This document shows positions 1-64,000 of a stretch of 64,000 bases of DNA, piece by piece. Source of the stretch: an uncultured Bdellovibrionales bacterium (GTDB lineage: Bacteria > Patescibacteriota > Minisyncoccia > Moranbacterales > UBA1568); the NCBI GenBank assembly GCA_964537075.1, contig CAZIBB010000001.1, positions 19,072 to 83,071 on the forward strand. The letters run 5' to 3'. Within the stretch, counting starts at the first letter, position 1. Each line of letters begins with the position of its first letter. The notes below the pieces were generated by a model. That model was not told where the DNA came from. It did no database searches and worked only from the letters and a program-made list of their open reading frames with translations. The translations under genes were made by a program, and so were the position numbers.

Positions 1-560
1 TGCCGAGGCCAACGGTCTTCCCAATATCGAAACCCAGTGCCGATGTATAATCACGAGCGAGAAAAAACGGTACGAGTGCCTCGGCTATCGACAGATGAAG
101 AGAATCGCCGAAGAAAAAACTGCTCGCATGAACGATGACCGCCACAATGACTGTGATCAGGAGAAAACGATACACATGAGGGATTGTCGCGGGAAGGAAA
201 AACTTGGCGATAAAACGGGAATTCATAAGGAGACCGAAGCAAACCACAATCGTAAGCATAATGAAAGCAAAAATACCGCTCGCCCGGCCGATATACCACA
301 TGAATTTCGTCGGATCACCGAGCAATCCCGGTTCCGACAGGGAAAGATTCGTCAGCTGGGAGCTGGCACTGTCAAGCGGATTTGTCCGAGCGAGCAGCTC
401 GGCACCATCAAAAATCCCGTCATTATCCGTATCCGCGACCGCGGGGTCGGTCATATACATAGTTTGCTCCGCCTCATCAGACAGGCCATCAAAATCAGAA
501 TCCCTGATCGCCCCCTGCGTCGGGAGAGCAGGAAAGACACCAAAAAAAACAATTGTCACG
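1..560 (-). CDS. Partial gene running off the window start: thrombospondin type-3 (DxDxDG) Ca-binding repeats followed by a polytopic membrane domain; start codon unresolved
   Basis: My minus-strand translation reads in frame with the upstream ORF after a TAG at 581-583: NIFFISVTIVFFGVFPALPTQGAIRDSDFDGLSDEAEQTMYMTDPAVADTDNDGIFDGAELL...FMWYIGRASGIFAFIMLTIVVCFGLL...LITVIVAVIVHASSFFFGD. It has two perfect DxDxDGxxDxxE motifs and several hydrophobic helices. There is no in-frame ATG before the first motif; candidate starts are GTG near 559 or ATG 460/454 (GGAG Shine-Dalgarno before 460). Confidence 0.45.
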
Positions 561-581
561 CTGATGAAAAAAAATATTCCT

Positions 582-1052
582 CTATTGTTCATATGAATCC
601 AGTATACCGTTGCCATTCAAATCCGTATCATCATGGTACGCGAAATCATCCTCATCATGATGTTTGTCGAAGATATTCGGCACGCCGTCCATATCGGTAT
701 CAGTGAAATATTCGCGTTGATCATGCGACGGATCCGGATCGATCGCATCGACGAGCAGATCCCCATCGCTATCGATGAGAAACTCCGGATCATTCACTCG
801 CCTGATTTCATAGGTAGTCACCTGTTGCGTGATGGTCTGCATGATGGTTTTCCCTGAAGAAGGATCCCTTTCATCCTCCTCATCTTCGTCATCTTCATCT
901 TCATCCTCTGCAAAAGCCACGAGCGAAAAAGAGAATGAGCCATTCGATGTCTTCTGTCCCTCAACCACCGCGACGATAAAGAGCGACGCTCCAAAAGCGA
1001 AGAGAACACTCAAGACAGAAATGTACGGGTGTTTCATACGATAAAAAATCAA
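582..1052 (-). CDS. Secreted acidic protein with thrombospondin type-3-like calcium-binding repeats
   Basis: 156 aa. N-terminal signal peptide (MKHPYISVLSVLFAFGASLFIVAV), an acidic run (EDEDEDDEDEEDERD), and DxDxDG motifs (DSDGDLLVDAID, DTDMDGVPN, DTDLNGNGILD). Confidence 0.55.
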   Translation of the reverse strand: MIFYRMKHPYISVLSVLFAFGASLFIVAVVEGQKTSNGSFSFSLVAFAEDEDEDDEDEEDERDPSSGKTIMQTITQQVTTYEIRRVNDPEFLIDSDGDLLVDAIDPDPSHDQREYFTDTDMDGVPNIFDKHHDEDDFAYHDDTDLNGNGILDSYEQ

Positions 1053-1438
1053 GATGTCTTCGTTGTCCTTGTCGATTTTGGCTTACTCGTCGCAACCGAA
1101 GTCTTCGGCAATTGCACCGTCACCGTCTTCGTAATCGGTACGCTCACACCTTTTTTATTCTCCTCGATCATGGCTGGCTGTTTCTGACGCAATGTATCGT
1201 ACTGAGACTTCGCCATATCCATAACATCCGAAAGCTCTGCCTTCTTCAATTCAACCGCCACGAAATATTCCTGGCGAAAACGTTCCAGGTCAGAGAGCGT
1301 CATCTGAACATCGGCCTGTGTCGCAGTCAAAACAGCGAGACGCTTCTTCTGCTCGGTCGCCAAAACTCCAAAATACGCCCCTCCGAGTATAAGGAGCTCA
1401 AGTAATACGAAAATAATCCTGTTTTTTAATTTCTCCAT
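1049..1438 (-). CDS. Hypothetical N-terminally membrane-anchored coiled-coil protein
   Basis: 129 aa, one N-terminal transmembrane helix then charged helical sequence. I recognise no family. Confidence 0.35.
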   Translation of the reverse strand: MEKLKNRIIFVLLELLILGGAYFGVLATEQKKRLAVLTATQADVQMTLSDLERFRQEYFVAVELKKAELSDVMDMAKSQYDTLRQKQPAMIEENKKGVSVPITKTVTVQLPKTSVATSKPKSTRTTKTS

Positions 1439-1499
1439 ACACGCATCCTCAGGTTTACAGATTCAATTATATCATTACGATACACATTTAAAAACAACG

Positions 1500-2762
1500 C
1501 TAATCTTTCCGCAAAGCCTCCATCGGGGAAAGTTTCGAGGCTGATACAGCCGGAGCGAGACCGAAGATGAGTCCGACAGCCATCGAGAATCCCGCGCCGA
1601 GAAAAAGCGATTGCGCCGTAAAGACGAGTTTGAGATCAAATCCAAATTTGGCAAAAATTAAAGTGAGTAAAAAAACTACCAATACTCCCAAGAGAATGCC
1701 AATAAGCCCGCCAATGCCAGTAATGATGATCGCCTCGGCAAGAAATTGCTGAAGAATCGATATCGACTTCGCACCGAGTGCCTTGCGCAAACCGATTTCA
1801 CTCGTTCGCTCTGACACCGATACATACATGACATTCATAATTCCCACTCCCCCGACCAAAAGCGATATCGAAGTCAGTGCCAATAAGAGAATCGTGATCG
1901 CCCCCAATACATCACCGAGAGTTTTCTGCGCCTCCTTCGTTGAGGTGACAGAAAAATCATCCTTATCCGGATCCTTGATATCATGTCGTTTCCGCATGAG
2001 GGCGACGATATCCGCTACCGTCTCCTGGTCACGCGTCCCATCCTTCATTTTCACGGAAATCATCTGCACATAATCGATGCCGAGAATTTTCGAGAGGAGT
2101 GTCTCGACGGGAATATAGGTCATCGCATCGAGATTGAAAAATGCCGCTGTTCCACGAGGGGCAATCACACCGATTACCCGATATTTCTCCCCTTTGATCG
2201 TGATCATTTCTCCGATGGCATCACTCTCGCCAAAGAAGGTTTCTTTCGTCTCCGATCCGAGCACGGCGACGCGCGCCAAACTCCGATCTTCTTCATCGGT
2301 GAAAAACCGACCAGATTCAAGCTTGATATTCTCATCCACGCTCTGCGCCGAGGCACTCGTTCCAAAGAGTAGAATACGCTTTCCAACCGATCCATAGGTC
2401 GCTCGCTCCTGTCCAATCGTTCCCGCATATACCGCTTCGACATTATTTATTTTTCGAATAGCATCGCTGTCCTTTACGGTAAGCGTCGTAATCTGCGTTC
2501 CCATCGATCTCCCCGAAGCATTTTCCGAAGACATTTTTCCGGTATTCGGAATTTTCACCTCCACCTGAATCAGTTCCGATCCAAAACTCTCCACCTGTCC
2601 GAGTACGAATCCCTTCACCCCTTCACCGAGCGATGTCACGACCACCACCGCGAACACACCTATCACTACTCCGAGCAACGCCAAAAATGTCCGCGCCCGA
2701 TGTGAACGAATCGTTCGAACCGCGAACATGATCGGCATAGAAAATTGTTTCATCTTATTCAT
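1500..2762 (-). CDS. ABC transporter permease, MacB/FtsX family
   Basis: 420 aa. N-terminal TM, periplasmic MacB_PCD-like domain, C-terminal FtsX-type 3-TM bundle. Operon with an ABC ATPase and an HlyD-type adaptor. Confidence 0.85.
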   Translation of the reverse strand: MNKMKQFSMPIMFAVRTIRSHRARTFLALLGVVIGVFAVVVVTSLGEGVKGFVLGQVESFGSELIQVEVKIPNTGKMSSENASGRSMGTQITTLTVKDSDAIRKINNVEAVYAGTIGQERATYGSVGKRILLFGTSASAQSVDENIKLESGRFFTDEEDRSLARVAVLGSETKETFFGESDAIGEMITIKGEKYRVIGVIAPRGTAAFFNLDAMTYIPVETLLSKILGIDYVQMISVKMKDGTRDQETVADIVALMRKRHDIKDPDKDDFSVTSTKEAQKTLGDVLGAITILLLALTSISLLVGGVGIMNVMYVSVSERTSEIGLRKALGAKSISILQQFLAEAIIITGIGGLIGILLGVLVVFLLTLIFAKFGFDLKLVFTAQSLFLGAGFSMAVGLIFGLAPAVSASKLSPMEALRKD

Positions 2763-3996
2763 ATCGCAGTGCTTCCATAGGGCTTACCTTCGACGCCTTA
2801 ATCGCAGGATAGAGACCGAATGCAAGGCCAATCACGAGTGACACGCCGAATCCGATCAGGACGGAGGAGAACGGTACGAGAAATTCCCAATCATAGCCGA
2901 GCTTTGGAATAATGATCGCCGCGATAAAAGAGAGAAAAATGCCAAAAAAAATACCGATAATTCCGCCGGTAACCGTGACGAAGGAAGACTCTATCAGAAA
3001 TTGAGTGATGATGTGGTGGGGTCTCGCGCCGACGGATTTCCGCAGACCAATTTCCCGCACGCGTTGCGATACCGAGATGAGCATAGAGTTCATAATGCCA
3101 ATTCCGCCGACGAGAAGCGAAATGGAGGCGATTGCGATCAGAAAATATTTCAATACATCTGTGATACTGGTCAACACACCGAGAGCGGCTGCGGTATTCC
3201 GTACTGAAAAATCCGCTTCCTCACCCTCTTCGATATCATGCCGATCCCGAAGGAGGCTCGTAATATCCTCCACGGTTCGATCCACATTATCCGGAGTATC
3301 GACCTTTCCTCGGGCAAAATTCAAATAATTGATTCCGAGTAAAAGCTTCTGCGCTGTCTCAAGCGGGACAAAAGCCAATACATCGGGATTTGAAAATGCA
3401 GTGGAACCCCGCTCTTCCAGCACGCCTACTACCCGAAAAGGCATATCCTTTACTTTCACCGTTTCCCCGATAGGGTTGCGATCAGGAAAAAGTTCTTTGG
3501 CACGGGTCGATCCAAGAACAATCACTCGAGAGAGATCACTCTCTTCTTCAGGAAAGAAAAAACGTCCGGAAGCGACATCGATCGATTCCACTTCGATCAT
3601 CTCCGGAGAGACCCCTTGAAAACTGACTTCGAATGATTCTCTCGGTGATTCTATCGTCGCTGATCCGGAAACATACCCTGATACCGCTACGAGATACGGG
3701 ACATTCTGCCTCTCACGTATGGCGTCGAGATCATCATTCATGAGTGTCGTCGTCACTACACCGAATGCGGCAGCCGGCGGACCATCCTCCTCCGAAGCAC
3801 CAGGAAGCACCCCCACGAGATTTGACCCCACCTTCTCAATCTGAGAAAGGATAAGTCTCTGCGCGCTCGCGCCGATGGCCATGACCATGATGACCGAAGC
3901 CACCCCGATCACGATCCCGAGCACCGTCAAGAGAAACCTTGTTTTCGAGGCGATGAGAGAACGATAAGATATTTTTATAGGATCACTGAGTTTCAT
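2755..3996 (-). CDS. ABC transporter permease, MacB/FtsX family (second copy)
   Basis: 413 aa with the same architecture as 1500..2762; the two genes overlap by 8 nt. Confidence 0.85.
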   Translation of the reverse strand: MKLSDPIKISYRSLIASKTRFLLTVLGIVIGVASVIMVMAIGASAQRLILSQIEKVGSNLVGVLPGASEEDGPPAAAFGVVTTTLMNDDLDAIRERQNVPYLVAVSGYVSGSATIESPRESFEVSFQGVSPEMIEVESIDVASGRFFFPEEESDLSRVIVLGSTRAKELFPDRNPIGETVKVKDMPFRVVGVLEERGSTAFSNPDVLAFVPLETAQKLLLGINYLNFARGKVDTPDNVDRTVEDITSLLRDRHDIEEGEEADFSVRNTAAALGVLTSITDVLKYFLIAIASISLLVGGIGIMNSMLISVSQRVREIGLRKSVGARPHHIITQFLIESSFVTVTGGIIGIFFGIFLSFIAAIIIPKLGYDWEFLVPFSSVLIGFGVSLVIGLAFGLYPAIKASKVSPMEALRYE

Positions 3997-4011
3997 AACA
4001 ACACATTACTC

Positions 4012-4051
4012 TTTTGGAGGCTAAACCTCCATGGAGGTTTAGCCTCCAAAA
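4012..4051. repeat. REP-like perfect palindrome TTTTGGAGGCTAAACCTCCATGGAGGTTTAGCCTCCAAAA flanking the transposase 3' end
   Basis: The 32-nt core GGAGGCTAAACCTCC-ATGG-AGGTTTAGCCTCC is its own reverse complement. It abuts the transposase stop codon at 4052-4054. Confidence 0.9.
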
Positions 4052-4711
4052 TTATTCCATCAACAAAGCTCTTTCAATCTGCTTTCTTTCTAAAATTCCA
4101 ATTAGGGAACTCTCTGAAAAATCTTTGTATTCCTCTTGACTGCGGAATTGTCCAAGTACAATATTTTTTTCACAATATTCGCGCTTTGTTTTTCCGATAT
4201 ATTCATTCCAACTTGAACGAGTAAGAATATCATCTTCATATCGATGCACACGAAAATTCAGATTTACATACGCACTCAAGTGCAATAAATATTCATTCGT
4301 TTCAATATGAATTGCCTTGAATGTTCCCTGGAACAGCGAGCCGCTTCGTGTATACTTTTTATTGAAATACATCGTGTATCCTGTACCAAATCGCTGCATA
4401 AACTTCTCCACCCCCTTATCTGAAACCTGCCTAAGAATAAAATGGAAATGATTCGGATTAATGCAGTATGCAATAACCTCAACCAACGGCTCTTCCTTTT
4501 CTTCATCCTTTATAACTACCTTTCCAAAACTTTTTTCATGAGATTTTTTTTCATAAATACTCCCTATAGGATTGAGTGTATTAAATTCAACCATGCTCTG
4601 CAGAAACCTCTCTGCATCAGTCACATCTTCTATAATCATTCTCTTTTCCACTCCACGATTATAAATATGATATACCTCCTCATTTGCAAATATCACTTTT
4701 CTCATAAGCAT
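4052..4711 (-). CDS. REP-associated tyrosine transposase (RAYT; Y1 HUH, IS200-like Y1_Tnp family)
   Basis: N-terminal YHIYNRG, HUH motif NPNHFHFIL, and a GSLFQGTFKAIHIE block comparable to the GxLWQxRYY region of Y1 transposases. The ORF track starts at 4756, inside the palindrome; the likely true start is M at 4711 or 4705 (MLMRKV...). Confidence 0.75.
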   Translation of the reverse strand: MLMRKVIFANEEVYHIYNRGVEKRMIIEDVTDAERFLQSMVEFNTLNPIGSIYEKKSHEKSFGKVVIKDEEKEEPLVEVIAYCINPNHFHFILRQVSDKGVEKFMQRFGTGYTMYFNKKYTRSGSLFQGTFKAIHIETNEYLLHLSAYVNLNFRVHRYEDDILTRSSWNEYIGKTKREYCEKNIVLGQFRSQEEYKDFSESSLIGILERKQIERALLME

Positions 4712-4719
4712 TGACGTTA

Positions 4720-4756
4720 TTTGGAGGCTAAACCTCCATGGAGGTTTAGCCTCCAC
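4720..4756. repeat. REP-like palindrome, second copy, flanking the transposase 5' end
   Basis: TTTGGAGGCTAAACCTCCATGGAGGTTTAGCCTCC, identical core to 4012..4051. Confidence 0.9.
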
Positions 4757-4764
4757 GATTTCAG

Positions 4765-5109
4765 CTACACCTTCGACAGGGAAAAAGCAGCTACGGACAA
4801 AATTCCGAGAATAATTCCTGCCAATTCAAGTAAAGAAAGTTTGTCTCCAAAAAAAGCATATCCGGCAATCGCCACGACGATCATATTAAAAAGAAGTATG
4901 GAATATGATGCCGCCGCAAAATCAACGAAGCGGAGTCGGTATCCATAAATCGAAAGTCCGACGACATAGAGAACGATTGCGAAATAATACCAAACAGCAT
5001 GCGTCTGAAAAAAATCTCCATTCTTTTCAGACCAATACTTCATCAAAAAATCACCAAGAGCAAGCAAAATACCAACAAACAAAAAAATCAATATATGCGA
5101 AAATGCCAT
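4765..5109 (-). CDS. Small 4-TM DMT-superfamily transporter (SMR/EamA/ArnE-like)
   Basis: 114 aa with four predicted TM helices, sitting between the ABC ATPase and the permeases. Confidence 0.5.
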
Positions 5110-5114
5110 AGTCT

Positions 5115-5837
5115 TTATTTCAAAAGTTCATTTTCATCACCTGCAAACCGTCGATTTATGACAAGTTCATCAGAAACGATTTTTCCATCAACCATACGGA
5201 GGATGCGCTTGGCATGCTCGGCGGTGAATGTCTCATGCGTCACGAGGATGATGGTTCGACCGGCGTCATTCAGTTGTTGGAGGATATGCATGACCTGGAG
5301 ACCTGATTTGGAATCGAGGTTGCCGGTCGGTTCGTCGGCAAAAATAATCTCAGGATTATTGACGAGCGCCCGAGCGATAGCAACTCGTTGCTTCTCGCCG
5401 CCCGAAAGCTGATTGGAAAAATACTGCGCGCGGTGAGACATATTGACCGCAACGAGCGCCGCATCCACCCGCGCCTTATTATTCTCCAGCATCTCATCAT
5501 CATACAGGAGCGGAAGCTCGACATTCTCGAATACCGTCGTTTTCGGGAGGAGATTGAATGCCTGAAACACAAAGCCGATTTTCTTATTTCGCAACACAGC
5601 TAATTCATCATCGTCAAATTCACTGATATTCTTCCCCTCGAGAAGATATTCCCCTCCCGTCGAACGATCAAGCAAACCCAAAATCTGCATCAGAGTAGAT
5701 TTCCCCGATCCCGATGGCCCCATGATCGAAATGAATTCCCCTCTCCCAACGGAAAAAGTCACCCCATCCAAGGCTCGCGTCTCAACGCCCTCATTGGCAT
5801 AGACTTTTTCCAAGTTTTTTATGGAGAGGAGAGACAT
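5115..5837 (-). CDS. ABC transporter ATP-binding protein (MacB-type ATPase)
   Basis: Walker [13 protein letters not shown] signature [15 protein letters not shown], Walker [13 protein letters not shown]. Likely start [12 protein letters not shown] at 5837; the ORF track extends to 5894. Confidence 0.9.
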
Positions 5838-5975
5838 ACGAGGAAAACACAAAAAATCAAACCACAAAAATCCAGACAAAGCACAGATATACAAAACACA
5901 AACTATACAAGGCTCTCGATTTTTTGTTTGGCATTTTGTGTTCTGAGCTTTGTGCTTTCAAAAAAATTTATCTTA
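5838..5975. repeat. CA-rich/TG-rich long inverted repeat, copy 1, with conserved core TTTGTTTGGCATTTTGTGTTCTGAGCTTTGTGCTTT
   Basis: ACAAAGCACAGATATACAAAACACAAA is followed by its approximate reverse complement. It lies 5' of the ABC ATPase gene; the core is shared with 6973..7135 and 62411..62563. Confidence 0.7.
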
Positions 5976-6971
5976 TTAATTTTTTTGTTTTGCTCCGATA
6001 GTCACTTCATCCCCATCCTTGAGTCCAGATACGATCTCGATCACGCCTTCATCCCCTTCAAGACCGGTCGCTACTTCCATCTTTTCAAAATTATTTTCTC
6101 CACGCCGCACCTCGGCATAGGTGATGCCATCCTCTTTGAAAAGCGCGCGGAACGGTACGATCAGAACATTTTCCCGCTTAGCCGTCTCGATATCGATATT
6201 CGCCGTCATGCCCTCCTTGAGTCGGGTATCAGCATCACTCAAACGGAACTTCACCACATATGAGACCACACCCTGCAGCACCGTGGCTGCCGTATCGATA
6301 TCCGTCGCTTCCGCGGCGAATTTCTCGGAAGTCGAAAAGGCATCGAAGGTCACAATCGCCTTCATGCCGACCTTCACTTTCGCGATATCGGATTCCGGAA
6401 CCCGAGCCTCGATAATGAATTCCTGCGGTTTCGAGATGCGTGCCACTATTTTCCCTGCGGTGACCACCTCGCCCACGCGCGCATCCATCGAGACAACCTG
6501 GCCATCGATCGGGGCGTGGAGTATACCGTTTCGTATCTGAGTGATGAGTCCCGAAACGGCCTCTCTCGATTGTTCCGAGACGAGCTTCTTCGCCAGAATC
6601 GCCTCCGATGTCGAGGAGTGGGACTTTCGTACCGAAAGCTCGTTCGCCTCCGCGATACGCACCGCGAGGCGAGCTTCATTCAGCTGCGATTGGAGTATTG
6701 TCCGGTCGACTGACGCGAGAGGAGCGCCCACCGTGACCGTATCCCCTTCCTTCACATACACCTTATCGATCACGCCGAGACCCTGGAAGGAAAGATCTGA
6801 GTATGACACCGGTACGAGTTCTCCAGTCACGCTCACGGTCTCGATAATCTCCCCTTTCTTCACGGTCTCCGTCGGCACGATGACGACGTTCGTCTTGCTC
6901 CGATAATAGAAATACCCGCCGATAAGGACGATAACGAGAAAGACGATGATAATTTTCTTTTTAGTAAACAT
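5976..6971 (-). CDS. Efflux periplasmic adaptor / membrane fusion protein (HlyD/MacA family)
   Basis: 331 aa. N-terminal TM, biotinyl/lipoyl-like half-motifs, coiled-coil, beta-barrel. First gene of the efflux operon. Confidence 0.85.
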   Translation of the reverse strand: MFTKKKIIIVFLVIVLIGGYFYYRSKTNVVIVPTETVKKGEIIETVSVTGELVPVSYSDLSFQGLGVIDKVYVKEGDTVTVGAPLASVDRTILQSQLNEARLAVRIAEANELSVRKSHSSTSEAILAKKLVSEQSREAVSGLITQIRNGILHAPIDGQVVSMDARVGEVVTAGKIVARISKPQEFIIEARVPESDIAKVKVGMKAIVTFDAFSTSEKFAAEATDIDTAATVLQGVVSYVVKFRLSDADTRLKEGMTANIDIETAKRENVLIVPFRALFKEDGITYAEVRRGENNFEKMEVATGLEGDEGVIEIVSGLKDGDEVTIGAKQKN

Positions 6972-6972
6972 A

Positions 6973-7135
6973 GATTCGTATTAAAACACAATAATCAAAG
7001 CACAAAGACCAAACAAATCACAAAACACAGGAGCCAAAAAGCATCTTACACAAAGAGATTTGTTTGTGTTTTGAATTTTGTGTTTTGTTTGACATTTTGT
7101 GTTCTGGGTTTTGTGTTTTTTAAAACAAGTTTGAT
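6973..7135. repeat. CA/TG inverted repeat, copy 2 (core TGTTTTGTTTGACATTTTGTGTTCTGGGTTTTGTGTTTTTT)
   Basis: Same architecture as copy 1, 5' of the HlyD gene. Confidence 0.7.
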
Positions 7136-7548
7136 TGTTTCGCGGCTTCATCCATGGCGCGATTCGCCTCGGCATCGGCTATCGTATTCAGCTCCCGCCG
7201 CACATGAACGAAAGTCACTTCCTTGAAATCAAGCGAGAGATTCCACACCTCGAAAAAGTATGGCTGGAGCTTCTCATTTTCAATCTTATAGATATGATTC
7301 AATTGCCTCATGGCGAGCTCGCTATCCATCCGACACTCGATATCTACTTTCTTCGCCTTTTCCTTCCCAAGCAAGGCTTTTATTTTCTTCAACCCAAACA
7401 CGATTGCGGCATATTCCGCCTCATTGTTCGTTTTCGTTCCGAGAAATTCTCCAAATCGCTTATCCAGCGTCTCGATATATACCCCTAACGCGGACGGTCC
7501 AGGATTCCCCCGTGATCCGCCATCGCTATACATCACTATCTTTTCCAT
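7120..7548 (-). CDS. rnhA: Ribonuclease HI
   Basis: MEKIVMYSDGGSRGNPGPSALGV...NNEAEYAAIV...NTIADAEANRA match RNase H catalytic motifs. Likely start at 7548. Confidence 0.8.
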   Translation of the reverse strand: MEKIVMYSDGGSRGNPGPSALGVYIETLDKRFGEFLGTKTNNEAEYAAIVFGLKKIKALLGKEKAKKVDIECRMDSELAMRQLNHIYKIENEKLQPYFFEVWNLSLDFKEVTFVHVRRELNTIADAEANRAMDEAAKQSNLF

Positions 7549-7612
7549 AGAGACAGTATAACGTATATTTATGGAAAAGAAAAAGCCACCAAACATGTCG
7601 TTCGATGACCCT

Positions 7613-8017
7613 TTAAGCATACCCTCGTCGCAAGGCGATGTCATTCTCCGCCTCCGCGATATTATTCGCAGATATGACATCAACTATTTTTAATCTTCTC
7701 GATTGAGGTTCCGTAACCCAAGAAATACTCTTACGGTTGCGCAAATGAACAAATATCAGATACTCCGGCGGAATCTCACCTAGGGCAAGCCATGAACTAT
7801 TCCATGGTTCTTTCTCGGGATCGGGTTTCCTCATCTCCCTCGGCGCCTCAGGGGCGCATAAAGCTACATCAACGAAGCCCTCACTCTCCAGGGCAGTAAC
7901 GCGACCGATCCGCCAAGCAAACTGATAGTTTTTTCCGCTGAATATCCTCTTGAGAGATTCTCGGAAAATAACCCAGTCTCCCGGCTGCAATAAAGATTTT
8001 TTTGCCATTTTTATCAA
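7613..8017 (-). CDS. Hypothetical protein
   Basis: 134 aa, no recognisable motif. Confidence 0.35.
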   Translation of the reverse strand: MIKMAKKSLLQPGDWVIFRESLKRIFSGKNYQFAWRIGRVTALESEGFVDVALCAPEAPREMRKPDPEKEPWNSSWLALGEIPPEYLIFVHLRNRKSISWVTEPQSRRLKIVDVISANNIAEAENDIALRRGYA

Positions 8018-8042
8018 ATCCTTCCATGCTGTTGGGAAATAA

Positions 8043-9734
8043 CTATTGCGATCGCATATCCAGTATTTTCAGCTGAAGCGAAGTAACGCCATTCCAGATA
8101 TTCTCCGACAGCTGACATACAGCGGATACTCTATCACCTTCTTTCAAATCCGCAAAGCGTTCCCCGAGAGAAAAAGCGATGGCATCAATACATTTCTCAC
8201 CAGAACGAAAAGCGATTTTCAAGTGTTTTTTTCCATTTCCAACGAAACGAATATTCTCGATAATGAGATTTTCAAGCAAAAATACCGGTTCTGGATTCCC
8301 CTGGCCAAAAGGTGCAAAACCCTGAATCTGAGAGAGGAAATCCATCGTCAAATGAACCGGATCGATACGGATATCGATTGATAATTCCGGCTCGGTCATC
8401 TGATTTGGCAACAGCTCCCGCACCATCATGTCGAACCGATCGCGAAACAACGAGAGATTCTCATTCCTCACGGTCAATCCTGCCGCCTGCGCATGTCCGC
8501 CGAATTTTTCCAGAAGATCCCCGCAGCGCTCGACGACCTCGATGATATTGAGTCCAGGAATGCTCCGAAGAGAGCCCGTGCTATGCTCATCATACTGTTG
8601 GAGCACCACGACCGGTTTCCCAATCTCACGCGCGATAGTACCGGCGACCAAACCAACCACGCCAATCGTGTATTCCGGATGCACGGCGATAATCGATTGA
8701 CGATCTTTTTGCAGACGAGCTTCGGCTCGCACGAGTCCGGAAATCCGCTCGGATAATTTTCGGCGATCATTGTTCAACTGCTCCAATTGATTCGCGAGCA
8801 GATTCGCTTCCGATTGATCAATCGACGAAAGCAAATCATGGGCGATTCTCCCGTGATCCATACGGCTTGCCGCATTGATGCGCGGCCCGATCTGAAATCC
8901 GATAGTCCTCGCATCAGGTTTGTTCCACTCGTCGATTTTCAGTTTCCCCACGGCATACATCTCCTGCAATCCGATATTGCGCGTCTTCGCGAGAACGATA
9001 AGTCCATAGGTCACGATAGCCCGATTCTCGCCGATAAGCGGCATTACATCCGCGACCGTTCCGACCGCCACGAGATCAAGAAGCCATTTCAATTCCCCGC
9101 TCCTCTCAGGCGCGAGCTCCTGATACAGCGCCTGGATCACCTTGAATGTCGTCCCTGCACCGCAGAGTTCCTGAAACGGATAGCCGCAGTCCTTCACCTT
9201 TGGGTTGATAATCGCGAACGCATCCGGAAATATTTTCGGCACATGATGATGATCGATGATGATGACATCCATACCGAGACGATTCGCTTCCGCCACTTCT
9301 TCGATATCCGTCATCCCGCAATCGACCGTAAACATCACGGTCACGCCCTCTTTTTGAAAAGCGATAAGTGCGTTTCGGTGTATCCCATGACCTTCTTTTT
9401 CCTTATGCGGAATATATACCGTCACCAGAAAACCAAGCCGCTCCAAAGCGGTTCGCAAAAGAACCGATGAGGTCACTCCGTCCGCATCATAATCACCGAA
9501 GATACCGATGCGTTCTCCGGAATCAAGAGCTTTCTTCATCCGATCCGTCACTTTCCGCATCGAGACGAATAAAAACGGATCATGGAAATCACGATCATAG
9601 TCCGGACGAAAAAACCGTTCAATTGACGACGCATCGGTATACCCACGATTCGAAAGGAGTGCTTCGGTTATAGGATGATACGGAGTCTTCGCTTCCCGTG
9701 TGGCTGAGTCAATTTTCACTTTCCATTTCGCCAC
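8043..9734 (-). CDS. recJ: Single-stranded-DNA-specific exonuclease RecJ (DHH family)
   Basis: DHH motifs IGIFGDYDADGVTSS, IIIDHHH, GGHAQAAG; 563 aa. Confidence 0.85.
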   Translation of the reverse strand: MAKWKVKIDSATREAKTPYHPITEALLSNRGYTDASSIERFFRPDYDRDFHDPFLFVSMRKVTDRMKKALDSGERIGIFGDYDADGVTSSVLLRTALERLGFLVTVYIPHKEKEGHGIHRNALIAFQKEGVTVMFTVDCGMTDIEEVAEANRLGMDVIIIDHHHVPKIFPDAFAIINPKVKDCGYPFQELCGAGTTFKVIQALYQELAPERSGELKWLLDLVAVGTVADVMPLIGENRAIVTYGLIVLAKTRNIGLQEMYAVGKLKIDEWNKPDARTIGFQIGPRINAASRMDHGRIAHDLLSSIDQSEANLLANQLEQLNNDRRKLSERISGLVRAEARLQKDRQSIIAVHPEYTIGVVGLVAGTIAREIGKPVVVLQQYDEHSTGSLRSIPGLNIIEVVERCGDLLEKFGGHAQAAGLTVRNENLSLFRDRFDMMVRELLPNQMTEPELSIDIRIDPVHLTMDFLSQIQGFAPFGQGNPEPVFLLENLIIENIRFVGNGKKHLKIAFRSGEKCIDAIAFSLGERFADLKEGDRVSAVCQLSENIWNGVTSLQLKILDMRSQ

Positions 9735-9756
9735 ACACGTTCATTAAAATGAGAGG

Positions 9757-10317
9757 CTACTGACACACTAATTCAGCCTCAAAAATTCGCTTCTCCTTAT
9801 CCCGCAAACGAAGTTTGATCACCGGATGTGTGCCTCCCATACACGGCAACGTTCCATCCATGCCAAGCGTTTCAAACATTCGTCCCGCTTCGGCAGAATG
9901 TATGTCAAATGGAAGAGAAAAATCAGATGAAGTGAGTAAGGATTTGATCCGGGTAACCACCTCGACCGGGGTCGTCATATCGCGAACGATAAAGTCCTTC
10001 ACGCCGAGAGCACGGGCCTTATCCTCATCTTCCTGGCGACCGAGATGAGAAATGAAAGCGACCGGTACGGCTGCCGTCGCCACATTTTTCTTCATGCCCT
10101 CCATGAATTGAAATCCGTCCATACGAGGCATGATAATACCCGTTATCACGACATTCGGCACAATCTGATTCGCCATTTCCAATCCTTCGAGACCATCATT
10201 TGCCTCTCTCACATCAAATCCCGCCATGCGAAACACCTCAGCATACATCATCCGGGTATCAGCATCATCATCGACGAGCAAAATTCGAATTGGATTCTCT
10301 GCCATAGTATTACACAT
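9757..10317 (-). CDS. Stand-alone response regulator: CheY-like receiver plus a C-terminal domain of unknown type
   Basis: IRILLVDDDADTRMMY...PNVVITGIIMPRMDGFQF is a receiver fold with the phospho-acceptor Asp. The roughly 70-aa C-terminal extension is unrecognised. No histidine kinase is adjacent. Confidence 0.7.
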   Translation of the reverse strand: MCNTMAENPIRILLVDDDADTRMMYAEVFRMAGFDVREANDGLEGLEMANQIVPNVVITGIIMPRMDGFQFMEGMKKNVATAAVPVAFISHLGRQEDEDKARALGVKDFIVRDMTTPVEVVTRIKSLLTSSDFSLPFDIHSAEAGRMFETLGMDGTLPCMGGTHPVIKLRLRDKEKRIFEAELVCQ

Positions 10318-10378
10318 TACAAGTTATCAGTTCCCCATCATTATACCGCGCATCGGGAAAAAAGAAAGGTTTCCTCCG

Positions 10379-11467
10379 TCATCTCCTGATTTTTTCCAAT
10401 TGTTCGAGCATTTTCCGTTCTTCGGAAGAGACTTTTTTCGGAATATCAATAGTCAATTCCACCAAATGGTCTCCTGCATCGAAATGACCCATACGAATAC
10501 CCTTCCCCCTGATACGAAATATTTCCCCTGGCTGCGTACCGGCAGGAACCTTGATGATTACCTCGCTATCAATGGTCGCTACGGAAATTTTTCCACCCAA
10601 AACTGCGAGAGGATAAGCGATAGCTTTTTTTGAAAGGATATTGCGACCATTCCGACGAAACTCCTTGTGTGGAAGGACATGAATATTCACATAGAGATCA
10701 CCAGGACGAGTGCCTCGTTCGCCTGCCTCACCATATCCCTCAACTGACATCGTCTGCCCATTTTCGATGCCCGCGGGGATAGAGAGGGAAAGCGATTCCG
10801 TTTCGATCACGCGACCCTCGCCATGACACCTTGAGCAGACTTCCGGATAATATTTTCCTGTGCCCTGACACCTTGCACACATCACCGCCTGATTGATGGT
10901 GCCAAAAATAGTCCGAACAGCCTGAGATATTCTCCCCGCTCCGTGACAATCTGGACAGGTTTTTTCCTGTATTCCCTTTTTCCCGCCAGTACCAAAACAC
11001 TCCGGACACATGACCCTCTTTCGCAAACTGATATCCTTTTTCACACCATGGACCATTTCCTCAAAAGTAATCTCAACATCAGTCTGTATATCTGATCCGC
11101 CGCGCCTGCCTGATCGCGACCCGCCACCAGAGAAAATATCGGAAAAAATATCTTCGAAACCGCCACCAGAGAAATTAAATCCGCCCTGAGAAAAATTACC
11201 GAAATCGAATCCCTCGAAGCCGCCGCCCGCTCCACCCGCACCGCTTGGTGCTCCATTGTCGTGAAATCCCTGCCCAAACTGATCATACTTTCGACGTTTT
11301 TCGGCATCCGAAAGCACCTGGTAAGCCTCATTTGCCTCCTTGAATTTTTTCTCATCTCCACCACCCTTGTCCGGATGATACTTGTGGGCTTGTTTTCGGA
11401 ATGCTTTTTTGATCTCATCAGCCGAAGCGCCTTTACTCACCCCGAGAATATCGTAATAATCTGCCAT
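10379..11467 (-). CDS. dnaJ: Molecular chaperone DnaJ
   Basis: J domain DYYDILGV...KYHPDK, a Gly/Phe-rich region, and four CxxCxGxG zinc-finger repeats. Confidence 0.9.
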
Positions 11468-11535
11468 ATATCTTAGAATCTGTTTAAAATCTCACTAAAA
11501 AAATCCTCACCTGATAATAGCAGAAAATAAAAAAG

Positions 11536-11562
11536 TTAGCAATCACATACGATGAGTGCTAA
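11536..11562. promoter_or_regulatory. CIRCE operator (HrcA binding site) upstream of dnaJ
   Basis: TTAGCAATC-N9-GAGTGCTAA against consensus TTAGCACTC-N9-GAGTGCTAA; 69 nt upstream of the dnaJ start. Confidence 0.75.
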
Positions 11563-11580
11563 TATCACAAGAAAAAACTC

Positions 11581-12588
11581 TTAATCAAGCAATACCACCT
11601 GCTCGGCCTCTACCGGTATGTGGCGTATCGTCAGGATATTTCCCCCCTGAAGGATCCAAAAAACGATCCAGGCACAGAAGGCCCAAAGAAAACCGAAAAC
11701 CGACCCGATGGAAAAGAGGGAGAGAAACAAGAGAAGTGCCATAACAGATCGAAGAATATTCATGGAATTTCCTTCCGCGTGAACACTGGCGAATGTACCG
11801 AACATCTTCGCATTGATGATTTCCGACAACACATCAGTCGCTCGCTCATTTCCCTTTATATCCCGGCCGAGCATATCAGTGATACGATTCCTTCCCTCTC
11901 TCAGAAAAAGTATTTTTTGAAATTCTTGGCTCATGTCTTGCTCACCCCCTATTAATCGATCATAATCTTCGCTCCTAGAATCGTCCTTCATTTCCCCTGG
12001 CACTTCCTTTGGCATCAATCCAAGCAGAAATTCGTCCACCGAGAGATCATCCTCTACCAAGGGAATGAGATTCTTATTTATCTTTCCAACTCCCTGAAGA
12101 AGCACCTTCCCCGTTCCGTCGGTAAAACTCAATCGTGGCAAAAGATTCTCGGCCGACACGTCCGAAATCATCGCTGCGTATGCGGCGACGATGACGAGAG
12201 AAAATCCGAGCGACAAAAGAAACGTCCCCATGCGGGCGCTAGAAAAGAATCGGACGGTCAGATGTTCCGAGAGTTCCCTATCGATGATACGCAGGCTTCG
12301 ATAAAAAAACAGCGAGGCAAGCACAGCCGCGATACAGGATGGCACAGACAGACCAAAGAAGAATACCGGGAGTACTGCAATCGATATGGCGAACACGCGA
12401 AAAACAGTGATCGAGAACAAAATGACACTCACGAGAAGGAACACAGCGAGAAGAGAAAAGAATACTCCCGGCAAGAGAAAATGACTCGAACCCGGGACAA
12501 GAACCGCCTGATACAGCGCCTGCCATGCCAAAAATGAACAGAGTCCCTCGAGGGAAAAAAAGAGTATTGTGATAATTTTTTGTTTCAT
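11581..12588 (-). CDS. Hypothetical polytopic membrane protein
   Basis: 335 aa with about six N-terminal TM helices and a charged central region. Confidence 0.4.
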   Translation of the reverse strand: MKQKIITILFFSLEGLCSFLAWQALYQAVLVPGSSHFLLPGVFFSLLAVFLLVSVILFSITVFRVFAISIAVLPVFFFGLSVPSCIAAVLASLFFYRSLRIIDRELSEHLTVRFFSSARMGTFLLSLGFSLVIVAAYAAMISDVSAENLLPRLSFTDGTGKVLLQGVGKINKNLIPLVEDDLSVDEFLLGLMPKEVPGEMKDDSRSEDYDRLIGGEQDMSQEFQKILFLREGRNRITDMLGRDIKGNERATDVLSEIINAKMFGTFASVHAEGNSMNILRSVMALLLFLSLFSIGSVFGFLWAFCAWIVFWILQGGNILTIRHIPVEAEQVVLLD

Positions 12589-12640
12589 AGTTTGAAGAAG
12601 AGTTTAGAGGAGAGAGATGAGAGTTTAGGAATTTTTATAA

Positions 12641-12664
12641 CGCCTGCCTGCCGGTAGGCAGGCG
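12641..12664. repeat. GC-rich palindrome CGCCTGCCTGCC-GGTA-GGCAGGCAGGCG
   Basis: Perfect 10-bp arms. Same family as 36323..36345 and 37421..37444. Confidence 0.85.
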
Positions 12665-12706
12665 CTTCTTGATCCGCCAGCCGGCGGAGTCCGCTGTAAA
12701 AAATTT

Positions 12707-13723
12707 CTACAATCCATGTAGAGATTTATTTCTCTTATGCTCTTCGAAATCGCGGGAGAAAACGGTTTCGCCCGTCTTCTGATCGGAAAGGAAATACCAA
12801 AAATCATTCGGGGTCGGAAAGAGGGCTGCCCGTAAGGCGACTATTCCGGGGTTATCGATCGGTCCCTTCGGCAATCCATTGTACACATAGGTATTATACG
12901 GGGAATCGGTCGCTATATCGACTCCCGAGTACTGAGCCTTATCGATTCCGAGCACATATCGTACCGTCGCATCGCTCTGAAGCGGCATAGCGACCGACAA
13001 CCGTCGATAGAACAGATCGGCCACGAGCTTCCGATCTGACTCGCTCCGCACTTCGACTTCAAGAAGACTCGCCATCGTAACCACCTCAAATACCGTTTTT
13101 TTCTGATTCTTTGCCTCCATCCGAAGCGTTTCATCAAAGCGCCGATCGAAATTTTTTAGAAAAATTCCCACGATGTCGTCTGCGGATGCCTGCAAGGAAA
13201 ATTCGTAGGTGTCAGGAAAGAGATATCCCTCAAGCGTACTCCCGAGAGGAAGATCATACAGCAAGGGACTGCTTTTTAAAAGGTCTTGGGTCGGCGAGCG
13301 CACCAGTTTCAAAAATTCTTCTCCAGGAAGATTACGCTCCGTAAGCCTGGATGCCATCTGTTTCGCCGTAAATCCCTCGGGAAAAGTGATTCTCTCCGAT
13401 TGCGGCACCACATCGCCTTTCGTAAGTTTCGAAGCGATGCTCTCGAAAGATGCTTCCCGAGAAAAGGCATATTGACCGGCGACGAATTTCCCCCACTGTC
13501 CCGATTCCAGGAGGTAATAGAGGAACGTCATCTCGGAAGAGATTACGCGAGCCGCCTTCAAATGCCTCGTGACATCCAATGTTCTCTCTCCGCGAAGGAT
13601 GGAAAAAGATATTGTCTTTTCAGGGAGAGCATTGACGCGAGTGCTTTCATGCTTCACATATATGTGAAATGAAAAAAACAAAACCAACGCCATGATAAAA
13701 GTACTGCCGATTATTCTAACCAT
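12707..13723 (-). CDS. mltG: Endolytic murein transglycosylase MltG (YceG family)
   Basis: N-terminal TM plus a YceG-like domain (...GYLFPDTYEF...YNTYVYNGLPKGPI). Confidence 0.8.
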   Translation of the reverse strand: MVRIIGSTFIMALVLFFSFHIYVKHESTRVNALPEKTISFSILRGERTLDVTRHLKAARVISSEMTFLYYLLESGQWGKFVAGQYAFSREASFESIASKLTKGDVVPQSERITFPEGFTAKQMASRLTERNLPGEEFLKLVRSPTQDLLKSSPLLYDLPLGSTLEGYLFPDTYEFSLQASADDIVGIFLKNFDRRFDETLRMEAKNQKKTVFEVVTMASLLEVEVRSESDRKLVADLFYRRLSVAMPLQSDATVRYVLGIDKAQYSGVDIATDSPYNTYVYNGLPKGPIDNPGIVALRAALFPTPNDFWYFLSDQKTGETVFSRDFEEHKRNKSLHGL

Positions 13724-13731
13724 ATATTTTT

Positions 13732-14358
13732 TCAGAAAGTGGAATGTCTCACGAAAGGCACAAAATTAAATCCCGAAAATTCTTCTTTATAGAATTCGCT
13801 TTCGCTCCGTTTTTCAAAGTAACAGATGCTGTTATGAAGCGGAATGACGAGCTTTCCGCCTACTTTCAGCTGATCCTTCAGCACATCAGGAACATCGCTC
13901 GCCGTCGCCGAAACGAGAATACGATCATACGGTGCCGCCTTCACATATCCTTCCGCGGCATTTCCGCTGATACATTCAACGCGACCATCCGAGAGATACC
14001 CATACTTCTCGATATTCACTTTCGCGATGGCGAAAAAATCGTCGATACGTTCTATCGTGATGACCTTCCCAGTCTTTCCAACAATACTGCCGAGGAGCGC
14101 GGCCGTCCATCCGGAACCCGTTCCGGCATCAAGCACAGAGTGGCCTTTCTTCACATCGAGAAGTTCCAGCATGATAGCCGTCGTCCGAGGCGGGGTTACC
14201 GTCTGTCCGTGCCCGATCGGAAGCGGTATCTCGGCCTCCGCCTGCTCCCGAAATTGCGGCGGCAAAAAATCCGCGCGGCTGACGGTATTCATCGCCTCAA
14301 TAGCCTCATCCGAATGAAGATATCCGTGATAGATGAGATCATTCACCAGTCGACTCAT
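13732..14358 (-). CDS. pcm: Protein-L-isoaspartate O-methyltransferase
   Basis: SAM-binding motif VLDAGTGSGWTAALL and overall PCMT layout; 208 aa. Confidence 0.85.
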   Translation of the reverse strand: MSRLVNDLIYHGYLHSDEAIEAMNTVSRADFLPPQFREQAEAEIPLPIGHGQTVTPPRTTAIMLELLDVKKGHSVLDAGTGSGWTAALLGSIVGKTGKVITIERIDDFFAIAKVNIEKYGYLSDGRVECISGNAAEGYVKAAPYDRILVSATASDVPDVLKDQLKVGGKLVIPLHNSICYFEKRSESEFYKEEFSGFNFVPFVRHSTF

Positions 14359-14394
14359 ATCATTTCTTTATAAGACGAATCGGGTACGGAAAAA

Positions 14395-14868
14395 TTACAA
14401 TCCCATCACCTGAACCAATAAATCTCTCTTTCGACTTCCATCAAACTCGACCGCGAAGATATTCTGCCGACTTCCGAGAAACAGCTTCCCCTTTTCAACG
14501 GGGATGGTTTCGCTCGATCCCAAGAGAAAGGCTTTGCAATGAGAGTGTCCGTTTGAACGTCCATCGGACACGGAATCGCGCCTGATTTCGAACAGATCAT
14601 GCGAATATTGCTCATCCACGGGAACCAGACGATAGAGAATCCTCATGAAATCCTGAAGGAGCATCGGCTCATTGTGATTGATGATCACGGAAAGTGTGCT
14701 GTGCTGGGAATATACCAGCACCTGACCCTCACGGATTCCCGAACGATCGATCACCTCCTGCACCCTATCCGTCACATCGACGAATTCGATCTGCGTTTTG
14801 GTTTCAAAGGCGACGAGCTCTTTATACATTTTCATACCCCTCCTCTTCAAAAAATTACAAAGCGGCAA
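14395..14868 (-). CDS. YjbQ/UPF0047 family protein (secondary thiamine-phosphate synthase-like)
   Basis: IEFVDVTDRV...VYSQHSTLSVIINHNE...SHCKAFLLGSSETIPVEKGKLFLGSRQNIF parallels E. coli YjbQ block for block. Confidence 0.7.
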   Translation of the reverse strand: MPLCNFLKRRGMKMYKELVAFETKTQIEFVDVTDRVQEVIDRSGIREGQVLVYSQHSTLSVIINHNEPMLLQDFMRILYRLVPVDEQYSHDLFEIRRDSVSDGRSNGHSHCKAFLLGSSETIPVEKGKLFLGSRQNIFAVEFDGSRKRDLLVQVMGL

Positions 14869-15166
14869 GATCCGCCTTCAATGTGTCTTTCGATTGGGCG
14901 CCGACGAACTCCTTCACGATCGTGCCACCCTTGAACACTTTCATTGTCGGAATGGACATGATTCCGTACTTCGACGCGGTATCGGGATTGTCATCCACAT
15001 TGAGCTTGCCTACCTTCATATTCGAGAGTTCGTCCGAAAGCTGATCCACGATCGGCCCCATCATCTGACAAGGACCACACCATGGCGCCCAAAAATCAAC
15101 CAAGACCGGCTGTTCGCTCTGTATCACTTCCGCTTCAAAATTTGCATCGGTAAATTCTAATGCCAT
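14855..15166 (-). CDS. trxA: Thioredoxin
   Basis: Active site WAPWCGPCQMMGP. Likely start MALEFTDANFE at 15166. Confidence 0.85.
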   Translation of the reverse strand: MALEFTDANFEAEVIQSEQPVLVDFWAPWCGPCQMMGPIVDQLSDELSNMKVGKLNVDDNPDTASKYGIMSIPTMKVFKGGTIVKEFVGAQSKDTLKADLAAL

Positions 15167-15496
15167 ATAAATACCCTTACATATTATAAATTCATTATAC
15201 TCCGTCTCGCAAAAAACCAAAAGGGACACAGAGAATAACGATTGTTCCCCTCCGAAGGTGGGCAGGCGCTGTCTCAGCAGCGCGTCCGATGTTTTTTGGC
15301 TTTTCTTTTTATTTTTTTCTCTTCCTCTTTTTTCTTACCTGATCCCTCTCGAACACGCCCGACTCGCTTGTTGAACAGGAAGCTGTCCAGAGAGGAACTC
15401 TGTCACGCTCGACCGTTACCGACACACTCATCGCGCATGTTACCAATTGGAATCAAAGGAATAAAAAAGAGGATGAGAAAACACTTTGTACATTTC

Positions 15497-15690
15497 TCCA
15501 GTATGATCCTTCGGGGCTCCGCGCGAAAAGAATCGCCAGAAATTCGTGACACCCAAAAGGATAGGTGCTCCAACTGGAGGAAGTGAAACGCCTTTGGAGC
15601 ATCCATACGGCGTGTCACTGAATTTCTCGATTCTTGTCGCAGGAGAGAGTTTCTTTGGCATACTTTTCTTTGCGGACAAAGAAAAGTATG
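15497..15690. repeat. Structured about 190-nt element, copy A (candidate ncRNA or palindromic MITE)
   Basis: Matches the reverse complement of 27371..27585. It folds into a long interrupted helix (AAGAATCG/CGATTCTT, AGAAATTC/GAATTTCT, GTGACAC/GTGTCAC) plus a perfect 10-bp terminal hairpin CTTTTCTTTG-CGGA-CAAAGAAAAG. Confidence 0.6.
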
Positions 15691-15743
15691 GAGAAATATT
15701 TTAAATAATTAGTTTTGAAAAGCTCATTGCCCCAACAGAAAAT

Positions 15744-17591
15744 TTAATTCTCTCCTCTCCGCAGAATGGCGAGGAATGCTTCGCTCGGGATAGAGACCTT
15801 ACCCACGTCCTTCATACGCTTCTTTCCCCGTTTCTGTTTTTCCAAGAGTTTTTTCTTCCGGGAAAAATCACCGCCGTAGAGACCGCCCGTCACATCCTTG
15901 CGAAAGGCCGATATCGTCTCCCGTGCAATCACCTTGCTTCCGATTGCCGCCTGAATGGCCACGGAAAAACTCTGACGCGGGATAACTTTTTTCAATTTTT
16001 CAACTGTTACCTTTCCCTCTTCATAGGCATTCCGCTTCGGCACCATCCGAGAGAATGCGTCTATCAGATCCCCAGCCACCATAATATCAAGCCTCACGAC
16101 ATCCGACTCCCGATATCCGATCGGCTCATAATTCATCGAACCATATCCCGACGTGGCACTTTTCAGATCATCATGGAAATCCACGATCACATCCATGAGC
16201 GGCGCATCAAAAGAGAGCAGCGCCCGACCCTGGTCGAGATATTCCGTATTCTTATATTCCGCCCGGATCTTCCCCATGAGATTCATCACATTCCCCATAT
16301 ATTCCGACGGAGCGATGATGGAAAGATCGACATACGGCTCGAATATCCTCTCAATTCCGGCCGGATCAGGCATCTCCGAAGGCGAATACATCAGAACTCT
16401 CTCCGACGAACCGCGCAATTCCAATTCATAGACGACTGATGGTGTCGTGATCGTCGGCTCCATGCCGAATTCCCGACGGAGACGCTCCTGGATGATCTCC
16501 AGATGGAGCAGTCCGAGAAAACCGCAGCGGAATCCGCGACCAAGGGCCTGATTCGATTCCGGCTCAAAGGTAAATGCTGCGTCATTGAGTTTCAATTTCC
16601 CCAAGGCATCACGCGTCGCACCGTATTCATCACCATCGAGCGGATAAAAACTCGCATAGACGACCGGCTTGATTTCCCGATACCCCGGAAGCGACTGCAC
16701 ATCGAATACCTCATGCTCCTTGGGCTCGATCGTGATGGTGTCGCCCACGCGGCATTCGGACACGTCCTTCAATCCCGTCGCGATATATCCGATATCCCCC
16801 GCGATGAGTTCTGGCATCGTCACGAGCTGCGGGGAAAAAATACCGACTTCGACGGCGCTGCTTACAATACCCGTACCGAGCATATAGAGTTTCGTGTCCC
16901 GCTTCACCATGCCATCCACGACGCGAACATACGCAACCACGCCTTTATACGAATCGTACACCGAGTCGAAAATGAGAGCGCGCAATCGTCCCTCCCGATT
17001 CCCTCGTGGCGATGGAGTTCGTTCGATCACGCGCTCTAAAACTTCCTTGACTCCGATACCCGTCTTGCCAGATGCCTCAAGAATGTCCTCTTCTTTGCAT
17101 CCGAGAATATGCACAATTTCTTTTTTTGTTTTTTCCACCTGCGCGTTCGGAAGATCAATCTTATTCACTACCGGAATAATTTCCAAACTCTGCTCGATTG
17201 CGAGGTAAAGATTCGCCAAAGTCTGCGCTTGCACTCCCTTGGTCGCATCCACGAGAAGAATCGCTCCCTCCACTGCTGCGAGCGACCGCGATACTTCATA
17301 ATGAAAATCCACATGCCCCGGAGTGTCGATTAGATTGAGCTCAAATTCTTTCTCTACCCTCTCACCTCTCTCCACTCCACTCTGTATCGCATAGCGATAC
17401 TTCATCTTCACCGGCTGAAGCTTGATGGTGATTCCTCGCTCCCGCTCCAGATCCATCTGATCAAGCAATTGCTCCTTCATTTTCCGATCCTCCACCGTAT
17501 GGGTAAGTTGAATTAACCGATCGGCCAAAGTGCTTTTACCATGATCAATATGGGCAATGATGCAGAAATTTCGAATGTTTTCTTGATTCAT
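15744..17591 (-). CDS. lepA: Translation elongation factor 4 (LepA)
   Basis: G1 motif AHIDHGKST, domain order, and the LepA C-terminal domain; 615 aa. Confidence 0.9.
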   Translation of the reverse strand: MNQENIRNFCIIAHIDHGKSTLADRLIQLTHTVEDRKMKEQLLDQMDLERERGITIKLQPVKMKYRYAIQSGVERGERVEKEFELNLIDTPGHVDFHYEVSRSLAAVEGAILLVDATKGVQAQTLANLYLAIEQSLEIIPVVNKIDLPNAQVEKTKKEIVHILGCKEEDILEASGKTGIGVKEVLERVIERTPSPRGNREGRLRALIFDSVYDSYKGVVAYVRVVDGMVKRDTKLYMLGTGIVSSAVEVGIFSPQLVTMPELIAGDIGYIATGLKDVSECRVGDTITIEPKEHEVFDVQSLPGYREIKPVVYASFYPLDGDEYGATRDALGKLKLNDAAFTFEPESNQALGRGFRCGFLGLLHLEIIQERLRREFGMEPTITTPSVVYELELRGSSERVLMYSPSEMPDPAGIERIFEPYVDLSIIAPSEYMGNVMNLMGKIRAEYKNTEYLDQGRALLSFDAPLMDVIVDFHDDLKSATSGYGSMNYEPIGYRESDVVRLDIMVAGDLIDAFSRMVPKRNAYEEGKVTVEKLKKVIPRQSFSVAIQAAIGSKVIARETISAFRKDVTGGLYGGDFSRKKKLLEKQKRGKKRMKDVGKVSIPSEAFLAILRRGEN

Positions 17592-17679
17592 ATAACCCCT
17601 AGACTACTGGAAAAATCGCTTTCAGGCAAGAAAATGCTGGGAGAAAATATTATTCACAAAAAAATATGAGAGGTGTGCC

Positions 17680-19350
17680 TTATGCCTCATTTCCTCCGTG
17701 TGTCACATTGGACTCGGCAGTGGCGATGGAACCCGGCTCCTGACGGAGCACCTTGTACCAGATAAACTCTTTTATTTCCCGAAGCTCTTCCACATGGAGC
17801 AGTGTGGCGACGATGACAAAGACCACCCCTCCCGTGCCGAGCCCGATGCTTAATTGCGTGAGCACCTCTACGAAAGTATCAAGATCATATTCCGTCGGAT
17901 TGACGAAACCAAACACATACTTCGAAAGCTGCGCCGCCACTCCGGCGACAAACGATGCCAAAACGATTTTCAGTGTCGGGAGAAAAAATGGGGCATCGCG
18001 CCACAGAGAAAAACGCCGACGCAAAAATACATACAGCAAAGCACCATTGATAATTGTCCCGATGGAGAACGCCATCGCCATACCCTGCACGCCATATATC
18101 GGAATAAGAAGCGGGAGCAGGACGATATGTATCACCTCGCTCACGAGGGCGATCAGAAGCGGAGTCCGTGTATCCTGCAGGGCAAAAAAGGCGCGCGCAA
18201 ACAGCGGTATCAAACTTTGCGCAAAGAGCGAGAAGGCAAGAAACTTCATCGTTTCGAAGGTGATGATAGTGTCATTCCAATCAAAGTGTCCCGAACCGAG
18301 AATAACGCGGACGAGTTGCGCTCGAAAAATAATGAAGAGTATGCTTGCTGGAACAACAAAAAAAAGAATTCTTCGCGTCGTCTTGGCAAGCATATCAAGA
18401 AATGCCTGATTATCACTCTTCGCCATGCATGCAGCGAGTGCGGGAAAAGCAGCAAGTGCGAAAGAAACCCCAAAGAGTCCGAGGAGGACACCCTGTATAT
18501 TATTTGCGAGCATCAATACGGCGATACTTCCTGAAGCAAGTGTCGAGGCGAACAGCGTCACCACGATCAAACTCACTTGATTCACTCCCATAGCGAGTGA
18601 CCGAGGAATCATCAGCCGCAAAACACGACGCATATCCTGGTTGTACCATAATTCCCGAAGAGAAAATGCGTACTGAAATCCTGAACGGCGAAATGCCGGG
18701 TACTGAACGAGAATATGGAGGAACGCTCCAAAAACGACGCCCCATGCCAAGCCCGATACGCCCAAAGTCGGAACGAGACAGACGATACCGAAAATAATTC
18801 CCAGATTATAGAAAATGGGAGCGAGAGAATACGCGATAAATTTTCGAAAAGACACCAAGACACCGCCTATGACCGCGGAGATCGATAAGAGTATCGGGGA
18901 AAGAAGCATGATACGCATAAGGAGCTCCGTTTCCGCCAATTTTTCCCCAGCGAATCCGGGAGCGAGAAATCCCACAATACCCTGTGAAAAAAGAAAAGCA
19001 GCTCCGGAAAGAATGCCGAGCGCGATGACAAACCACTGCAATACCGCCGAAGCGAGTTTCCATGCTTCAGTTTCTTTTTTCGACTCCACAAGCTCGGTGA
19101 ATACCGGAATGAACGCCGCCGACAAGGCTCCGAGTACAAGCAAACTATAAAGAAAATCAGGAATACGAAATGCGGCATAATACGCATCCAAAGTATCTCC
19201 CGCACCGAATTGCGAAGCGAGCAATCGATCCCGAAGCAGACCAAGCAGCCGGCTGGCGATACCGGAGATCGCAATAACAAGAGCCGCAATCGAGACGCTA
19301 TCAAGTGGCTTCTCTGACCACCAAAAAAATTTTCTGAAAAATATGTGCAT
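17680..19350 (-). CDS. murJ: Lipid II flippase MurJ (MviN)
   Basis: AYYAAFRIPDFLYSLLVLGALSAAFIPVF and about 14 TM helices; 556 aa. Confidence 0.8.
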   Translation of the reverse strand: MHIFFRKFFWWSEKPLDSVSIAALVIAISGIASRLLGLLRDRLLASQFGAGDTLDAYYAAFRIPDFLYSLLVLGALSAAFIPVFTELVESKKETEAWKLASAVLQWFVIALGILSGAAFLFSQGIVGFLAPGFAGEKLAETELLMRIMLLSPILLSISAVIGGVLVSFRKFIAYSLAPIFYNLGIIFGIVCLVPTLGVSGLAWGVVFGAFLHILVQYPAFRRSGFQYAFSLRELWYNQDMRRVLRLMIPRSLAMGVNQVSLIVVTLFASTLASGSIAVLMLANNIQGVLLGLFGVSFALAAFPALAACMAKSDNQAFLDMLAKTTRRILFFVVPASILFIIFRAQLVRVILGSGHFDWNDTIITFETMKFLAFSLFAQSLIPLFARAFFALQDTRTPLLIALVSEVIHIVLLPLLIPIYGVQGMAMAFSIGTIINGALLYVFLRRRFSLWRDAPFFLPTLKIVLASFVAGVAAQLSKYVFGFVNPTEYDLDTFVEVLTQLSIGLGTGGVVFVIVATLLHVEELREIKEFIWYKVLRQEPGSIATAESNVTHGGNEA

Positions 19351-19355
19351 AAAGT

Positions 19356-21665
19356 CTATTCATTTTCACTTGAGATTATATTCCATGCAGCCCCGAGAAA
19401 AATATTGTTCTGCAATGTCGATTCGAACGAAAGTGTCGTATTTTTTTTCTGGTATTCACCCGTTTGCCACTGAAGCTGAAAGAGAGATGGAAAATCAATC
19501 ACACTCTTTATATCGCTCAATACTCCTGGTTGTTTCTGAAACAGCACCGAATAGGAAGCATAGTCCGCCGCCGTCACACGAAACGGTAAGCGGTAACGAT
19601 ATTCTACCACTACAGACTCCCCCGGACTCACATACACCCAGTTTCCGAAAGACGTCTTTCCAAGCTCATCATTGATCCGCGTCCCGCTTTTTTCATCAAT
19701 TACTATCGATTGTTCTTCCTTCATGATATCCGGATCAGAAGTAAATCCGAGCGAGTGATAATCAACCGGAGGAAGCATGGTTTCCCGCGTCTGTCCTTTC
19801 ACGGAGAGAAGCTCCGACCCGCGAGGAACATATATTCGCATATAATCGGCATTCACCTTATTCCACCATTCATATGGCATCTGTCCACCATCATGACGGC
19901 GCGTAATCCGCACCGTGTCTATGACTGATCCGTCATCACGAATATCCGCAACATGACTGATGGATTCCCTCACCACCGCGTCCGTCTTATATCCGTTGAT
20001 ATTCGTATTAATGACAGCAAGGTAATCGAGCGGAGTCTCTTCCATCTGACCAGACCAACCCAGCGCAGTGATATTCTTCTCTACCTCCGGCTCTCTCGCA
20101 TACAGGAGGACATTCTTCTTATTGAGGTTCTCGGTCAACACTTCGAAAACCAAAAAGAGTTTTTTCGGATCCTTGGTGGCGAATACTTTCTCGAGCAGTA
20201 TCGGTGCCAAATCGGAGAGTATCTTCTTTGGCTGATTCTCCTCCCGATCATACTTTACCTCGACCTCTTCCTGGACGGCTTCGACGAAATTATCCCGATG
20301 GAGCGTCACGCCATATTCTCTCATCTCTATCGGCCCGAAAATTCCCACCAGATCCCGGATGATGTCGGGCGTGAGAGCGATAACTCCATCAACCGTCGGT
20401 CCGCCGGTCTTCTCATAAAAATACATCGCTTTCAGAGCGGAAGTAGGAAAGTCCGGCGACCAATTGGAATCATGGAGACTCCAAGAGACGCTCACCTTCT
20501 GAATCGGTGCCGGCGGGATAATCTTTTCTTTAAGCTGACCGTCCGGATTGAAGATACCGTCCACGAAAAATTTCCGCACCTTGCCATCCTTCATGTCGAT
20601 AATCCCGTAACTCCCGATAAACCCGCCCGTCGGCCGTATTTCATGATTATTCTGAAAGAGAAACAGATATTTTCTCGGGCCATTGCCACCAAGCACGTCT
20701 TCCAGAAGCGATCGCTTCTTCAGGAACGATCGTGCGGCGGCGATGGAAATCGGCAGGGTTCTTTTCGCCTTCTCGAATGCTTCCCTCTTGTCCAGGGGAA
20801 TATCATCGAGAGATACCTTTTCCAAGGATCTTTCCGCGGCCTCAAGTTCCGGCAACGCCTGTTCTATGGGTTGTCCACTTTTCTCGAGCAAATCGATGAA
20901 TGAAAAATCCTTCTGAAGCAGCGGGTTGCTGATATTCGAAACCGAGAGGAGAGTATTATTCAGGAGATACCCTGCGCGCGAGATATGTCGACCGGCTTCT
21001 ATGATATTTTTTCCCGATGCGGCTTGAGAAAGGAATGGTATGAAGCGGAACGTATCGACTGCGCCGAGTTGCCATATACCGAGATGCTCCCATGCAAAAG
21101 AAAATGACTGGTACGCGGATTCGAAATTCTGTCCTGATACGGATACATCTCCTTTCTCAAGCGATGCCACCGCCATCGAAAGATTTCGATATCCCGCTTC
21201 GCTCTCCCCGAGTACCAACCCTTTCATGGTAAATAACTCCTTTCCTGTCACCACCAAAGCAAGGAGAAACAATCCCCCTCCAAGCCACTTCATCGGAGAA
21301 GTGATACGAGAGATTTTTTTTCCGATATGCTCCTGCTCGCGTTCCAGTGGAGCATCGGTGGAAGAAAAGCCCGCATCAATCCTGGAAAAAGAATGATATG
21401 CTCCACCATCATGATTCAAGAAAGAACCCTCACCGTAGTTTTCCGTACCGAAAAACTTCTCCGCATCGCCTTCCTCCGCTGACAAGGGAGATGATCCTCC
21501 TTGTGATACGGTCTTCGCCGCCGTTCGGCCGGTCGATCGTCGCATTTTTTCCACGCGATCCCAATCAACAACACCCGACTGTTTCATCGGACGGATATCG
21601 AACATTTCTGGAAGAATATGTTTTGTCTCTTTCATTGTATCTTGTATAATATTCTCTTTTTTCAA
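19356..21665 (-). CDS. Large membrane-anchored extracytoplasmic protein, DUF4012-like (cell-envelope associated)
   Basis: 769 aa. A single TM at about residue 135 then a long extracellular domain. It sits next to a GT4 glycosyltransferase, as DUF4012 proteins typically do. The family call is from memory. Confidence 0.4.
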   Translation of the reverse strand: MKKENIIQDTMKETKHILPEMFDIRPMKQSGVVDWDRVEKMRRSTGRTAAKTVSQGGSSPLSAEEGDAEKFFGTENYGEGSFLNHDGGAYHSFSRIDAGFSSTDAPLEREQEHIGKKISRITSPMKWLGGGLFLLALVVTGKELFTMKGLVLGESEAGYRNLSMAVASLEKGDVSVSGQNFESAYQSFSFAWEHLGIWQLGAVDTFRFIPFLSQAASGKNIIEAGRHISRAGYLLNNTLLSVSNISNPLLQKDFSFIDLLEKSGQPIEQALPELEAAERSLEKVSLDDIPLDKREAFEKAKRTLPISIAAARSFLKKRSLLEDVLGGNGPRKYLFLFQNNHEIRPTGGFIGSYGIIDMKDGKVRKFFVDGIFNPDGQLKEKIIPPAPIQKVSVSWSLHDSNWSPDFPTSALKAMYFYEKTGGPTVDGVIALTPDIIRDLVGIFGPIEMREYGVTLHRDNFVEAVQEEVEVKYDREENQPKKILSDLAPILLEKVFATKDPKKLFLVFEVLTENLNKKNVLLYAREPEVEKNITALGWSGQMEETPLDYLAVINTNINGYKTDAVVRESISHVADIRDDGSVIDTVRITRRHDGGQMPYEWWNKVNADYMRIYVPRGSELLSVKGQTRETMLPPVDYHSLGFTSDPDIMKEEQSIVIDEKSGTRINDELGKTSFGNWVYVSPGESVVVEYRYRLPFRVTAADYASYSVLFQKQPGVLSDIKSVIDFPSLFQLQWQTGEYQKKNTTLSFESTLQNNIFLGAAWNIISSENE

Positions 21666-21678
21666 TAGACCTGCTGCT

Positions 21679-22827
21679 TCAGTGTCTGTCTGAAGCCGAT
21701 ACCTTTTGATAAATACTCAGAGTCGCGGTCGCCATATCATGCCAATGAAATCCTCCGGCCTGAACGAAACCCTTCTCCCGAAGCTGCATACGCTCCAAAT
21801 CAGAATATGCCAGGAAGCGACGAATGGCTCGCTCCATATCCCACCCCTTGTCCGGATCGAAAAAGATCGCGGCCTCACCATAAATTTCCGGAAGCGATCC
21901 GCGGTGTGAGGCGATCACTGGAAGCCCGTATTGCATCGCTTCCAAACCCGGCAAACCGAATCCCTCATATCGCGAGGGAAACAAATAAGCTGCTGCATTT
22001 CGATACAATACCGAAAGATCGCAATCCGTCACGAACCCGGCAAAAAAAACATTCTTCATGTCATTCGTCGCGCGCCGCAGTCGACGATAAAAGAAATCCT
22101 CTTTCCCGACGAGAACGAATTTCCACTCCGGAAATGCGAGTGCGACATCCGCGATCGATTCGAGATTCTTATGGGGATAGGCATTTCCCACATACAGAAA
22201 ATACTTCCCTATTCTACCATACGGAGAAGACTCCATTAAACCATGGCGACCGAGAACATCGAGACTCTCATTCTTCCCGACGAAAAAACATTCCTCGTCG
22301 GCAGCTTCTTTCGTCACGAATAGTTTTTCCTTCGCATGCGGATAGTGAACCGCGATATCATCCTTCGTAAAAAGAGAGACGGTGAGCACCGCTTCGGCGC
22401 GGCGCATGGCGATGGCGACGACCATCCGATAGAGAATGTATTTGAATGTATATACTCCCCATCCGAGCGTCGTGTTCTGAACGGTCGGAAATCGGAGAAG
22501 AATGAGATCGTGTACCGTCACGATGAACTTTTTTCGGTACAGTATTGGGATATTAAAATGAGGAAAGTGTACCAGATGAAGCCGGTGCCGAAGGAGAAGA
22601 AACGGAAAAAGGATCTGCTCCTGCCATCCATACCACAGATAATCTGCCAATACCTTGTGAAAATTTTCCCGCCGTGGAACATACTCGTCGAAGTTTTCCC
22701 GACGAAGGAAAATAACATATTGATTGACAGGATCGATTTCCTCCAGATGTGCGATAAGTTTTTCCGTGTATCGCCCCAATCCCTTGCCGATCGATCCGTA
22801 AAAACGAGCATCAATACCTATGCGCAT
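21679..22827 (-). CDS. Glycosyltransferase family 4 (GT-B, group 1)
   Basis: C-terminal [28 protein letters not shown] is the GT4 nucleotide-sugar binding motif. Confidence 0.8.
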
Positions 22828-22848
22828 AATGGTATATTCAACGTTTAG

Positions 22849-23036
22849 AATCTCTCTCAGATCTCACCGCAAAGATGAAAAAACAAAGACTTCTTCTGCT
22901 TGTCGCCTGAAATTCCATAATTTTGGCTGCAAATCCTGAAAAGCTCGTCGGGTTATCATGATAGCCCTCCTCACTTTTTCAGAATTTTCGCTCAAACTGA
23001 TGGAATTTCATGCCCGACATGAGATTTGAGAGAGAC
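22849..23036. mobile_element. MITE-like element, copy i (TIR flavour TCTCTCTCAGATCTCA / TGAGATTTGAGAGAGA)
   Basis: Terminal inverted repeats of 16 bp. The internal core CTGCTTGTCG..GGCTGCAAATCCTGAAAAGCTCGTCGGGTTATCATGATAGCCCTCCTCAC..TTTTCGCTC is shared with 41837..42018, 56352..56532 and 63832..64000. Confidence 0.8.
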
Positions 23037-23732
23037 TCTTTTAGAAATGCCTTTCCCGCGCCTCACGAGACAGAAAAGAAAGAGTGCCTCCGAAGCGAGG
23101 ATCTTGAATATCTCATAATCATCGAACTCATTCGATTTCTTCGGAAACACGATGAAGGCACGGAAATGATCCACGGCCTTCGGAGACGCCACCCGATAAT
23201 GATCATTTTCCAGCCAAAAATGACGTACTTTTTCATGAAGGAGAGATTCATGGGTAATATCTGAGAAAACACCTTTCTTCCCGCTCACGAAGGATCTCTC
23301 TATGCGGTGTTCCGTCGTATGTACGAAATATATGGCTACCGAATCAGCCTTGGAAAGAATCTTTACCGCATCGAGTATCGGCTGATACAGCTCATCGTCC
23401 TTGGCAGTCCGACCGAATGTGGCGAGCGTCCCCGGAAGCGCCCCAACTGACCGCTTGAGGATTTCGAATTTCCGGTTGAGTTCACCAATATATGAATACG
23501 AGCTCTCAAGATCCTTGAAAATGATATTTTTCTCTTGTCGTATTTTTTTTTGTTCCCCGCGTATTTTTCTGAGAGCGCGCTCTTTCGCGAGGTACAGAAG
23601 AAATCCTATCAAGGAAAGGAAAAAGATAAACAATGATTCCGCGTCATCCTCACTCAAAAAGAAATATCCCTGCCGAATATACTCCGGTGAGAATACCATG
23701 AGAACGAAAATAGTGAGGTATATCCAATACAC
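22992..23732 (-). CDS. Hypothetical membrane protein; its last 15 or so codons come from the MITE
   Basis: 246 aa. Two N-terminal TM helices. The C-terminus ...KRVSLKSHVGHEIPSV lies inside MITE copy i. Confidence 0.4.
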   Translation of the reverse strand: MYWIYLTIFVLMVFSPEYIRQGYFFLSEDDAESLFIFFLSLIGFLLYLAKERALRKIRGEQKKIRQEKNIIFKDLESSYSYIGELNRKFEILKRSVGALPGTLATFGRTAKDDELYQPILDAVKILSKADSVAIYFVHTTEHRIERSFVSGKKGVFSDITHESLLHEKVRHFWLENDHYRVASPKAVDHFRAFIVFPKKSNEFDDYEIFKILASEALFLFCLVRRGKGISKRVSLKSHVGHEIPSV

Positions 23733-23751
23733 TGTTATTTCTCTTAAAAAT

Positions 23752-24636
23752 CTACAAGGATATCTCTTTCAGGAATTTTCGGAGTTTCTCGCCGACCTCC
23801 GGATGCTTGAGCCCGAAGTGAATGGTCGTTTTTAAGAAATTGAATTTATCACCGGTATCCAGCCATGTTCCTTCAAGCATTCGTCCGTACATTGGGCGAT
23901 CATTCTGCAACATGATATCGAAGGCATCCGCAAGACGGATCTCACCGGATTTCCCGGAACTCATGGTCGCAAGCGTATCAAACACCTCCTTCGTGATGAC
24001 ATACTTCCCTACCGCAACTGCCGTTCCCGGGGCTTCTTCCGGTGTCGGTTTTTCCACTATTCCCCTCACTTTAATCGTTTGCTCATCAATTTTTTCTCCA
24101 TCAATCACACCGAACTTCGACACCTCGCTACGCTCCACCTCGGAGAGTCCGATGATTGGCGCCCGAAACTTCTCATAGGCATCGATCAGCTGCTTCGAAG
24201 CCGGTACGGCACTATCATAAATGCAGTCGCCGAAGATGATCAGTACCGATTCATCATCATCAACGAGATGTGCCGCCTGTAAAATGGCATGTCCATCACC
24301 GAGCGGCACTGGCTGCCGCACATAGGAAAATTTCGCGAGAGTGGATATTTTCCGCACCACCTCAAGGAGATCATGCTTGTTCTTCTCGACGAGTGTATCC
24401 TCAAGCTCATAAGATACATCAAAGTGGTCCTCTATCGCCCGCTTTCCGCGCCCGGTCACGAAAATAATCTCCTCGATTCCCGAAGCGACCGCCTCCTCTA
24501 CCAGATATTGCACCACCGGCTTATCCACTACCGGAAGCATTTCTTTCGGTTGCGCCTTGGTTGCCGGAAGAAATCGTGTTCCGAAACCTGCCACCGGAAT
24601 AATCGCCTTTTTGATCCTGGGAAAATGATCTTGCAT
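23752..24636 (-). CDS. galU: UTP--glucose-1-phosphate uridylyltransferase
   Basis: KAIIPVAGFGTRFLPATKAQPKEMLPVVDKP. GGAGG Shine-Dalgarno before the ATG at 24636. Confidence 0.85.
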   Translation of the reverse strand: MQDHFPRIKKAIIPVAGFGTRFLPATKAQPKEMLPVVDKPVVQYLVEEAVASGIEEIIFVTGRGKRAIEDHFDVSYELEDTLVEKNKHDLLEVVRKISTLAKFSYVRQPVPLGDGHAILQAAHLVDDDESVLIIFGDCIYDSAVPASKQLIDAYEKFRAPIIGLSEVERSEVSKFGVIDGEKIDEQTIKVRGIVEKPTPEEAPGTAVAVGKYVITKEVFDTLATMSSGKSGEIRLADAFDIMLQNDRPMYGRMLEGTWLDTGDKFNFLKTTIHFGLKHPEVGEKLRKFLKEISL

Positions 24637-24682
24637 ACTCTTTTTACCTCCGTTAACGGTTAATTTTCTCATGTCCGCCGAT

Positions 24683-25474
24683 CTATCGGAGCGCGACCAT
24701 CTTCTTGAATTCTACAGTAAATTCCGCGATCGCATCATTGACAATCGGATGAAATCTCTTTGTAATTCCCTTTTCCCGGACATAGAGCGACGAATCGAGC
24801 AGCGAATCCGGCGTTCCGGTATCGAACCATTCCCCCTTCATTTCCCGGACATCGAGCATTCCCCGTTCGAGATAATAATTATGTATTCCGGTGATCTCAA
24901 TTTCCCCGCGTTCCGACGGAGAGAGCTTCTTCGCCGCCTCCGACACCCGACCATCGAAAATATAGATACCAGGAATGGCGAAGTTGCTTTTCGGCACCAA
25001 TGGTTTTTCTTCGATGGAAACGACTTTCTTCTCCGCATCGAATTCCACGACGCCGAATCGCTTCGGATCCGAAACTTCTTTCGCGAATATCCGTCCGCCC
25101 TCTTCAAATGATCGGATGGCATCGGAGAAATCGTCTTCGAAAATATTATCCCCGAGCACCATGGTCGATGATCCGCCATCGAGAAAATCCTCCGCGAGGA
25201 TATAGGCGTCCGCCAAACCTCTCGGTTTCTTCTGCACGATAAATGATATGGATACGCCATGGTTCCGGAACATCGATCCGAGGAGATTCAGGAAATGTCC
25301 CGAATACTCCGGCGCGACGATGATGAGGATATCCTTGATCCCCGCCATGACAAGCGTATTCAACGGATAAAAAATCATCGGCCGATCATAGACTGGCAGG
25401 AGCTGCTTCGAAGTGACGGCGGTCGACGGCAGGAGCCGCGTCCCCGTTCCGCCCGCAAGTATTATTCCTTTCAT
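24683..25474 (-). CDS. rfbA: Glucose-1-phosphate thymidylyltransferase (RmlA-like sugar nucleotidyltransferase)
   Basis: MKGIILAGGTGTRLLPSTAVTSKQLLPVYDRPMIFYPL. Confidence 0.8.
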   Translation of the reverse strand: MKGIILAGGTGTRLLPSTAVTSKQLLPVYDRPMIFYPLNTLVMAGIKDILIIVAPEYSGHFLNLLGSMFRNHGVSISFIVQKKPRGLADAYILAEDFLDGGSSTMVLGDNIFEDDFSDAIRSFEEGGRIFAKEVSDPKRFGVVEFDAEKKVVSIEEKPLVPKSNFAIPGIYIFDGRVSEAAKKLSPSERGEIEITGIHNYYLERGMLDVREMKGEWFDTGTPDSLLDSSLYVREKGITKRFHPIVNDAIAEFTVEFKKMVALR

Positions 25475-25490
25475 AGTTTTTGATTATGCA

Positions 25491-25532
25491 TTTTTGGAGG
25501 TCGAACCTCCATGGAGGTTCGACCTCCAAAAA
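25491..25532. repeat. REP-like palindrome, third (orphan) copy, variant GGAGGTCGAACCTCC-ATGG-AGGTTCGACCTCC
   Basis: Same GGAGG...CCTCC-ATGG-GGAGG...CCTCC architecture as the copies flanking the transposase. The loop change CTAAA to TCGAA is mirrored symmetrically in the other half. Confidence 0.85.
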
Positions 25533-26774
25533 TTACTTATACAACGGAAACTGCTTGCATAACACTCGTATATCCTTACGCAACTTGTTACGTAACTTCG
25601 CATCGCCTTTATTCTTCCAGGCGGTATCGATGATACGGGCGATTTCCTTCACTTCACGCTCTTTCATCCCGCGTGTCGTGATCGCTGGAACGCCGATACG
25701 CACCCCACTCGGATCGAGCGGCCCGCGCGGATCATCCGGAATGACATTCTTATTGATGGTGATCCCCACTTCCTCCAATATATATTCCGCTTCCTTTCCA
25801 GTGAGGCCATAGCTCTTCACCGTATCGATCACGATCATATGATTCTCCGTTCCACCGAAGAGAATATACGCGCCGCCCTTATAGAGTTCCTTTTCGAGCA
25901 CCTTCGCATTTTTCAGTGTCTGTTTCGCGTACTTCCTGAACTCTGGTTTCAATGCCTCACCGAATGCCACCGCTTTGGCCGCCACGACGTGCATGTGTGG
26001 CCCTCCCTGCGTTCCCGGGAAAATAGCCTTGTCAATCGCCCTTGCAAATTCTTTCTTGCAGAGAATCATGCCTCCACGCGGTCCGCGCAGCGTCTTGTGC
26101 GTCGTCGCTGTCACGATATCGAAGTGCGGCACCGGACTCGGCAGCGCTTTCCCGGCGATGAGTCCCGCGATATGCGCCATGTCCATCATGGTCAATGCCT
26201 TCACCTTCTTTGCAATCGCGACGAACAACGCATAATCAATCTGCCGGGTATATGAAGAGAATCCCGCGAGCATGAGCTTCGGTTTTTCTTTTCTCGCAAG
26301 CGCTTCCAATTTTTTATAATCGATGCTGCCATCAGGTTCGGTTTTGTACCGAACGAAATTATACACCTTGGCCGGCAAGGTCACCGGATGACCATGCGTC
26401 AGATGTCCGCCATGAGAGAGATCCATGCCGAGCACCGTATCGCCCGGCTGAAGGAGTGCTGCATATACAGCGAGATTCGCCTGCGCCCCCGAATGCGCCT
26501 GCACATTCGCATGTTCCGCTCCGAACAATTTCTTCACGCGATCGAGCGCGAGCGTTTCCGCGACATCCGTCCATTCCTGTCCGCCATAGTACCTTTTCCC
26601 CGGATACCCTTCGGAATATTTGTTCGTGAAGACCGTCCCGAGCGTTTCCATCACCGCCTGCGAGACATAATTCTCCGACGCGATCATTTCCAATCCTTCT
26701 TCCTGCCGTTTTTCTTCGCCCATCACCGCGGCATACACCGCCTTGTCCGCCTTCTTCAGAATATCATGCTTCAT
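25533..26774 (-). CDS. glyA: Serine hydroxymethyltransferase
   Basis: PLP site [12 protein letters not shown] and the GHLTHGH block; 413 aa. Confidence 0.9.
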
Positions 26775-26842
26775 AGAGATATTTCATTAAATGTCTGTTC
26801 AAAACATCTCAATAGTATCAATAAACAGCCATTTCAACACTA

Positions 26843-26894
26843 TTGACAAAACACGTTGAAAATAATATAATATGTGGTTCAGAATGGTTCTGAA
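26843..26894 (+). promoter_or_regulatory. Consensus sigma70-type promoter (TTGACA-17-TATAAT) with a perfect palindromic operator TTCAGAA-TGG-TTCTGAA at the predicted transcription start
   Basis: TTGACA 26843-26848, 17-nt spacer, TATAAT 26866-26871; palindrome 26878-26894. Confidence 0.6.
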
Positions 26895-26932
26895 TTTTGT
26901 ACATGAACAACCCAACTCACAAAGGAATAACC

Positions 26933-27055
26933 ATGAACTCAGAAATGTTCTCGTTCAGCGTTATGTGTTTTATCCTCCTACTGCTAGGTGGTCTCACGGC
27001 CTCGACAGTGATCAAAATGCAAAGGATCGGAGCGCCTCTACGATATTCTGTATGA
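26933..27055 (+). CDS. Small hydrophobic peptide (40 aa, 1 TM)
   Basis: MNSEMFSFSVMCFILLLLGGLTASTVIKMQRIGAPLRYSV. Shine-Dalgarno AAAGGA 8 nt upstream. Its TGA stop overlaps the next ATG (ATGA coupling). Confidence 0.45.
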   Translation: MNSEMFSFSVMCFILLLLGGLTASTVIKMQRIGAPLRYSV

Positions 27056-27273
27056 CTATTGGAGCGACTCCGTTCCTCTTGTTCATGCTCTTCGCACAGG
27101 CACTCCCGCCAATAGAAGCAACACCAGACGTCATTCGACCCATATTCAGAGTCGCCGCCGTCGGGTTCGGAGTCGTTGCGTTCACAGGTGGAATAGTAGT
27201 AGGGGCGGTTGTTTCGCACATTCTGTATGTCCATTCCCAAGCCAAGCTAGGAAGGACATACATTCCCGACTAG
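27052..27273 (+). CDS. Small hydrophobic protein (73 aa, 2 TM), translationally coupled to the upstream peptide
   Basis: MTIGATPFLLFMLFAQALPP...AAVGFGVVAFTGGIVVGAVVSHIL. The start overlaps the previous stop (gtATGA). Confidence 0.45.
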   Translation: MTIGATPFLLFMLFAQALPPIEATPDVIRPIFRVAAVGFGVVAFTGGIVVGAVVSHILYVHSQAKLGRTYIPD

Positions 27274-27282
27274 ACGCATCAG

Positions 27283-27345
27283 TCACATATGAAGCCACCA
27301 GGATACCAAGCGTAACATCGCGAAGTATCCAGGGCTTTTTTTTAT
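27283..27345 (+). terminator. Rho-independent terminator of the small-peptide unit
   Basis: Hairpin CCAGGATAC...GTATCCAGG followed by GCTTTTTTTTATTT. Confidence 0.5.
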
Positions 27346-27370
27346 TTCAAAATTCTTTTTTCAAACAACT

Positions 27371-27585
27371 TCTTTCATACTTTTCTTTGTCCGCAAAGAA
27401 AAGTAGACAAAAGAAACTCTCTCCTGCGAACAAATCGATAAATTCTTCGACACCCTTATGGAAGCCTCCAAAGGCGCTTCACTTCCTCCAGTTGGAGCTT
27501 CTGTCCTTTTTGGGTGTCGAGAATTTCTAGCGATTCTTTTCGCGCGGAGCCCACGCAGGACCAAGTTTAGAGAAAATAATAAAGG
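27371..27585. repeat. Structured about 190-nt element, copy B (inverted orientation relative to copy A)
   Basis: Reverse complement aligns with 15497..15690. Helix positions carry compensatory changes: GTGACAC/GTGTCAC in A against TCGACAC/GTGTCGA in B. Confidence 0.6.
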
Positions 27586-27608
27586 TCTATTTTAAAATCA
27601 AAGATACG

Positions 27609-28553
27609 CTATTTTTCTTTCAAAAACTCTTCGAGTGCTTCCGTGTAAGGACGGAAGGGAATGAATTTCGTATTGCGGAGTGTCGAACAATGTGGCCTTT
27701 TGGCAGGCCTTGGGAAAGCATCAGATGAAACAGGCTTCACGATGATATCTTTTCTAGCAATCCGAAAGAGCTCCTTCGCTGCCTCATACCAGGTCGCCGG
27801 GTTCTCATTGACCAAGTGATAGATACCATACGGTACGCCATGCTGTATCATCACCTTGGTCGCCAGGGCGAGATCCGGTGCATAGGTGAAACAGGAGCGT
27901 TCATCATCGACTGCAGTTATTTCTTTTTTCCCCTCAGATACTTCAAGCATCTTCTCAAAAAAACTTTTCTTCCCTACAAGCGAAGCCGCTGGTTTTCCAA
28001 AGAGTTTGGAGAGTCGAATGATATAATATTTTTCAGCGCATTCCGCCACAGCTTTTTCTCCCGCAAGCTTACTTTCTCCATATTTCGAAATCGGATTCGG
28101 TTCGGCATCCTCGACATATCCTTCTTCATTCGTTCCATCGAACACATAGTCCGACGAATAATGAAACAATGTCGCATTTATTTCCTTCGAGAGCTCCGCG
28201 AGGAATTTCGGCACTTCCGCATTCAGCATCATCGCTTTTGCATATTCTTCAATATTCTCTTCGCATTGATCGACAGCATTGTATGCCACGGCATTGATGA
28301 TAATGTCCGGTACATACTCTCGAACCTTTTTCTCCGCCAAAGTGAAATCCGTGATATCAACCCGGCACCTATTGTCTTCTTCTGATTTTGTAACCAAATT
28401 TTTAGGAACACCATTTTCAGACCCACATACAATAGGCGCTGGGTAAATATCCTCCCGATCCCACCCCATCGTTTCATATCCGGGATCTTCGGAGTACACC
28501 CGGACCAATTCCTGCCCGAGCATCCCCTTCGCTCCTAATATCAAAACTTTCAT
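27609..28553 (-). CDS. rfbD: dTDP-4-dehydrorhamnose reductase (RmlD)
   Basis: Rossmann MKVLILGAKGMLGQ, ...INAVAYNAVDQCEE, YxxxK; 314 aa. Confidence 0.8.
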   Translation of the reverse strand: MKVLILGAKGMLGQELVRVYSEDPGYETMGWDREDIYPAPIVCGSENGVPKNLVTKSEEDNRCRVDITDFTLAEKKVREYVPDIIINAVAYNAVDQCEENIEEYAKAMMLNAEVPKFLAELSKEINATLFHYSSDYVFDGTNEEGYVEDAEPNPISKYGESKLAGEKAVAECAEKYYIIRLSKLFGKPAASLVGKKSFFEKMLEVSEGKKEITAVDDERSCFTYAPDLALATKVMIQHGVPYGIYHLVNENPATWYEAAKELFRIARKDIIVKPVSSDAFPRPAKRPHCSTLRNTKFIPFRPYTEALEEFLKEK

Positions 28554-28602
28554 AAAAAAATAGAATCAAAATATTTCGTACTCATTCTCCCTTATTTCAA
28601 TC

Positions 28603-28640
28603 ATTTTTGCAAAAAAAACGGCGTCAGGTAATTTTGACCT
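28603..28640 (-). terminator. Rho-independent terminator (minus strand) after the LysM-protein gene
   Basis: GGCGT-C-AGGT[AATTTTG]ACCT-A-ACGCC hairpin with an A-run on the plus strand, so a T-run follows on the minus strand. Confidence 0.5.
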
Positions 28641-28669
28641 AACGCCCTTGAAACTCATCTTCGCCCTCA

Positions 28670-29707
28670 TTACTCGATATTGAAACACAGTCCGCATTTC
28701 ATCGCATTAAAAAACCCTTGATCCGAATTTTCGATGCCAGGATCCCGTTCCATAAATGTACGGATCGAATCCCTTGCTGATCGCTCAAATTCTTCGATCG
28801 TTCCGACATACTTATATCCGCCGGATTCATCATTTCGAAAAGTACGATATCCGAGGCTCTCAGCATAGAGAGGGATAACCCGCCAAAACGAGATGGCTTG
28901 TACAGTCATCAGGTCTGTACGAAGCGTAAAAGGCACCTTCAGACAAAGCCATGTGTCATGCAAGGATCCAAGAAACTCGAATTCCGGATGAATGGGAGCA
29001 ACGGCATTGGCTGGTATCGGCCACAAGGACGGTCCTCCCGAAAGAGTTTCCAATGTCGGCGGTTCCCTGTGCTCCATGATGCCGCTTTCAGGCGACACGA
29101 CATTCACTATCTTCTTCTTCTTCAGCAAAACAACGCTCAAACATAGCAAGAGAAGCGCAATTCCAAGCGCAACGAGAAGAGCTGTTATTCGCCTTTCAAG
29201 CTTTTGATTCACCTCGACATCAGCAGTATACTGCGCGATCATCGAATAAACGCCGTGACGGATAGCCTCATCATTCTTCTGAAGCAATCCGAGCTTCGAG
29301 TGAAGCTCTTTCGCAGTCGCCTCTAACGAAGTAATCTGACTCGCTATTGCCTGCGCGTTTGCCGAATCAGTTTCCAAAGATACGGCGGGTACAGGAAATG
29401 GCACGTTTCTTTTCGAAAATGTAGCGCATCCCTGAGAAATATCAATGCTCGTTCCGGCGAAAATCAAATCCGGATTTTCGATGCCAGTTGCTTGAGCGAA
29501 AGCGCCAGCCTTCTTCATTGAAGGCGATACCCGGCATCCTTCCTTCAGGATTTTCCAGATCGTATCGCCTCGCTCTACGTTCCACTCCGCGCCGATGGCG
29601 AGATGTGAAAATACGAAGCTGAAGAAAACCGTCACCAAAATAGTGAGGTAGCGTTTCATAATATACTCCTCCAACACTGCGACATTAAAGAACTTTGATT
29701 TTTCCAC
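28670..29707 (-). CDS. Hypothetical LysM-domain membrane protein
   Basis: Signal peptide; LysM-like GDTIWKIL...NPDLIFAGTSIDI; coiled coil; a TM (LLVALGIALLLLCLSVVLL); C-terminal domain. Confidence 0.5.
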   Translation of the reverse strand: MEKSKFFNVAVLEEYIMKRYLTILVTVFFSFVFSHLAIGAEWNVERGDTIWKILKEGCRVSPSMKKAGAFAQATGIENPDLIFAGTSIDISQGCATFSKRNVPFPVPAVSLETDSANAQAIASQITSLEATAKELHSKLGLLQKNDEAIRHGVYSMIAQYTADVEVNQKLERRITALLVALGIALLLLCLSVVLLKKKKIVNVVSPESGIMEHREPPTLETLSGGPSLWPIPANAVAPIHPEFEFLGSLHDTWLCLKVPFTLRTDLMTVQAISFWRVIPLYAESLGYRTFRNDESGGYKYVGTIEEFERSARDSIRTFMERDPGIENSDQGFFNAMKCGLCFNIE

Positions 29708-29775
29708 TTATCACTCTCAAATATAAGTGAAGTAACATGATGCAACAGAATTCAAAAAATGTCAATATTAGGCAA

Positions 29776-30738
29776 TCAAGCCTTCAGATGCTTCCACCAA
29801 CTTTCATTTTCTTTGAACCACTCGACAGTTTTCTCGAGTCCTTCTTCGAGTGTCACTTCCGGCTGCCAGCCGAGCTTATTTTTTATCTTTGAAAAATCGA
29901 TGGCGTAGCGACGATCATGTCCAGGACGGTCATTTACGTACTCAATCATCGACTCATCTTTTCCGAGAATCTCAAGGATTTTCTTTATAATCCAGATATT
30001 TTCTTTCTCGCCGTTTCCCCCGATGCAGTATGTCTCGCCGATTATCCCCTTTCGGAGGATGAAGTCGATCGCGCGGACATGATCCGTTACGAAAAGCCAA
30101 TCGCGAACCTGCAGACCGTCTCCGTACACCGGGACCTTTTTCCCCTCGAGAAGATTGGTGATTGCGAGCGGGATCAATTTCTCCGGAAAATGGTATGGCC
30201 CGTAATTATTGGAACAGTTCGATATGGTGATCGGCAATCCATAGGTATGAAAATAAGCCCGCACCAGATGATCCGATGCCGCCTTCGAAGCACTGTATGG
30301 ACTCCTTGGATCGTACGGCGTCAGCTCATCGAAGGCGAGAGCATCCGGAGAGAGTGATCCGAATACCTCATCGGTCGAGATATGATGGAATCTTCTCCCA
30401 TGTTTCCGTGCGGCTTCAAGCAGAATGAAGGTACCCTCTACATTTGTTTTTATGAAAGCCTCCGGCTCCTGTATCGAACGATCCACATGCGACTCCGCCG
30501 CAAAATGCACCACGACATCGCACTCGGCCATAAGCAGGTCGACGACCGCCGCATCACGGATATCCCCCAGCACGAACCGATATCGCGGATCATCGCTCCA
30601 TCGTGACAAATTCTCTCTGTTCCCAGCATAGGTCAAGGCATCGAGATTCACCACGGTATCTTCTGGATATGTCCCGAGTATATGATGGATGAAATTCGAT
30701 CCGATAAACCCCGCCCCTCCGGTAACGAGTAGTTTCAT
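29776..30738 (-). CDS. rfbB: dTDP-glucose 4,6-dehydratase (RmlB)
   Basis: [27 protein letters not shown]. Confidence 0.9.
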
Positions 30739-30755
30739 AGTAATTTTGAATTTTC

Positions 30756-31295
30756 TTATAGTTCACTCAAAAAAGGGAGTATTCTGTCTTTCTCTGACAC
30801 TATCAGGGTTGTCGTTTCCATCGTCCACTCAATACCGATTTCTGGATCATCGTAGCGGATACCGCTCTCATGCTCTTTTGAATACGGTGCGGTTACCTTG
30901 TAAGAAAAAATAGTATCGTCTTCAAGCGTAAGAAATCCATGTGCGAAGCCCTCTGGAACCCACAGTTGATGGTGATTCTTTTCTGAGAGTTCCACTGCCA
31001 CATACTTCCCATAGGTCGGGGATTCCTTTCGAATATCGACGGCCACGTCAAGCACTTTCCCCCGAAGCACCTGTACGAGCTTCCCTTGTACCATCGGCTC
31101 ATTCTGAAAGTGCAAACCCCGAAGCACTCCTTTCTTGGATTTCGATACATTGTCTTGCACGAACTGCTCCACAGGAATCCCTGCTGCCTGATATTTCTCC
31201 TGACTGAATGATTCGAAAAAATATCCCCGCTCATCAGCGTAGACATCTGGCTCAACAATCAATACTCCGTCCAATATCGTTTTTTCAATTTTCAT
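30756..31295 (-). CDS. rfbC: dTDP-4-dehydrorhamnose 3,5-epimerase (RmlC)
   Basis: Cupin motifs ...[10 protein letters not shown]...RGLHFQ... Likely start [10 protein letters not shown] at 31295. Confidence 0.85.
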
Positions 31296-31380
31296 AAAAA
31301 TGGAATCACAAAAATAGCTCTTCCCTTCCATTGTAGCATACAAAAAGCCCACATCGCTGCGGGCTTTTTGTATGTTTGAA

Positions 31381-31749
31381 TTACGCTTTGAGCTCGTTCA
31401 TCATGTCATCAAGCGCCTTGGTCGGGTCTTCCGAGTCTGAAAGCGGTGAAACAGTCGGAGCAACCGGAGTCGCCTCCCGCACCGGACGAGTCGAACCCTC
31501 CGGCTCATTGATTTTCAGATTCACACGAGCACTGTTCCTCGCGCCAATCACGCGAAGCAAGGTGCGAAGCGCCTTGGCTGTCATGCCCTCGCGACCGATC
31601 ACCATACCCATGTCCTGGGCGTTCACATCAAGCGTGATGAGCACTCCCATTTCATCGATTTTCCGTTCCACCTTCACATCATCCGGATGATCGACGAGCA
31701 TCTTTACGACGTATTCGACGAACTCCTTGTCCTGTACATTCTCTGTCAT
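31381..31749 (-). CDS. KH-domain RNA-binding protein (YlqC/UPF0109-like)
   Basis: KH core VIGREGMTAKALRTLLRVIGA; 122 aa. Confidence 0.65.
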   Translation of the reverse strand: MTENVQDKEFVEYVVKMLVDHPDDVKVERKIDEMGVLITLDVNAQDMGMVIGREGMTAKALRTLLRVIGARNSARVNLKINEPEGSTRPVREATPVAPTVSPLSDSEDPTKALDDMMNELKA

Positions 31750-31835
31750 AACATTCTCCTACATGATTATCATGGATACCCCGCACACGCACGGATATCC
31801 TCCGCCCCTTCATTGTACAGCGACTGCAAATACTG

Positions 31836-32765
31836 TCAATTCTTTTTCGACCGATGAAAAAAATACGCGACGATACCGATAGTCGCCACAGGACTTACCC
31901 ATTCCGGAACATGAATCATAAATCCATGAGCGATCATCACCCCGCCGAGAACGAGTATGGAATACATCGCTCCGTTTTTCAAAAACGCATATTTCTTCAC
32001 TCTATCAATATTCGCCACCGTCAACTGTCGCACGACGACCGCTCCGATGCCGTTTCCGATCAGGATAAGCGGAATCGAAAGCGTAAAAGCAAAGGCGCCG
32101 AGCACGCCATCAATTGAAAATGAAAGATCAATCACCTCGAGAAAAAATACCTTGCTCCAATCCGACATCGTCGAACCTTTCATTTCCTCCTCAGCCTTCT
32201 CCGCCTGCAGCCGGAATCCATGAACAATGAAGAATGCCGTGGAGCCGACAACCGCACCGAATCCCACCATCGGATTTTCCTTCATCGCATACCACACGAC
32301 GACTGCCAGGAGAAGTGATGCCACCGCATAGAACCAGACACCATGCTGATTGACGATCCGCTCAAAACGAAATCCATACTTTTTTTCTTCGAGAAAAATC
32401 CAATGAAAGAAAAGCAGAAGGAGAAAAATTCCTCCACCCATGAGAAGCACCGGCGCGGAGGTCGCTATGGCATCATGTACTGCAGGATCATTGGAGAAAG
32501 TGGACGTGAATGATCCGATAAACCCAAGAGACGGAATCGTCACCCACACGATGAGCCATGGAAGAATGCCTCGGACGACGAACACAGCGAAAAAAATGCC
32601 CCAGGTAACAAAAAATCGCCGCGCGTTTGCCCCCATAGTCGAGAGCACATCGGCGTTGATGATGGCATTATCGATGCTTGATACCGTCTCAAACAGTACG
32701 AGGCCTATGACAATCAGCAGTATGGAGAAAAAATCCATATAGGGAGGAGGTGAGAATTTAGACAA
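31836..32765 (-). CDS. TerC/DUF475-family integral membrane protein
   Basis: SIDNAIINADV motif and about eight TM helices. Confidence 0.5.
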   Translation of the reverse strand: MSKFSPPPYMDFFSILLIVIGLVLFETVSSIDNAIINADVLSTMGANARRFFVTWGIFFAVFVVRGILPWLIVWVTIPSLGFIGSFTSTFSNDPAVHDAIATSAPVLLMGGGIFLLLLFFHWIFLEEKKYGFRFERIVNQHGVWFYAVASLLLAVVVWYAMKENPMVGFGAVVGSTAFFIVHGFRLQAEKAEEEMKGSTMSDWSKVFFLEVIDLSFSIDGVLGAFAFTLSIPLILIGNGIGAVVVRQLTVANIDRVKKYAFLKNGAMYSILVLGGVMIAHGFMIHVPEWVSPVATIGIVAYFFHRSKKN

Positions 32766-32840
32766 TAGTATATAGAATACAAAAAAAGAACGAGGTAAGG
32801 AATCAAAGAAAATTCTACTCCATATTCTCCATTCACTGTA

Positions 32841-34163
32841 TCATTTCTCCGGAATGAACGGTTTTGCGCGCCATTCGGGAGACTGGCAGCAGAGAAGCTT
32901 GAAAGCGTCTTCTGGGTGTTCCATCGATTGTTCAACGACTTTTTCCATGCGCATTCCGCGCGATCCCTTAATGAGCACCGCATCACCTTCATGAAGAAAC
33001 TCCGCAAGTGCGTCTCCCGCTTTCAGAGGATAATCGAAGGAAAACATTCGGTCTCGTGAAAATCCTCGGAGCGCGAGTGACTCGCCAAACAAGCATGCTT
33101 TCACTCCGACCAAAAATACCGCCGAGAAACCCATAGGGTAAACCTGCGTCGCCAATTCCTGATGAAATATATCCGCATTCGGACCAAGCTCCAACATATC
33201 GCCAAAAACAAATATTTTCCGCGAAGCCCGCATACGTGCAAGCGTCGTCAACGCCGCTTTAACCGAATCCGGCGAGGCATTATAGGTATCGTCGATAAGA
33301 AGCGCTCCATTCTTTCCTGCGATGAGTCTCATCCTTCCAGGAAGAGATTCGAATCGCTCTAAGGCGGTTACAATCGATACCGGATTCATCCGAAGCGAAA
33401 GCCCGACCGCTACCGCTGCCAAAGCAGATGAAACGAGATGCTCGCCTATCAGGTTCGGCAAACGCACTGGAATACTCACTCCTTCATATTTCAATTTGAA
33501 ATTAAAGCCAACGCCCGTCCGCTCATCGAAAGTATAGTGTTCACCGGAAACCGTCGCCGGTCCCGAAATCGAATACGTGTATGTCTTTGCTTTTATTTTT
33601 TCTTGAAGCGAGAGTACTCGCTCATCATCGGCGTTGAGAATGGCGATTCCCTCTTCAGGAAGACGAGTCACGAGTCGTCCCTTCTCCCTAGCAATCGCAC
33701 CAATGGTTTTAAAATTTTCGAGATGACTTTCACCGATCTTCGTCACCACTCCCACCGTAACCGGTACAAATCGCAGAAGATATTCCATATCCCCCGGATA
33801 ATCCACTCCCATTTCCAATACGAGAATTTCCGGATATCGGCAGGGAAAGATAAGAAGAAAGCAGGTTCGAAATACAAGCTGAAACCACCCGAGGAAAGAA
33901 TGTCCCTGACTTTTTTCACCGAGAATCGTGAGCGGAATACCGATCTCGTTATTATAGTTTCCCTCGCTCTTCCGGACCGAGTATTCCGATGCTAAAACAA
34001 GTGCAATCGCCTCTTTCGTCGAACTCTTTCCGACCGAACCGGTCACACCAACAATAATCGGATGATATTTTTTCAAAACAAGAACAGCAAAAAAACGCAA
34101 TGTACTTTCGAGGATCTTCCGCAAAAATGATTTTTTAGACTGTATTCCCATAATTTTTATCAT
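32841..34163 (-). CDS. murF: UDP-N-acetylmuramoyl-tripeptide--D-alanyl-D-alanine ligase (MurF)
   Basis: P-loop GVTGSVGKSSTKE, DDTYNASPDS. End of the mraZ-rsmH-ftsL-ftsI-murF division/cell-wall cluster. Confidence 0.8.
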   Translation of the reverse strand: MIKIMGIQSKKSFLRKILESTLRFFAVLVLKKYHPIIVGVTGSVGKSSTKEAIALVLASEYSVRKSEGNYNNEIGIPLTILGEKSQGHSFLGWFQLVFRTCFLLIFPCRYPEILVLEMGVDYPGDMEYLLRFVPVTVGVVTKIGESHLENFKTIGAIAREKGRLVTRLPEEGIAILNADDERVLSLQEKIKAKTYTYSISGPATVSGEHYTFDERTGVGFNFKLKYEGVSIPVRLPNLIGEHLVSSALAAVAVGLSLRMNPVSIVTALERFESLPGRMRLIAGKNGALLIDDTYNASPDSVKAALTTLARMRASRKIFVFGDMLELGPNADIFHQELATQVYPMGFSAVFLVGVKACLFGESLALRGFSRDRMFSFDYPLKAGDALAEFLHEGDAVLIKGSRGMRMEKVVEQSMEHPEDAFKLLCCQSPEWRAKPFIPEK

Positions 34164-35950
34164 TGTATCCTATGTAATCCGTCCTGTATCGCCTCTGTCG
34201 GTTGTACCTGATAATATTCCAGAAGAAATTTCATCATCTTTCCAAATACCGGAGCAGCCGATGATTCCGCCCATTCCACATTTTTTGGACGGTCAAACTT
34301 CACTGAAATTGCAAATTTCGGTTCATTCATCGGCGCATAACCGACGAAAGATCCTATCGACAAGTTCTCATCATACCCCTTTTGATCAGTCTTGGCTATC
34401 TGTGCCGTCCCCGTCTTACCGCCCACCAGATACCCTGGAACATCAGCTCTTTTCCCATGACCATTGACGACGACGCTTCGGAGCATGTCTCCCATTACTT
34501 TCGCCGTTTCCTCACTCACCACGCGACGCACCGGTTCCGGACGAACCATTTCCTCTCTTCCATTCCCATGGATAATTTTCTCCACCAAACGTGGCTTCAT
34601 CAGCACGCCATTATTACCAAGCGCCGCATATGCTTGCACGAGTTGAAGCGGCGTCGCGGTAATACCCTGTCCGAAAGAAGCTGTGAAAAAATTAATACTC
34701 TGACGAGTATCATTCATGTTTTTCAGACTCCCCGATACCTCGCCGGGAAATCCAAATCCTGATTTCTCTCCGAATCCGAAATTATTCACATATTCACGAA
34801 ACACCGAATTTCCCAATAATCGCTCGACAAAAATCACTCCCGTATTGATCGATTCATCCAACACTCGATACATGTCGCTTCGCCCATACACTTTTCCCTC
34901 AGCGTTTTTCAGATTATACCCCGCCTCCGTCACGACACCCGTATCAACATATTCCGTGCGTGGATTCACCTTTTTCTCCTCGATACCCATCGCCATAGTG
35001 AGCGGCTTCATGACGGATCCCGGTTCATACGCGATACTCGTCGCATCGTTCAAAAATATTTCATATTTCTCCACTTCACCGAACTTATTCGGGTCAAATT
35101 GTGGAAGAGTTGCCATCGCCAATATATTTCCCGTCTTCGGTTCCATGACCACGATCGTCCCGCCTTCAGCCGCATATTTCTCGATTGAGTCGCGCAGGAT
35201 CCGCTCCGCCTCAAACTGTACAGTTCGATCGATGGTCAGAATCAAGTCATCACCATCTTCTGCGGGACTCATCGTACGATCCGTCAACGATATCCATCTC
35301 CCAGCCGAGTCTCTTTGTTCTTTCAGGCTTCCATCACGCCCCTGAAGCGACGCATTGAATGCTGCTTCGAGACCATATTTCCCTTCCATACCAACCTGTC
35401 CATCCTTCCGATTGGCGACAAATCCAATAAGTGATGAGGCAAATTCCCCTCCCGGATAGTAACGGTTCGTTTCGAAACCGAGATAAATTCCCTTTATCTG
35501 AAGCGCCTTGATTCGTGATACCTCATCTTCCGAGAGTCGTTTTTTCACCAGTTCGAACGGATCATCTTTTCGTTCCATCTTCTTTTCGATATTTTCTCTC
35601 TCCATTCCCAATATCTCCGAGAGCATTTCGGCGACTTTTCCCTCATCGTCGATATCCCGCGGAACGATGAATGCATACGGCTCATCCCGATTCACCGCCA
35701 CTGAATACAGCTCGCCACGATCATGAAAAAATATCTGCCCGCGTTCGGCTTGTATCGCGTTTTTCATCGTATATTGCGATGAGGCAATCCCCTCCCATCG
35801 CTCATGATTCAGGACCTGAACAAAATACAAGCGAGTCAGTATCGCGAGGGCGCCTCCAACGACAAAAAAAACAAGGAGCCTCGCTCGCGCCGATCCCCCC
35901 TGATCATCTGTTTTCTTTCGCACATCGCTGCGACGAAATCCCGTTTTCAT
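34160..35950 (-). CDS. ftsI: Peptidoglycan D,D-transpeptidase (class B PBP, FtsI-like)
   Basis: N-terminal TM, dimerisation domain, and transpeptidase motifs SxxK (SVMK), SxN, KTGT (KTGTAQ). Confidence 0.85.
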   Translation of the reverse strand: MKTGFRRSDVRKKTDDQGGSARARLLVFFVVGGALAILTRLYFVQVLNHERWEGIASSQYTMKNAIQAERGQIFFHDRGELYSVAVNRDEPYAFIVPRDIDDEGKVAEMLSEILGMERENIEKKMERKDDPFELVKKRLSEDEVSRIKALQIKGIYLGFETNRYYPGGEFASSLIGFVANRKDGQVGMEGKYGLEAAFNASLQGRDGSLKEQRDSAGRWISLTDRTMSPAEDGDDLILTIDRTVQFEAERILRDSIEKYAAEGGTIVVMEPKTGNILAMATLPQFDPNKFGEVEKYEIFLNDATSIAYEPGSVMKPLTMAMGIEEKKVNPRTEYVDTGVVTEAGYNLKNAEGKVYGRSDMYRVLDESINTGVIFVERLLGNSVFREYVNNFGFGEKSGFGFPGEVSGSLKNMNDTRQSINFFTASFGQGITATPLQLVQAYAALGNNGVLMKPRLVEKIIHGNGREEMVRPEPVRRVVSEETAKVMGDMLRSVVVNGHGKRADVPGYLVGGKTGTAQIAKTDQKGYDENLSIGSFVGYAPMNEPKFAISVKFDRPKNVEWAESSAAPVFGKMMKFLLEYYQVQPTEAIQDGLHRIQ

Positions 35951-35958
35951 ATTCGTAA

Positions 35959-36300
35959 CTATTTCATAGCGACCACACCAGAACGCTCGACAAGAATGAC
36001 GTCCACCGCCCGCTCCATACCCATGCGAGCACCCGCCTCTTTCGTCTTCTCGAGAGAGCGTATCTCCGCCTCATATATCCGCAATTCGCCGTTCTCCTTA
36101 TCGAGCTTCGCGATCTCTTTCTCCAATGTACGGATACGGAATCCATGTACTGCATTCTGATTGATTGAAAACAGATAGTTCCCGGCCGAAAAAAGAAACA
36201 TGGCAATAATAACCAAAAAACCTTTTTGGATAAATCCGCCTTTTCTCTTGTTCGTCGCACCGCGCCTTTCGCGATACGCGATACATTCGGTATGGGTCAT
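35959..36300 (-). CDS. ftsL: Cell division protein FtsL-like (septum formation initiator)
   Basis: 113 aa, single TM plus coiled coil, positioned between rsmH and ftsI. Confidence 0.5.
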   Translation of the reverse strand: MTHTECIAYRERRGATNKRKGGFIQKGFLVIIAMFLFSAGNYLFSINQNAVHGFRIRTLEKEIAKLDKENGELRIYEAEIRSLEKTKEAGARMGMERAVDVILVERSGVVAMK

Positions 36301-36322
36301 ATTTTTTTGTTTTTATTTTTGC

Positions 36323-36345
36323 CTGCCTGCCATAGGCAGGTTCAT
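36323..36345. repeat. GC-rich palindrome GCCTGCCTGCC-ATA-GGCAGG (family of 12641)
   Basis: ftsL-rsmH spacer. Confidence 0.7.
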
Positions 36346-36363
36346 GCTCCTCCGAGAAACCTC

Positions 36364-37329
36364 CTATATTTTTTCCGCGACACGAAGTTTCGCGCTTCGC
36401 GAACGGGAGTTCTTCGCTTCCTCTTCCTCACTTGGTCCGATCGGTTTCCCGGTAATGATCTTGAGCCGGGGGGTTTTCCCGCACCGACATTCCGGAAAAT
36501 TCGCTGGACAGACACATCCCTTCGCCTCGGCTCGAAAAAATTCCTTCACGATTCGACCCTCGCCGGAATGAAACGTGATGACCACGAGCCGGCCACCCAC
36601 CGCCAATCGGCTCGCCGCGGCGGGAAGAAATACACTCAACCGTTCGAATTCCCGATTGACTTCGATGCGCAAGGCCTGAAAGACCTTGGTTGCGGGATGA
36701 ATACCAATCGCCCGACGCTCCGCACCCGAGAATACCCCTTCGATAATCGCCGCGAGTTCCGTCGTCGTCCGTATCGGCTTTCGTTTTCGCTCCATGGCGA
36801 TGCGTCGGGCAATCCGCTTCGCCTTCGATTCATCGCCATAGAGGGAAAATATTTCCGAAAGTCGCTCTTCCGAATATCGCCGCAGTATCTCTTCGGCCGT
36901 CAGGGCATCATCTTGATTCAGTCGCATATCGAGCGGTCCGTCATGCACGAATGAGAATCCGCGTCCGGATTCCTCGATCTGATCCGATGAGAACCCGAGA
37001 TCCGCCATGATACCCTGCACCTTCCCGATGCCCAGCCGATCAAGTTCGCTCTCGATATGGGAAAAGTTTTCACGGACGACCACAAGGCGCCCATCCCGAT
37101 ACGCCTGCTCCAATACGGGATCGTTTTCTATCCTCCCGAGAAAACGATCAACCGCCTGCGCATCCATATCAAATGAAATTACCTTCCCTGTCGGAAGCAC
37201 CCGCTCCAAGAGCGCAAGCGTGTGACTGCCACCGCCAAGCGTGGCATCCACGACGATATCGCCATCCTTCAGACAAAGTGCCTGTATTGTCTCTTCTAAA
37301 AGAACCGGGATATGTTTCGTCGCTTCCAT
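36364..37329 (-). CDS. rsmH: 16S rRNA (cytosine1402-N4)-methyltransferase RsmH (MraW)
   Basis: HIPVLLEE...VDATLGGGSHT. Confidence 0.9.
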   Translation of the reverse strand: MEATKHIPVLLEETIQALCLKDGDIVVDATLGGGSHTLALLERVLPTGKVISFDMDAQAVDRFLGRIENDPVLEQAYRDGRLVVVRENFSHIESELDRLGIGKVQGIMADLGFSSDQIEESGRGFSFVHDGPLDMRLNQDDALTAEEILRRYSEERLSEIFSLYGDESKAKRIARRIAMERKRKPIRTTTELAAIIEGVFSGAERRAIGIHPATKVFQALRIEVNREFERLSVFLPAAASRLAVGGRLVVITFHSGEGRIVKEFFRAEAKGCVCPANFPECRCGKTPRLKIITGKPIGPSEEEEAKNSRSRSAKLRVAEKI

Positions 37330-37344
37330 ACTCCATCATTTCTT

Positions 37345-37466
37345 AATTTCGAATTTCGAATTTTTAATTTCGAGTGAATTCTAAATGACTTCATATTTCA
37401 ATCATTCAAAAACTCATCATTCCTGCCTGCCGGCAGGCAGGGATTCAAAATTCGAAATTCGAAATT
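37345..37466. mobile_element. 122-bp mini-element with perfect 20-nt terminal inverted repeats (AATTTCGAATTTCGAATTTT) enclosing a CCTGCCTGCC-GGCAGGCAGG palindrome
   Basis: Left arm 37345-37364, right arm 37447-37466 (exact reverse complement). Internal palindrome 37421-37444. It fills the mraZ-rsmH spacer. Confidence 0.6.
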
Positions 37467-37469
37467 TCT

Positions 37470-37904
37470 TTAATAGACCCCAAGCTTCCCCAGCTGCTCC
37501 GCGATCTTCCCCGTCTGTTTCTCCGCGAGTCCCTTGTATTTCTTCCACCGATCCTCGCTCCAGATTTCCAATCGATTATAAAGACCGACCACCACGGTAT
37601 CTTTCTTCAATCCGGCGTACGCTTTCAAATAATCCGGTACGAGCACGCGCCCCTGACTGTCGAGATCGACATCCACCGCACCCGCGAGCATCATACGAGT
37701 GAAGCTTCGAGTCCCCGCTTCTCCGACTGGCATGCTTCCGAGTTTCGCCGCGATCTCCTCCCATACTTTCATCGGATACACAAAGAGACAGTCATCAAGT
37801 CCGCGAGTCACTACTACTTTCGATCCCAACTCACCACGAAATTTCGATGGCATAGCCAACCGCTTCTTCGGATCGATCGTATGATTGTATTCGCCGATAA
37901 ACAT
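37470..37904 (-). CDS. mraZ: Transcriptional regulator MraZ
   Basis: MFIGEYNHTIDPKKRLAMPSKFR..., duplicated MraZ fold; 144 aa. Confidence 0.85.
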   Translation of the reverse strand: MFIGEYNHTIDPKKRLAMPSKFRGELGSKVVVTRGLDDCLFVYPMKVWEEIAAKLGSMPVGEAGTRSFTRMMLAGAVDVDLDSQGRVLVPDYLKAYAGLKKDTVVVGLYNRLEIWSEDRWKKYKGLAEKQTGKIAEQLGKLGVY

Positions 37905-38111
37905 ATTCGTAACTTATAACAAACGACTGACAACCAACGACCAGAAAATACATAAACTAAAAACTGTCGCTGTATTGTTGTAAGTTGTATGTCGTATGTC
38001 GTCAGTTTTTATAGTTTCCCCACTTCTCACCACTTTTAGTGTGAGTAGCTCCATTTTACTCCACTTATAATACAAGCGTCAACATCTCGCCCCACCAAAG
38101 TTATCCACCGT

Positions 38112-38150
38112 CAGGAAAAACAAAAAACGGCTTATAATAACCGTTTTTAT
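38112..38150 (-). terminator. Rho-independent terminator (reads as hairpin plus T-run on the minus strand)
   Basis: AAAACGG-CTTATAATAA-CCGTTTT with an A-run before and a T-run after. Bidirectional in principle. Confidence 0.55.
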
Positions 38151-38302
38151 AAATATCCAGATTTTTCTCCTTCAAATAAATTCTTCAGCGTGACTTTACG
38201 ATCAAAAGCATGGTCTTTTTTGCTTTTAAAAAAAGTTTTGAGCGTAATGTCAGTTCAGTTTCGCTGGAAACCGAACGGCGATGGAAAATTTATTTGAAGG
38301 AT

Positions 38303-38535
38303 GATAAATGGTATTAACCCCAAAGCAAGCTCTTGACACTGAAATGAACAAAAGTTCATTTCATTTCCGCGTCCCGTCTCGCCGACGAGGTAGACAAGCC
38401 GCGGGGTATTTACCCTGTGTTACCCGCCTCGCGTCGATGAGTCCGTGAGTCGAGGCGGGCCGTCACTCTCCGTCAGCTGACGGACGAAAGTAAAAGTAAG
38501 AACTTTTAGCCTTACTCACTCACTCGGTAATAAAT
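38303..38535. ncRNA. Candidate structured RNA, family S2 copy 1 (orientation unresolved)
   Basis: Shares the 5' block ATAAATGGTATTAACCCC and GGTATTTACCC/GTTACC/CGTCACTC/ACTCACTC..GGTAATAA blocks with 43965..44126. Three hairpins carry compensatory substitutions between copies, and copy 1 has extra hairpin insertions (GCCTCG...CGAGGC, CCGTCAG-CTGACGG). TGGTATTAA resembles an extended -10. Confidence 0.5.
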
Positions 38536-38592
38536 TTTCCATCCTATATGGTAATCTCCCCCATGGGAAGCATCGCTCAAAATTCATGTCAT

Positions 38593-40314
38593 TCACAATT
38601 TCTTGCACTCTAAAAAGAACTTCGCCTGACAACGGGTGCAAGCGGACGTATCAAGAGAGGAAAAAGCATCCTTGATGGCATCTTGTTTGGAGGCGAAAAT
38701 ATTCTCTACGCCGATTGTCTTGAGAAATCCTCCTCGCTTGAGAATTTGCTTCACCGGCTCACGCAAACCGACCAGGATCATCCGTCGCCCGCTTCTCTCT
38801 AATCGAGCTTTCTCATGAACCAGGAATTCTGCTCCAGCCGTATCGATGAAATTCACATTGCGACAAAGTATAACACGCGCTTTTTCGCCGTTATCGAACG
38901 TCTCGAAATCTTTCTCAATATTCGATACGGACGCGAAGAAAAGAGACCCCTCAATCTTGAGTACCAAAATCTGTGGACAGCGCACAGCACCGTCCGATTC
39001 CACGAAACGACGATTCGCCATCGTCTTATCCGGAATACACTCGAAAACACGGGGACGGGAAATCCTTCCGAAAAAGAGGAGGATGGCAAGCACTCCGCCA
39101 AACAAGATACCATTATCGAGATGCGGGGCAAAAAATACGGTTGCAAAAAATGTAGCAAACGCAGCTAGGCCATCTGATCGATGCGTTTCCCAAAGATGCA
39201 TCATACTTTTTATATTAACGAGCCCGACAACCGCCATCATGATTACCGCGGCGAGCACTGCTTGTGGCAAGTGATAGAGAAAAGGGGTGAGAAAGAGAAG
39301 CGTCAAGAGAACAAATAATCCGGTAAAGATAGAAGACATGCTCGTTTTTGCGCCAGCGGAGAAATTCACAGCCGAACGGGAGAATGATCCACCAACCGGA
39401 AATGAGCCTATGAAACTGCCGGTAATATTCGCCAACCCCTGTCCGATGAGCTCCTGATTCGGATCGATTGACTCATGTGTTTTTGCACTGATTGCCTTAG
39501 CGATGGATATCGCTTCCATAAAACCGATGAGCGCGATGACAAGTGCCGCCGAAAACAGATTCATCACCATATGCCAATCAAAACGCGGAAATGCGATACC
39601 TGGCAGCCCCTGTGGGATAGTTCCGACAACATTCCCGCTGAAATGACTCGAGAAACCTATGAGGAAACTCGCCATGATGGATACGGCAACGACAATCAAT
39701 ACACCCGGTACCTTCGGCACGAATTTTTTCAAAAGAAACATGGCAATAAAAGCCGCTATGCCCATACACAGCGTCGGAAGATGTGCCTCAGGAATAAGAA
39801 GGAACACTTTCCAAATATCAGAAAGATACGAATCGCTTTGTTGCATCGGGACACCGAGTATCTTATTCAGCTGTGAAAATCCGATAATGAGCGCGGCGGC
39901 GTTCGTAAATCCGACGATGACCGGATGTGCAAGAAAATTCATCATGACGCCTATCCGGAGTATTCCGAGCAAGATCTGAATAACCCCGACGAGAAATGCG
40001 AGAAATATGGCGAGAATAACAAACTCTTCCGTTTTCGGAACGGCAAATACAGAAAGGGTTGATGCTGTGAGAAGAGCGACAATTGCCACCGGTCCAGTAG
40101 AAAGTTGCGATGATGATCCAAAAAGCGCCGCAGTGATAACCGGCAAAAGCGCTGCATACAGACCATAATAAGCCGGAACACCGGCAAGCTGCGCATACGC
40201 CATCGATTGTGGTACCAATACGAGAGCGACCGTCATGCCGGCGATAAAATCAGCCCGGAGCACGCCAACCCTCAAGGGAAACCACCGCAGGAATGGGAAT
40301 ATTTTCTGAATCAT
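38593..40314 (-). CDS. SulP-family anion transporter with C-terminal STAS domain
   Basis: FIAGMTVALVLVPQSMAYAQLAGVP and a C-terminal STAS domain. Likely start MIQKIFPFLRW at 40314. Confidence 0.85.
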   Translation of the reverse strand: MIQKIFPFLRWFPLRVGVLRADFIAGMTVALVLVPQSMAYAQLAGVPAYYGLYAALLPVITAALFGSSSQLSTGPVAIVALLTASTLSVFAVPKTEEFVILAIFLAFLVGVIQILLGILRIGVMMNFLAHPVIVGFTNAAALIIGFSQLNKILGVPMQQSDSYLSDIWKVFLLIPEAHLPTLCMGIAAFIAMFLLKKFVPKVPGVLIVVAVSIMASFLIGFSSHFSGNVVGTIPQGLPGIAFPRFDWHMVMNLFSAALVIALIGFMEAISIAKAISAKTHESIDPNQELIGQGLANITGSFIGSFPVGGSFSRSAVNFSAGAKTSMSSIFTGLFVLLTLLFLTPFLYHLPQAVLAAVIMMAVVGLVNIKSMMHLWETHRSDGLAAFATFFATVFFAPHLDNGILFGGVLAILLFFGRISRPRVFECIPDKTMANRRFVESDGAVRCPQILVLKIEGSLFFASVSNIEKDFETFDNGEKARVILCRNVNFIDTAGAEFLVHEKARLERSGRRMILVGLREPVKQILKRGGFLKTIGVENIFASKQDAIKDAFSSLDTSACTRCQAKFFLECKKL

Positions 40315-40414
40315 AAAAACGATACCTGACTTTTTATCAAACGGACAAAAAAAACCCTCCTCAACTTCATCCATGAATCAGCGAGGAGGAAAATGAAACA
40401 ATTTCCCTATTTTA

Positions 40415-41797
40415 TTATTTTTGGAGCATTTTGACAAGTAATCGCACAGGTGCACCAGCGGCACCTTTCGCGAGAAATTCCCCGTCGATACTCGTCATGC
40501 GCGGGGCAATATCGAGATGCACCCACGGGTATCCTACGGCGAATTGTTTGAGAAAGGCGGCGGCGGTAATCGCTCCACCATAACGCGTCTTGCCGAGATT
40601 GCTAAAGTCGCCGATAGTGCCTTTGATTTCTTCATCATATTCCTCCCAGAGTGGGAGCGGCCACACATAATCACCGGAAAGCTCGCCAAGTTCACGGAAC
40701 CTCTTTTCTAATGTCTCATCCGTCGTAAACAATGCCGAAGCCCGTTCGCCAAGTGCCGCCATCGATGCGCCCGTAAGCGTCGCCACATCCACCACGAGCG
40801 ACGGCTTATACTTCGCCGCATACGTCAATGCATCGGCGAGGATGATGCGTCCTTCCGCATCGGTATTATTGACTTCAATCGTTTTTCCTGACATTGAACG
40901 AAGCACATCGCCCGGACGATAGCTCGATCCGGACGGCATGTTTTCCACCGCCGGTACTAATGCAACTAAGTTGCACTTCAACTTCAAACGGGCAGCCGCC
41001 GCAACTGTATGCATCACCGCCGCACCGCCAGACATATCCATATTCATCCCAAGCATGCTGTTCTCGGGCTTCAAATTTATTCCTCCCGTATCAAAGGTCA
41101 CGCCCTTGCCAACCAACACGATTGGAGCGATGTTCTTCTTTCCGCCAAAATACTCAAGAATGATAAACTTCGGAGGAAGCTCCGATCCCTTCCCTACCCC
41201 GAGTACGCCACCCATACCAAGTTTCTTCATTTCCGAAACACCGAGAATCTTTACCATGAGGCCATGTTGTTTCGCGATTTTCTTCGCCTCAATGGCAAGC
41301 GTCTCCGGTGTCACATCACCCCCTGGGAGATTCGCCAGACGCCTGCAGGCATTGACCTCTTCACCGACAATCATTCCTCGTTTCACACCATCGGCGAATT
41401 CCTTGCTCGCATTTTCAAAAAGAATTTCTTTCACACTTGGAAACCCCTCCTCCGGCTTCGTCAAAAATTCCGTAAAAGAATAATTTGCCATGAGAAAGTT
41501 CGTCGCGATGAGTTCGCCAAGCTCCTGGTCAAACATGTTTACATTTTCAAAAGAAAAAATACTTGCATCTATCACGAGTGCAGGCATCTTCTTTCCTTTG
41601 GCAATCGACACGATCTTTCGTATAAAAAGAATAAGTTTTCGGTGAGTCATCTTTTCCGGATCCGATATTCCGAGTATTATTTTTTGGGATCCATCCTCAA
41701 GCCGGAATACCTCATCCTGTTTTCCGTTTCCCCGTTCCACACGCACCATCTTCGTCCTTCCATTTTTCACTGCACCCGTCATGGTTCTGATATTCAT
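40415..41797 (-). CDS. pepA: Leucyl aminopeptidase (M17)
   Basis: NTDAEGRIILADALTYA signature. The ORF-track N-terminus (to 41857) overlaps MITE copy ii; likely start MNIRTMTGAV at 41797. Confidence 0.85.
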   Translation of the reverse strand: MNIRTMTGAVKNGRTKMVRVERGNGKQDEVFRLEDGSQKIILGISDPEKMTHRKLILFIRKIVSIAKGKKMPALVIDASIFSFENVNMFDQELGELIATNFLMANYSFTEFLTKPEEGFPSVKEILFENASKEFADGVKRGMIVGEEVNACRRLANLPGGDVTPETLAIEAKKIAKQHGLMVKILGVSEMKKLGMGGVLGVGKGSELPPKFIILEYFGGKKNIAPIVLVGKGVTFDTGGINLKPENSMLGMNMDMSGGAAVMHTVAAAARLKLKCNLVALVPAVENMPSGSSYRPGDVLRSMSGKTIEVNNTDAEGRIILADALTYAAKYKPSLVVDVATLTGASMAALGERASALFTTDETLEKRFRELGELSGDYVWPLPLWEEYDEEIKGTIGDFSNLGKTRYGGAITAAAFLKQFAVGYPWVHLDIAPRMTSIDGEFLAKGAAGAPVRLLVKMLQK

Positions 41798-41836
41798 AGC
41801 GATCGAGTATATAAAAATCCTATTATTCCCTCCATA

Positions 41837-42018
41837 AGAGCCTGTTGAAAAATCCACCGCCTGTGATATAGAGATCTGCTTGTCGGCTATAATCTCAGAA
41901 TTTCGGCTGCAAATCCTGAAAAGCTCGTCGGGGTATCATGATAGCCCTCCTCACCTGTTCAGAATTTTCGCTCGAAATTCTGAAATTATAACTCGACATG
42001 ACTTTTTCAACAGGCTCT
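41837..42018. mobile_element. MITE-like element, copy ii (TIR flavour AGAGCCTGTTGAAAAA / TTTTTCAACAGGCTCT)
   Basis: 182 bp with perfect 16-17-bp terminal inverted repeats and the same core as copy i. Confidence 0.8.
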
Positions 42019-42044
42019 GAGACATTCTATTCTAACAACTTTTC

Positions 42045-42091
42045 CGAAAAAAAACAAAAAAAACGGCACCCAGGAATGTTTCCCTGATTGC
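42045..42091 (-). terminator. Rho-independent terminator on the minus strand
   Basis: GGCAATCAGG-GAAACATT-CCTGGGTGCC hairpin followed, on the minus strand, by TTTTTTTTGTTTTTTTT. Confidence 0.55.
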
Positions 42092-42116
42092 CGAGTCTAC
42101 CGAGACTATCGAATCC

Positions 42117-42599
42117 CTACGGATTGGCGAGCGCCTCCATAGGTACCGGACGGAAATCCAAACTGGCGGCACGAAGAGTTACCCTCCGCATCGATCCGAC
42201 CGTCCATGATTCCATGGGTTGTCCTTTCACTGCCGTATTTCGGAATAACCCGCGAAGGATCAGTCGAAGCGTAACGATGCCATGCCGCCCATGCCGCAAT
42301 TGTTCCTCGAGGTCATCAAAGAAATAAGAGATCGATCCCCTTCCGTTATGGTCCAAGGAAAACTTCATGAATCGGAGCGTAGCGTGCGCAGTCTCCAGCC
42401 GAGGTTCATGATATTGTGCTCCCGGCTTTCTCCGCGGTGGCCTGATGGAAACGGCCACCCTTCTGAGGCACAACCTGATTTTCTCATTGTCCGAGTCACT
42501 CATATTCCCGAGAATATACCGACCGTGAGCGACCGTGGCCGTCCAAAGTGGAATCTCATCCGGATTCTCCGGCCCATTATCATGACTGATTTCTGTCAT
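42117..42599 (-). CDS. Hypothetical 160-aa protein (GC-rich); the region could alternatively be noncoding
   Basis: Perfect Shine-Dalgarno AAGGATGA 6 nt before the ATG at 42599. Its own terminator lies 26 nt after the stop. No recognisable motif, and both plus-strand frames across it are also open. Confidence 0.35.
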   Translation of the reverse strand: MTEISHDNGPENPDEIPLWTATVAHGRYILGNMSDSDNEKIRLCLRRVAVSIRPPRRKPGAQYHEPRLETAHATLRFMKFSLDHNGRGSISYFFDDLEEQLRHGRHGIVTLRLILRGLFRNTAVKGQPMESWTVGSMRRVTLRAASLDFRPVPMEALANP

Positions 42600-42722
42600 T
42601 TTTCATCCTTTTTTTTAAAAAACCAAATAATAAAACGGCCAAGCAAAATTCTGTGGTCGTTTTTCTCCCGTGAAATCTTCTCAAACTCCACCGGACGAGT
42701 TTAGCATAAAAAGCATATACCG

Positions 42723-43958
42723 TCAAGGCTTTGCAGGCAAATCCGATTGAAAATCGATATACTTCCTCCCTATGAGTTTTTCCGGAAGATACGCCTGCCT
42801 CGCCTCCTCCTTGTTTTTGAAATCCGGAGTGTATTTGTAGTCCTTTCCGTAGCCCAATCCCTTCATCAATTTAGTCGGAGCATTCCGGAGATGCAGTGGC
42901 ACCGGCTCATTCGGAAATTTCGCAATATCTTCTTTCACCCTCGCATATCCCGCATAGAGCGCATTTGATTTCTTCGACTTCGCGAGATACACAACCGCCT
43001 GTGCAAGATTCATTTCGCATTCAGGCATACCGATATTCCTGCATGCCTCGAAAGCGGCAACCGCCTGCGGCAACGCGAATGAATTGGCGATACCGATATC
43101 TTCCGAAGCGAACCGTATGAGGCGCCTCGCGACATATAGAGGATCCTCCCCAGCCTCGAGCATCCGTCCGAGCCAATAGAGCGAAGCGTTTGCATCATCC
43201 CCGCGCATGGATTTATGCAACGCCGAAATGATATCATAATGCCATTCGCCATCCTTATCATAAAGCAGATGGGAACGCGCCATCACCTCCTCGATCAGTT
43301 TCACCGAGATCTTCGCCGCGCGCATCGCGCATGCCTCAAGCGCCGAGAGTGCCTGACGTGCATCGCCCCCCGATGCCTCCGCGAGAAACAAAAGTCCTCC
43401 CTTCTCCACTGAAATTTTTCCTGAGAGAAGCACTTCATCGGAAGCGAGCGCCCGCTCCAATAACTTCTCGATGACTGCGGCGGAAAGTTTTTCCAATACC
43501 AAAACGCGCGTCCGGGAGAGCAGTGCAGCATTCACGGAAAAACTCGGGTTCTCGGTCGTCGCCCCGATAAGGATGATTATCCCATTCTCGACATATGGAA
43601 GCAGAGCATCCTGCTGCGCCTTGTTCCATCGATGTATCTCATCAAGAAAAAGAATCGTTCGTCTCTTCGCTTCGTAGTTTTCTTTCGCGCGCGCTATCAC
43701 CATCTGCAAATCCTTCTTCCCGCTGCTGACCGCCGAAAGCTGAATGAATTCCGCGGAAAGTTCCGTCGTGAGGAGCCTTGCGAGCGTCGTCTTGCCACTT
43801 CCTGGTGGCCCCCAAAAGAGAAGCGACGGAACACTCCCTTGCCGGACCGCCTCGCGGAGAAACGACCCCTCTCCAAAAATTTTCTCCTGTCCAAAAAACT
43901 CCGAAATCGTTTTCGGTCGCAATCGTTCCGCAAGCGGGATGTTTTTTTGCTCACTCAT
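42723..43958 (-). CDS. rarA: Replication-associated recombination protein A (RarA/MgsA AAA+ ATPase)
   Basis: Walker [12 protein letters not shown], ...[16 protein letters not shown]..., MgsA C-terminal helical domains. Likely start [15 protein letters not shown] at 43958. Confidence 0.85.
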
Positions 43959-43964
43959 AATAAA

Positions 43965-44126
43965 TGGTATTAACCCCGGAGCAAGCTCCGGACATTGAAA
44001 CGAGCAAGAGCTCGTTTCAATTTCGCGGTCCCGCCATGGCGGGACGAGGTATTTACCCATATGTTACCGTCACTCGCTCGAAAGTGAAAGTAAGAACTTT
44101 CACTTTACTCACTCGCTAGGTAATAA
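43965..44126. ncRNA. Candidate structured RNA, family S2 copy 2
   Basis: See copy 1. Hairpins CCGGAG-CAAG-CTCCGG, TTGAAACGAGC-AAGA-GCTCGTTTCAA, AGTGAAAG-TAAGAA-CTTTCACT. It fills the tsaC-rarA spacer, ending 7 nt before the rarA ATG. Confidence 0.5.
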
Positions 44127-44726
44127 TTGTTCTCCGATTTCGACCGCACCAGACCGAATAAGTGTCACACGGCCATTTTCCAATTTCACGATTGTGGATG
44201 GTTTACTCTGAAGTATCCCTCCATCAACATAAAAATTAATTTTGTCTCCAAAATATTTTTTCGCTTCTTCAATCGTTTCTGCTGGACGCATTCCTTGGAT
44301 ATTCGCACTCGGTGCGATGAGCGGTCCCGTTTCACGCAGAAGGGTTCGGAGCGATTCATCGTCTGGAATACGAAAGACTAAATGTGCTGTACCACGAGAC
44401 AAATATTGTAAATCTTCATTCGCACAAGAAAGCATCACACTTACCTTTCCCGGCCATACTGTCTCAAGCCAAGTTTTCTCTTTCAATGACAATTTGATAG
44501 AAAATTTCTCAAGCTCGGAAAAATCAGCAATGAGAATGATGCAGGGTTTATCGACATCTCGCTTCCGAAGAGCATATACTTTCTCGATAGCATCTTCTTT
44601 CCAAACGCTCGCCACCATGCCGTAGAGCGTGTCGGTCGGGATGATTCCCACGCCGCCTGACTTCAGCGATTGGATGATATCTTTCCCGAACATACTCATA
44701 TCTTCATCGTGATCCCGATCGGGCAA
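44109..44726 (-). CDS. tsaC: L-threonylcarbamoyladenylate synthase (TsaC/YrdC/Sua5 family)
   Basis: GGVGIIPTDTLYGMVASVW...KPCIIL.... Confidence 0.75.
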   Translation of the reverse strand: MPDRDHDEDMSMFGKDIIQSLKSGGVGIIPTDTLYGMVASVWKEDAIEKVYALRKRDVDKPCIILIADFSELEKFSIKLSLKEKTWLETVWPGKVSVMLSCANEDLQYLSRGTAHLVFRIPDDESLRTLLRETGPLIAPSANIQGMRPAETIEEAKKYFGDKINFYVDGGILQSKPSTIVKLENGRVTLIRSGAVEIGEQLLPSE

Positions 44727-45484
44727 TGATCCGATCCCTCGACATCATTCAGGATAAAGGCATCACCAATCCTATCGATTATATTTTCACTCACGAAAAA
44801 ATAATCGATGCGCCAGCCGACATTCCGCTCGCGCGCGCGCGTCTTCATGTCCCACCAGGAATATTTCGCTTCGGTCGGATGAAGTCTCCGAAAAGTATCA
44901 TGAAATCCGACCGGCGCGAGCGTATCCATCCAGGCACGCTCAATCGGGAGAAATCCTGAAATCTTCGCATTCTCCTTCGGACGAGAAAGATCAATCTCAT
45001 TGTGAGCCGTATTCACATCACCACAAAAAATCACTTTCTTCCCCTGATCTTTAAGTGACAGAATGTATTCATAGAACTCGTCATAGAATTGCAATTTGTA
45101 TTTCAATCGCTCGTCACCGGAACCTCCGTTCGGAAAATAGATATTGAACAAAGTGAATTCTTTGAATTCCAGTTCGATCATCCTCCCCTCACGCGAAAGC
45201 AGATTCTTTCCGAAATCCGTCTTCACATTGATTGGCTGAACCTTCGTATACACCGCGACCCCGCTGTATCCCTTACGCTCCTTACAACAATTCCAGTATG
45301 CCGTATACCCATCCGGTTTCAACAGTTTTTCAGAAAGCACACCCTCGTCAAACACTTTCGTCTCCTGGACGCAGACGATATCATAACCGCTCTTTTCCAG
45401 CCATTCGACAAAACCTTTCCGCTCACCGGCGCGGATTCCATTGACGTTCCAAGAAATGATTGAGATCGTTTTTGATTCTTTCAT
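44696..45484 (-). CDS. xthA: Exodeoxyribonuclease III
   Basis: ISWNVNGIRA, CGDVNTAHNEIDL, SDHCPI. Confidence 0.9.
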   Translation of the reverse strand: MKESKTISIISWNVNGIRAGERKGFVEWLEKSGYDIVCVQETKVFDEGVLSEKLLKPDGYTAYWNCCKERKGYSGVAVYTKVQPINVKTDFGKNLLSREGRMIELEFKEFTLFNIYFPNGGSGDERLKYKLQFYDEFYEYILSLKDQGKKVIFCGDVNTAHNEIDLSRPKENAKISGFLPIERAWMDTLAPVGFHDTFRRLHPTEAKYSWWDMKTRARERNVGWRIDYFFVSENIIDRIGDAFILNDVEGSDHCPIGITMKI

Positions 45485-45644
45485 ACCGGTATCCTATCAT
45501 ATTTCCCTGCAAGAAAATAACCCTATCCCCATCAAACAACCCATTGAGCATATAAAAATGGCCATTCATAAACACTTAACCCCTGCGTATCTCTCTCATT
45601 TTTCTTTCCTAAACTCTCTCTTCCAAACTCTCATCTCTGATAGT

Positions 45645-46811
45645 TTATTTCTTCAAATATGCCCTGTCCGATAAGTCGAGCACGAGATCATCGAGCTCCT
45701 TGAAACGGCGCTTTTTTTCCTCGATTGGGATGATGTCTTCCATCTTTTCTTTGGCTACCGTTCCGGGACGCGGCGAAAACCACGCGATATAGACTTTTTC
45801 AAATCCAACTTCCTTGACGAGGTTTTTCGAATCCTCGAAATCTTCCAAAGTCTCACCTGGAAATGCCACAATGATGTCGGTGGTGAATCTGATTTCGGGA
45901 ATTTTCGTCCGGATACGCGAGATGAGATTAAGATATTCCTCCCTCGTATACCAGCGATTCATATTTTTCAGCACGGCGCTCGATCCGGATTGCACCGGGA
46001 GATGCAGGAGTCGATCGATATTCGCATGACGCGCCATGACATCGATCAGTTCGTCCGAAAAATCCCAAGGATTGGAGGCGATGAAAGAGACTTTTTTTAT
46101 ACTGGAAATCTGCGCTACGCAATCCAAAAGCTGCGGAAAGAGTGTCGGGATCCGGTGTCTATTAAGATGCTTGACCATGGTCGGCAACACCTTCGTGCCA
46201 TCAGGCAATACATATGATTCCCCTTCCTGTATTTTCTCCATCAAAAAATCCGAACCGTAGGAATTCACGTTCTGACCAAGCAAGAGAATCTCTTCGAATC
46301 CGTCCCGCGCCAACATCTCCGCTTCATTGATAATTTCCTCGAACGGCCGCGAAACTTCCTTGCCGCGTGAAAAAGGTACGATGCAGAAAGCGCAATAATT
46401 ATTGCAACCATTGGAAATCGGAAGCGAGGCGAATTTCACAGCCGTCCGTTTCGGCGCATGCCCGAATCCAACTTCTTCTATCGGCAGAAACTCCACATCA
46501 GGGAGACGGCGCTGTAATTTCTTCAGCATCTTGCCGCTTGGTTCACGCGTCGCCGCTCCGATGAGACAGCCAGTAATCACGATATGAGCATCGGTCTTTC
46601 CGTAATTTCCTTCCCGGATACTCCGAATCAAGCCAAATACTTTTTCCTCCGCCCGTTCACGAATGACACAGGTATTGAGAATGATGATATCTGCATCATT
46701 CATTTTTTCAGCGGGTAAAACTCCACGAGACTCATAGAGGCTCGCCACTCGCTCGGAATCCGCCACATTCTGCTGGCATCCGAAAGTATGGATGAAATAT
46801 TTTTGAGACAT
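45645..46811 (-). CDS. miaB: Radical-SAM methylthiotransferase, MiaB/RimO family
   Basis: MTTase N-domain FGCQQNVADSE plus radical-SAM CxxxCxxC (NGCNNYCAFC). 388 aa, apparently without a TRAM domain. Confidence 0.75.
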   Translation of the reverse strand: MSQKYFIHTFGCQQNVADSERVASLYESRGVLPAEKMNDADIIILNTCVIRERAEEKVFGLIRSIREGNYGKTDAHIVITGCLIGAATREPSGKMLKKLQRRLPDVEFLPIEEVGFGHAPKRTAVKFASLPISNGCNNYCAFCIVPFSRGKEVSRPFEEIINEAEMLARDGFEEILLLGQNVNSYGSDFLMEKIQEGESYVLPDGTKVLPTMVKHLNRHRIPTLFPQLLDCVAQISSIKKVSFIASNPWDFSDELIDVMARHANIDRLLHLPVQSGSSAVLKNMNRWYTREEYLNLISRIRTKIPEIRFTTDIIVAFPGETLEDFEDSKNLVKEVGFEKVYIAWFSPRPGTVAKEKMEDIIPIEEKKRRFKELDDLVLDLSDRAYLKK

Positions 46812-46942
46812 ATAACCGACAAATCATACCCTGAAAGCCCCAAAAAATCAACAAAAAAAGAAGGGCGTCTTTGCCTTTCTTTTTTCTTTTTCCCAGTATC
46901 TAATATCTATTATCTGGTATCCAATATCTAATATCCTCTCCC

Positions 46943-48694
46943 CTACTCTTTCGTCGCGCGGAGGATTTCTTCGATGGAGGTCATGCCGATCACGCATTTC
47001 GCGAAACCGTCCTCCACCATGGTCGCCATATGATTCTCATATCGGGCGGCCTTCTCGATGTCTTCGGTCGTGGCCGCTTGAGAGATAAGTTTGCGGATAT
47101 TACTTTCCATTTCGAGCACCTCATAGACGCCGCCGCGGCCGCGATACCCTTCGCCGCCGCACTGATCACAGCTTCCCGGCTGATAAAAGTCAATATCATC
47201 CCAATTCTTCACCTTCGCCATATATTTCACCGTCTCCTTGTGTTTCTTGAGAAAAGTCATCAGTGCATCAATATCATAATTTCTCCCCAGGGCCTCGATC
47301 TGTTTCGCGTCCAATCGATAGGGTTTGCGACACTCCGGACACAAACGCCTCACGAGACGCTGTGCGATGATCACGTTCACGGTCGAAGCGATGAGGAATG
47401 GTTCCGCACCCATATCAAGCATGCGAGGAAGCGTAGCGGCCGCGCTATTGGTATGAAGGGTCGAAAGTACAAGGTGTCCGGTCATCGCGGCATGCATCGC
47501 GATTTCAAGCGTTTCATTATCGCGGATTTCACCGACCATGATGATATCCGGATCCTGACGAAGAAGCGCCCGGAGCCCAGCCGCGAAGGTCATCCCTACT
47601 TTCGAATTGATCTGCGTCTGATTCACCCGTGGCATGCGATATTCCACCGGATCCTCGACGGTGCTCACATTCACTTCGGGAGTATTGAGGATATCCATCG
47701 CGGTGTAGAGCGTCGTCGTTTTTCCGGAACCGGTCGGTCCGGTCACAAGAATCATCCCGTTCGGCTTATTCATCTGGCGCTGTACCGCCTCAAGCGCATC
47801 TTCCGAAATACCCATTTTTTCCAAAGTAAGTCCGCTTGACGTTTCATCGAGCAAACGCATCACCACTTTTTCCCCATCGAAAATTGGGAGAATACTGACA
47901 CGAAAAGAAATCTTGTACTCGTCCTTCGCGATCTTGAATCGTCCATCCTGTGGCACGCGATGTTCGTCGAGCTTGAGATTGGAGAGCACCTTGATACGAG
48001 CCACGATTCCCGCAGCGGTATCTTTCGGAAGTGACATCGCATCATGAAGCACTCCGTCGATACGGTATCTGACATGCACTTCCTTCTCATCCGGTTCGAT
48101 ATGGATGTCCGATGCCTTCTGGAGAATAGCGTGCTTGAGGAGGGTATCCACCACACGGATGATCGGGAGATCAGCCGCGACTTTTTCCAGATTATCCCCG
48201 GGAGAGACATCCTCATCCTTCTTCACGCCATCCGTCAGAATATCTCCGAATTCCGCCTCCAAACTCCGACCATATTGACGGAGAATGACCTGAATACTCT
48301 CTTTCGTGGTAAGACATGGGATGATCTTCAGCCCCGTTTTTTTCTTGATGAAATCGATGGTCTGCAGGTCGTCCGGACTGAGCATCGCCACCTTCAGGTT
48401 CATTCCCACCTTTTCAAAGGAAACGATATTTGATTTCTTCGCAATAAGCTCAGGAATGATCTGCAGAATCTCCTCCGGTACCGCCTGCTTGGAAAGATCC
48501 ACAAACGGGATGCCGAGCACATAGGCATAGACTTTCTGCAAATCCGCCTCCGATATGAGCTCCTTTTCAAACAGTGCCTTTCCGAAGTCTTTTTGACTCT
48601 TGGTCACCTCGTCGAACACCACTTCCAAATCCTCCTTCTTCACCAGATTGGAATCAAGAAGAAATTCCTTCAATTGAGCATTACTAACATGCAT
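46943..48694 (-). CDS. pilB: Type IV pilus assembly ATPase PilB (GspE family)
   Basis: GSPII_E N-domain, Walker A GPTGSGKTTTLY, Asp/His boxes, tetracysteine CPECRKP...CDQCGG. Confidence 0.9.
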   Translation of the reverse strand: MHVSNAQLKEFLLDSNLVKKEDLEVVFDEVTKSQKDFGKALFEKELISEADLQKVYAYVLGIPFVDLSKQAVPEEILQIIPELIAKKSNIVSFEKVGMNLKVAMLSPDDLQTIDFIKKKTGLKIIPCLTTKESIQVILRQYGRSLEAEFGDILTDGVKKDEDVSPGDNLEKVAADLPIIRVVDTLLKHAILQKASDIHIEPDEKEVHVRYRIDGVLHDAMSLPKDTAAGIVARIKVLSNLKLDEHRVPQDGRFKIAKDEYKISFRVSILPIFDGEKVVMRLLDETSSGLTLEKMGISEDALEAVQRQMNKPNGMILVTGPTGSGKTTTLYTAMDILNTPEVNVSTVEDPVEYRMPRVNQTQINSKVGMTFAAGLRALLRQDPDIIMVGEIRDNETLEIAMHAAMTGHLVLSTLHTNSAAATLPRMLDMGAEPFLIASTVNVIIAQRLVRRLCPECRKPYRLDAKQIEALGRNYDIDALMTFLKKHKETVKYMAKVKNWDDIDFYQPGSCDQCGGEGYRGRGGVYEVLEMESNIRKLISQAATTEDIEKAARYENHMATMVEDGFAKCVIGMTSIEEILRATKE

Positions 48695-48864
48695 AGTATT
48701 TTTCTTTGTATTCTTTGTATTGTTTCTATTATACAACAAAAGCGTAAAAATAGAGAAAAAACAACGCAGGAAGCAAATCCTGCGTTGATTGATCATATTC
48801 ACCGCTTCTCTTTTCTCTACTCTGCCTTCTATTTCCTCACCTCTATCCTCTTCTCTCTTCTCCT

Positions 48865-50547
<1,683 letters not shown>

Positions 50548-50597
50548 TCAAAATGATTTCCCGTTTATTGTTTCCTGTTAATGGTTATCTGATTTGT

Positions 50598-50624
50598 TTA
50601 GCACTCTCTATTATAGACTGCTAA
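50598..50624. promoter_or_regulatory. CIRCE operator upstream of groEL
   Basis: TTAGCACTC-TCTATTATA-GACTGCTAA. Confidence 0.75.
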
Positions 50625-50690
50625 ACAAAGATGTCAACTTCCGGCGATTCCGACAAAAGCAGCTCATCCGTCCTGAAAAAATACTCCTGT

Positions 50691-51137
50691 TTACTTTTTG
50701 ACCCCCGTGTTCGCGGTCGATTTCGAATCGCAGGTGAAGGTATACCAGTTCGCCTTCTGTACGCCGATACCCATAGTATCGCTTGCGAGCACATTGATAA
50801 TCGTATTCACGATGAGCCAGCCGGTGAGAATGAGTGCCAGTCCCGTGATTACCCTCCAGATCATCCCTTTGGCCGTACTCATCATACCGGTGTTTCCGGC
50901 TGAAACGATATAGGTAATGCCGGCGATCATGATGAGCGCGAGTCCGATGATGACCATGACGCTCATCCCCCAGTCGATAATACCTTTGCCGCCGATGATA
51001 ATATGGCACAACGTGCATACCTCAGGATGTTCTGTCGTTCCGCAAGGAACGAGTCCGGCATCCACCGGAAGCGGCACGAACAGGAGCGGCATAAGGATAA
51101 GAGCGAAGGCAAATACGAGTCGTGCGGATGATTTCAT
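50691..51137 (-). CDS. Small secreted 2-TM protein, VirB2/TrbC-like (T4SS-pilin-like) candidate
   Basis: Signal peptide (cleavage near VDA), conserved cysteines (PCGTTEHPEVCTLCH), then two hydrophobic helices; 148 aa. Confidence 0.35.
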   Translation of the reverse strand: MKSSARLVFAFALILMPLLFVPLPVDAGLVPCGTTEHPEVCTLCHIIIGGKGIIDWGMSVMVIIGLALIMIAGITYIVSAGNTGMMSTAKGMIWRVITGLALILTGWLIVNTIINVLASDTMGIGVQKANWYTFTCDSKSTANTGVKK

Positions 51138-51234
51138 AATTTTTTCTTTAGAGCCTTTTCATATCCATTATACACCCTTTCCCTGAAAAAAATCATATCC
51201 GTATTCCCTCTTTCGATATCCTTCGTGTCTCTCG

Positions 51235-52296
51235 TCATATCTTGAAAATCATCACATCGCCATCCTGTACCCTATATTCCTTCCCTTCCAGGCGAAGCAC
51301 GCCCTGCTCCTTGGCGGCGGCCCAGGATCCGGTCGCGATAAGTTTTTCCCAAAAGATAACCTCCGCGCGTATGAACTTCTCCTGGAAATCAGAATGGATG
51401 GCTGCACCCGCCTGCGGAGCGGTGGATCCCCGAAGTATGGTCCAAGCACGGGTCTCTTGTACACCCGTCGTAAAAAAAGTCATCAAACCGAGAAGAGAAT
51501 ACGCCTCACGAATGAGTTCCGGTAAATGCGTCGAGAGACCGAATTCAGCCTGTTCTTCTTTCGTCATCTCATTTAATTCTTCCTCGATCTTGATATCAAG
51601 ACGCACGTGCGGACGAGATGCCAATGCCGGTGGAAGCGCCGCCTCGATATCCGACATATTATAGACATACAGGAATGGTTTCGCCGTCAACAGCGAAAGT
51701 TCTTTGAGAAATCTCCCGCTTTCGTTTGGATCCCCAGGGAGAATGACGGTGTTTCCGAGCAACCCCTGTTCCAATCCGGTCGTAAGCGCTTCGAGAATCG
51801 CCACTTCTTCGACGGCCCCCTTGCGATTGGCGCGGACCTCCTTCATTGTTTTATCCCTCCGCTTCGTCACCGTCTCGAGATCCGACAAGATCAGTTCCGT
51901 ATTGATCACCTCGATATCATTTTCCGGGTCAATCGTATTATGAACATGAATGATATCCGGATTTTCGAACACGCGCACTATCTGGATGATCGCATCCACC
52001 TCACGGATATTGGCGAGAAATTTATTTCCCAATCCTTCGCCGTCGCTCGCGCCTTTGACCAAGCCGGCGATATCGACGAATTCCACCACGGCCGGAACAA
52101 TTTTTTCCGTCTGGGAAAATTCCGAAAGTGCCTGCAGCCGATGATCCGGAACGGTCACGATACCGATATTCGGCTCGATAGTACAGAAAGGATAATTATT
52201 GATATCGACTTGCTTATGCGTCAACGCCTTGAACAGAGTGGACTTCCCGACATTCGGCAAGCCAACAATGCCGACCGAAAGTTTTGTATGCGACAT
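51235..52296 (-). CDS. ychF: Ribosome-binding ATPase YchF
   Basis: GIVGLPNVGKSTLF, a TGS domain, and a conserved C-terminus. Confidence 0.9.
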   Translation of the reverse strand: MSHTKLSVGIVGLPNVGKSTLFKALTHKQVDINNYPFCTIEPNIGIVTVPDHRLQALSEFSQTEKIVPAVVEFVDIAGLVKGASDGEGLGNKFLANIREVDAIIQIVRVFENPDIIHVHNTIDPENDIEVINTELILSDLETVTKRRDKTMKEVRANRKGAVEEVAILEALTTGLEQGLLGNTVILPGDPNESGRFLKELSLLTAKPFLYVYNMSDIEAALPPALASRPHVRLDIKIEEELNEMTKEEQAEFGLSTHLPELIREAYSLLGLMTFFTTGVQETRAWTILRGSTAPQAGAAIHSDFQEKFIRAEVIFWEKLIATGSWAAAKEQGVLRLEGKEYRVQDGDVMIFKI

Positions 52297-52492
52297 AATC
52301 TTGCGTTATGAGTATATGATCGATGTTTCCTTCTTCTTCCTTCGTCCCGATGCTTTTTCTGCCATACCCATTATTATCGCTCGTTTCCCGCTATAATTCA
52401 AGCCATACGGATATCGTGTTCATAGCCGGAAAATCCCCGCCGAATCGGAACACTGCGAGAATGAGAAACCCACATTCATGGATTGACTTCCG

Positions 52493-52521
52493 ATTGACGC
52501 GCCTGATACGCCGCTGTATAT
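52493..52521 (+). promoter_or_regulatory. Putative sigma70-type promoter (TTGACG-17-TATATT) at the strand-switch region
   Basis: TTGACG 52493-52498, TATATT 52516-52521, about 50 nt upstream of the first plus-strand gene. Confidence 0.4.
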
Positions 52522-52572
52522 TCAAAGTGGACGCAATCGTGGAAATATATCCATCTTCTGAAAATATCGTTT

Positions 52573-53112
52573 ATGTCAACATCCGAATCATCACCGCGAC
52601 CCGTACCAAAGGAAGAGCCACAGCCAAGCGCACTGAAAAACACGGCGCGAGCATGGGGTGGTCGTTTGGCGGCAGCTGGAGCGCTCGCAATGCCACTCGC
52701 GGGACAGGCGGCGGAAATCCCAGAAGAGCGTGTGAGTCCGCAGAAAACGGAAAAAATCATTTCTCAAAAAGAAAATCCGGATCACATTGCCAAAAGCCTC
52801 ATGGAAGCGCGACAGAGCATGCGGGAAAAAATCGACCGATTGGGAATCTTCACTGGCGGACCGGAATTCATCGAAAATGTGAAACAGAATGCGAATACCG
52901 TCCGCGCCTTTCTGGATAATCCCTCCGTCATACCGAAGCTTCCGGGAGTATTGGGTGAAATAGTAGAGCTCTATGCTTCGACACTCGTCGATGCGAAGAA
53001 ATATGCTCCTTCTCTGTATGTGGAAAACGTGAAGTTTTTTCAGCATGCTTTGGAAATCGTGGAAAAGAAACCACTCACGCAAGTCAAACAGGAATTGATA
53101 GCGCTTTTCTGA
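52573..53112 (+). CDS. Hypothetical protein (Pro/Ala-rich N-terminus)
   Basis: 179 aa; the C-terminal half looks like a folded domain. Ends 4 nt before the phosphomannomutase gene. Confidence 0.4.
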   Translation: MSTSESSPRPVPKEEPQPSALKNTARAWGGRLAAAGALAMPLAGQAAEIPEERVSPQKTEKIISQKENPDHIAKSLMEARQSMREKIDRLGIFTGGPEFIENVKQNANTVRAFLDNPSVIPKLPGVLGEIVELYASTLVDAKKYAPSLYVENVKFFQHALEIVEKKPLTQVKQELIALF

Positions 53113-53163
53113 GCGATGCGAGTTTTTTTCTTTCCTCTCTCTATCCTCTCAACAAACAATTCT

Positions 53164-54498
53164 ATGAATCCGGGAATTTTCAAAGCCTATGACATGCGCG
53201 GTATTTATCCGACCGACCTCGACGAACATGACGCGTACGATATCGGACGCGCCTTCGTCCTCCATTTTCGTCCGAAAAAAATAGCCGTGGGACAGGATAT
53301 CCGCCGTTCGAGTCAAAGTCTCTTCGAGGCTTTCATCCGCGGTGTCACGGAAAGCGGTGTGGATGTCCTCGATCTCGGTCTCACCTCGACACCGATGGTC
53401 TATTTCGCGGCCGGGACGCTCGATGTCGATGCCGTCGTCGCGATCACTGCATCGCATAATCCCCCGCAATGGAATGGTATGAAGTTCGCCCTGCGCGGCG
53501 CTATTCCGGTCGGGGAAACAACCGGGCTCTCCGATATTCGCGACCTCGCTCTCGAAGGAAAATATCTCGCGTCCGAAATGGTCGGCATGGTCGCCTCGCA
53601 TAATATCAAAAACGACTATATTAATTATTTCACTTCCTTCGCCGATTTCCAAGGGAAAAAATTCACGATCGCCGTCGATACCGCTAATGCGATGGGAGTG
53701 CTTGAACTCGACATGTATCGGAAATTTCCAGAAGAACTGAACATGGTAAATATCTACGATGATCTTTCACATCCCTTCGAATGCCATGAAGCGAATCCAC
53801 TCAAACTCGAAACCCTTGCGGAAATCCAAGCAAAGGTTCGTGAAGTGAATGCTGATCTCGGCATCTGTTACGATGGCGATGCGGATCGTGTCGGCTTTAT
53901 CGATGAAACAGGAGTGATCATCCCGATGGATCTCATTACCGGGCTTCTCGGAAAAAGCGTTCTCGAACGGAATCCAGGTGCCACCATACTCTACGATCTC
54001 CGCTCCTCCCGTGCAGTAAAAGAGGTAATCGAAGAGAACGGCGGCGTCGCGCTCGAGTGCCAAGTCGGACATGCCAATATCAAAAAACAAATGCGCGAAA
54101 CGGGTGCCATCTTTGCTGGCGAACTCTCCGGACACTATTATTTCAAAGAAAATTCCTTCGCGGAATCAAGCACCCTCGCTGCGATCTATCTCCTTAATCT
54201 CATGGCCAAGACCGGAAAGAAGATATCCGAACTCGCGCTCGATCTCCGTCGCTACGCCCACTCAGGAGAAATCAATAGCGTTGTGGCGAATAAAGACGCT
54301 GTCATCGCGACACTCAAAGAAAAATACGCCGATGGCATCATCACCGAACTCGACGGCGTGAAAATAGATTACCCCGACTGGTGGTTCAATGTCCGCCCTT
54401 CCAATACCGAGCCGGTACTGCGGCTCAATCTCGAAGCGAAGACGAAAGAGCAGATGAAAATGAAACAGACTGAATTACTCGCTCTTATCCGGGGGTGA
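53164..54498 (+). CDS. Phosphomannomutase/phosphoglucomutase (alpha-D-phosphohexomutase)
   Basis: Active-site loop ITASHNPPQWNGMKF and metal site DGDADR. Likely start MNPGIFKAYDMRGIY at 53164. Confidence 0.85.
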   Translation: MNPGIFKAYDMRGIYPTDLDEHDAYDIGRAFVLHFRPKKIAVGQDIRRSSQSLFEAFIRGVTESGVDVLDLGLTSTPMVYFAAGTLDVDAVVAITASHNPPQWNGMKFALRGAIPVGETTGLSDIRDLALEGKYLASEMVGMVASHNIKNDYINYFTSFADFQGKKFTIAVDTANAMGVLELDMYRKFPEELNMVNIYDDLSHPFECHEANPLKLETLAEIQAKVREVNADLGICYDGDADRVGFIDETGVIIPMDLITGLLGKSVLERNPGATILYDLRSSRAVKEVIEENGGVALECQVGHANIKKQMRETGAIFAGELSGHYYFKENSFAESSTLAAIYLLNLMAKTGKKISELALDLRRYAHSGEINSVVANKDAVIATLKEKYADGIITELDGVKIDYPDWWFNVRPSNTEPVLRLNLEAKTKEQMKMKQTELLALIRG

Positions 54499-54588
54499 TT
54501 GACGAGTATTCAAAGGAGCGATATACTGATTTCAATGAATACTCATGATTTGAAGAAAAAAGCAGCAGAAGCGAAACGAAACGGTTGA

Positions 54589-54614
54589 AACCGCCCTCTG
54601 GGGTGGTTTTTTTC
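54589..54614 (+). terminator. Rho-independent terminator after the phosphomannomutase gene
   Basis: CCGCCC-TCTG-GGGTGG followed by TTTTTTT. Confidence 0.55.
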
Positions 54615-54650
54615 TAGTCCTTTAAACTTCAAGGAAGAGGAGTAATCATC

Positions 54651-54863
54651 ATGGGAAACATTCATCCCTCAGACACAGTATCTCTGAACAATATCCCTTG
54701 TCCGATCATGCCGAGCGAACACCCAAACAGGTACTGCGATTGCCCGCGCGCTCTTCTCGGGTTTTCAGGAAACTGTCATGCCTCCGGCGAATGCAAGGTC
54801 ATCACACTCGTTCCCGGAGCCAGAGAAGAAGCGATCCGATTCACGGATCGGCACAGTTACTGA
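54651..54863 (+). CDS. Cysteine-rich small protein (70 aa, 6 Cys), stand-alone unit
   Basis: Strong Shine-Dalgarno AAGGAAGAGGAG 6-8 nt before the ATG. CPIMP...CDCP...CHASGEC. Terminators flank both sides. Confidence 0.4.
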   Translation: MGNIHPSDTVSLNNIPCPIMPSEHPNRYCDCPRALLGFSGNCHASGECKVITLVPGAREEAIRFTDRHSY

Positions 54864-54880
54864 TTCAGATTCAGACACCT

Positions 54881-54910
54881 GACCAAGGAACTCCTTGGTC
54901 TGTTTTTTTC
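54881..54910 (+). terminator. Rho-independent terminator
   Basis: GACCAAGG-AACT-CCTTGGTC followed by TGTTTTTTTC. Confidence 0.6.
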
Positions 54911-55966
54911 TTATATGTTCTTTGCTCCTTGTTCCTTGTTCATTGTGATGAGTTGTCCGCAGGCGGCGGCAATATCGTTTCCCATGGCGCGCCGTCGCGT
55001 CACATCGACACCCCGCTCTTGCAATATTTCCTGAAATTTCGTTACGTGCTCCTCATCGCTTTTATGATACGTGCTCGCGGTCGTGTTATACGGGATGAGA
55101 TTTACCTTCACTTTTCCGATACCGTTCGCGAAACGGGCAAGCTCCAGAGCGCTCGCCTCGGTATCATTTACTCCTTCGAGAAGAATATATTCGAGCGTCA
55201 GGTGCCGCCTCGCCTCAGGGAATTTCTCGAAATAATTCTTCGTCCAAGCAGAAAGTTTTTGCAAAAATTCTGGGTATGATGTCGGCATCATCTCCTGACG
55301 CAACAACGCATTGGCCGAATGGAGCGATATCGCGAGCCGTACCGGCGGCCATGTCGTATCATTGAGGAGCATCTGAAGCATCGGAATAAGCCCGACTGTC
55401 GACACGGTGATCTTCGTCGGTCCGATATCGGTATGTGTGAGAATAGTCTCTATGGCAGCTTTCACATTTTCGTAATTGGCAAGCGGTTCCCCCATACCCA
55501 TAAAAACGATATTACTCACTCGATCATGTTCATTCTTCAAGGCAGCCAGACGATATGCCCAAAATCGGTACTGATCAATAATCTCGTCTTCGCTTAAATT
55601 TCGACTCAATCCCATTTTTCCGGTTGCGCAAAACGTGCACGCCATGGCACATCCTACCTGAGAGGAAACACAGATAGTCCGGTATCCACGGGCATTTCGC
55701 ATCAGTACCGTCTCGATACGCGCCCCATCGGACAAGCTGAGTACCGCTTTTTCAGTATCACCATTATAACTTTTCAATACCATCACTTCCTGCGTCGAAA
55801 GAAACGGCAGAGCCGCCATCAATGATTCCCTCATATCTTTCGAGAGTGAGGTCATCACTTCGAAGGAACCGAGATTCGGGTCAAACAGCCCCTGCTTAAA
55901 CTGACGCCATCGGAAAGCTGGGGCATCGGGAAATAACTCCGAAAAGATTTTTTTTCTCATTTCCAT
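54911..55966 (-). CDS. rlmN: 23S rRNA/tRNA (adenine-C2)-methyltransferase RlmN (radical SAM)
   Basis: GCAMACTFCATG, MGMGEPLANY, and the C-terminal Cys (AAACGQL). Confidence 0.9.
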   Translation of the reverse strand: MEMRKKIFSELFPDAPAFRWRQFKQGLFDPNLGSFEVMTSLSKDMRESLMAALPFLSTQEVMVLKSYNGDTEKAVLSLSDGARIETVLMRNARGYRTICVSSQVGCAMACTFCATGKMGLSRNLSEDEIIDQYRFWAYRLAALKNEHDRVSNIVFMGMGEPLANYENVKAAIETILTHTDIGPTKITVSTVGLIPMLQMLLNDTTWPPVRLAISLHSANALLRQEMMPTSYPEFLQKLSAWTKNYFEKFPEARRHLTLEYILLEGVNDTEASALELARFANGIGKVKVNLIPYNTTASTYHKSDEEHVTKFQEILQERGVDVTRRRAMGNDIAAACGQLITMNKEQGAKNI

Positions 55967-56017
55967 AGCCCCTGATACTACACGACTAATCAGGAGCGGT
56001 CAACCGTTACGAGCAGA

Positions 56018-56338
56018 CTACTGCGCATAGAAAATATCCCGATATTCCCTCTTTTCTTCAAAAGCCTTTTCCTTCGCTGATATTTCTTTCAAGGTATTCA
56101 TAAATTTCTCTTCCTTGAAATTCGTTTCTTTCGCATGTTCGTCCAGATAGGAGCGCTTCTCTTCGTCCGTCCAATGAAACTGGTATACCGCCTGTTTCCA
56201 AAACAAAATGCCGAAAGATGCCGTCACGATCATCAGGAAGAAAAAGAGATACCGATGAGAAAAATACCACATCAAAATCAGCCGATGCAGCATGTCCCGC
56301 ACGGTCACCTTCCTTATTTTTTTACCGAATATATTCAT
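56018..56338 (-). CDS. Hypothetical small membrane protein
   Basis: 106 aa; one or two TM helices then a charged tail. Confidence 0.35.
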   Translation of the reverse strand: MNIFGKKIRKVTVRDMLHRLILMWYFSHRYLFFFLMIVTASFGILFWKQAVYQFHWTDEEKRSYLDEHAKETNFKEEKFMNTLKEISAKEKAFEEKREYRDIFYAQ

Positions 56339-56351
56339 AGTCTTTCCTCTT

Positions 56352-56532
56352 AGAGCCTGTTGAAAAATCCACCGCCTGTCAAAAAAGATATGCTTGTCGG
56401 CTTACATTCCAGAATTTCGGCTGCAAACCCCTCAAAGCTCGTCGGAATATCCCGATATTCCTCCTCACTTTTCACGGTTTTCGCTCGAAATTCTGGAATG
56501 TAACGCTCGACATGGCTTTTTCAACAGGCTCT
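56352..56532. mobile_element. MITE-like element, copy iii (AGAGCCTGTTGAAAAA flavour)
   Basis: 181 bp with perfect terminal inverted repeats. Its end abuts the pilO stop codon. Confidence 0.8.
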
Positions 56533-57248
56533 TAATCCTTGGTATAGACGACGATACTGAAAAAAGCTTGTACTAATTTTTTCGCGACCGGTTGCTCCGA
56601 AACGGAAGCAGTACCATCTGAAAATATCGGGTTATTGGTTACAAACGCACTGCCGCGCGACACGCCAGAATCACTTGGTTCCCATTGCCGTATATCAAGC
56701 GACACCACATCGATCGAATAAGACAATGACTCCAACTGATGCAAGAATTGAGCTACCTTCGCATACTCTCCCCGAACATCGAGGCGAAGCGACATATACT
56801 GATCAAACGGCAGATTCTTGAGAATACTTTCGTCTTTCTTCTTTTCCGTATTACTACTGCTTTCATCACTTAATTTGTCGGCATTTTTTGGGGCGGTGAC
56901 CTTGTTCTTCAGCGCCTGATCCTGATTCGTGATACTAATCTCCACATCATTACCATGAGCCAATAATTCGATACTTTCGATAAACGGTACCACCTGATCA
57001 TGACTGACCAAGGTATCGAATTTCCCCTCGTCCTGAAGGATAAGGTCATACTGTTCCCTCAATTGCGGCAGTTCTTTCACTCGGTTCTCTTTGCTTTCTT
57101 GCAAGGCATGATTCGCTTCGATGGTATTCGCCTTCTCAACGATCAGTCTCTGAAAAGGGAAAATACCCCACTGGAAAAGAGCCGCAAAGAGAAGGAATGC
57201 CGTGGCAATGATTCCCAAGGGGATCCACTTGTGTATGGATGAGTTCAT
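56532..57248 (-). CDS. pilO: Type IV pilus assembly protein PilO
   Basis: N-terminal TM plus coiled coil, positioned after pilN. Confidence 0.55.
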   Translation of the reverse strand: MNSSIHKWIPLGIIATAFLLFAALFQWGIFPFQRLIVEKANTIEANHALQESKENRVKELPQLREQYDLILQDEGKFDTLVSHDQVVPFIESIELLAHGNDVEISITNQDQALKNKVTAPKNADKLSDESSSNTEKKKDESILKNLPFDQYMSLRLDVRGEYAKVAQFLHQLESLSYSIDVVSLDIRQWEPSDSGVSRGSAFVTNNPIFSDGTASVSEQPVAKKLVQAFFSIVVYTKD

Positions 57249-57252
57249 AGGT

Positions 57253-57801
57253 TTACTGAATACATTCTTTTTTCACTGAAAAACCGATCTGGAAAACGAT
57301 ATCCTTCGGCGACAGCCAAGTGGAAGGAGGGATATCGATGGCGGTAAAACACGATTCCTTATTCAGATTCTTTTCGAGTAAAACAATATCGTTCCGATCG
57401 CCCGCCTTTCCGGAAAAATCAACCTCATAATCCTTGGTCGCCACACTGGAAAGAATCACTCCGGGAGGGAGCGCCTGCTCCAACTTGATCAATAATTCCG
57501 TAAAATGAAAATGTTCCTGATTCAGACGGGCGACTATATCCACCTTTCTGTTCACCTCCTGAAACTTCGCTTCGCTTTCAGCAAGCATTTTCCGATTCGC
57601 GTCCAACTCCATCTGTCTTGTCGTGTCCTGAAAAGATGTTTCACTATACTGCAGGGAGAAAAACGCCCCCGTAAGGATCACTATATACAGACCCAAGAAG
57701 AACAAAAGCATCAGCATCTGAGAGAATACGAACCGGGACCGTACCCTCTCTTTCAGGTACAGCTTTTTGTTTTCCGGCAACAAATTAAGCAAGATATTCA
57801 T
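57253..57801 (-). CDS. pilN: Type IV pilus assembly protein PilN
   Basis: N-terminal NILLNLLPENKK (the INLLP motif), a TM, and a periplasmic domain. Confidence 0.65.
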   Translation of the reverse strand: MNILLNLLPENKKLYLKERVRSRFVFSQMLMLLFFLGLYIVILTGAFFSLQYSETSFQDTTRQMELDANRKMLAESEAKFQEVNRKVDIVARLNQEHFHFTELLIKLEQALPPGVILSSVATKDYEVDFSGKAGDRNDIVLLEKNLNKESCFTAIDIPPSTWLSPKDIVFQIGFSVKKECIQ

Positions 57802-58888
57802 ATTCTTCTATATTGGGGATGGCGAGGCCGATAGCGGTCGAGTATTGTACGGAATGGTTTCGATCGATCGGGGGGATATTGTCACCCATCCTGACATTCA
57901 CCCAGGGATCGCCGAGCGTCACCGTCTTTCCGAGTTTCCAGGTCAGATACGGGATGAGCCCTTTCATATTCGCTCCGCCACCGCAGAGCATGATGGAATC
58001 GACCCGTGATGAATACTGCAGATTCTCCAGATAAAATTCGATGGATCGCTCCATCTCGCTCGCCAGATTATCCAGAATAGGATGAGCCGCGCAAAAGACG
58101 GGATTCTCATCGGTAAAAGAGCCGATGCCTTGTGAAAGCTTTATCTTTTCGGCCTCTTCGAAAGAAATGTGCATTTCTTTCGAAATCGCATCGGTGATCG
58201 CTTGGGACGACAACGGAATACTCGACGTGAAGCAGGGAATATTTCCGAGACAGACGAAAAAGCTCGTCCGTCGATCCCCAATATCGACGATGATGGTTGT
58301 TTTCTGCAGGTCCTCCGTATTGGAAAGAAGGCTTCGCGCCTGCGCGACGGCCTCGGTCTCCATCCCCACCACCTCGAGTCCGGCACGCTCTACGACATCA
58401 TAAAACGTATCGACGACATTCCGCGCGACGGCCACCACCAGCACAAATGTCTTCTCTTTCGATCGATCATGAAACACCTCATCGGAAAGCACCTGCCAAT
58501 CATAATATACCTGTTCAAGAGCAAGCGGAATATTCGCTTCTATTTCCCATTTGATCGCCTCCTCGACTTCCGATTCGGGCATATGCGGCAACGCGATGAT
58601 ACGCAAAAACGCTTTCGTCTCAGGAAGAGAGCAGACAACTTTCTTCGTCTTGATTTTTCCCGGCTTCCCCTGCTCGGAAAGTTTCCGGATAGCCGCGATC
58701 ACCACCGCCTCATCCCGGATCTCGCCATCCATCACCGCGCCATTCGGAAATGATACCGAAGCATAAGACCGGAAGACATGCTTCCCACCTTCCTCTTCGA
58801 TCCATACCCCCTTCACCGACAAGTCGCTCAAATCGAGCCCGAACGGTCGTGGGAAGAAATTGATGATTTTTTTCTGGAATAACCCCAT
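57785..58888 (-). CDS. pilM: Type IV pilus assembly protein PilM (actin-like ATPase fold)
   Basis: GLDLSDLSVKGV...VVDIGDRRTSF...MLCGGGANMKGL. Confidence 0.8.
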   Translation of the reverse strand: MGLFQKKIINFFPRPFGLDLSDLSVKGVWIEEEGGKHVFRSYASVSFPNGAVMDGEIRDEAVVIAAIRKLSEQGKPGKIKTKKVVCSLPETKAFLRIIALPHMPESEVEEAIKWEIEANIPLALEQVYYDWQVLSDEVFHDRSKEKTFVLVVAVARNVVDTFYDVVERAGLEVVGMETEAVAQARSLLSNTEDLQKTTIIVDIGDRRTSFFVCLGNIPCFTSSIPLSSQAITDAISKEMHISFEEAEKIKLSQGIGSFTDENPVFCAAHPILDNLASEMERSIEFYLENLQYSSRVDSIMLCGGGANMKGLIPYLTWKLGKTVTLGDPWVNVRMGDNIPPIDRNHSVQYSTAIGLAIPNIEEYEYLA

Positions 58889-58935
58889 GTTTTTTATTTT
58901 CTTTTTCCTCTGACTATTTTACCACACATCATCAA

Positions 58936-60414
58936 TTATAACTCTTCCCAAAGATCGATCTTATACTGCGACCCTGTCGGAAAATATGGCGGTGGACAAT
59001 ACAAAAGATTGTTGTCATAATTTATCACGCGGTTTATATAGCCGGAAACATGATTCCCGGTGGCGATATCACTCCATGCAAATCCGTATCGCTGATTACT
59101 CGAAAGCGCTCCGAAGAGCGTGATAGTCGTTTTGATATTCGTACCGGATCCGCCCACATACTGCAGCCGACCGACTCGACCCCTCTGCGCTATGAGCGCC
59201 CCATCGATGTACAAATTATCATTGCTATTCTTATATATCTCTATGTCTTGCTGTCCGACAATCCCGATCATCTCATCGCAATTATAATTCGTATATCGGA
59301 TATCCCTCCCGATATACACGCTCTTATACGCGCTCGATTGGAGATTCGCCGCGACGACCGTAATTCGTTTATTATTGACCGTTCCTTCCAACCATACGTT
59401 GTTCTCGACGAAAATCGCCCCGTTGTTCACGATGGGATAATTCTGCACGCATGCTCCTGCACAAGTGGTGCATGATCCGTTACCGGAAACCCTGTCATAT
59501 TTGTCTATTTGATTGATGGAACCCGTGACACTTTGTACTCTGCAGACATCATATGTCCCATTTGTCTTGAGGATGATATGCCTCCCCTGTCCGGTTGCAT
59601 CGAAATATTTCCCTCTTCCCGCTTGCGCCTCGCTTTTCATGAGACTGAGATCTCCGAGTATGCCATTGAAATCCACCGGTGATACTGGAAAGGATCTCCC
59701 TGCCTCAAAGACATCCGTACGTTCGGGAACTGCGCTCGGTGGCGTCTCAGCAGGACGCACGGAAACCGTAATACCAGTCGCCGGCGGTACGTTCTTGTGC
59801 GTATGCACGCCGAACTCATTGACACCATTATGATCCGAATCATCATACACATCGACCGAACTTGTCACGAGATTATGCGCCAAACCATCAACCCGAATAC
59901 CATTATTGGAGTGCATCGGTCCGAAAATCTCCGTTCCTACTCCGATTCGCACCTTCTCATTGCTCATTATGGCGTTTTCACTCCATGACGGCTTCCGCAA
60001 ACGCACCTTGATCTTCCGTTTCAATTCCGAATTTGCAGTCGTCCATCCAGTTGATTCAACGGAAATAATCGTTTGACTCGGATCTGGCGGAATGACGACA
60101 ACCGAATATACTCCATTCGAAAAAGCCCCCTCATACGCATCATGTACACCGAGCGGATACGGGCTGGTGTTTGCCCAAAATGCCTGCACCTGACTCGCCG
60201 TCCGACCGTCAAGCTGATGTGCGAGATACCATTTATAAAAATGAACACCAGCTTCCGCTATCTGCAGCGCCTGTTCCTTGTCATCCTGCTTGAGACTGTA
60301 CTGCAACTGAGAGACGATAAAACCGACGATGGATGACAAAAGAATCATCACGATTGTCATGATAGTAAGCGCATACGCGATAGCAGAACCTCTCAATCGT
60401 TTCATAGAATTCAA
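58936..60414 (-). CDS. PilX-like large pilus-associated protein (PilX_N hydrophobic N-terminus plus beta-helix-like C-terminal domain)
   Basis: N-terminal RGSAIAYALTIMTIVMILL matches the PilX_N pattern; C-terminal repetitive N/G/V-rich strands; 492 aa. Confidence 0.5.
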   Translation of the reverse strand: MNSMKRLRGSAIAYALTIMTIVMILLSSIVGFIVSQLQYSLKQDDKEQALQIAEAGVHFYKWYLAHQLDGRTASQVQAFWANTSPYPLGVHDAYEGAFSNGVYSVVVIPPDPSQTIISVESTGWTTANSELKRKIKVRLRKPSWSENAIMSNEKVRIGVGTEIFGPMHSNNGIRVDGLAHNLVTSSVDVYDDSDHNGVNEFGVHTHKNVPPATGITVSVRPAETPPSAVPERTDVFEAGRSFPVSPVDFNGILGDLSLMKSEAQAGRGKYFDATGQGRHIILKTNGTYDVCRVQSVTGSINQIDKYDRVSGNGSCTTCAGACVQNYPIVNNGAIFVENNVWLEGTVNNKRITVVAANLQSSAYKSVYIGRDIRYTNYNCDEMIGIVGQQDIEIYKNSNDNLYIDGALIAQRGRVGRLQYVGGSGTNIKTTITLFGALSSNQRYGFAWSDIATGNHVSGYINRVINYDNNLLYCPPPYFPTGSQYKIDLWEEL

Positions 60415-61031
60415 TTATCATTCAAATTCCGAAGCTCAGCAAAAGACTCGATATTGATGAAGTCCGGAGCGTGGTTCGGATCGATATTTATCATCAAATG
60501 CACCTTAACCAATCGAACATTCGATATCGCTACCGGTGTGACGAGCGGGGTATCCGCAGGGTAATCAGCATTATAATAATAAAATATCGGATCACTCTCG
60601 GTATTGACGACTGAAGTGGAAATGATATCCGTCGTCTCGTCTCCGCTTGGATAGGTGACGGGCGTTCCCGACGTCGGATTCGTGATTCCACGATACAAGG
60701 TACTCCCCGAAAGATAATAGTGTACCCGCTCGGTTATATTGTCCCTATCGATATCCAGATATACCTTCAGATCAAAATCATCACCCGACTCCACCGGATA
60801 ATCACCATTGTCCGCCTGTCGCGTCCTGCGAATTTCCTTCACAACCTGATTGACACCGCGAGAGGCTATAAGCGAGGCATTCCCCATCTCGATGATAAAC
60901 TTATTGCTCTCCCAACTGCGAAGAAAAAGTATGGTCATCGCCTCCATACCGATAGTCACTATGGCGATGGCCATAATCATCTCTATGAGGGACATCCCTT
61001 TTTTTGTCTGTGTTCTCTTCATATCTTTCAA
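60411..61031 (-). CDS. Type IV pilin-like protein (prepilin-type N-terminal cleavage/methylation domain)
   Basis: KKGMSLIEMIMAIAIVTIG: class III signal with the G/xxLIE cleavage motif. Confidence 0.7.
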   Translation of the reverse strand: MKDMKRTQTKKGMSLIEMIMAIAIVTIGMEAMTILFLRSWESNKFIIEMGNASLIASRGVNQVVKEIRRTRQADNGDYPVESGDDFDLKVYLDIDRDNITERVHYYLSGSTLYRGITNPTSGTPVTYPSGDETTDIISTSVVNTESDPIFYYYNADYPADTPLVTPVAISNVRLVKVHLMINIDPNHAPDFINIESFAELRNLNDN

Positions 61032-62410
61032 CTTGCCGTCAACGCAAACGATTTTTCCCCAAGCGCGTTCCCCGGAAGAGCGATCGTCCCGGTTCCGGTT
61101 TCAAATCCCGTTGCGGTAATATTCACGTCATACGTTCCCGCCGCAAGCGGCGTGTTCAATACCGGAAAATACGCTTGACCATATGTGTCAGTGACTACCG
61201 TTTCATCATATCCGAGAGCGATGCTCTTCAATTGGACCGACGCACTGGCTATCGCCGGTCCACTCGCTCCATTCGTTACCTTAATCAAAGCGGAAGAGAC
61301 ATTTCTATTCGCGAGAATCATGGTTATTTCCGGCGTAGTATTCGGCAAAAGATGTATCGTTCCAAATGAAGGCTCTTCAGGTGTCAGTCGAAGAAATGAA
61401 TATCCCGTCTCACCCGTCCCGAGTGCGACCGTATATACTCCCGAACTTCGATTGTTCAAGGATCTTTCACCATCGCCATCGGTAGTAGTATCCTCCGCAT
61501 AGTCGTACTTTGTCGAGGTATCAGCGTTCGTTCCGATTATCAATCCGCCGGAAATCGTAAAATTTCTATTCGGTACACTCACAGCATACGGATCTTCCGT
61601 CCGAAAATTGATCGTCGACTTCCGATCTGATACCAATGTCGTCGTCGTCAGGCTTCCTGCGACTATCGATGTATGCGTATTCGCCGGATAGAATGTTGAG
61701 GTCGGATAAGGGTCATATGTCTGATTGCTATAATACCCGTTCTTATCGACTGAGATATGATATCCCTGCACCGATGCCACGGCCCCAGGAAATGTCCCAT
61801 TGCCATTCGCATCCGTATCAAATGTCATATCGACTGACGGAGAAACGGAAATGTTCGTCACGTGCACGGTGGCACCGGACACACCAATGCCCGCATCATT
61901 CAACACATTAACCGAAAGAATACCCGTTCCGGCGGCTACCGATTCGACACCGTCAAGGGAAAACAATGATACGGCAGACACCTTCTCTGAGTCGGTAGCA
62001 CCGCCCCAAAAAACCGTAATGGTCACTTTTTTATAATCATTCGGAGCAGCATCGGTTCCAAGCGCTGCGGATCCATCCGTTGAATCATCAACGTATTGAA
62101 CTACTGTTTTGACGGTATATGTCGTCGTATTCGCTGCTATTGTCTGATTCGGAATAATAATACCCGGAGGAATACCGGCTATCGTTCCGACTTCATCGAA
62201 TGCAAGTCCTCGAATGATTTCTATCTGCTGATTGGCGACAGCCGTCGCGCCGAGTCGGTTTTTCGCATTGATGATATGTTTCGTCCCGAGCGACCATGTC
62301 TGATAAAATGAAAGGGTAATAACGGAAAAAATAAACAGGAAGGCCAGTGCCTCAATCAATGTGAAGCCTTTCTTCGTCTTTCGTCTTTCGTCTTTCGTCT
62401 TTTGTATCAT
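61028..62410 (-). CDS. Large type IV pilin-like protein (460 aa) with C-terminal beta-sandwich repeats
   Basis: KKGFTLIEALAFLFIF: canonical prepilin N-terminus. The long T/S/G-rich extracellular part suggests Ig/CarD-like repeats. Confidence 0.65.
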   Translation of the reverse strand: MIQKTKDERRKTKKGFTLIEALAFLFIFSVITLSFYQTWSLGTKHIINAKNRLGATAVANQQIEIIRGLAFDEVGTIAGIPPGIIIPNQTIAANTTTYTVKTVVQYVDDSTDGSAALGTDAAPNDYKKVTITVFWGGATDSEKVSAVSLFSLDGVESVAAGTGILSVNVLNDAGIGVSGATVHVTNISVSPSVDMTFDTDANGNGTFPGAVASVQGYHISVDKNGYYSNQTYDPYPTSTFYPANTHTSIVAGSLTTTTLVSDRKSTINFRTEDPYAVSVPNRNFTISGGLIIGTNADTSTKYDYAEDTTTDGDGERSLNNRSSGVYTVALGTGETGYSFLRLTPEEPSFGTIHLLPNTTPEITMILANRNVSSALIKVTNGASGPAIASASVQLKSIALGYDETVVTDTYGQAYFPVLNTPLAAGTYDVNITATGFETGTGTIALPGNALGEKSFALTAS

Positions 62411-62563
62411 ATTTCTTCAAAAAACACAGTCTCCAAAGCACAGAAATCAAACAAAACACAGTATTTAAAAACACAAAACTCAAACCAAGAAAGAGAGAGT
62501 TTGTGCTTTTATTATTCTGCATTGTGTTTTGTTTGGCATTTTGTGTTTTCTATTTTGTGCTTT
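62411..62563. repeat. CA/TG inverted repeat, copy 3 (core TGTGTTTTGTTTGGCATTTTGTGTTTTCTATTTTGTGCTTTTT)
   Basis: Between the pilC stop and the pilin gene start; same conserved core as copies 1 and 2. Confidence 0.7.
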
Positions 62564-63784
62564 TTACTTGATATTCTCCAATACGGAGTACATCGGAGTG
62601 AGCATCGCCACTGCGAAAAATCCCACGCCGCTTCCGATGAACAGCATGAGAATCGGTTCCAGGATGGAAGACATGTTCTTCGTGATCTGATCCACCTCTC
62701 CCTCATAAAAATCCGCCAGCCGGGCAAGGACGGTCTCGGTTTTCCCTGTCTCTTCTCCTACTTCAATGATCTGTGGTACGAGAATCGGGAAAATTTTCGG
62801 ATAGCGCCGGATAACCACGCTCATTTCCACACCTTTCTGAATCTCATTGAGCGCCTCGGTCAACGCGTCACGGTAGTATACGTTCGAGAGCGTTTTCATC
62901 ACGATAGAAAGACCGTCCACCACCGATACGCCGGATCGGAGCAAAGAACTGTAAATGCGGGCGAAACGCGCGCAGTTCACCTTGATGATGATATTTCCAA
63001 TGATTGGCAGGGAGAGAAAAAGCCAATCGAACCAGCGCTTGCCGAACGGCTGGCTATAAAGAAATTTGATGCCTACGACGAGTCCGATACACAGGCCGAT
63101 GACGATGAAATAGTGTGCGATCAAAAAATCGGAGATTCCCATGATGAACAGGGTTGATTTCGGAAGCGCCACATCCATATCTTTGAACACGCCGGTAATC
63201 TTCGGCAAAATATAGGTAAGCATCAGAACGGCGATACCGATCATCGCTATAAAAATCACCGCCGGATATATCAGGGCGCCACGAACCTTGGATGTCAAAT
63301 CATTTTCCTTCTCCAGCTGGATAGCGAGGATTTCAAGCACTTCCTCGAGATTGCCGCTCACCTCACCCACATTGATCATGTTGACGAAGAGCTCGTTAAA
63401 CACCGTCGGAAACTTCGCCAACCCCTCCGAGAGGGTGAGACCCGCCTGCAGATCATCATGTACCGACACGAGAATCTTCCGGAAGGATTTATTATTCGTC
63501 TGTTCGCTCAAGTTCGATACCGCGCGGGAAATAGTGAGTCCCGAAGAGACCATCACCGCGAGGTTTCTCGTGAAAATCATTTTTTCCTTCAACGGGATGG
63601 AGACGAAGCGATCGAAAAATTTCACGCTTGCCTTTTTTTCATCCGGCTGAAGCGATTTCAACGAAGTGACCAGCCACCCTTCCGCCCGCAGATTTTTCGC
63701 CACGTCCTGGTCGCTTTTGGCCTCGATCTCACCACCGCGCGTCTCGCCGGTCGCAATATTTCTCGCCGTATAGATAAACTTCAT
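62564..63784 (-). CDS. pilC: Type IV pilus inner-membrane platform protein PilC (GspF family)
   Basis: Two T2SSF repeats (...LSEGLAKFPTVFNELFVNMINVGEVSGNL...); 406 aa. Confidence 0.9.
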   Translation of the reverse strand: MKFIYTARNIATGETRGGEIEAKSDQDVAKNLRAEGWLVTSLKSLQPDEKKASVKFFDRFVSIPLKEKMIFTRNLAVMVSSGLTISRAVSNLSEQTNNKSFRKILVSVHDDLQAGLTLSEGLAKFPTVFNELFVNMINVGEVSGNLEEVLEILAIQLEKENDLTSKVRGALIYPAVIFIAMIGIAVLMLTYILPKITGVFKDMDVALPKSTLFIMGISDFLIAHYFIVIGLCIGLVVGIKFLYSQPFGKRWFDWLFLSLPIIGNIIIKVNCARFARIYSSLLRSGVSVVDGLSIVMKTLSNVYYRDALTEALNEIQKGVEMSVVIRRYPKIFPILVPQIIEVGEETGKTETVLARLADFYEGEVDQITKNMSSILEPILMLFIGSGVGFFAVAMLTPMYSVLENIK

Positions 63785-63831
63785 ACACGTTCTTTATTTT
63801 TCTTTTTTTGGTACACGAAATTCCATAAGTA

Positions 63832-64000
63832 TCTCTCTCAAATCTCACCGCATGAGATAAAAAAACAAAGATTTCTCCTGCTTGTCGGCTAAAATTTCAT
63901 CATTTCGGCTGCAAATCTCGAAAATCTCGTCGGAATATCCAGATATTCCTCCCTGCCCGAAATGCTACGCATGCCGTTGCAGGCGGGCTCACTTTTCAAA
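63832..64000. mobile_element. MITE-like element, copy iv (TCTCTCTCAAATCTCA flavour), truncated by the window end
   Basis: Begins TCTCTCTCAAATCTCACCGCATGAGAT...CTGCTTGTCGGCT...GGCTGCAAATCTCGAAAATCTCGTCGG. Same core as copies i to iii. Confidence 0.7.

What the first reader, a model, noticed from the sequence alone, without database searches (positions are those of the whole stretch)
4012..4756. Tyrosine HUH transposase (RAYT/IS200-like) bracketed exactly by two perfect REP-like palindromes, inserted inside a MacAB-type efflux operon
The 220-aa ORF has the motifs of Y1 HUH transposases of the REP-associated (RAYT) / IS200-like type: YHIYNRG, HFHFIL and GSLFQGTF. It is bounded at both ends, to the nucleotide, by the same 32-40-nt perfect palindrome GGAGGCTAAACCTCC-ATGG-AGGTTTAGCCTCC. 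It sits between the small DMT transporter gene and the two permease genes of the HlyD-ABC-permease operon, all on the same strand. It may therefore have split the operon or created a new processing point. This looks like a RAYT/REP-type system in a lineage where such systems are not, to my knowledge, commonly described.
Basis: partly seen in the sequence, partly recalled or inferred. Interest (0 to 1): 0.7.

Follow-up and report, generated by a model that had tools for sequence, protein, structure and literature searches.

The report
RAYT-like transposase gene with cognate palindromes
A small gene for a single-strand-DNA-cutting enzyme of the REP-associated (RAYT-like) transposase type sits between two identical hairpin-forming palindromes inside an efflux-pump operon of an ultra-small (Patescibacteria) bacterium. 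It belongs to a large family, not described in any paper I could search, in which the same palindrome also occurs in-frame inside the enzyme's own gene and inside other genes.

Summary
A 217-aa minus-strand gene (4052-4705) passes the Pfam Y1_Tnp threshold. Its predicted fold matches E. coli TnpA-REP bound to a REP hairpin best. Two identical 32-nt perfect palindromes bracket it (none expected by chance), and a third, related palindrome lies at 25490-25533.

It is not a recent insertion. Two relatives carry an orthologue at the same ABC|MacB junction. Other relatives have that junction empty, or filled by an EmrE-like gene or a 23S_rRNA_IVP gene.

The protein belongs to a large Patescibacteria family (1,094 cluster representatives at E<=1e-30). 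In 68 genes from 79 loci, one genome-specific perfect palindrome (consensus ACTTGG-N10-11-CCAAGT) recurs at four fixed places:
- upstream of the start codon (82%)
- in-frame before the HUH motif (57%)
- in-frame after the catalytic tyrosine (49%)
- at the stop codon (82%)

Paralogues within one genome carry different palindromes (7 of 7 pairs). Dispersed copies are few and often lie inside other genes.

Best reading: a REPtron-like unit, that is, a RAYT-like nuclease with its cognate REP-like hairpins. It lacks the canonical GTAG foot, the NP of the tyrosine motif and a high copy number. In-frame REPs inside RAYT genes are already known (subclass 2.4). I rate it a new variant of a known kind; enzyme activity is untested.

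The parts
4052..4705 (-). Y1 HUH (RAYT-like) nuclease/transposase gene, 217 aa. HUH motif is NHFHF; catalytic-Tyr motif is SAYVNLN.
   Evidence: Pfam PF01797 at 31.2 bits against a cut-off of 23. Identical to P0001. Invariant H87, H89 and Y147 in alignment A1. AF2 model pLDDT 84, pTM 0.82. Best PDB fold match is 4er8_A, TnpA-REP bound to a REP hairpin.
4722..4755 (.). Upstream cognate palindrome, 34 nt and perfect. It is a doublet of two inverted units, TGGAGG-CTAAA-CCTCCA and TGGAGG-TTTAG-CCTCCA. It ends 16-17 nt before the ATG.
   Evidence: DNA hairpin -16.7 kcal/mol, z = -7.8. It occupies the same place as the 'UP' palindrome found in 82% of family members.
4012..4051 (.). Downstream cognate palindrome, 40 nt and perfect, with the same 32-nt core. 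It abuts the stop codon and lies 15 nt before the MacB start.
   Evidence: DNA hairpin -19.8 kcal/mol, z = -8.5. It occupies the same place as the 'DOWN' palindrome found in 82% of family members.
4505..4534 (-). Decayed relic of the in-frame internal palindrome 'IN1'. It encodes KSFGKVVIKD and aligns with the hairpin-encoded KKLGGLASKE of the orthologue in L085.
   Evidence: Sequence, alignments and the L085 hairpin CTTGGAGGTTTAGCCTCTAAG. It falls in the low-confidence loop 51-69 of the model.
25490..25533 (.). Dispersed related palindrome, 44 nt and perfect, with the same outer arms and CCATGG centre but inner 5-mer TCGAA/TTCGA. It is intergenic, between the SHMT stop and the nucleotidyl-transferase start.
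   Evidence: DNA hairpin -22.8 kcal/mol, z = -10.5. The inner 5-mer equals that of the hairpins in L002.
4765..5109 (-). EmrE/EamA-like 114-aa ORF just upstream of the unit. It is a second variable occupant of the same operon junction and is not part of the palindrome-bracketed unit.
   Evidence: Pfam EamA below cut-off, 22.6 bits against 28.2. Only 5 homologues were found. It sits alone at the same junction in L086-L089 and elsewhere in L090.
2755..3996 (-). MacB-type permease gene, the downstream neighbour. It defines the ABC|MacB junction.
   Evidence: Pfam MacB_PCD plus FtsX. Orthologues are 72-90% identical in relatives.
5115..5837 (-). ABC ATPase gene of the operon, the upstream side of the junction. 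The mechanical ORF extends to 5894.
   Evidence: Pfam ABC_tran. 80% identical to the L002 orthologue, with the alignment starting at residue 20.

Best explanation
This is a REPtron-like unit. A RAYT-like Y1 HUH single-strand-DNA endonuclease/ligase gene is bracketed by its own cognate, hairpin-forming palindromes. It belongs to a large Patescibacteria-specific family.

Inferred mechanism, by analogy with E. coli TnpA-REP and IS608 TnpA: when the DNA is single-stranded, for example on the lagging-strand template, the palindrome folds into a hairpin. The enzyme binds it, then cuts and rejoins nearby through a 5'-phosphotyrosine link (Y147) with the HUH-bound metal. This would copy or move the short palindromes, and perhaps the whole unit.

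The copy in this window is an old resident of a junction (ABC ATPase | MacB permease) that turns over small genes in this lineage. It has lost the two in-frame internal palindromes typical of the family. Its flanking hairpins have become inverted doublets, like REPINs.

Shown here: the protein family and fold, the catalytic motifs, the palindrome architecture, pairing of each paralogue with its own palindrome, insertion polymorphisms, and variable site occupancy. Inferred: binding, cleavage, the transposition chemistry and any effect on the operon mRNA.
For: Protein:
- Pfam Y1_Tnp passed.
- HUH histidines and the tyrosine are invariant in 33 homologues.
- Confident AF2 model. Its best PDB match is TnpA-REP bound to a REP hairpin, 4er8_A, E = 2.3e-4, ahead of ISDra2 and IS608 TnpA.
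- The tyrosine motif is Y-x-x-x-N, as in class 2 (RAYT), not the Y-x-x-x-Q of IS200 (Table 1 of PMC6006769).

Cognate palindromes:
- Identical palindromes flank the gene.
- Across 68 family genes, perfect hairpins with stems of at least 8 bp sit at four fixed places in 49-82% of genes. Background is 0.048 per 100 nt.
- The innermost 7 nt of the arm are identical in 78% of within-gene pairs and in 1.4% of between-gene pairs.
- Seven of seven paralogue pairs in one genome carry different palindromes. This is the 'each tnpAREP has its own REP family' rule (PMC6006769).

Mobility of the palindromes:
- A 14-aa insertion in GatB and a 9-aa insertion in GatA, relative to orthologues.
- Window-type hairpins are found at about six sites away from any Y1 gene in metagenomes.
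- A third copy lies in the window.

RAYT-like population behaviour:
- One copy in 64 kb.
- Orthologues sit at the same junction in L002 and L085, with Y1 identities (63-69%) following the flanking-gene grouping.
- No relatives in IMG/VR.

Doublets like the window's occur in L025, L035, L072, L077, L079 and L093.
Against: - No biochemical evidence exists for this family.
- The NCBIfam RayT equivalog scores 24.7 bits against a cut-off of 80.
- A PDB sequence search with the family profile finds no Y1 structure.
- The palindromes have no GT[AG]G foot and no conserved flank motif that could mark a cleavage site.
- The P of the class-2 'Y---NP' motif is absent.
- Copy number is low. There is one extra related palindrome in 64 kb and 24 cognate copies in 951 kb of flanks across the family.
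- The exact doublet was found in no other genome or metagenome.
- Loop orientation among copies is random. This gives no strand polarity of the kind IS200-type chemistry uses.
Confidence: 0.7

Rival explanations
1. An autonomous IS200/IS605-type insertion sequence. The gene plus the two hairpins would be the mobile unit. It would excise precisely as a single-stranded circle and insert at a preferred target in front of macB.
For: - Y1 fold.
- Hairpins at both ends.
- Patchy occupancy of one junction among close relatives, including a seamless empty site in L084, TAG-A-ATG.
- Members of the same subclade (P0005, P0006) lie in unrelated contexts.
- The gene's GC is below that of its flanks in 65 of 65 loci.
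Against: - No second copy in 64 kb.
- The nearest homologues among 5.8 billion proteins are only 64-67% identical, not near-identical copies.
- Both ends carry the same perfect palindrome rather than distinct imperfect left and right ends.
- Hairpin orientation is random.
- The tyrosine motif is Y---N, not Y---Q, and the protein is 217 aa with a C-terminal helical region instead of a core of about 150 aa (PMC6006769 Table 1).
- No tnpB gene is adjacent.
- Paralogues in one genome are 48-62% identical.
Confidence: 0.12
2. A domesticated host gene whose palindromes are regulatory or structural elements. They could be operators or mRNA hairpins for autoregulation, processing or stability within the operon. 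Nothing would be mobile any longer.
For: - Fixed positions relative to the start codon (median -28) and the stop codon (median +16), and at two fixed in-frame sites.
- The same junction is occupied in relatives.
- Same strand as the operon, with no terminator-like sites.
- RAYTs in general are argued to be domesticated (PMC5581495).
Against: - Cognate palindromes occur as lineage-specific in-frame insertions in GatB and GatA, and at other sites far from any Y1 gene.
- The junction is empty or differently occupied in close relatives.
- In the window the internal copies have decayed while the gene stays intact, so they are dispensable.
- No Rfam family matches.
Confidence: 0.13
3. The palindromes are generic terminators, or a chance or assembly artefact, unrelated to the gene.
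For: They are stable hairpins between genes. The window holds other intergenic palindrome families.
Against: - T runs precede the hairpin and A runs follow it on both strands. No terminator-like hit lies at either site.
- An independent ENA assembly has the same arrangement.
- The gene-palindrome association recurs in more than 60 loci, with paralogue-specific sequences.
Confidence: 0.02

Closest known systems
REPtrons: RAYT / TnpA-REP genes flanked by their REPs or REPINs (E. coli TnpA-REP, PDB 4ER8; class 2 of Quentin et al. 2018, PMC6006769)
   Same: - Y1 HUH enzyme with a Y-x-x-x-N tyrosine motif.
- Best structural match.
- Gene bracketed by cognate hairpin palindromes.
- Inverted doublets, like REPINs.
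- Each paralogue has its own palindrome family.
- Low gene copy number and signs of vertical inheritance.
   Different: - No GT[AG]G foot.
- The palindromes are perfect and have a conserved outer stem, ACTTGG/CCAAGT.
- The P of 'NP' is missing.
- Below the NCBIfam RayT cut-off.
- Palindrome copy number looks low.
- The host is Patescibacteria, for which I found no published description.
Subclass 2.4 RAYTs (Bertels group 4), with REPs inserted in-frame inside the tnpAREP gene (PMC6006769, section 12)
   Same: Cognate palindromes lie inside the transposase gene without breaking the frame, in surface loops. REPs also lie inside unrelated genes (also Di Nocera et al. 2013, PMC3733652).
   Different: [quoted passage not shown]
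- Here there are two fixed sites, one before HUH and one just after the tyrosine motif. They bracket the catalytic core and occur in 49-57% of genes.
- The window copy has lost both.
Subclass 2.1 RAYTs / TIRYTs (Bertels group 1; Di Nocera et al. 2013)
   Same: Nearest motif signature in Table 1 of PMC6006769 (NH[YF]H, FQ, Y[IV]HLNP, median 238 aa). Compare NH[FY]H, LFQG, YVNLN and about 217 aa here. Both have an extra C-terminal region.
   Different: - Subclass 2.1 is reported to have no REP-like sequences, or to have TIRs with GGGGWSAS.
- This family has short perfect palindromes at four places.
- Membership could not be tested because the subclass HMMs are not available here.
IS200/IS605 TnpA (IS608, ISDra2)
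   Same: HUH/Y1 fold. Hairpins at both ends. Presumed single-strand chemistry.
   Different: - Y---Q motif and a core of about 150 aa.
- Distinct left and right ends.
- Multicopy, near-identical elements.
- Frequent tnpB partner.
None of these was seen here.
Rickettsia palindromic elements (RPE) and other intragenic REPs
   Same: Palindromic repeats inserted in-frame in housekeeping genes (PMC3733652).
   Different: RPEs are longer and have no known cognate transposase next to them. Here the elements are 21-44 nt, and each type is tied to a Y1 gene.

Membership tests
Pfam Y1_Tnp (PF01797) | Score at or above the gathering threshold | tested here: met
   31.2 bits against a cut-off of 23, residues 71-149.
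HUH Y1 nucleases | HUH metal-binding motif and a single catalytic tyrosine on the following helix | tested here: met
   N86-H87-F-H89 and S145-x-Y147-x-N149-L-N151 are invariant in 33 sequences. The fold matches 4er8, 2xm3 and 2vjv.
RAYT / TnpA-REP (class 2, Quentin et al. 2018) | Tyrosine motif Y-x-x-x-N-P | tested here: inconclusive
   Y147-V-N-L-N151 is conserved, but the next residue is F, D, N or Y, not P (Table 1 of PMC6006769).
RAYT / TnpA-REP | NCBIfam NF047646 equivalog cut-off | tested here: not met
   24.7 bits against a cut-off of 80.
RAYT / TnpA-REP | Gene flanked by cognate hairpin repeats (REPtron arrangement) | tested here: met
   Identical palindromes at 4722-4755 and 4012-4051. 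UP and DOWN hairpins are each present in 82% of 68 family genes.
RAYT / TnpA-REP | Each paralogue is associated with its own repeat family | tested here: met
   Seven of seven within-genome pairs have different palindromes. Arm identity is 78% within genes and 1.4% between genes.
RAYT / TnpA-REP | REP has a 5' GT[AG]G tetranucleotide at the foot of the hairpin | tested here: not met
   The consensus is ACTTGG-N10-11-CCAAGT with no conserved flank. The window arms are TTTTGGAGG...CCTCCAAAA.
RAYT / TnpA-REP | Repeats dispersed in many copies through the genome | tested here: inconclusive
   One extra related copy in 64 kb. 24 cognate copies in 951 kb of flanks. Nine of 10 metagenome hits are not next to a Y1 gene. 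The whole genome is not available.
RAYT / TnpA-REP | Low gene copy number and mostly vertical inheritance | tested here: inconclusive
   Single copy in the window. Orthologues sit at the same junction in L002 and L085. However, the junction is empty or differently filled in closer relatives, and subclade members lie elsewhere.
IS200/IS605 (subclass 1.1) | Y-x-x-x-Q motif and a core-only protein of about 150 aa | tested here: not met
   Y-x-x-x-N, and 217 aa with C-terminal helices 167-217.
IS200/IS605 (subclass 1.1) | Multiple near-identical copies per genome; distinct imperfect left- and right-end hairpins; often tnpB | tested here: not met
   One copy in 64 kb. Paralogues elsewhere are 48-62% identical. 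Both ends carry the same perfect palindrome, and orientation is random. No tnpB-like neighbour.
TIRYT / subclass 2.1 | Motif signature NH[YF]H - FQ - Y[IV]HLNP with a C-terminal HTH-like domain; flanking TIRs (GGGGWSAS) or no repeats | tested here: inconclusive
   The motifs resemble it (against Table 1). The flanking repeats do not. The HTH domain and the subclass HMM were not testable.

The most novel reading that the evidence does not exclude
The family-wide layout may be more than REP insertion into tolerant loops. One genome-specific palindrome sits upstream, at the stop codon, and in-frame at two fixed sites that bracket the catalytic core, and all copies are kept identical within a gene. 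The enzyme could act on its own gene through these hairpins, by autoregulation, hairpin-templated gene conversion or module exchange. The same elements could be a general source of in-frame peptide insertions in the gene-dense genomes of Patescibacteria. That would be a self-targeting REPtron type with a role in proteome evolution.
Probability: 0.2. Interest if true: 0.75.

Novelty: new variant of a known kind. Interest (0 to 1): 0.55.

Why it matters
RAYT/REP systems have been studied almost only in Proteobacteria, Cyanobacteria and Bacteroidetes. This result places a large, distinct RAYT-like family in Patescibacteria: 1,094 cluster representatives at 50% identity with E<=1e-30. Its hairpins are short, perfect, lack GTAG and are easy to recognise.

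Each paralogue comes with its own palindrome, and the palindromes differ among genomes by fully compensated changes. The family is therefore a natural data set for working out how Y1 enzymes read hairpins.

The frequent in-frame copies, in the enzyme's own gene and in GatA, GatB and other ORFs, suggest that in tiny genomes with little intergenic space such elements survive inside coding sequence and add peptide loops to proteins.

For annotation, the element marks a junction in a conserved efflux operon where small genes come and go.

Tried and rejected
- Scanned GTDB species genomes and JGI metagenomes for the doublet GGAGG-N5-CCTCCATGGAGG-N5-CCTCC. No hits, so the source genome's copy number could not be counted.
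- Rfam at the gathering threshold over the whole window: nothing.
- PHROGs: nothing.
- PDB sequence search with the family profile: only noise.
- IMG/VR scan with the family alignment: no relatives.
- PLSDB tblastn: only 23-38% identical 'transposase' hits.
- Terminator and promoter scan: no terminator at either palindrome, and promoter-like sites at the chance level.
- Looked for a fixed relative orientation of the four palindromes, as a polarity clue. It is about 50:50 for every pair.
- Looked for a conserved motif beside the hairpins, as a possible cleavage site. None found.
- Looked for relic palindromes in the EmrE-MacB spacers of L086 and L088 and at the empty site of L084. None found.
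- Considered that the GGAGG/CCTCC arms act as Shine-Dalgarno or anti-SD elements. Rejected, because they lie about 15-30 nt from the start codons and are only one lineage's variant of a variable inner stem.
- Literature searches for RAYT, REPtron or TnpAREP together with Patescibacteria, CPR or Parcubacteria returned nothing relevant.

Full report
**1. What is in the window**

On the minus strand the gene order is:
- HlyD-type adaptor, 5976-6971
- ABC ATPase, 5115-5837
- a 114-aa EmrE/EamA-like ORF, 4765-5109
- a Y1 gene, 4052-4705
- two MacB-type permeases, 2755-3996 and 1500-2762

The 32-mer GGAGGCTAAACCTCCATGGAGGTTTAGCCTCC occurs at 4016-4047 and 4723-4754 and nowhere else. None was found in 100 shuffles. 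The perfect palindromes extend to 40 nt (4012-4051) and 34 nt (4722-4755). As single-stranded DNA they fold at -19.8 and -16.7 kcal/mol, z = -8.5 and -7.8.

Each palindrome is an inverted doublet of a unit TGGAGG-N5-CCTCCA. The downstream palindrome abuts the stop codon. The upstream one ends 16-17 nt before the ATG at 4703-4705, which is the start used for the database protein P0001 (217 aa) and fits the family's MRKxxF N-terminus.

A third palindrome at 25490-25533 has the same outer arms and CCATGG centre but another inner 5-mer (TCGAA/TTCGA). It lies in the 58-nt spacer between the SHMT and nucleotidyl-transferase genes. A lenient search found no further family members in the 64 kb. An independent ENA assembly shows the same arrangement.

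**2. The protein**

It passes Pfam Y1_Tnp at 31.2 bits against a cut-off of 23. It scores only 24.7 bits against the cut-off of 80 for the NCBIfam RayT equivalog.

In an alignment of 33 homologues, H87 and H89 (NHFHF), the LFQG motif, and S145, Y147, N149 and N151 (SAYVNLN) are invariant. A profile search of PDB sequences finds nothing.

The AF2 model is confident (pLDDT 84, pTM 0.82). Only residues 51-69 are disordered. Its best PDB match is 4er8_A, E. coli TnpA-REP bound to a REP hairpin (E = 2.3e-4, probability 1.0), followed by ISDra2 and IS608 TnpA.

The Y-x-x-x-N spacing is that of class 2 (RAYT) proteins, not the Y-x-x-x-Q of IS200 transposases, although the proline of 'NP' is missing (Table 1 of PMC6006769). 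The motif combination NH[FY]H / FQ / YVNLN and the length are closest to that paper's subclass 2.1.

**3. The family**

The word-indexed search returned 4,990 hits, the best at 55-67% identity. Where hits are named, they come from Patescibacteria: Moranbacteria, Giovannonibacteria and others. The exhaustive profile search found 1,094 cluster representatives at E<=1e-30 and 11,116 at E<=1e-10. I analysed the 79 loci that were kept. There are no relatives in IMG/VR.

**4. The family-wide architecture (the main new result)**

A scan for perfect hairpins shows one genome-specific palindrome, usually 21-35 nt, with consensus ACTTGG-N10-11-CCAAGT. It recurs at four fixed places in and around the gene. 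Frequencies are for 68 genes:

| Place | Position | Genes with a stem of at least 8 bp |
|---|---|---|
| UP | median 28 nt before the ATG | 82% |
| IN1 | in-frame, before the HUH strand; encodes peptides such as LGGSTSK | 57% |
| IN2 | in-frame, 40 nt after the tyrosine codon | 49% |
| DOWN | median 16 nt past the gene end | 82% |

- All four places are occupied in 18 genes. Only UP and DOWN are occupied, as in the window, in 8 genes.
- Background density is 0.048 such hairpins per 100 nt.
- The outer stem is conserved. The inner stem and loop differ between genomes with full compensation.
- This compensation is visible in the proteins. 'LGG..SK' changes to 'LRG..SQ' or 'LRSEAPK', and the two internal peptides within one protein match each other.
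- The innermost 7 nt of the arm are identical in 78% of within-gene pairs and in 1.4% of between-gene pairs.
- Paralogues in one genome are 48-62% identical. All seven pairs carry different palindromes.
- Loop orientation among copies is about 50:50.
- The gene's GC is lower than its flanks in 65 of 65 loci, median 34% against 44%. I cannot explain this.

**5. The palindromes move**

Cognate copies away from the gene are few: 24 in 951 kb. Several lie inside other genes. Alignment with orthologues shows a 14-aa insertion in GatB of L025, encoded by a doublet, and a 9-aa insertion in GatA of L072.

The window-type unit TTGGAGG-CTAAA-CCTCCAA occurs in 10 JGI contigs. Only one lies beside a Y1 gene. 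The rest represent about six distinct sites, five of them inside long ORFs, and some are doublets. The ORFs were called mechanically and are not verified genes.

**6. History of this copy**

The organism is a Moranbacteria-like Patescibacterium. The ABC|MacB junction is occupied as follows in relatives:

| Locus | MacB identity to the window | Occupant of the junction |
|---|---|---|
| L002 | 75% | Y1 gene |
| L085 | 82% | Y1 gene |
| L082, L083 | 90%, 85% | 23S_rRNA_IVP gene with its own inverted repeats |
| L086-L089 | not computed | EmrE-like ORF alone |
| L084 | 83% | empty (TAG-A-ATG) |

- The three Y1 proteins at this junction are 63-69% identical, and their grouping follows the flanking genes.
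- L085 has single hairpins with the same inner 5-mer as the window (CTAAA/TTTAG).
- L002 has the TCGAA variant seen at the window's third site.
- The window's IN1 region (KSFGKVVIKD) aligns with the hairpin-encoded KKLGGLASKE of L085, so it is a decayed relic.
- Two members of the same subclade, P0005 and P0006, lie in unrelated contexts yet carry ACTTGGAGG-N5-CCTCCAAGT hairpins.

The unit is therefore old at this junction. I cannot decide between one ancient insertion with later losses or replacements and repeated insertion at a hot spot.

**7. Comparison with what is known**

- REPtrons are RAYT genes flanked by cognate REPs, with one REP family per paralogue. REPINs are inverted doublets. 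Intragenic REPs are also established (PMC6006769; PMC3733652; PMC5581495).
- The present family shares the logic but differs in several ways: no GT[AG]G foot, perfect palindromes with a conserved ACTTGG stem, two fixed internal sites bracketing the catalytic core, low copy number, a subclass-2.1-like motif signature, and a host phylum for which my searches found no description.
- I therefore rate it a new variant of a known kind.

**8. Mechanism and limits**

The proposed chemistry is inferred from homology and from the co-variation of gene and palindrome. It comprises hairpin formation in single-stranded DNA, recognition by the Y1 enzyme, and cleavage and rejoining through Y147. Nothing here shows activity.

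The effect on the efflux operon is unknown. The unit is co-oriented with the operon and no terminator-like site is present. Read-through with a structured RNA segment is therefore plausible but untested.

Noticed in passing
window 15659-15690 and 27378-27405: A second family of intergenic perfect palindromes, TACTTTTCTTTG-[CGGA/TCCG]-CAAAGAAAAGTA. There are two copies with the centre flipped.
   Followed up: no
window 12641-12664 and 37422-37441: A third intergenic palindrome family, CCTGCCTGCC-GG(TA)-GGCAGGCAGG, with two copies.
   Followed up: no
window 43994-44021; L004 9316-9339: The palindrome TTGAAACGAGC-AAGA-GCTCGTTTCAA in the window shares its stem with TGAAACGAGC-TTAA-GCTCGTTTCA in another Moranbacteria genome. 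This may be a further conserved hairpin family.
   Followed up: no
L082 3555-4000 and L083 3555-4000 (the same ABC|MacB junction in the closest relatives): A 120-aa PF05635 (23S_rRNA_IVP, four-helix-bundle) gene occupies the junction instead of the Y1 gene. It is bracketed by its own inverted repeats, AGATTGCAGATTG... and ...CAATCTGCAATCT. This looks like another small cassette using the same landing site.
   Followed up: partly
window 4765-5109: The EmrE/EamA-like 114-aa ORF has only five homologues among 5.8 billion proteins. In relatives it sits alone at the same junction (L086-L089), or between YchF and GroEL (L090). Its GC is as low as that of the Y1 gene.
   Followed up: partly
65 loci of the family (L002-L081 and the window): The Y1 gene is more AT-rich than its flanks in 65 of 65 loci, median 34% against 44% GC (40% against 59% in L002). 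So GC-rich palindromes sit in an AT-rich gene body. The cause is unknown.
   Followed up: partly
L007 6287-8843: An Avd-like ORF (6530-6844) plus a reverse-transcriptase ORF (7240-8496) look like a diversity-generating retroelement. Hairpins of the ACTTGG family with different inner stems lie at 6287, 6820, 7198 and 8821.
   Followed up: no
window 1-64000: No Rfam family reaches its gathering score anywhere in the 64 kb.
   Followed up: no
L077 9956-10230: A family member with window-like inverted doublets (TGGAAGTCGAACTTCCA-CGA-TGGAAGTTCGACTTCCA). One lies upstream and one is in-frame inside the gene.
   Followed up: partly
L097 1600-1640: One dispersed window-type hairpin is flanked by GTAG...CTAC with a 2-nt bulge (GTAGCT-TTGGAGGCTAAACCTCCAA-CTAC). 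This is the only GTAG-like foot I saw.
   Followed up: no

What the first reader, a model, noticed from the sequence alone, without database searches (positions are those of the whole stretch)
5838..7135. Conserved CA/TG-rich long inverted repeats in the 5' regions of three minus-strand genes
Three spacers (5838-5975, 6973-7135, 62411-62563) each contain a CA-rich stretch (ACAAAGCACA, ACAAAACACA) followed by its TG-rich approximate reverse complement. They share a conserved roughly 40-nt core (TGTTTTGTTTGRCATTTTGTGTTYTG.G.TTTGTGYTTTTT). In the sense of the genes (HlyD, ABC ATPase, large pilin) these would form long 5' or intercistronic hairpins located immediately after the preceding gene stop. 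This matches REP-like intercistronic stabilisers or attenuators, or a shared cis-regulatory site.
Basis: seen in the sequence. Interest (0 to 1): 0.5.

Follow-up and report, generated by a model that had tools for sequence, protein, structure and literature searches.

The report
Foldback repeat filling gene-to-gene spacers
The three CA/TG-rich hairpin spacers are copies of a dispersed palindromic repeat of about 120-155 bp. In Moranbacteria (candidate phyla radiation) it sits between the stop codon of one gene and the start of the next, even inside ribosomal-protein operons, and it behaves like a dispensable, MITE/ERIC-type element rather than a regulator shared by these three genes.

Summary
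All three spacers are long imperfect hairpins sharing a ~45-nt core (3 exact core matches, 0.02 expected).

They belong to a repeat family found on at least 17 contigs of Moranbacteria-type genomes. Each arm is an array of 4-5 CACAAA(A) boxes and the two arms are inverted. The element runs from the upstream stop codon, which often abuts the first box, to about 0-11 nt before the next ATG.

It is not tied to these genes. Elsewhere it lies at L3|L4, S14|S8, S8|L6, SecY|Adk, GatC|GatA and MurA|MreB.

It is dispensable and turns over. One relative has a 5-nt RNaseH|HlyD spacer where the window has copy 2. Other relatives carry hairpins built from different boxes there. Related spc operons have 3-20-nt spacers.

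The core is kept between carriers whose S8 proteins are 39% identical.

Cognate arms pair no better than swapped arms, neither strand is favoured, and nothing matches Rfam, promoters, terminators or a conserved small ORF.

Best reading: an undescribed MITE/ERIC-like foldback repeat that is co-transcribed as an intercistronic hairpin. A domesticated RNA role is not excluded, given a 13:2 orientation bias and orthologous copies 82-88% identical. Transposase and target duplication are unresolved.

The parts
5841..5962 (-). Copy W1 of the CACAAA-box foldback element, in the HlyD|ABC-ATPase spacer. The hairpin runs 5959-5843.
   Evidence: Covariance model R1 scores 94.9 bits. Fold -35.5 kcal/mol. 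Exact core at 5925-5944.
6979..7123 (-). Copy W2, in the RNaseH-like|HlyD spacer. The hairpin runs 7119-6983. The upstream stop TAA (7120-7122) abuts the first box.
   Evidence: R1 133.1 bits. Fold -41.8 kcal/mol. Orthologous copies in L005 (87-88% identical) and L126. Empty site in L127.
62417..62567 (-). Copy W3, in the PilC|pilin-like spacer. The hairpin runs 62566-62418. The PilC stop TAA (62564-62566) abuts the first box, and the ATG (62408-62410) follows 8 nt after the last box.
   Evidence: R1 119.7 bits. Fold -41.8 kcal/mol. Orthologous copies in L128 and L129 are 88% and 82% identical.
5925..5944 (+). Conserved core of W1 (TGTTTGGCATTTTGTGTTCT). In gene sense it reads AACACAAAATGCCAAACA and lies in the 5' arm, with the conserved TG internal-loop bases.
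7086..7105 (+). Conserved core of W2 (TGTTTGACATTTTGTGTTCT).
62530..62549 (+). Conserved core of W3 (TGTTTGGCATTTTGTGTTTT).
5976..6971 (-). HlyD-family membrane-fusion gene. W2 lies upstream of it and W1 downstream.
   Evidence: Pfam HlyD_3 and HlyD_D23.
5115..5837 (-). ABC-transporter ATPase gene downstream of W1.
   Evidence: Pfam ABC_tran, E = 1.5e-33.
7120..7683 (-). RNase H-like gene whose stop codon abuts W2.
   Evidence: Pfam RVT_3 and RNase_H.
61028..62410 (-). Pilin-like gene (N-terminal methylation motif) downstream of W3.
   Evidence: Pfam N_methyl and CarboxypepD_reg.
62564..63784 (-). PilC (T2SSF) gene whose stop codon abuts W3.
   Evidence: Pfam T2SSF, E = 2e-56.

Best explanation
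The three spacers are copies of a dispersed, non-coding foldback repeat of about 120-155 bp, found in Moranbacteria-type CPR genomes.

Anatomy (shown). Each arm is an array of 4-5 CACAAA(A) boxes spaced 14-19 nt apart, around the core AACACAAAATGCCAAACAAAACACAA. The two arms are inverted, so either DNA strand, or the mRNA, folds into an interrupted hairpin of about 50 bp.

Placement (shown). The element occupies the whole gap between two co-directional genes. The upstream stop codon abuts the first box, and the next ATG follows 0-11 nt after the last box.

Behaviour (shown). It acts as a proliferating, dispensable element of the MITE/ERIC/Correia kind. It is multicopy. It is gained, lost or replaced at orthologous junctions. 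It is better conserved between distant genomes than their ribosomal proteins.

Mechanism (inferred).
- It is co-transcribed with the operon and forms an intercistronic RNA hairpin.
- It is tolerated, even in ribosomal-protein operons, for three reasons: it has no GC-rich stem with a free U-tract and so should not terminate; it regenerates the stop codon; and the hairpin keeps the stop and the next start physically close.
- As with ERIC, REP and Correia elements, it may secondarily affect mRNA processing or stability.

Unknown. The mobilising enzyme and the target duplication.
For: Family and copy number:
- The 19-mer core found the same architecture in 7 genome contigs, 4 of them titled Candidatus Moraniibacteriota, and in about 8 metagenome contigs.
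- Covariance model R1 found further diverged copies. L091 has six elements in 7 kb, at S14|S8, S8|L6, L18|S5, S5|L15, L15|SecY and Adk|Map.

Not gene-specific:
- Downstream genes include L4, Adk, L1, MreB, GatA, TopA and S8.

Dispensable, with turnover:
- L127 has RNaseH-TAA-ATAGT-ATG-HlyD, a 5-nt spacer, where the window, L126 and L005 carry the element.
- L112, L113 and L115 carry hairpins of other box types at that junction, and L005, L113, L115 and L127 do so at the W1 junction.
- The carriers are not monophyletic relative to the empty L127.
- spc operons of relatives L117 and L119 have 3-20-nt spacers and no model hits.

Cross-lineage conservation:
- S8 of carriers L091 and L086 is 39% identical, yet both have the exact 19-mer. 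The 3' core, which was not used for the search, averages 79% pairwise identity.

Repeat-like rather than RNA-like evolution:
- Swapped arms pair as well as cognate arms (-41.8 against -41.4 kcal/mol).
- The two strands fold equally well, with 66 G-U pairs each.

Boundaries:
- The upstream stop lies within -8..+2 nt of the model start in 16 of 20 copies. This also holds for the flipped copy in L128.

Negative results:
- No Rfam family.
- No promoter or terminator signal above shuffles.
- No conserved small ORF.
Against: - No transposase or full-length parent element with these ends was found.
- Target-site duplication is unresolved. TA...TA, GTTTTAA (W2, L126) and TATGA (L014) flanks are suggestive, but they cannot be separated from the element's own A-run and T-run termini.
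- Orientation relative to genes is biased 13:2 (p = 0.007), which a purely selfish TA-targeting MITE would not predict.
- Orthologous copies are as conserved as, or more conserved than, the neighbouring coding DNA. W2 against L005 is 87-88% where the region averages 73.5% and other spacers 35-53%. W3 against L128 is 88% where pilC is 81%. That suggests constraint after insertion.
- Four of about 15 independent loci lie in ribosomal-protein operons. MITEs usually avoid housekeeping regions ('repeat deserts', PMC3184786).
- No transcript data exist, so co-transcription and the RNA hairpin are inferred.
Confidence: 0.62

Rival explanations
1. A selected cis-acting RNA element. The stop-to-start hairpin is a functional intercistronic signal. 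It could be a processing or stability site, for instance for RNase III. Or it could be a device that holds the stop and the next start together for termination-reinitiation in operons that mostly lack Shine-Dalgarno sequences. The conserved AUGCC internal loop would be the recognition site for a factor. The element may be a domesticated repeat.
For: - Orientation bias of 13:2 relative to transcription.
- Strict stop/start abutment in both orientations.
- Orthologous copies 82-88% identical while neutral spacers are 35-53% and the pilin gene 57%.
- The TG asymmetry between the arms is conserved in all copies.
- SD-like motifs precede only 10 of 59 starts in the window.
- Some double changes in the terminal helix: covariation score 0.143 against 0.088 in shuffles.
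- Enrichment in highly expressed operons.
Against: - Dispensable at the orthologous HlyD junction and absent from related spc operons.
- Cognate arms are no better than swapped arms.
- No G-U/A-C strand asymmetry.
- Flipped copies are intact (L026, L128).
- No Rfam match.
- Gene orientation and replication direction are confounded, so the orientation bias need not act at the RNA level.
Confidence: 0.22
2. A DNA-level array of protein-binding sites. The boxes in the pattern ->->->-> <-<-<-<- would bind a DNA-binding protein. This could be the multiple subterminal transposase sites of a foldback, Tn7-like or Mu-like end pair, a nucleoid-associated protein, or a regulator. The hairpin would then be incidental.
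For: - What is conserved is the box sequence, order and spacing, not element-specific pairing.
- There is no strand preference.
- The terminal boxes co-vary as inverted repeats would.
Against: - The elements lie inside operons, with no promoter signal, next to unrelated genes.
- No candidate binding protein or transposase was identified. The only transposase seen in the window (Y1_Tnp, 4052-4756) is flanked by a different palindrome.
- This reading overlaps with the best explanation if the protein is a transposase.
Confidence: 0.12
3. Chance low-complexity sequence. Microsatellite-like CA and TG tracts would happen to be complementary, with no family relationship.
For: - The arms can expand by slippage: L091 has (ACACAAA)n runs.
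- CA-rich and TG-rich shuffled arms already reach about -25 kcal/mol.
Against: - The core occurs 3-5 times against 0.02 expected.
- Arm-preserving shuffles give z = -2.8 to -6.1 in 15 of 15 members.
- Box order and a 45-nt core are conserved over at least 17 contigs.
Confidence: 0.02
4. A small ORF or leader peptide (MPNKTQ...) starting at the conserved ATG in the 5' arm.
For: - The ATG is conserved in all strong copies.
- In L014 the ORF's stop overlaps the downstream ATG.
Against: - ORF length is 8-38 aa, no longer than in the other two frames.
- The stop position and the C-terminus are not conserved.
- Between W2 and L005 most changes are non-synonymous and the stop is lost.
- The apical region differs in length and is only 40% identical between copies on average.
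Confidence: 0.02

Closest known systems
ERIC (enterobacterial repetitive intergenic consensus, about 127 bp) and related bacterial MITEs (Correia/CREE, RUP, Nezha)
   Same: - Size of 100-160 bp.
- Imperfect palindrome with terminal inverted repeats and no transposase gene.
- Dispersed in transcribed intergenic regions and able to fold into a long RNA hairpin.
- Sequence conserved across species.
- Present or absent at orthologous sites.
- TA-type flanks are possible.
The definition and the ERIC features are taken from PMC3184786.
   Different: - The arms are arrays of a short repeated box, in the manner of foldback elements.
- The element abuts the upstream stop codon and fills the spacer up to the next start.
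- It occurs repeatedly inside ribosomal-protein operons, which MITEs usually avoid.
- Several sibling box types occupy the same junctions in related genomes.
- Target duplication and a parent IS are not shown.
REP/BIME elements with RAYT transposases
   Same: - Intercistronic palindromic repeats, co-transcribed and known to stabilise upstream mRNA.
- Species-specific variants occur at orthologous intergenic sites.
   Different: - REPs are 20-40 bp, G+C-rich and carry a GTAG or CGTC head (PMC3733652 abstract).
- These elements are 120-155 bp with 24-39% G+C.
- The window's Y1 transposase is flanked by a different 36-nt palindrome.
Foldback (FB) transposons of eukaryotes (from my own knowledge)
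   Same: Long inverted arms built from tandem short repeats with only a small loop between them.
   Different: - Those are eukaryotic and of kilobase scale.
- No relationship was tested.
Hairpin-forming or palindromic repeats of organelle genomes
   Same: Families of hairpin repeats that invade intergenic spacers of compact genomes (abstracts of PMC2800124 and PMC2670323).
   Different: - A different host and different sequences.
- No stop-codon abutment is reported in those abstracts.
Integron attC sites (from my own knowledge)
   Same: - An imperfect 57-141-nt palindrome between co-directional ORFs.
- Conserved unpaired bases that make the two strands different.
- GCCAAAC and GTTTGG resemble RYYYAAC and GTTRRRY at 6 of 7 positions.
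   Different: - The flanking genes are core housekeeping genes in conserved operon order, not cassettes.
- No integrase was seen.
- The box consensus is not met.

Membership tests
Bacterial MITE (ERIC/Correia type; definition in PMC3184786) | Small size (below about 200-400 bp) and no transposase gene | tested here: met
   The elements are 121-157 bp. The only internal ORFs are 8-38 aa and not conserved.
Bacterial MITE (ERIC/Correia type; definition in PMC3184786) | Terminal inverted repeats | tested here: met
   The terminal boxes AAAARCACA and TGTGYTTTT pair in 84% of cells and change together.
Bacterial MITE (ERIC/Correia type; definition in PMC3184786) | Flanking target-site duplication (direct repeat) | tested here: inconclusive
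   Flanks seen are TA...TA in many copies, GTTTTAA in W2 and L126, and TATGA in L014. All of them overlap the element's own A-run and T-run termini.
Bacterial MITE (ERIC/Correia type; definition in PMC3184786) | Multiple dispersed copies, and presence/absence at orthologous sites (past mobility) | tested here: met
   Three copies in 64 kb and six in the 7-kb L091. Empty site in L127. Short spacers in L117 and L119.
Bacterial MITE (ERIC/Correia type; definition in PMC3184786) | A parent insertion sequence or transposase that recognises the same ends | not tested
None was seen in the sequence held.
Bacterial MITE (ERIC/Correia type; definition in PMC3184786) | Folds into a long RNA hairpin and is co-transcribed | tested here: inconclusive
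   The hairpin is predicted. Co-transcription is inferred from the position inside ribosomal-protein operons. There are no transcript data.
REP/BIME | A 20-40-bp G+C-rich palindrome with a GTAG or CGTC head, associated with a RAYT gene | tested here: not met
   The elements are 120-155 bp with G+C of 0.24-0.39. The GTAG/CGTC head is not part of the family consensus, although it was not searched for as a motif. The Y1_Tnp gene of the window is flanked by GGAGGCTAAACCTCC palindromes instead.
Intrinsic terminator | A short G+C-rich stem followed by an unpaired U-tract | tested here: not met
   The consensus scan flags none of the three elements. The stems are AU-rich and the T-run pairs with the 5' A-run. 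The window has canonical terminators elsewhere.
Any Rfam cis-regulatory RNA or sRNA family | A match at the family's gathering score | tested here: not met
   No matches in 64 kb at gathering score. In E-value mode only sub-threshold matches well below each family's gathering score, mostly to microRNA precursors.
Sigma-70 promoter | -35 and -10 hexamers at a conserved place in the element | tested here: not met
   Promoter-like hits are at shuffle level and lie at different positions in W1 and W3.
TIGR array (PMC12045711) | A long tandem array of units with box C/D motifs and variable dual spacers, next to a Nop-domain Tas gene | tested here: not met
   These are solitary hairpins between housekeeping genes, with no variable spacers. 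No Tas-like neighbour was seen among the 10 flanking gene products scanned. The scan of the other 50 window ORFs listed only 25 of 69 families.
Integron attC | RYYYAAC and GTTRRRY boxes, cassette context, and an integron integrase | tested here: not met
   The boxes match at only 6 of 7 positions. The flanking genes are syntenic core genes such as the spc operon, gatCA and murA-mreB. No integrase was seen, although the family list was truncated.

The most novel reading that the evidence does not exclude
The CACAAA element and its sibling box hairpins could form a lineage-wide 'hairpin punctuation' of Moranbacteria operons. These would be stop-to-start foldback hairpins recognised by a conserved factor through the invariant AUGCC internal loop. 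They would either mark mRNA processing sites or hold the stop and the next start together, so that ribosomes reinitiate across about 140 nt in genomes that mostly lack Shine-Dalgarno sequences. That would be a bacterial counterpart of hairpin-mediated ribosome shunting, built from domesticated mobile repeats.
Probability: 0.15. Interest if true: 0.75.

Novelty: new variant of a known kind. Interest (0 to 1): 0.5.

Why it matters
CPR/Patescibacteria genomes are regarded as streamlined, and I found no paper in the held library describing MITE-like or hairpin repeats in them.

Three features stand out:
- A repeat that repeatedly occupies intercistronic gaps of ribosomal-protein operons.
- It abuts stop codons.
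- Its core is better conserved than ribosomal protein S8 between its carriers.

This would be a useful marker of genome dynamics and of horizontal exchange in these organisms. It would also be a natural test of how translation of downstream cistrons copes with a 140-nt hairpin when Shine-Dalgarno sites are rare.

Practically, the elements inflate spacers, can extend upstream ORFs (the CA-rich arm has no stop codons), and will mislead gene callers and searches for regulatory motifs.

Tried and rejected
- Rfam at gathering and E-value thresholds: nothing beyond generic long-hairpin noise.
- Promoter and terminator scans: at shuffle level and at inconsistent positions. By eye, TTGGCA-N17-TGTGYT does not fit sigma-70, and TGGCA-N-TTGC does not fit sigma-54.
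- Small ORF from the conserved ATG: rejected.
- Strand choice from G-U against A-C mismatches: no asymmetry, 66 against 66, with similar energies on both strands.
- Element-specific arm co-evolution (arm-swap test): none. RNAalifold gave a covariation term of about 0 on the core. Only the terminal helix shows double changes.
- Carriage on phages: six 19-mer hits in IMG/VR, none of which matches the model.
- Search for a transposase in the window: only the IS200-like Y1_Tnp gene with unrelated palindromes. The bulk Pfam scan of 50 ORFs showed housekeeping families, but the output listed only 25 of 69 families.
- TIGR arrays and integron attC: considered and rejected on their defining features (and context).
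- A CRP-like TGTGA/TCACA operator: rejected because the half-sites are more than 50 nt apart and lie inside operons.
- Exact target duplication from the empty/filled comparison: L127 is too diverged in the residual spacer to fix the boundaries.
- Recovering the rest of the 102-kb source contig: only a 2.6-kb duplicate assembly was returned.
Full report
**1. The observation**

The three spacers read as described. The core TGTTTGRCATTTTGTGTTYT occurs exactly once in each spacer, at 5925, 7086 and 62530 on the + strand. Two further near copies lie inside the same spacers. That is 5 matches against 0.02 expected.

The 8-mer TTTGTGYT occurs 16 times against 2.9 expected, and 13 of the 16 are in the three spacers.

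Nearly all genes of the window are on the minus strand. In that sense each spacer is one long interrupted hairpin that spans almost the whole gap:
- 5959-5843: -35.5 kcal/mol.
- 7119-6983: -41.8 kcal/mol.
- 62566-62418: -41.8 kcal/mol, with z from -3.7 to -5.5 across the three.

A CA-rich arm will pair with any TG-rich arm to some degree. I therefore also shuffled each arm separately. The real elements stayed more stable in 15 of 15 family members (z = -2.8 to -6.1).

**2. Anatomy**

In gene sense the element reads as follows: [upstream stop] AAAARCACAAAA-nnCAG-AACACAAAATGCCAAACAAAACACAAAA ... variable apex ... TTGTGYTTTGTTTGG(n)TTTTTGTGYTTTGnnnnTTGTGTTTT, then a few nucleotides and the ATG.

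- Each arm is an array of 4-5 CACAAA(A) boxes spaced 14-19 nt apart, and the arms are inverted.
- One asymmetry is constant. The 5' arm has AA-TG-CC where the complement of the 3' arm has A-N-A(T)-CC. This gives a conserved internal loop.
- The flanking genes are RNaseH-like|HlyD, HlyD|ABC ATPase and PilC|pilin-like.

**3. It is a family, and not specific to these genes**

Scanning public genomes with the 19-mer core returned 29 stretches. Seven of them show the full architecture. Four are titled Candidatus Moraniibacteriota, and the others carry vague or doubtful titles.

The metagenome scan added about eight more contigs. HlyD and PilC homologues of the window are also named Moranbacteria by their sources.

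I built a covariance model from 15 copies. It found further diverged copies. The most striking case is contig L091, which has six elements in 7 kb, one in almost every gap of the spc operon:
- S14|S8
- S8|L6
- L18|S5
- S5|L15
- L15|SecY
- Adk|Map, this last one of a different box type

Elsewhere the element lies at L3|L4, SecY|Adk, S14|S8, NusG|L1, GatC|GatA, MurA|MreB, before TopA, at DnaE|MiaA and after UvrA. A regulator site shared by efflux and pilin genes is therefore excluded.

**4. Boundaries**

The upstream stop codon lies within -1..+2 nt of the model start in 10 of 20 copies, and within -8..+2 in 16 of 20. It is typically TAA followed directly by AAARCACA. The next ATG usually follows 0-11 nt after the model end.

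The same holds for a copy in the opposite orientation, L128 6834-6980.

Because the CA-rich arm has no stop codons, an upstream ORF can run into it, as L15 does in L091.

**5. Dispensable, with turnover**

The window is syntenic with L005 at 73.5% nucleotide identity, and with L112, L113, L115, L126 and L127.

At the RNaseH|HlyD junction:

| Genome | What is there |
|---|---|
| Window, L126, L005 | CACAAA element |
| L127 | TAA-ATAGT-ATG, a 5-nt spacer |
| L112 | Hairpin of CCAAT boxes |
| L115 | Hairpin of GAATTTCGA boxes |
| L113 | Weak CTAATTC-box sequence |

At the HlyD|ABC junction (copy W1), L005, L113, L115 and L127 all carry hairpins of other box types.

On a small HlyD+RNaseH tree the three carriers are not monophyletic relative to the empty L127 and the CCAAT-type L112. 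The tree is unrooted and has no support values.

The spc operons of relatives L117 and L119 have 3-20-nt spacers and no model hits.

These are the signatures of an element that is gained, lost and replaced. They are not the signatures of a component needed to express the neighbouring genes.

**6. Conservation**

The S8 proteins of two carriers, L091 and L086, are only 39% identical, yet both elements contain the exact 19-mer.

Mean pairwise identity across the 15 aligned copies:

| Block | Mean identity |
|---|---|
| 5' core (partly ascertained by the search) | 89% |
| 3' core (not used in the search) | 79% |
| Apex | 40% |

Orthologous copies are well kept. W2 against L005 is 87-88% identical with no indels, where other spacers of the same region are 35-53%. 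W3 against L128 and L129 is 88% and 82%, where pilC DNA is 81% and 80% and the pilin gene 57%.

So the core is constrained, or is homogenised or re-seeded from master copies.

**7. RNA structure or DNA repeat?**

- The two strands fold equally well, and G-U pairs number 66 on each. No strand is favoured.
- Swapping arms between elements gives the same stability as cognate arms, -41.8 against -41.4 kcal/mol. The pairing therefore comes from the shared boxes, not from compensatory evolution within elements.
- On the alignment, 91% of cells pair. The covariation score exceeds the shuffles (0.143 against 0.088). The double changes sit mainly in the terminal helix, at 5 of 9 pairs. Inverted terminal repeats of subfamilies would show the same pattern.
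- Orientation relative to the genes is biased, at 13 against 2 independent loci (p = 0.007). Gene direction and replication direction are confounded in these genomes.

**8. What it is not**

- No Rfam family matches.
- The consensus scan finds no promoter or terminator in the elements above shuffle level. The window has ordinary G+C-rich terminators elsewhere.
- The conserved ATG does not open a conserved ORF.
- There are no copies on viral contigs.
- It is not a TIGR array, an attC site or a REP proper, judged on their defining features (membership table).

**9. Explanation**

Shown:
- A dispersed, multicopy, non-coding foldback repeat with terminal and subterminal inverted boxes.
- It occupies stop-to-start gaps.
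- It is present or absent at orthologous junctions.
- It is widely conserved in sequence.

Inferred:
- It spreads, or once spread, as a non-autonomous element of the MITE/ERIC/Correia kind.
- It is co-transcribed.
- It is tolerated because it preserves the stop codon, is not a terminator, and folds so that the stop and the next start stay adjacent.
- It may secondarily influence mRNA processing or stability, as those elements do (PMC3184786).

The flanks are compatible with a short target duplication. Examples are TA...TA, GTTTTAA on both sides of W2 and L126, and TATGA on both sides of the L014 copy, where it would have split an overlapping ATGA stop/start. They cannot be separated from the palindrome's own termini. 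No mobilising enzyme was found.

The main rival is a selected RNA function, possibly by domestication. It keeps real support from the orientation bias, the conserved internal loop and the slow evolution of orthologous copies.

**10. Novelty and score**

The kind is known: MITE/ERIC-like intergenic palindromes. The family appears undescribed. Five full-text searches found nothing on such repeats in CPR.

It differs from known families in four ways:
- box-array arms;
- stop-codon abutment;
- repeated occupation of ribosomal-protein operons;
- the coexistence of several sibling box types at the same junctions.

I rate it a new variant of a known kind, with interest 0.5.

Noticed in passing
window 4013-4760 and 25493-25533: An IS200-like Y1 transposase gene (4052-4756, minus strand; Pfam Y1_Tnp) is flanked by near-identical 36-41-nt perfect palindromes, TTTGGAGGCTAAACCTCCATGGAGGTTTAGCCTCCAAA, at 4013-4053 and 4720-4760. 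A third copy lies at 25493-25533. The unit appears to be missing at the syntenic place in L005, where the homologous flanks lie much closer together, so it looks like an insertion of the REP/RAYT or IS200/IS605 type.
   Followed up: partly
window 22873-23007, 41853-41987, 56367-56501, 63855-63952; L113 1267-1518: A second repeat family (four copies) forms 110-190-nt hairpins. Its apex is conserved, of the form GAGGAGG..TATC..GATA..CCGACGAGC. It is also present in a related genome and has no Rfam match.
   Followed up: no
window 11536-11562 (minus strand): A CIRCE-like inverted repeat, TTAGCACTC-N9-GATTGCTAA, lies upstream of dnaJ (10379-11467). It is conserved at the same place in L112, L113 and L115.
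   Followed up: partly
window 37330-37469, 37898-38035, 12589-12706; L005 6663-6767; L112 9840-10000 and 13118-13259; L115 9895-10000 and 10997-11111: Other long hairpins, built from different short boxes (AATTTCGAA, ACGACATAC, CTCTC, TACAAAT, CCAAT, TTGAAAATTGA), also fill spacers, most of them up to the next start codon. Each genome seems to have its own favoured box types. The CACAAA family may be one member of a wider class.
   Followed up: partly
window 12634-12662, about 36320-36345, 37422-37450: A small G+C-rich palindrome, CCTGCCTGCCGGCAGGCAGG, recurs three times, sometimes nested inside the larger hairpins. Similar palindromes (CCGCCGGCTGGCGG) occur in L112 and L113.
   Followed up: no
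window 62364-62410: The pilin-like gene begins with tandem TTTCGTC repeats. They encode MIQKTKDERKTKDERKTKKGFTLIE, an unusually long, charged and repeated leader ahead of the G|FTLIE prepilin cleavage motif.
   Followed up: no
window 38301-38371 / 43957-44027 and 38505-38539 / 44098-44132; L113 10997-11167 and 1831-1969: Two further repeated segments of about 70 nt and 35 nt lie upstream of two window genes. One motif from them (a G+T-rich hairpin followed by TTCGAGCGAG.GACGGTA.CAT) also appears in spacers of L113, and L113 and L128 carry 23S_rRNA_IVP-family genes nearby.
   Followed up: no
whole window: Shine-Dalgarno-like motifs precede only 10 of 59 predicted starts. No Rfam family reaches its gathering score anywhere in the 64 kb.
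   Followed up: partly
L129 121-381 and L130 5-958: A reverse-transcriptase (RVT_1) gene lies just upstream of PilC in two close relatives. In the window that spacer instead holds a copy of the second repeat family (63855-63952).
   Followed up: no

What the first reader, a model, noticed from the sequence alone, without database searches (positions are those of the whole stretch)
15497..15690. Inverted pair of about 190-nt structured repeats (15497-15690 plus, 27371-27585 minus) with helix-preserving substitutions
Copy B is the reverse complement of copy A at roughly 85 % identity. Each copy folds into a long interrupted helix with arms AAGAATCG..AGAAATTC..GTGACAC and GTGTCAC..GAATTTCT..CGATTCTT around a conserved interior (GGTGCTCCAACTGGAGGAAGTGAAACGCCTTTGGAGC). 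Each ends in a perfect 10-bp hairpin CTTTTCTTTG-CGGA-CAAAGAAAAG. Where copy A has GTGACAC pairing GTGTCAC, copy B has TCGACAC pairing GTGTCGA, a compensatory double change. The short ORF crossing copy A (MRKHFVHF...) is broken by a 1-nt indel in copy B, so the element is not protein-coding. It is a candidate ncRNA or hairpin-forming MITE. Copy B lies immediately after the small hydrophobic-peptide operon.
Basis: seen in the sequence. Interest (0 to 1): 0.65.

Follow-up and report, generated by a model that had tools for sequence, protein, structure and literature searches.

The report
Mobile structured repeat in Moranbacteria genomes
The two inverted ~210-nt copies are real members of a non-coding, hairpin-forming repeat family that sits in different gene spacers of Moranbacteria (candidate phyla radiation) genomes. 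Its 3' hairpin module is nearly identical to one in multi-copy 'TwoAYGGAY-type' elements of Proteobacteria, and what the family does is still unknown.

Summary
Copy A (15493-15700, +) and copy B (27366-27573, -) are 87% identical, non-coding, and fold into a long interrupted helix plus an AT-rich hairpin. No Rfam family matches either copy.

The host is a Candidatus Moranbacteria (Patescibacteria) genome. I found ten more full copies in related Moranbacteria contigs, at ten distinct spacers and in both orientations relative to neighbouring genes.
- Across 12 copies, 98% of helix cells pair and 10 pairs show compensatory changes (shuffles give 4.9).
- Orthologous spacers in relatives are filled or empty.
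- One spacer carries the element in opposite orientations in two lineages.
- Copy B is 98% identical to a copy at an unrelated locus.

So it behaves as a mobile-like dispersed repeat, but I found no target-site duplications and no partner transposase.

Unexpectedly, the 3' module (UUUCUUUU, linker, CUUUUCUUUG, loop, CAAAGAAAAG) recurs at about 88% identity in multi-copy elements of Paraburkholderia, Burkholderia, Ralstonia, Pasteurella and Pseudoalteromonas, and in IMG/VR contigs. In two of these it lies just 3' of Rfam TwoAYGGAY matches. Three-way covariation suggests a pyrimidine-motif triple helix.

Function, and whether RNA or single-stranded DNA is the active form, remain unresolved.

The parts
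15493..15516 (+). Copy A: 5' pyrimidine tract (UUUCUCC) and small 5' hairpin (CC-UUCG-GG)
   Evidence: Similarity among copies starts about 24-30 nt 5' of CUCCGC. The small hairpin comes in at least two unrelated sequence versions: GGUCCUGCGUGG-type and CUUUGUAUCAGAG-type. The hairpins themselves are my reading of the sequences; they lie outside the consensus structure.
15517..15645 (+). Copy A: 129-nt long interrupted helix (CUCC...GGAG). It has an A-rich 5' internal loop (AAAAGGAU) and a conserved apical loop (CUGGAGGAAG-GUGAAAC-GCC).
   Evidence: Minimum-free-energy fold. Consensus structure and pair counts: 98.1% of cells paired and 10 pairs with changes on both sides in 12 copies.
15646..15658 (+). 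Copy A: linker AGAG plus Y1 tract UUUCUUU (15650-15656) plus GG
   Evidence: Nearly invariant in 12 copies. Y1 mirrors the 5' arm of the hairpin and runs parallel to its purine arm.
15659..15690 (+). Copy A: 14-bp AT-rich hairpin CAUAC-UUUUCUUUG / CGGA / CAAAGAAAAG-UAUG (Y2, loop, R2)
   Evidence: The same module is found in Proteobacteria.
15691..15712 (+). Copy A: purine tail (GAGAAAU), which can pair with Y1, then a U-rich stretch (AUUUUAAAU)
   Evidence: In one search the fold extends the hairpin by 7 bp using this tail. Similar purine tails followed by a U-rich tract occur in about 8 of 12 copies.
27549..27573 (-). Copy B: 5' pyrimidine tract and small 5' hairpin (GUCC-UGCGU-GGGC)
   Evidence: The same 5' version occurs in L019, whereas the 98%-identical core of L021 carries the other version.
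27421..27548 (-). Copy B: long interrupted helix, about 129 nt. The helix starts at 27549, so its first base overlaps the last base of the 5' part listed above.
27366..27420 (-). Copy B: linker, Y1 UUUCUUUU (27416-27409), hairpin (Y2 27402-27394, loop CGGA, R2 27389-27380) and purine tail AAAGAAG

Best explanation
The two copies belong to a family of about 210-240-nt non-autonomous, mobile-like structured repeats that populate intergenic spacers of Moranbacteria genomes.

Each unit has five parts:
- a small 5' hairpin;
- a long interrupted helix of about 130 nt, with an A-rich/GGA internal loop and a conserved purine-rich apical loop that carries a 2-bp mini-hairpin;
- a pyrimidine tract (Y1);
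- an AT-rich hairpin (Y2-loop-R2);
- a purine tail followed by a U-rich stretch.

Shown here:
- the family exists, is non-coding, and keeps its helices through compensatory substitutions;
- copies sit at unrelated loci in both orientations;
- orthologous spacers are filled in some lineages and empty in others;
- the Y1-Y2-R2 module is shared, almost base for base, with multi-copy elements of Beta- and Gammaproteobacteria, and in two loci (Pseudoalteromonas L023 and IMG/VR contig L038) it lies just 3' of an Rfam TwoAYGGAY match.

Inferred:
- The element spreads by copy-and-paste or recombination as a folded single strand. The enzyme is unknown.
- Y1 lies in the major groove of the Y2/R2 stem as a U.A-U / C+.G-C triple helix. 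In the proteobacterial relatives this is part of an H-type pseudoknot.
- That would make a very stable end structure, either protecting a transcript's 3' end or helping termination, or serving as a recognition structure in single-stranded DNA.

Both Rfam families that touch the shared module (TwoAYGGAY and Bp1_684) lie on that strand, and only that strand gives a pyrimidine third strand and a U-rich tail.
For: Family and structure
- The metagenome scan gave 7 more full copies. Covariance model R1 found 3 further copies without relying on the hairpin 24-mer.
- In 12 copies, 98.1% of cells pair and 10 pairs change on both sides, against 4.9+-1.1 in shuffles (0 of 500 reach it) and at most 2 in slid controls.
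- The apical mini-stem covaries: GU-GAA-AC, GU-GAA-GC, GC-GAA-GC, GC-AAG-GC, AC-AAA-GU.

Mobility-like behaviour
- The flanking genes differ at every locus.
- Copy B is 98% identical to L021 in an unrelated spacer. L046 carries an 80%-identical copy in that same spacer, in the opposite orientation.
- The gyrB-xseA spacer is filled in L043 and L046 but holds a GC-rich palindromic (REP-like) repeat instead in L039 and L041.
- The lepA-trxA spacer of the 93%-LepA relative lacks the element.
- An independent assembly breaks inside copy B.

Host
- Moranbacteria, from LepA and oxidoreductase homologues.

Shared module
- 88% identity over about 41 nt to at least 40 places per replicon in Paraburkholderia. 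Also present in Burkholderia, Ralstonia, Pseudoalteromonas, Pasteurella and IMG/VR contigs.
- It lies 27 and 72 nt 3' of Rfam TwoAYGGAY matches on the same strand.
- It overlaps the 5' end of Rfam Bp1_684, which was RT-PCR positive in B. pseudomallei (PMC3521395).

Triple helix
- Y1 always equals R2 read in the same 5'-3' direction, with A to U and G to C.
- Three states are seen: UUUCUUUU with AAAGAAAA, UUUCUUU with AAAGAAA (R. solanacearum), and UUUUCUUU with AAAAGAAA (second Pasteurella copy). Y2 stays the Watson-Crick complement throughout.
- The stem positions flanking the tract covary freely: CCUAC/GUAGG, GUUAC/GUAAC, GUGAC/GUCAC, CAUAC/GUAUG.

Parallel with TwoAYGGAY elements (bioRxiv 10.64898/2026.09.22.753630)
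- Those elements are multi-copy, form divergent doublets, have REP arrays at a fixed 3' distance, and have a 3' pseudoknot.
- Here, GC-rich REP-like doublets lie 17-21 nt 3' of three copies, and L011 holds a divergent pair.
Against: - No target-site duplications or clear terminal inverted repeats, and no transposase linked to the element.
- The RAYT-like gene in the window is flanked by a different palindrome.
- No closely related empty site aligned well enough to define insertion boundaries.
- Only two copies occur in 64 kb. The genome-wide copy number is unknown.
- Wobble statistics do not settle the strand. The forward consensus has 14 G.U against 1 A.C, but when both strands are folded independently the count is 15 against 21 cells, or 7 against 3 variable columns. 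Both strands fold almost equally well.
- No conserved promoter was found.
- Nine of the 12 copies were ascertained with the exact hairpin 24-mer, so the hairpin's invariance within that set is partly forced.
- The triple helix rests on three sequence states, that is, few independent events, and is not tested physically.
- The CM gives the proteobacterial elements no more score over the full length than over the module alone. Homology of the long helix is therefore not established.
Confidence: 0.6

Rival explanations
1. It is a family of genuine small-RNA genes (paralogous, trans-acting), not a mobile element. One possibility is a protein sponge displaying GGA motifs (AAAAGGAY internal loop, GGAGGAAG apical loop, CAGGAGAG), in the manner proposed for Csr/Rsm-binding TwoAYGGAY RNAs. 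The 3' triple-helix hairpin would stabilise or terminate the transcript.
For: - Conserved unpaired purine-rich loops with three GGA motifs per copy.
- Structure kept by covariation.
- A terminator-like extended hairpin plus U-rich tail on one strand only.
- The module lies next to TwoAYGGAY, a member of Rfam clan CL00106. From my own knowledge this is the Csr/Rsm sRNA clan; no tool output named it.
- The Burkholderia relative was RT-PCR positive.
- The preprint proposes Csr/Rsm sponging for TwoAYGGAY elements.
Against: - No conserved promoter at a fixed distance.
- Three copies start 3-36 nt after the stop codon of a co-oriented gene, while others are antisense to their neighbours.
- The element is absent from orthologous spacers of near relatives.
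- 98% identity between copies at unrelated loci.
- No CsrA gene among the window ORFs scanned with Pfam. The rest of the genome is unseen.
Confidence: 0.22
2. It is a cis-acting 3'-UTR or intergenic punctuation element. Its role would be a transcription terminator, an mRNA-stabilising structure or an insulator between convergent or tandem genes. It would be duplicated by recombination rather than transposition.
For: - The 3' (hairpin) side faces the 3' end of a convergent gene in 6 of the first 8 informative copies (A, B, L021, L018, L011, L012).
- Five copies begin 3-36 nt after the stop of a co-oriented gene: B, L021, L018, and L043 and L046 after gyrB.
- The extended stem is followed by a U-rich tract.
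Against: - Copies A and L019 are antisense to the flanking genes, and L015 and L010 sit at divergent gene starts.
- The hairpin is AT-rich and the U-tract is separated from its core, so the standard terminator scan does not call it.
- A 130-nt conserved helix with a conserved loop is far more than a terminator needs.
Confidence: 0.12
3. It is a chance or one-off inverted duplication, or a disrupted small protein-coding gene, with no family and no constraint.
For: Only two copies are visible inside the window.
Against: Ten further full copies exist in other contigs, the helices show compensatory substitutions, E-values go down to 1e-62, and no reading frame is conserved.
Confidence: 0.01

Closest known systems
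TwoAYGGAY RNA (Rfam RF01731) in its 'extended' Pseudomonadota form (bioRxiv 10.64898/2026.09.22.753630)
   Same: - Multi-copy and dispersed in intergenic regions, with mobile-element-like copy-number behaviour.
- Inverted or divergent pairs occur.
- REP-type repeats lie at a fixed distance 3' of the element.
- Long basal stem, purine/GGA-containing loops, a terminal 3' hairpin and a pseudoknot.
- The Y1-Y2-R2 module of the Moranbacteria element lies 27-72 nt 3' of bona fide TwoAYGGAY matches on the same strand. That the module corresponds to the preprint's 3' hairpin and pseudoknot is my inference; its figures were not available.
   Different: - The Moranbacteria element has no pair of AYGGAY-loop hairpins and gets no RF01731 hit even at E<=10.
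- Its 5' domain is one long helix with a GGAGGAAG-plus-mini-hairpin apical loop.
- The host is a CPR bacterium, whereas the preprint found the extension concentrated in Pseudomonadota.
- In the CPR copies the hairpin loop is complementary to the 5' start of the long helix, not to the bases just 5' of Y1.
Unnamed long-helix elements of Ralstonia, Pasteurella and Paraburkholderia, and Burkholderia sRNA Bp1_Cand684_SIPHT (Rfam RF02421)
   Same: - Same order of parts: long interrupted helix, A-rich 5' internal loop (AAAAA-GGA), apical loop with a GC-GNA-GC mini-hairpin (AGCGAAGC), linker, then Y1-Y2-R2.
- Multi-copy: 2-22 places per Ralstonia replicon and at least 40 in Paraburkholderia.
- Divergent doublets occur.
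- RF02421 starts inside the 3' arm of the shared hairpin.
   Different: - Outside the module of about 45 nt the sequences are unalignable. The CM score is no higher over the full length than over the module alone, so only the module is demonstrably homologous.
- In Proteobacteria the module is followed by further GC-rich hairpins, not by a purine tail.
REP/REPIN elements with RAYT (Y1/HUH) transposases, and IS200/IS605-derived palindrome-associated transposable elements (PATEs)
   Same: - Hairpin-forming, non-coding, intergenic and multi-copy, with no target-site duplications.
- Compensatory changes keep the hairpins.
- A RAYT-like gene with flanking palindromes is present in the same window.
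- GC-rich REP-like doublets abut three copies.
   Different: - The element is 5-10 times longer than a REP and is asymmetric.
- It does not flank the RAYT-like gene, whose own palindromes (GGAGGCUAAACCUCC doublets) are unrelated in sequence.
Bacterial MITE-like structured repeats (Correia/CREE, ERIC/IRU, BOX, RUP). This comparison is from my own knowledge, not tested here.
   Same: 100-250-nt intergenic repeats that fold as long imperfect hairpins when transcribed, are modular, and can supply terminators or processing sites.
   Different: No terminal inverted repeats with target-site duplications, no sequence similarity to these families, and a cross-phylum conserved 3' module.
Triple-helix RNA structures: ENE with A-rich tract (PAN, MALAT1), and H-type pseudoknots with major-groove U.A-U triples (telomerase RNA, SAM-II). 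This comparison is from my own knowledge.
   Same: A U-rich strand with a single C, parallel to an A-rich strand with a single G that is itself Watson-Crick paired to a second U-rich strand. Placement is near a 3' end.
   Different: - All three strands are contiguous (Y1, 5-nt linker, Y2, loop, R2).
- It is bacterial and sits inside a repeat.
- It is untested physically, and could equally form in single-stranded DNA.

Membership tests
TwoAYGGAY RNA (RF01731) | Covariance-model match at or above the 43-bit gathering score | tested here: not met
   No RF01731 hit in the window at gathering, nor at E<=10 on either spacer. Positive controls do hit: L023 at 51.3 bits and L038 at 43.7 bits.
TwoAYGGAY RNA (RF01731) | Two adjacent hairpins with AYGGAY terminal loops on a common basal stem | tested here: not met
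   The consensus fold of 12 copies is a single long helix. The GGA motifs sit in an internal loop (AAAAGGAY) and in one apical loop (GGAGGAAG).
TwoAYGGAY RNA, extended form (preprint) | Multi-copy dispersed distribution, REP repeats at a fixed 3' distance, terminal 3' hairpin and pseudoknot | tested here: met
   12 copies at 10 spacers. GC-rich REP-like doublets lie 17-21 nt 3' of three copies. The shared 3' module sits next to true TwoAYGGAY matches. The preprint's own extended model was not available to run.
Classical MITE | Terminal inverted repeats flanked by target-site duplications | tested here: inconclusive
   A systematic search of 60 x 60 boundary combinations gave only low-complexity A/T-rich repeats at inconsistent offsets. 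No well-aligned empty site was available.
Classical MITE | A related autonomous IS with the same ends | tested here: not met
   None in the window or in the roughly 250 kb of related contigs fetched. Whole genomes were not searchable.
REP/REPIN-RAYT system | Short palindromes (20-40 nt) that flank the RAYT gene and recur in the genome | tested here: not met
   The RAYT-like gene 4052-4756 is flanked by a different 41-nt palindrome (4013-4053, 4720-4760), with a third copy at 25493-25533. The element studied is about 210 nt and unrelated to it.
Intrinsic (Rho-independent) terminator | GC-rich stem immediately followed by a U-tract | tested here: inconclusive
   The standard scan finds none. An extended AU-rich stem (Y1 paired with the purine tail) followed by UUUGUUUG-like tracts exists in about 8 of 12 copies, on one strand only.
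Csr/Rsm-type sponge sRNA | Several GGA motifs in loops, plus a CsrA/RsmA protein in the genome | tested here: inconclusive
   Three GGA motifs per copy. No CsrA domain among the window ORFs scanned. The rest of the genome was not available.
Bp1_Cand684_SIPHT (RF02421) | Covariance-model match at or above 44 bits | tested here: not met
   No hit in the window. In Burkholderia the family scores 93-119 bits and begins in the 3' arm of the shared hairpin.
Pyrimidine-motif triple helix / H-type pseudoknot | Third strand parallel to the purine strand, with U opposite A-U and C opposite G-C, and co-variation of all three strands | tested here: met
   Three sequence states keep Y1 parallel-matched to R2 while Y2 stays complementary. 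Physical formation is not testable with these tools.

The most novel reading that the evidence does not exclude
The Moranbacteria repeat and the multi-copy proteobacterial elements (TwoAYGGAY-type, and the Ralstonia, Pasteurella and Paraburkholderia long-helix elements) would form one cross-phylum superfamily of mobile structured elements. Their universally conserved 3' module would be a bacterial intramolecular triple helix (U.A-U with one C+.G-C, within an H-type pseudoknot). It would act either as an ENE-like protector of transcript 3' ends or as the single-stranded-DNA structure recognised for mobilisation. Its near-identity across CPR bacteria and Proteobacteria would reflect horizontal spread or an extremely constrained interaction with a conserved host factor.
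Probability: 0.3. Interest if true: 0.8.

Novelty: new variant of a known kind. Interest (0 to 1): 0.6.

Why it matters
CPR genomes are small and tightly packed. In this window most gene gaps are under 150 nt, so a 210-nt repeat that keeps its structure and turns over between spacers is unexpected baggage and likely to do something.

The finding extends a puzzling class of multi-copy structured elements, so far described mainly in Pseudomonadota, to the candidate phyla radiation.

It also isolates the one piece these elements share, a 45-nt Y-Y-R module with the signature of a triple helix. That gives a concrete, testable handle on the open question of what TwoAYGGAY-type elements are and how they spread. 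The tests are pH-dependent folding, Y1 mutations, transcript 3'-end mapping, and binding by Y1/HUH enzymes.

Tried and rejected
Searches that gave nothing useful
- Rfam at gathering threshold and at E<=10: no family for the element.
- Exact 20-mer of the apical loop in 185,579 species-representative genomes: three chance hits inside coding regions.
- Three exact patterns in IMG/VR: nothing. BLAST against phage genomes: nothing.
- Six-frame translations of the element used as a protein query, to catch spurious ORFs at other copies: no hit. The long artificial query probably cost too much score.
- Literature search by sequence string and by 'Patescibacteria MITE': nothing relevant.

Tests that were negative or inconclusive
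- Target-site duplication search: only low-complexity matches.
- Sigma-70 promoter and terminator scans around both copies: nothing conserved.
- Deciding the strand from G.U against A.C counts: the forward-derived structure favours the forward strand 14:1, but a symmetric analysis is ambiguous.
- Defining insertion boundaries from relatives: at 85-93% protein identity the spacers no longer align.
- tRNA adjacency, suspected for L010: none.

Ideas considered and dropped
- Diversity-generating retroelement template/variable repeat pair: the A-versus-B differences are not adenine-specific.
- 6S RNA or SRP RNA: no Rfam hit, and from my own knowledge those are normally single-copy genes, unlike this element.
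- Invertible 11.7-kb segment between A and B: gene order is syntenic in the 81%-LepA relative L008.
- L014, L017 and L020 share only the bare hairpin and are probably unrelated.
- L013 and L016, upstream of a hemE-like gene in an unidentified organism, share Y1 plus the hairpin (49-55 bits) but were not pursued.
Full report
**1. The observation**

- The repeat finder returns three collinear inverted arms linking 15514-15690 with 27376-27552, at 78-94% complementarity.
- MAFFT and BLAST give 84-87% identity over about 210 nt, with E about 1e-59.
- Copy A folds at -83.3 kcal/mol, z=-7.5 against dinucleotide shuffles. The reverse strand folds nearly as well, z=-6.6.
- The helix arms, the conserved interior, the terminal hairpin and the GUGACAC/GUGUCAC to UCGACAC/GUGUCGA double change are all present.
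- No reading frame is shared between copies.
- An independent ENA assembly of the same genome holds copy A whole and has two contigs ending inside copy B. The repeat is therefore real and breaks assemblies.

**2. Context and host**

LepA and 2-oxoacid oxidoreductase homologues place the window and the related contigs in Candidatus Moranbacteria (Patescibacteria).

The genome is compact. Nearly all genes are on the minus strand and most gaps are under 150 nt. The two spacers that hold the element (577 and 335 nt) are among the largest.
- Copy A lies between the lepA stop and the trxA start, antisense to both.
- Copy B starts 36 nt after the stop of an RmlD-family gene, co-oriented with it, and converges on a 133-aa hydrophobic ORF.

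**3. A family, not a pair**

Rfam has nothing for the element.

A scan of JGI metagenome contigs with the 24-nt hairpin gave 12 loci. Seven carry the full element at 77-97% identity, and L011 also holds a truncated second copy at its contig end.

A covariance model built from nine copies (R1) finds no further copy in the window. In contigs fetched around oxidoreductase homologues it found three new copies that were not selected by the hairpin string:
- L043 7468-7679;
- L046 4151-4362;
- L046 12777-12985.

All copies are intergenic. The flanking genes differ at every locus.

**4. Structure**

On the model-based alignment of 12 copies:
- 98.1% of cells form standard pairs.
- 10 pairs show changes on both sides, against 4.9+-1.1 in shuffles (0 of 500 reach it) and 0-2 in slid controls (nine copies).
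- Variation is concentrated in the middle and apical helices. The basal helices, the linker and the hairpin hardly vary.
- Paired columns are more conserved than unpaired ones (93% against 77%).
- A 2-bp apical mini-stem closing a triloop covaries: GU/AC, GU/GC, GC/GC, AC/GU.
- The 5' small hairpin exists in unrelated sequence versions that are shuffled relative to the core. Copy B's core is 98% identical to L021's, but its 5' hairpin is that of L019. The element is therefore modular.

**5. Mobility-like behaviour**

- (a) Near-identical cores sit at unrelated loci: copy B after rmlD, and L021 after an oxidoreductase beta subunit (98%).
- (b) The oxidoreductase/DUF59 spacer holds the element in L021 and in L046, but in opposite orientation and at only 80% identity. 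This points to independent acquisition.
- (c) The gyrB-xseA spacer has the element directly after the gyrB stop in L043 and L046 (95% identical, so presumably orthologous). In L039 and L041 the spacer holds a GC-rich palindromic repeat instead.
- (d) The lepA-trxA spacer of the closest relative (93% LepA) lacks the element.

Against a classical MITE, I found no target-site duplications and no cognate transposase.

**6. Which strand, RNA or DNA?**

Wobble counts on the forward-derived structure (14 G.U against 1 A.C) are biased by how the structure was derived. Folding both strands independently gives 15 against 21 cells, or 7 against 3 variable columns. This is not decisive.

Other evidence points to the 'copy A' strand:
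- the Rfam families that touch the shared module lie on that strand;
- only that strand has a pyrimidine third strand;
- only that strand has a purine tail that can pair with Y1, followed by a U-rich tract.

No conserved promoter was found. From my own knowledge, the apical GC-GNA-GC motif is also known as an unusually stable DNA mini-hairpin. The window encodes a Y1/HUH (RAYT-like) enzyme. A single-stranded-DNA role therefore cannot be excluded.

**7. The unexpected link to Proteobacteria**

BLAST of copy A against PLSDB plasmids and chromids hit only the 3' module, at about 88% identity over 41 nt, but in many places:
- at least 40 places per replicon in Paraburkholderia;
- also Burkholderia, Ralstonia, Pseudoalteromonas and Pasteurella.

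A pattern scan also found it in six IMG/VR contigs.

In Pseudoalteromonas (L023) and in one IMG/VR contig (L038) the module lies 27 and 72 nt 3' of Rfam TwoAYGGAY matches (51.3 and 43.7 bits) on the same strand. In Burkholderia, the Rfam family Bp1_Cand684 begins inside the hairpin's 3' arm. That candidate sRNA was RT-PCR positive and lies between pdhB and lpdA (PMC3521395).

The Ralstonia and Pasteurella elements have the same order of parts as the Moranbacteria element:
- a long helix;
- an AAAAA-GGA internal loop;
- an AGCGAAGC apical mini-hairpin;
- a linker;
- Y1-Y2-R2.

They often occur as divergent doublets. However, the CM score over the full length is no better than over the module alone. 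Only the module is demonstrably homologous.

A September 2026 preprint (10.64898/2026.09.22.753630) describes TwoAYGGAY elements as follows:
- multi-copy, with a median of 11-23 and up to 202 copies per Pseudomonas genome;
- enriched as divergent doublets;
- followed by REP arrays at a fixed distance;
- carrying extra hairpins and a 3' pseudoknot;
- mobile-element-like and possibly Csr/Rsm sponges, with function unresolved.

The Moranbacteria family shows the same REP association. GC-rich REP-like doublets lie 17-21 nt 3' of three copies.

**8. The module looks like a triple helix**

Across all taxa, Y1 equals the purine arm R2 read in the same 5'-3' direction (A to U, G to C), while Y2 is its Watson-Crick complement. 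Three states are seen:
- UUUCUUUU / UUUUCUUU / AAAGAAAA in most taxa;
- UUUCUUU / UUUCUUU / AAAGAAA in R. solanacearum;
- UUUUCUUU / UUUCUUUU / AAAAGAAA in the second Pasteurella copy.

A direct repeat or a Watson-Crick alternative would predict a different register. A parallel pyrimidine third strand (U.A-U with one C+.G-C) predicts exactly this.

The stem positions just outside the tract covary freely, yet the tract itself is invariant even in 65%-GC genomes. This points to a constraint beyond pairing.

In most proteobacterial copies, the 3-7 nt just 5' of Y1 pair with the hairpin loop. Examples are GCCGC/GCGGC, UGCC/GGCA, UCGCC/GGCGA, GUGCG/CGCAC and CCUGC/GCAGG. That gives an H-type pseudoknot in which Y1 is loop 1. 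The signal is modest: at least 4 bp in 60% of own pairings against 25% of cross pairings.

In the Moranbacteria copies, the loop GCGGA is instead complementary to UCCGC at the 5' start of the long helix. This is inference, not shown.

**9. Verdict**

The element is a structured, non-coding, mobile-like intergenic repeat of Moranbacteria. It is best filed as a new variant within the poorly understood class of multi-copy structured elements typified by extended TwoAYGGAY elements. It fails the membership tests for RF01731 itself, for classical MITEs and for REP/RAYT.

The most interesting part is the cross-phylum Y-Y-R module with a triple-helix signature. Still open are the mechanism of spread, the active nucleic acid (RNA or single-stranded DNA) and the function.

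Noticed in passing
window 4013-4760 (gene 4052-4756, minus strand); third palindrome at 25493-25533: A 234-aa ORF matches Pfam Y1_Tnp (IS200-like; 30.5 bits, above the cut-off) and, weakly, NCBIfam REP-associated tyrosine transposase. It has an HUH-like motif (NHFHF). It is flanked on both sides by the same perfect 41-nt palindrome (TTTGGAGGCTAAACCTCCATGGAGGTTTAGCCTCCAAAA). A third, diverged copy with compensatory changes lies upstream of the SHMT (glyA-like) gene. This looks like a RAYT/REPIN system in a CPR genome.
   Followed up: partly
L011 935-967 and 1209-1241; L012 777-789; L046 12726-12758; L039 8050-8150; L006 2460-2560; degenerate in window about 15235-15290: A second repeat family of GC-rich palindromic doublets (GCGGNNNNNCCGC, e.g. 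CAGCGGACGCACCGC...GCGGAACGACCGC). It lies 17-21 nt 3' of three copies of the element. It fills the gyrB-xseA spacer in the lineage that lacks the element.
   Followed up: partly
window 22873-23007, 41853-41987, 56367-56501, 63855-63952: Four copies (64-87% identical) of a 100-113-nt sequence. Each lies just upstream of a different minus-strand gene (glycosyltransferase, M17 aminopeptidase, a 106-aa ORF, T2SS protein F). One copy is part of a 50-nt inverted repeat (56402-56503). It may be a shared promoter or leader, or another repeat family.
   Followed up: no
window 38301-38371 and 43957-44027: Two 71-nt repeats (82% identical) that contain a TTGACA-like box and a hairpin (GAAATGAAC...GTTCATTTC). 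One lies in the largest intergenic gap of the window (37905-38592).
   Followed up: no
window 5917-5961, 7064-7122, 62508-62566: Short T/G-rich repeats (TTTGTGTTTTGTTTGRCATTTTGTGTT) occur in three spacers.
   Followed up: no
L038 1351-1423 and 2238-2309 (IMG/VR contig IMGVR_UViG_3300035491_000319): Two type II hammerhead ribozymes (66-70 bits) lie on the same viral contig that carries a TwoAYGGAY match plus the Y-Y-R module.
   Followed up: no
L039-L045 and L048 (e.g. L039 11714-12094); L046 9023-9955; L008 19348-20771: In several Moranbacteria relatives a small 23S_rRNA_IVP/bAvd-like gene is inserted between the alpha and beta subunits of the 2-oxoacid:ferredoxin oxidoreductase. In L046/L047 a reverse-transcriptase gene sits immediately upstream instead. 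L008 has a bAvd plus RT pair. These are probably diversity-generating retroelement parts.
   Followed up: no
L013 2246-2381 and L016 7720-7861: Y1 plus the identical hairpin (49-55 bits with model R1) lies about 35 nt upstream of a gene I read as hemE (uroporphyrinogen decarboxylase) from its N-terminal translation. The contigs are from an unidentified, non-CPR organism. This would be a possible single-copy, cis-regulatory use of the same module.
   Followed up: partly
L022 836-1701 (Paraburkholderia caribensis NZ_CP013104.1): The Paraburkholderia relatives form nested palindromes of about 870 nt, made of two inverted units of about 430 nt. There are at least 40 places per 2-Mb replicon, and none are annotated in the records.
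   Followed up: partly
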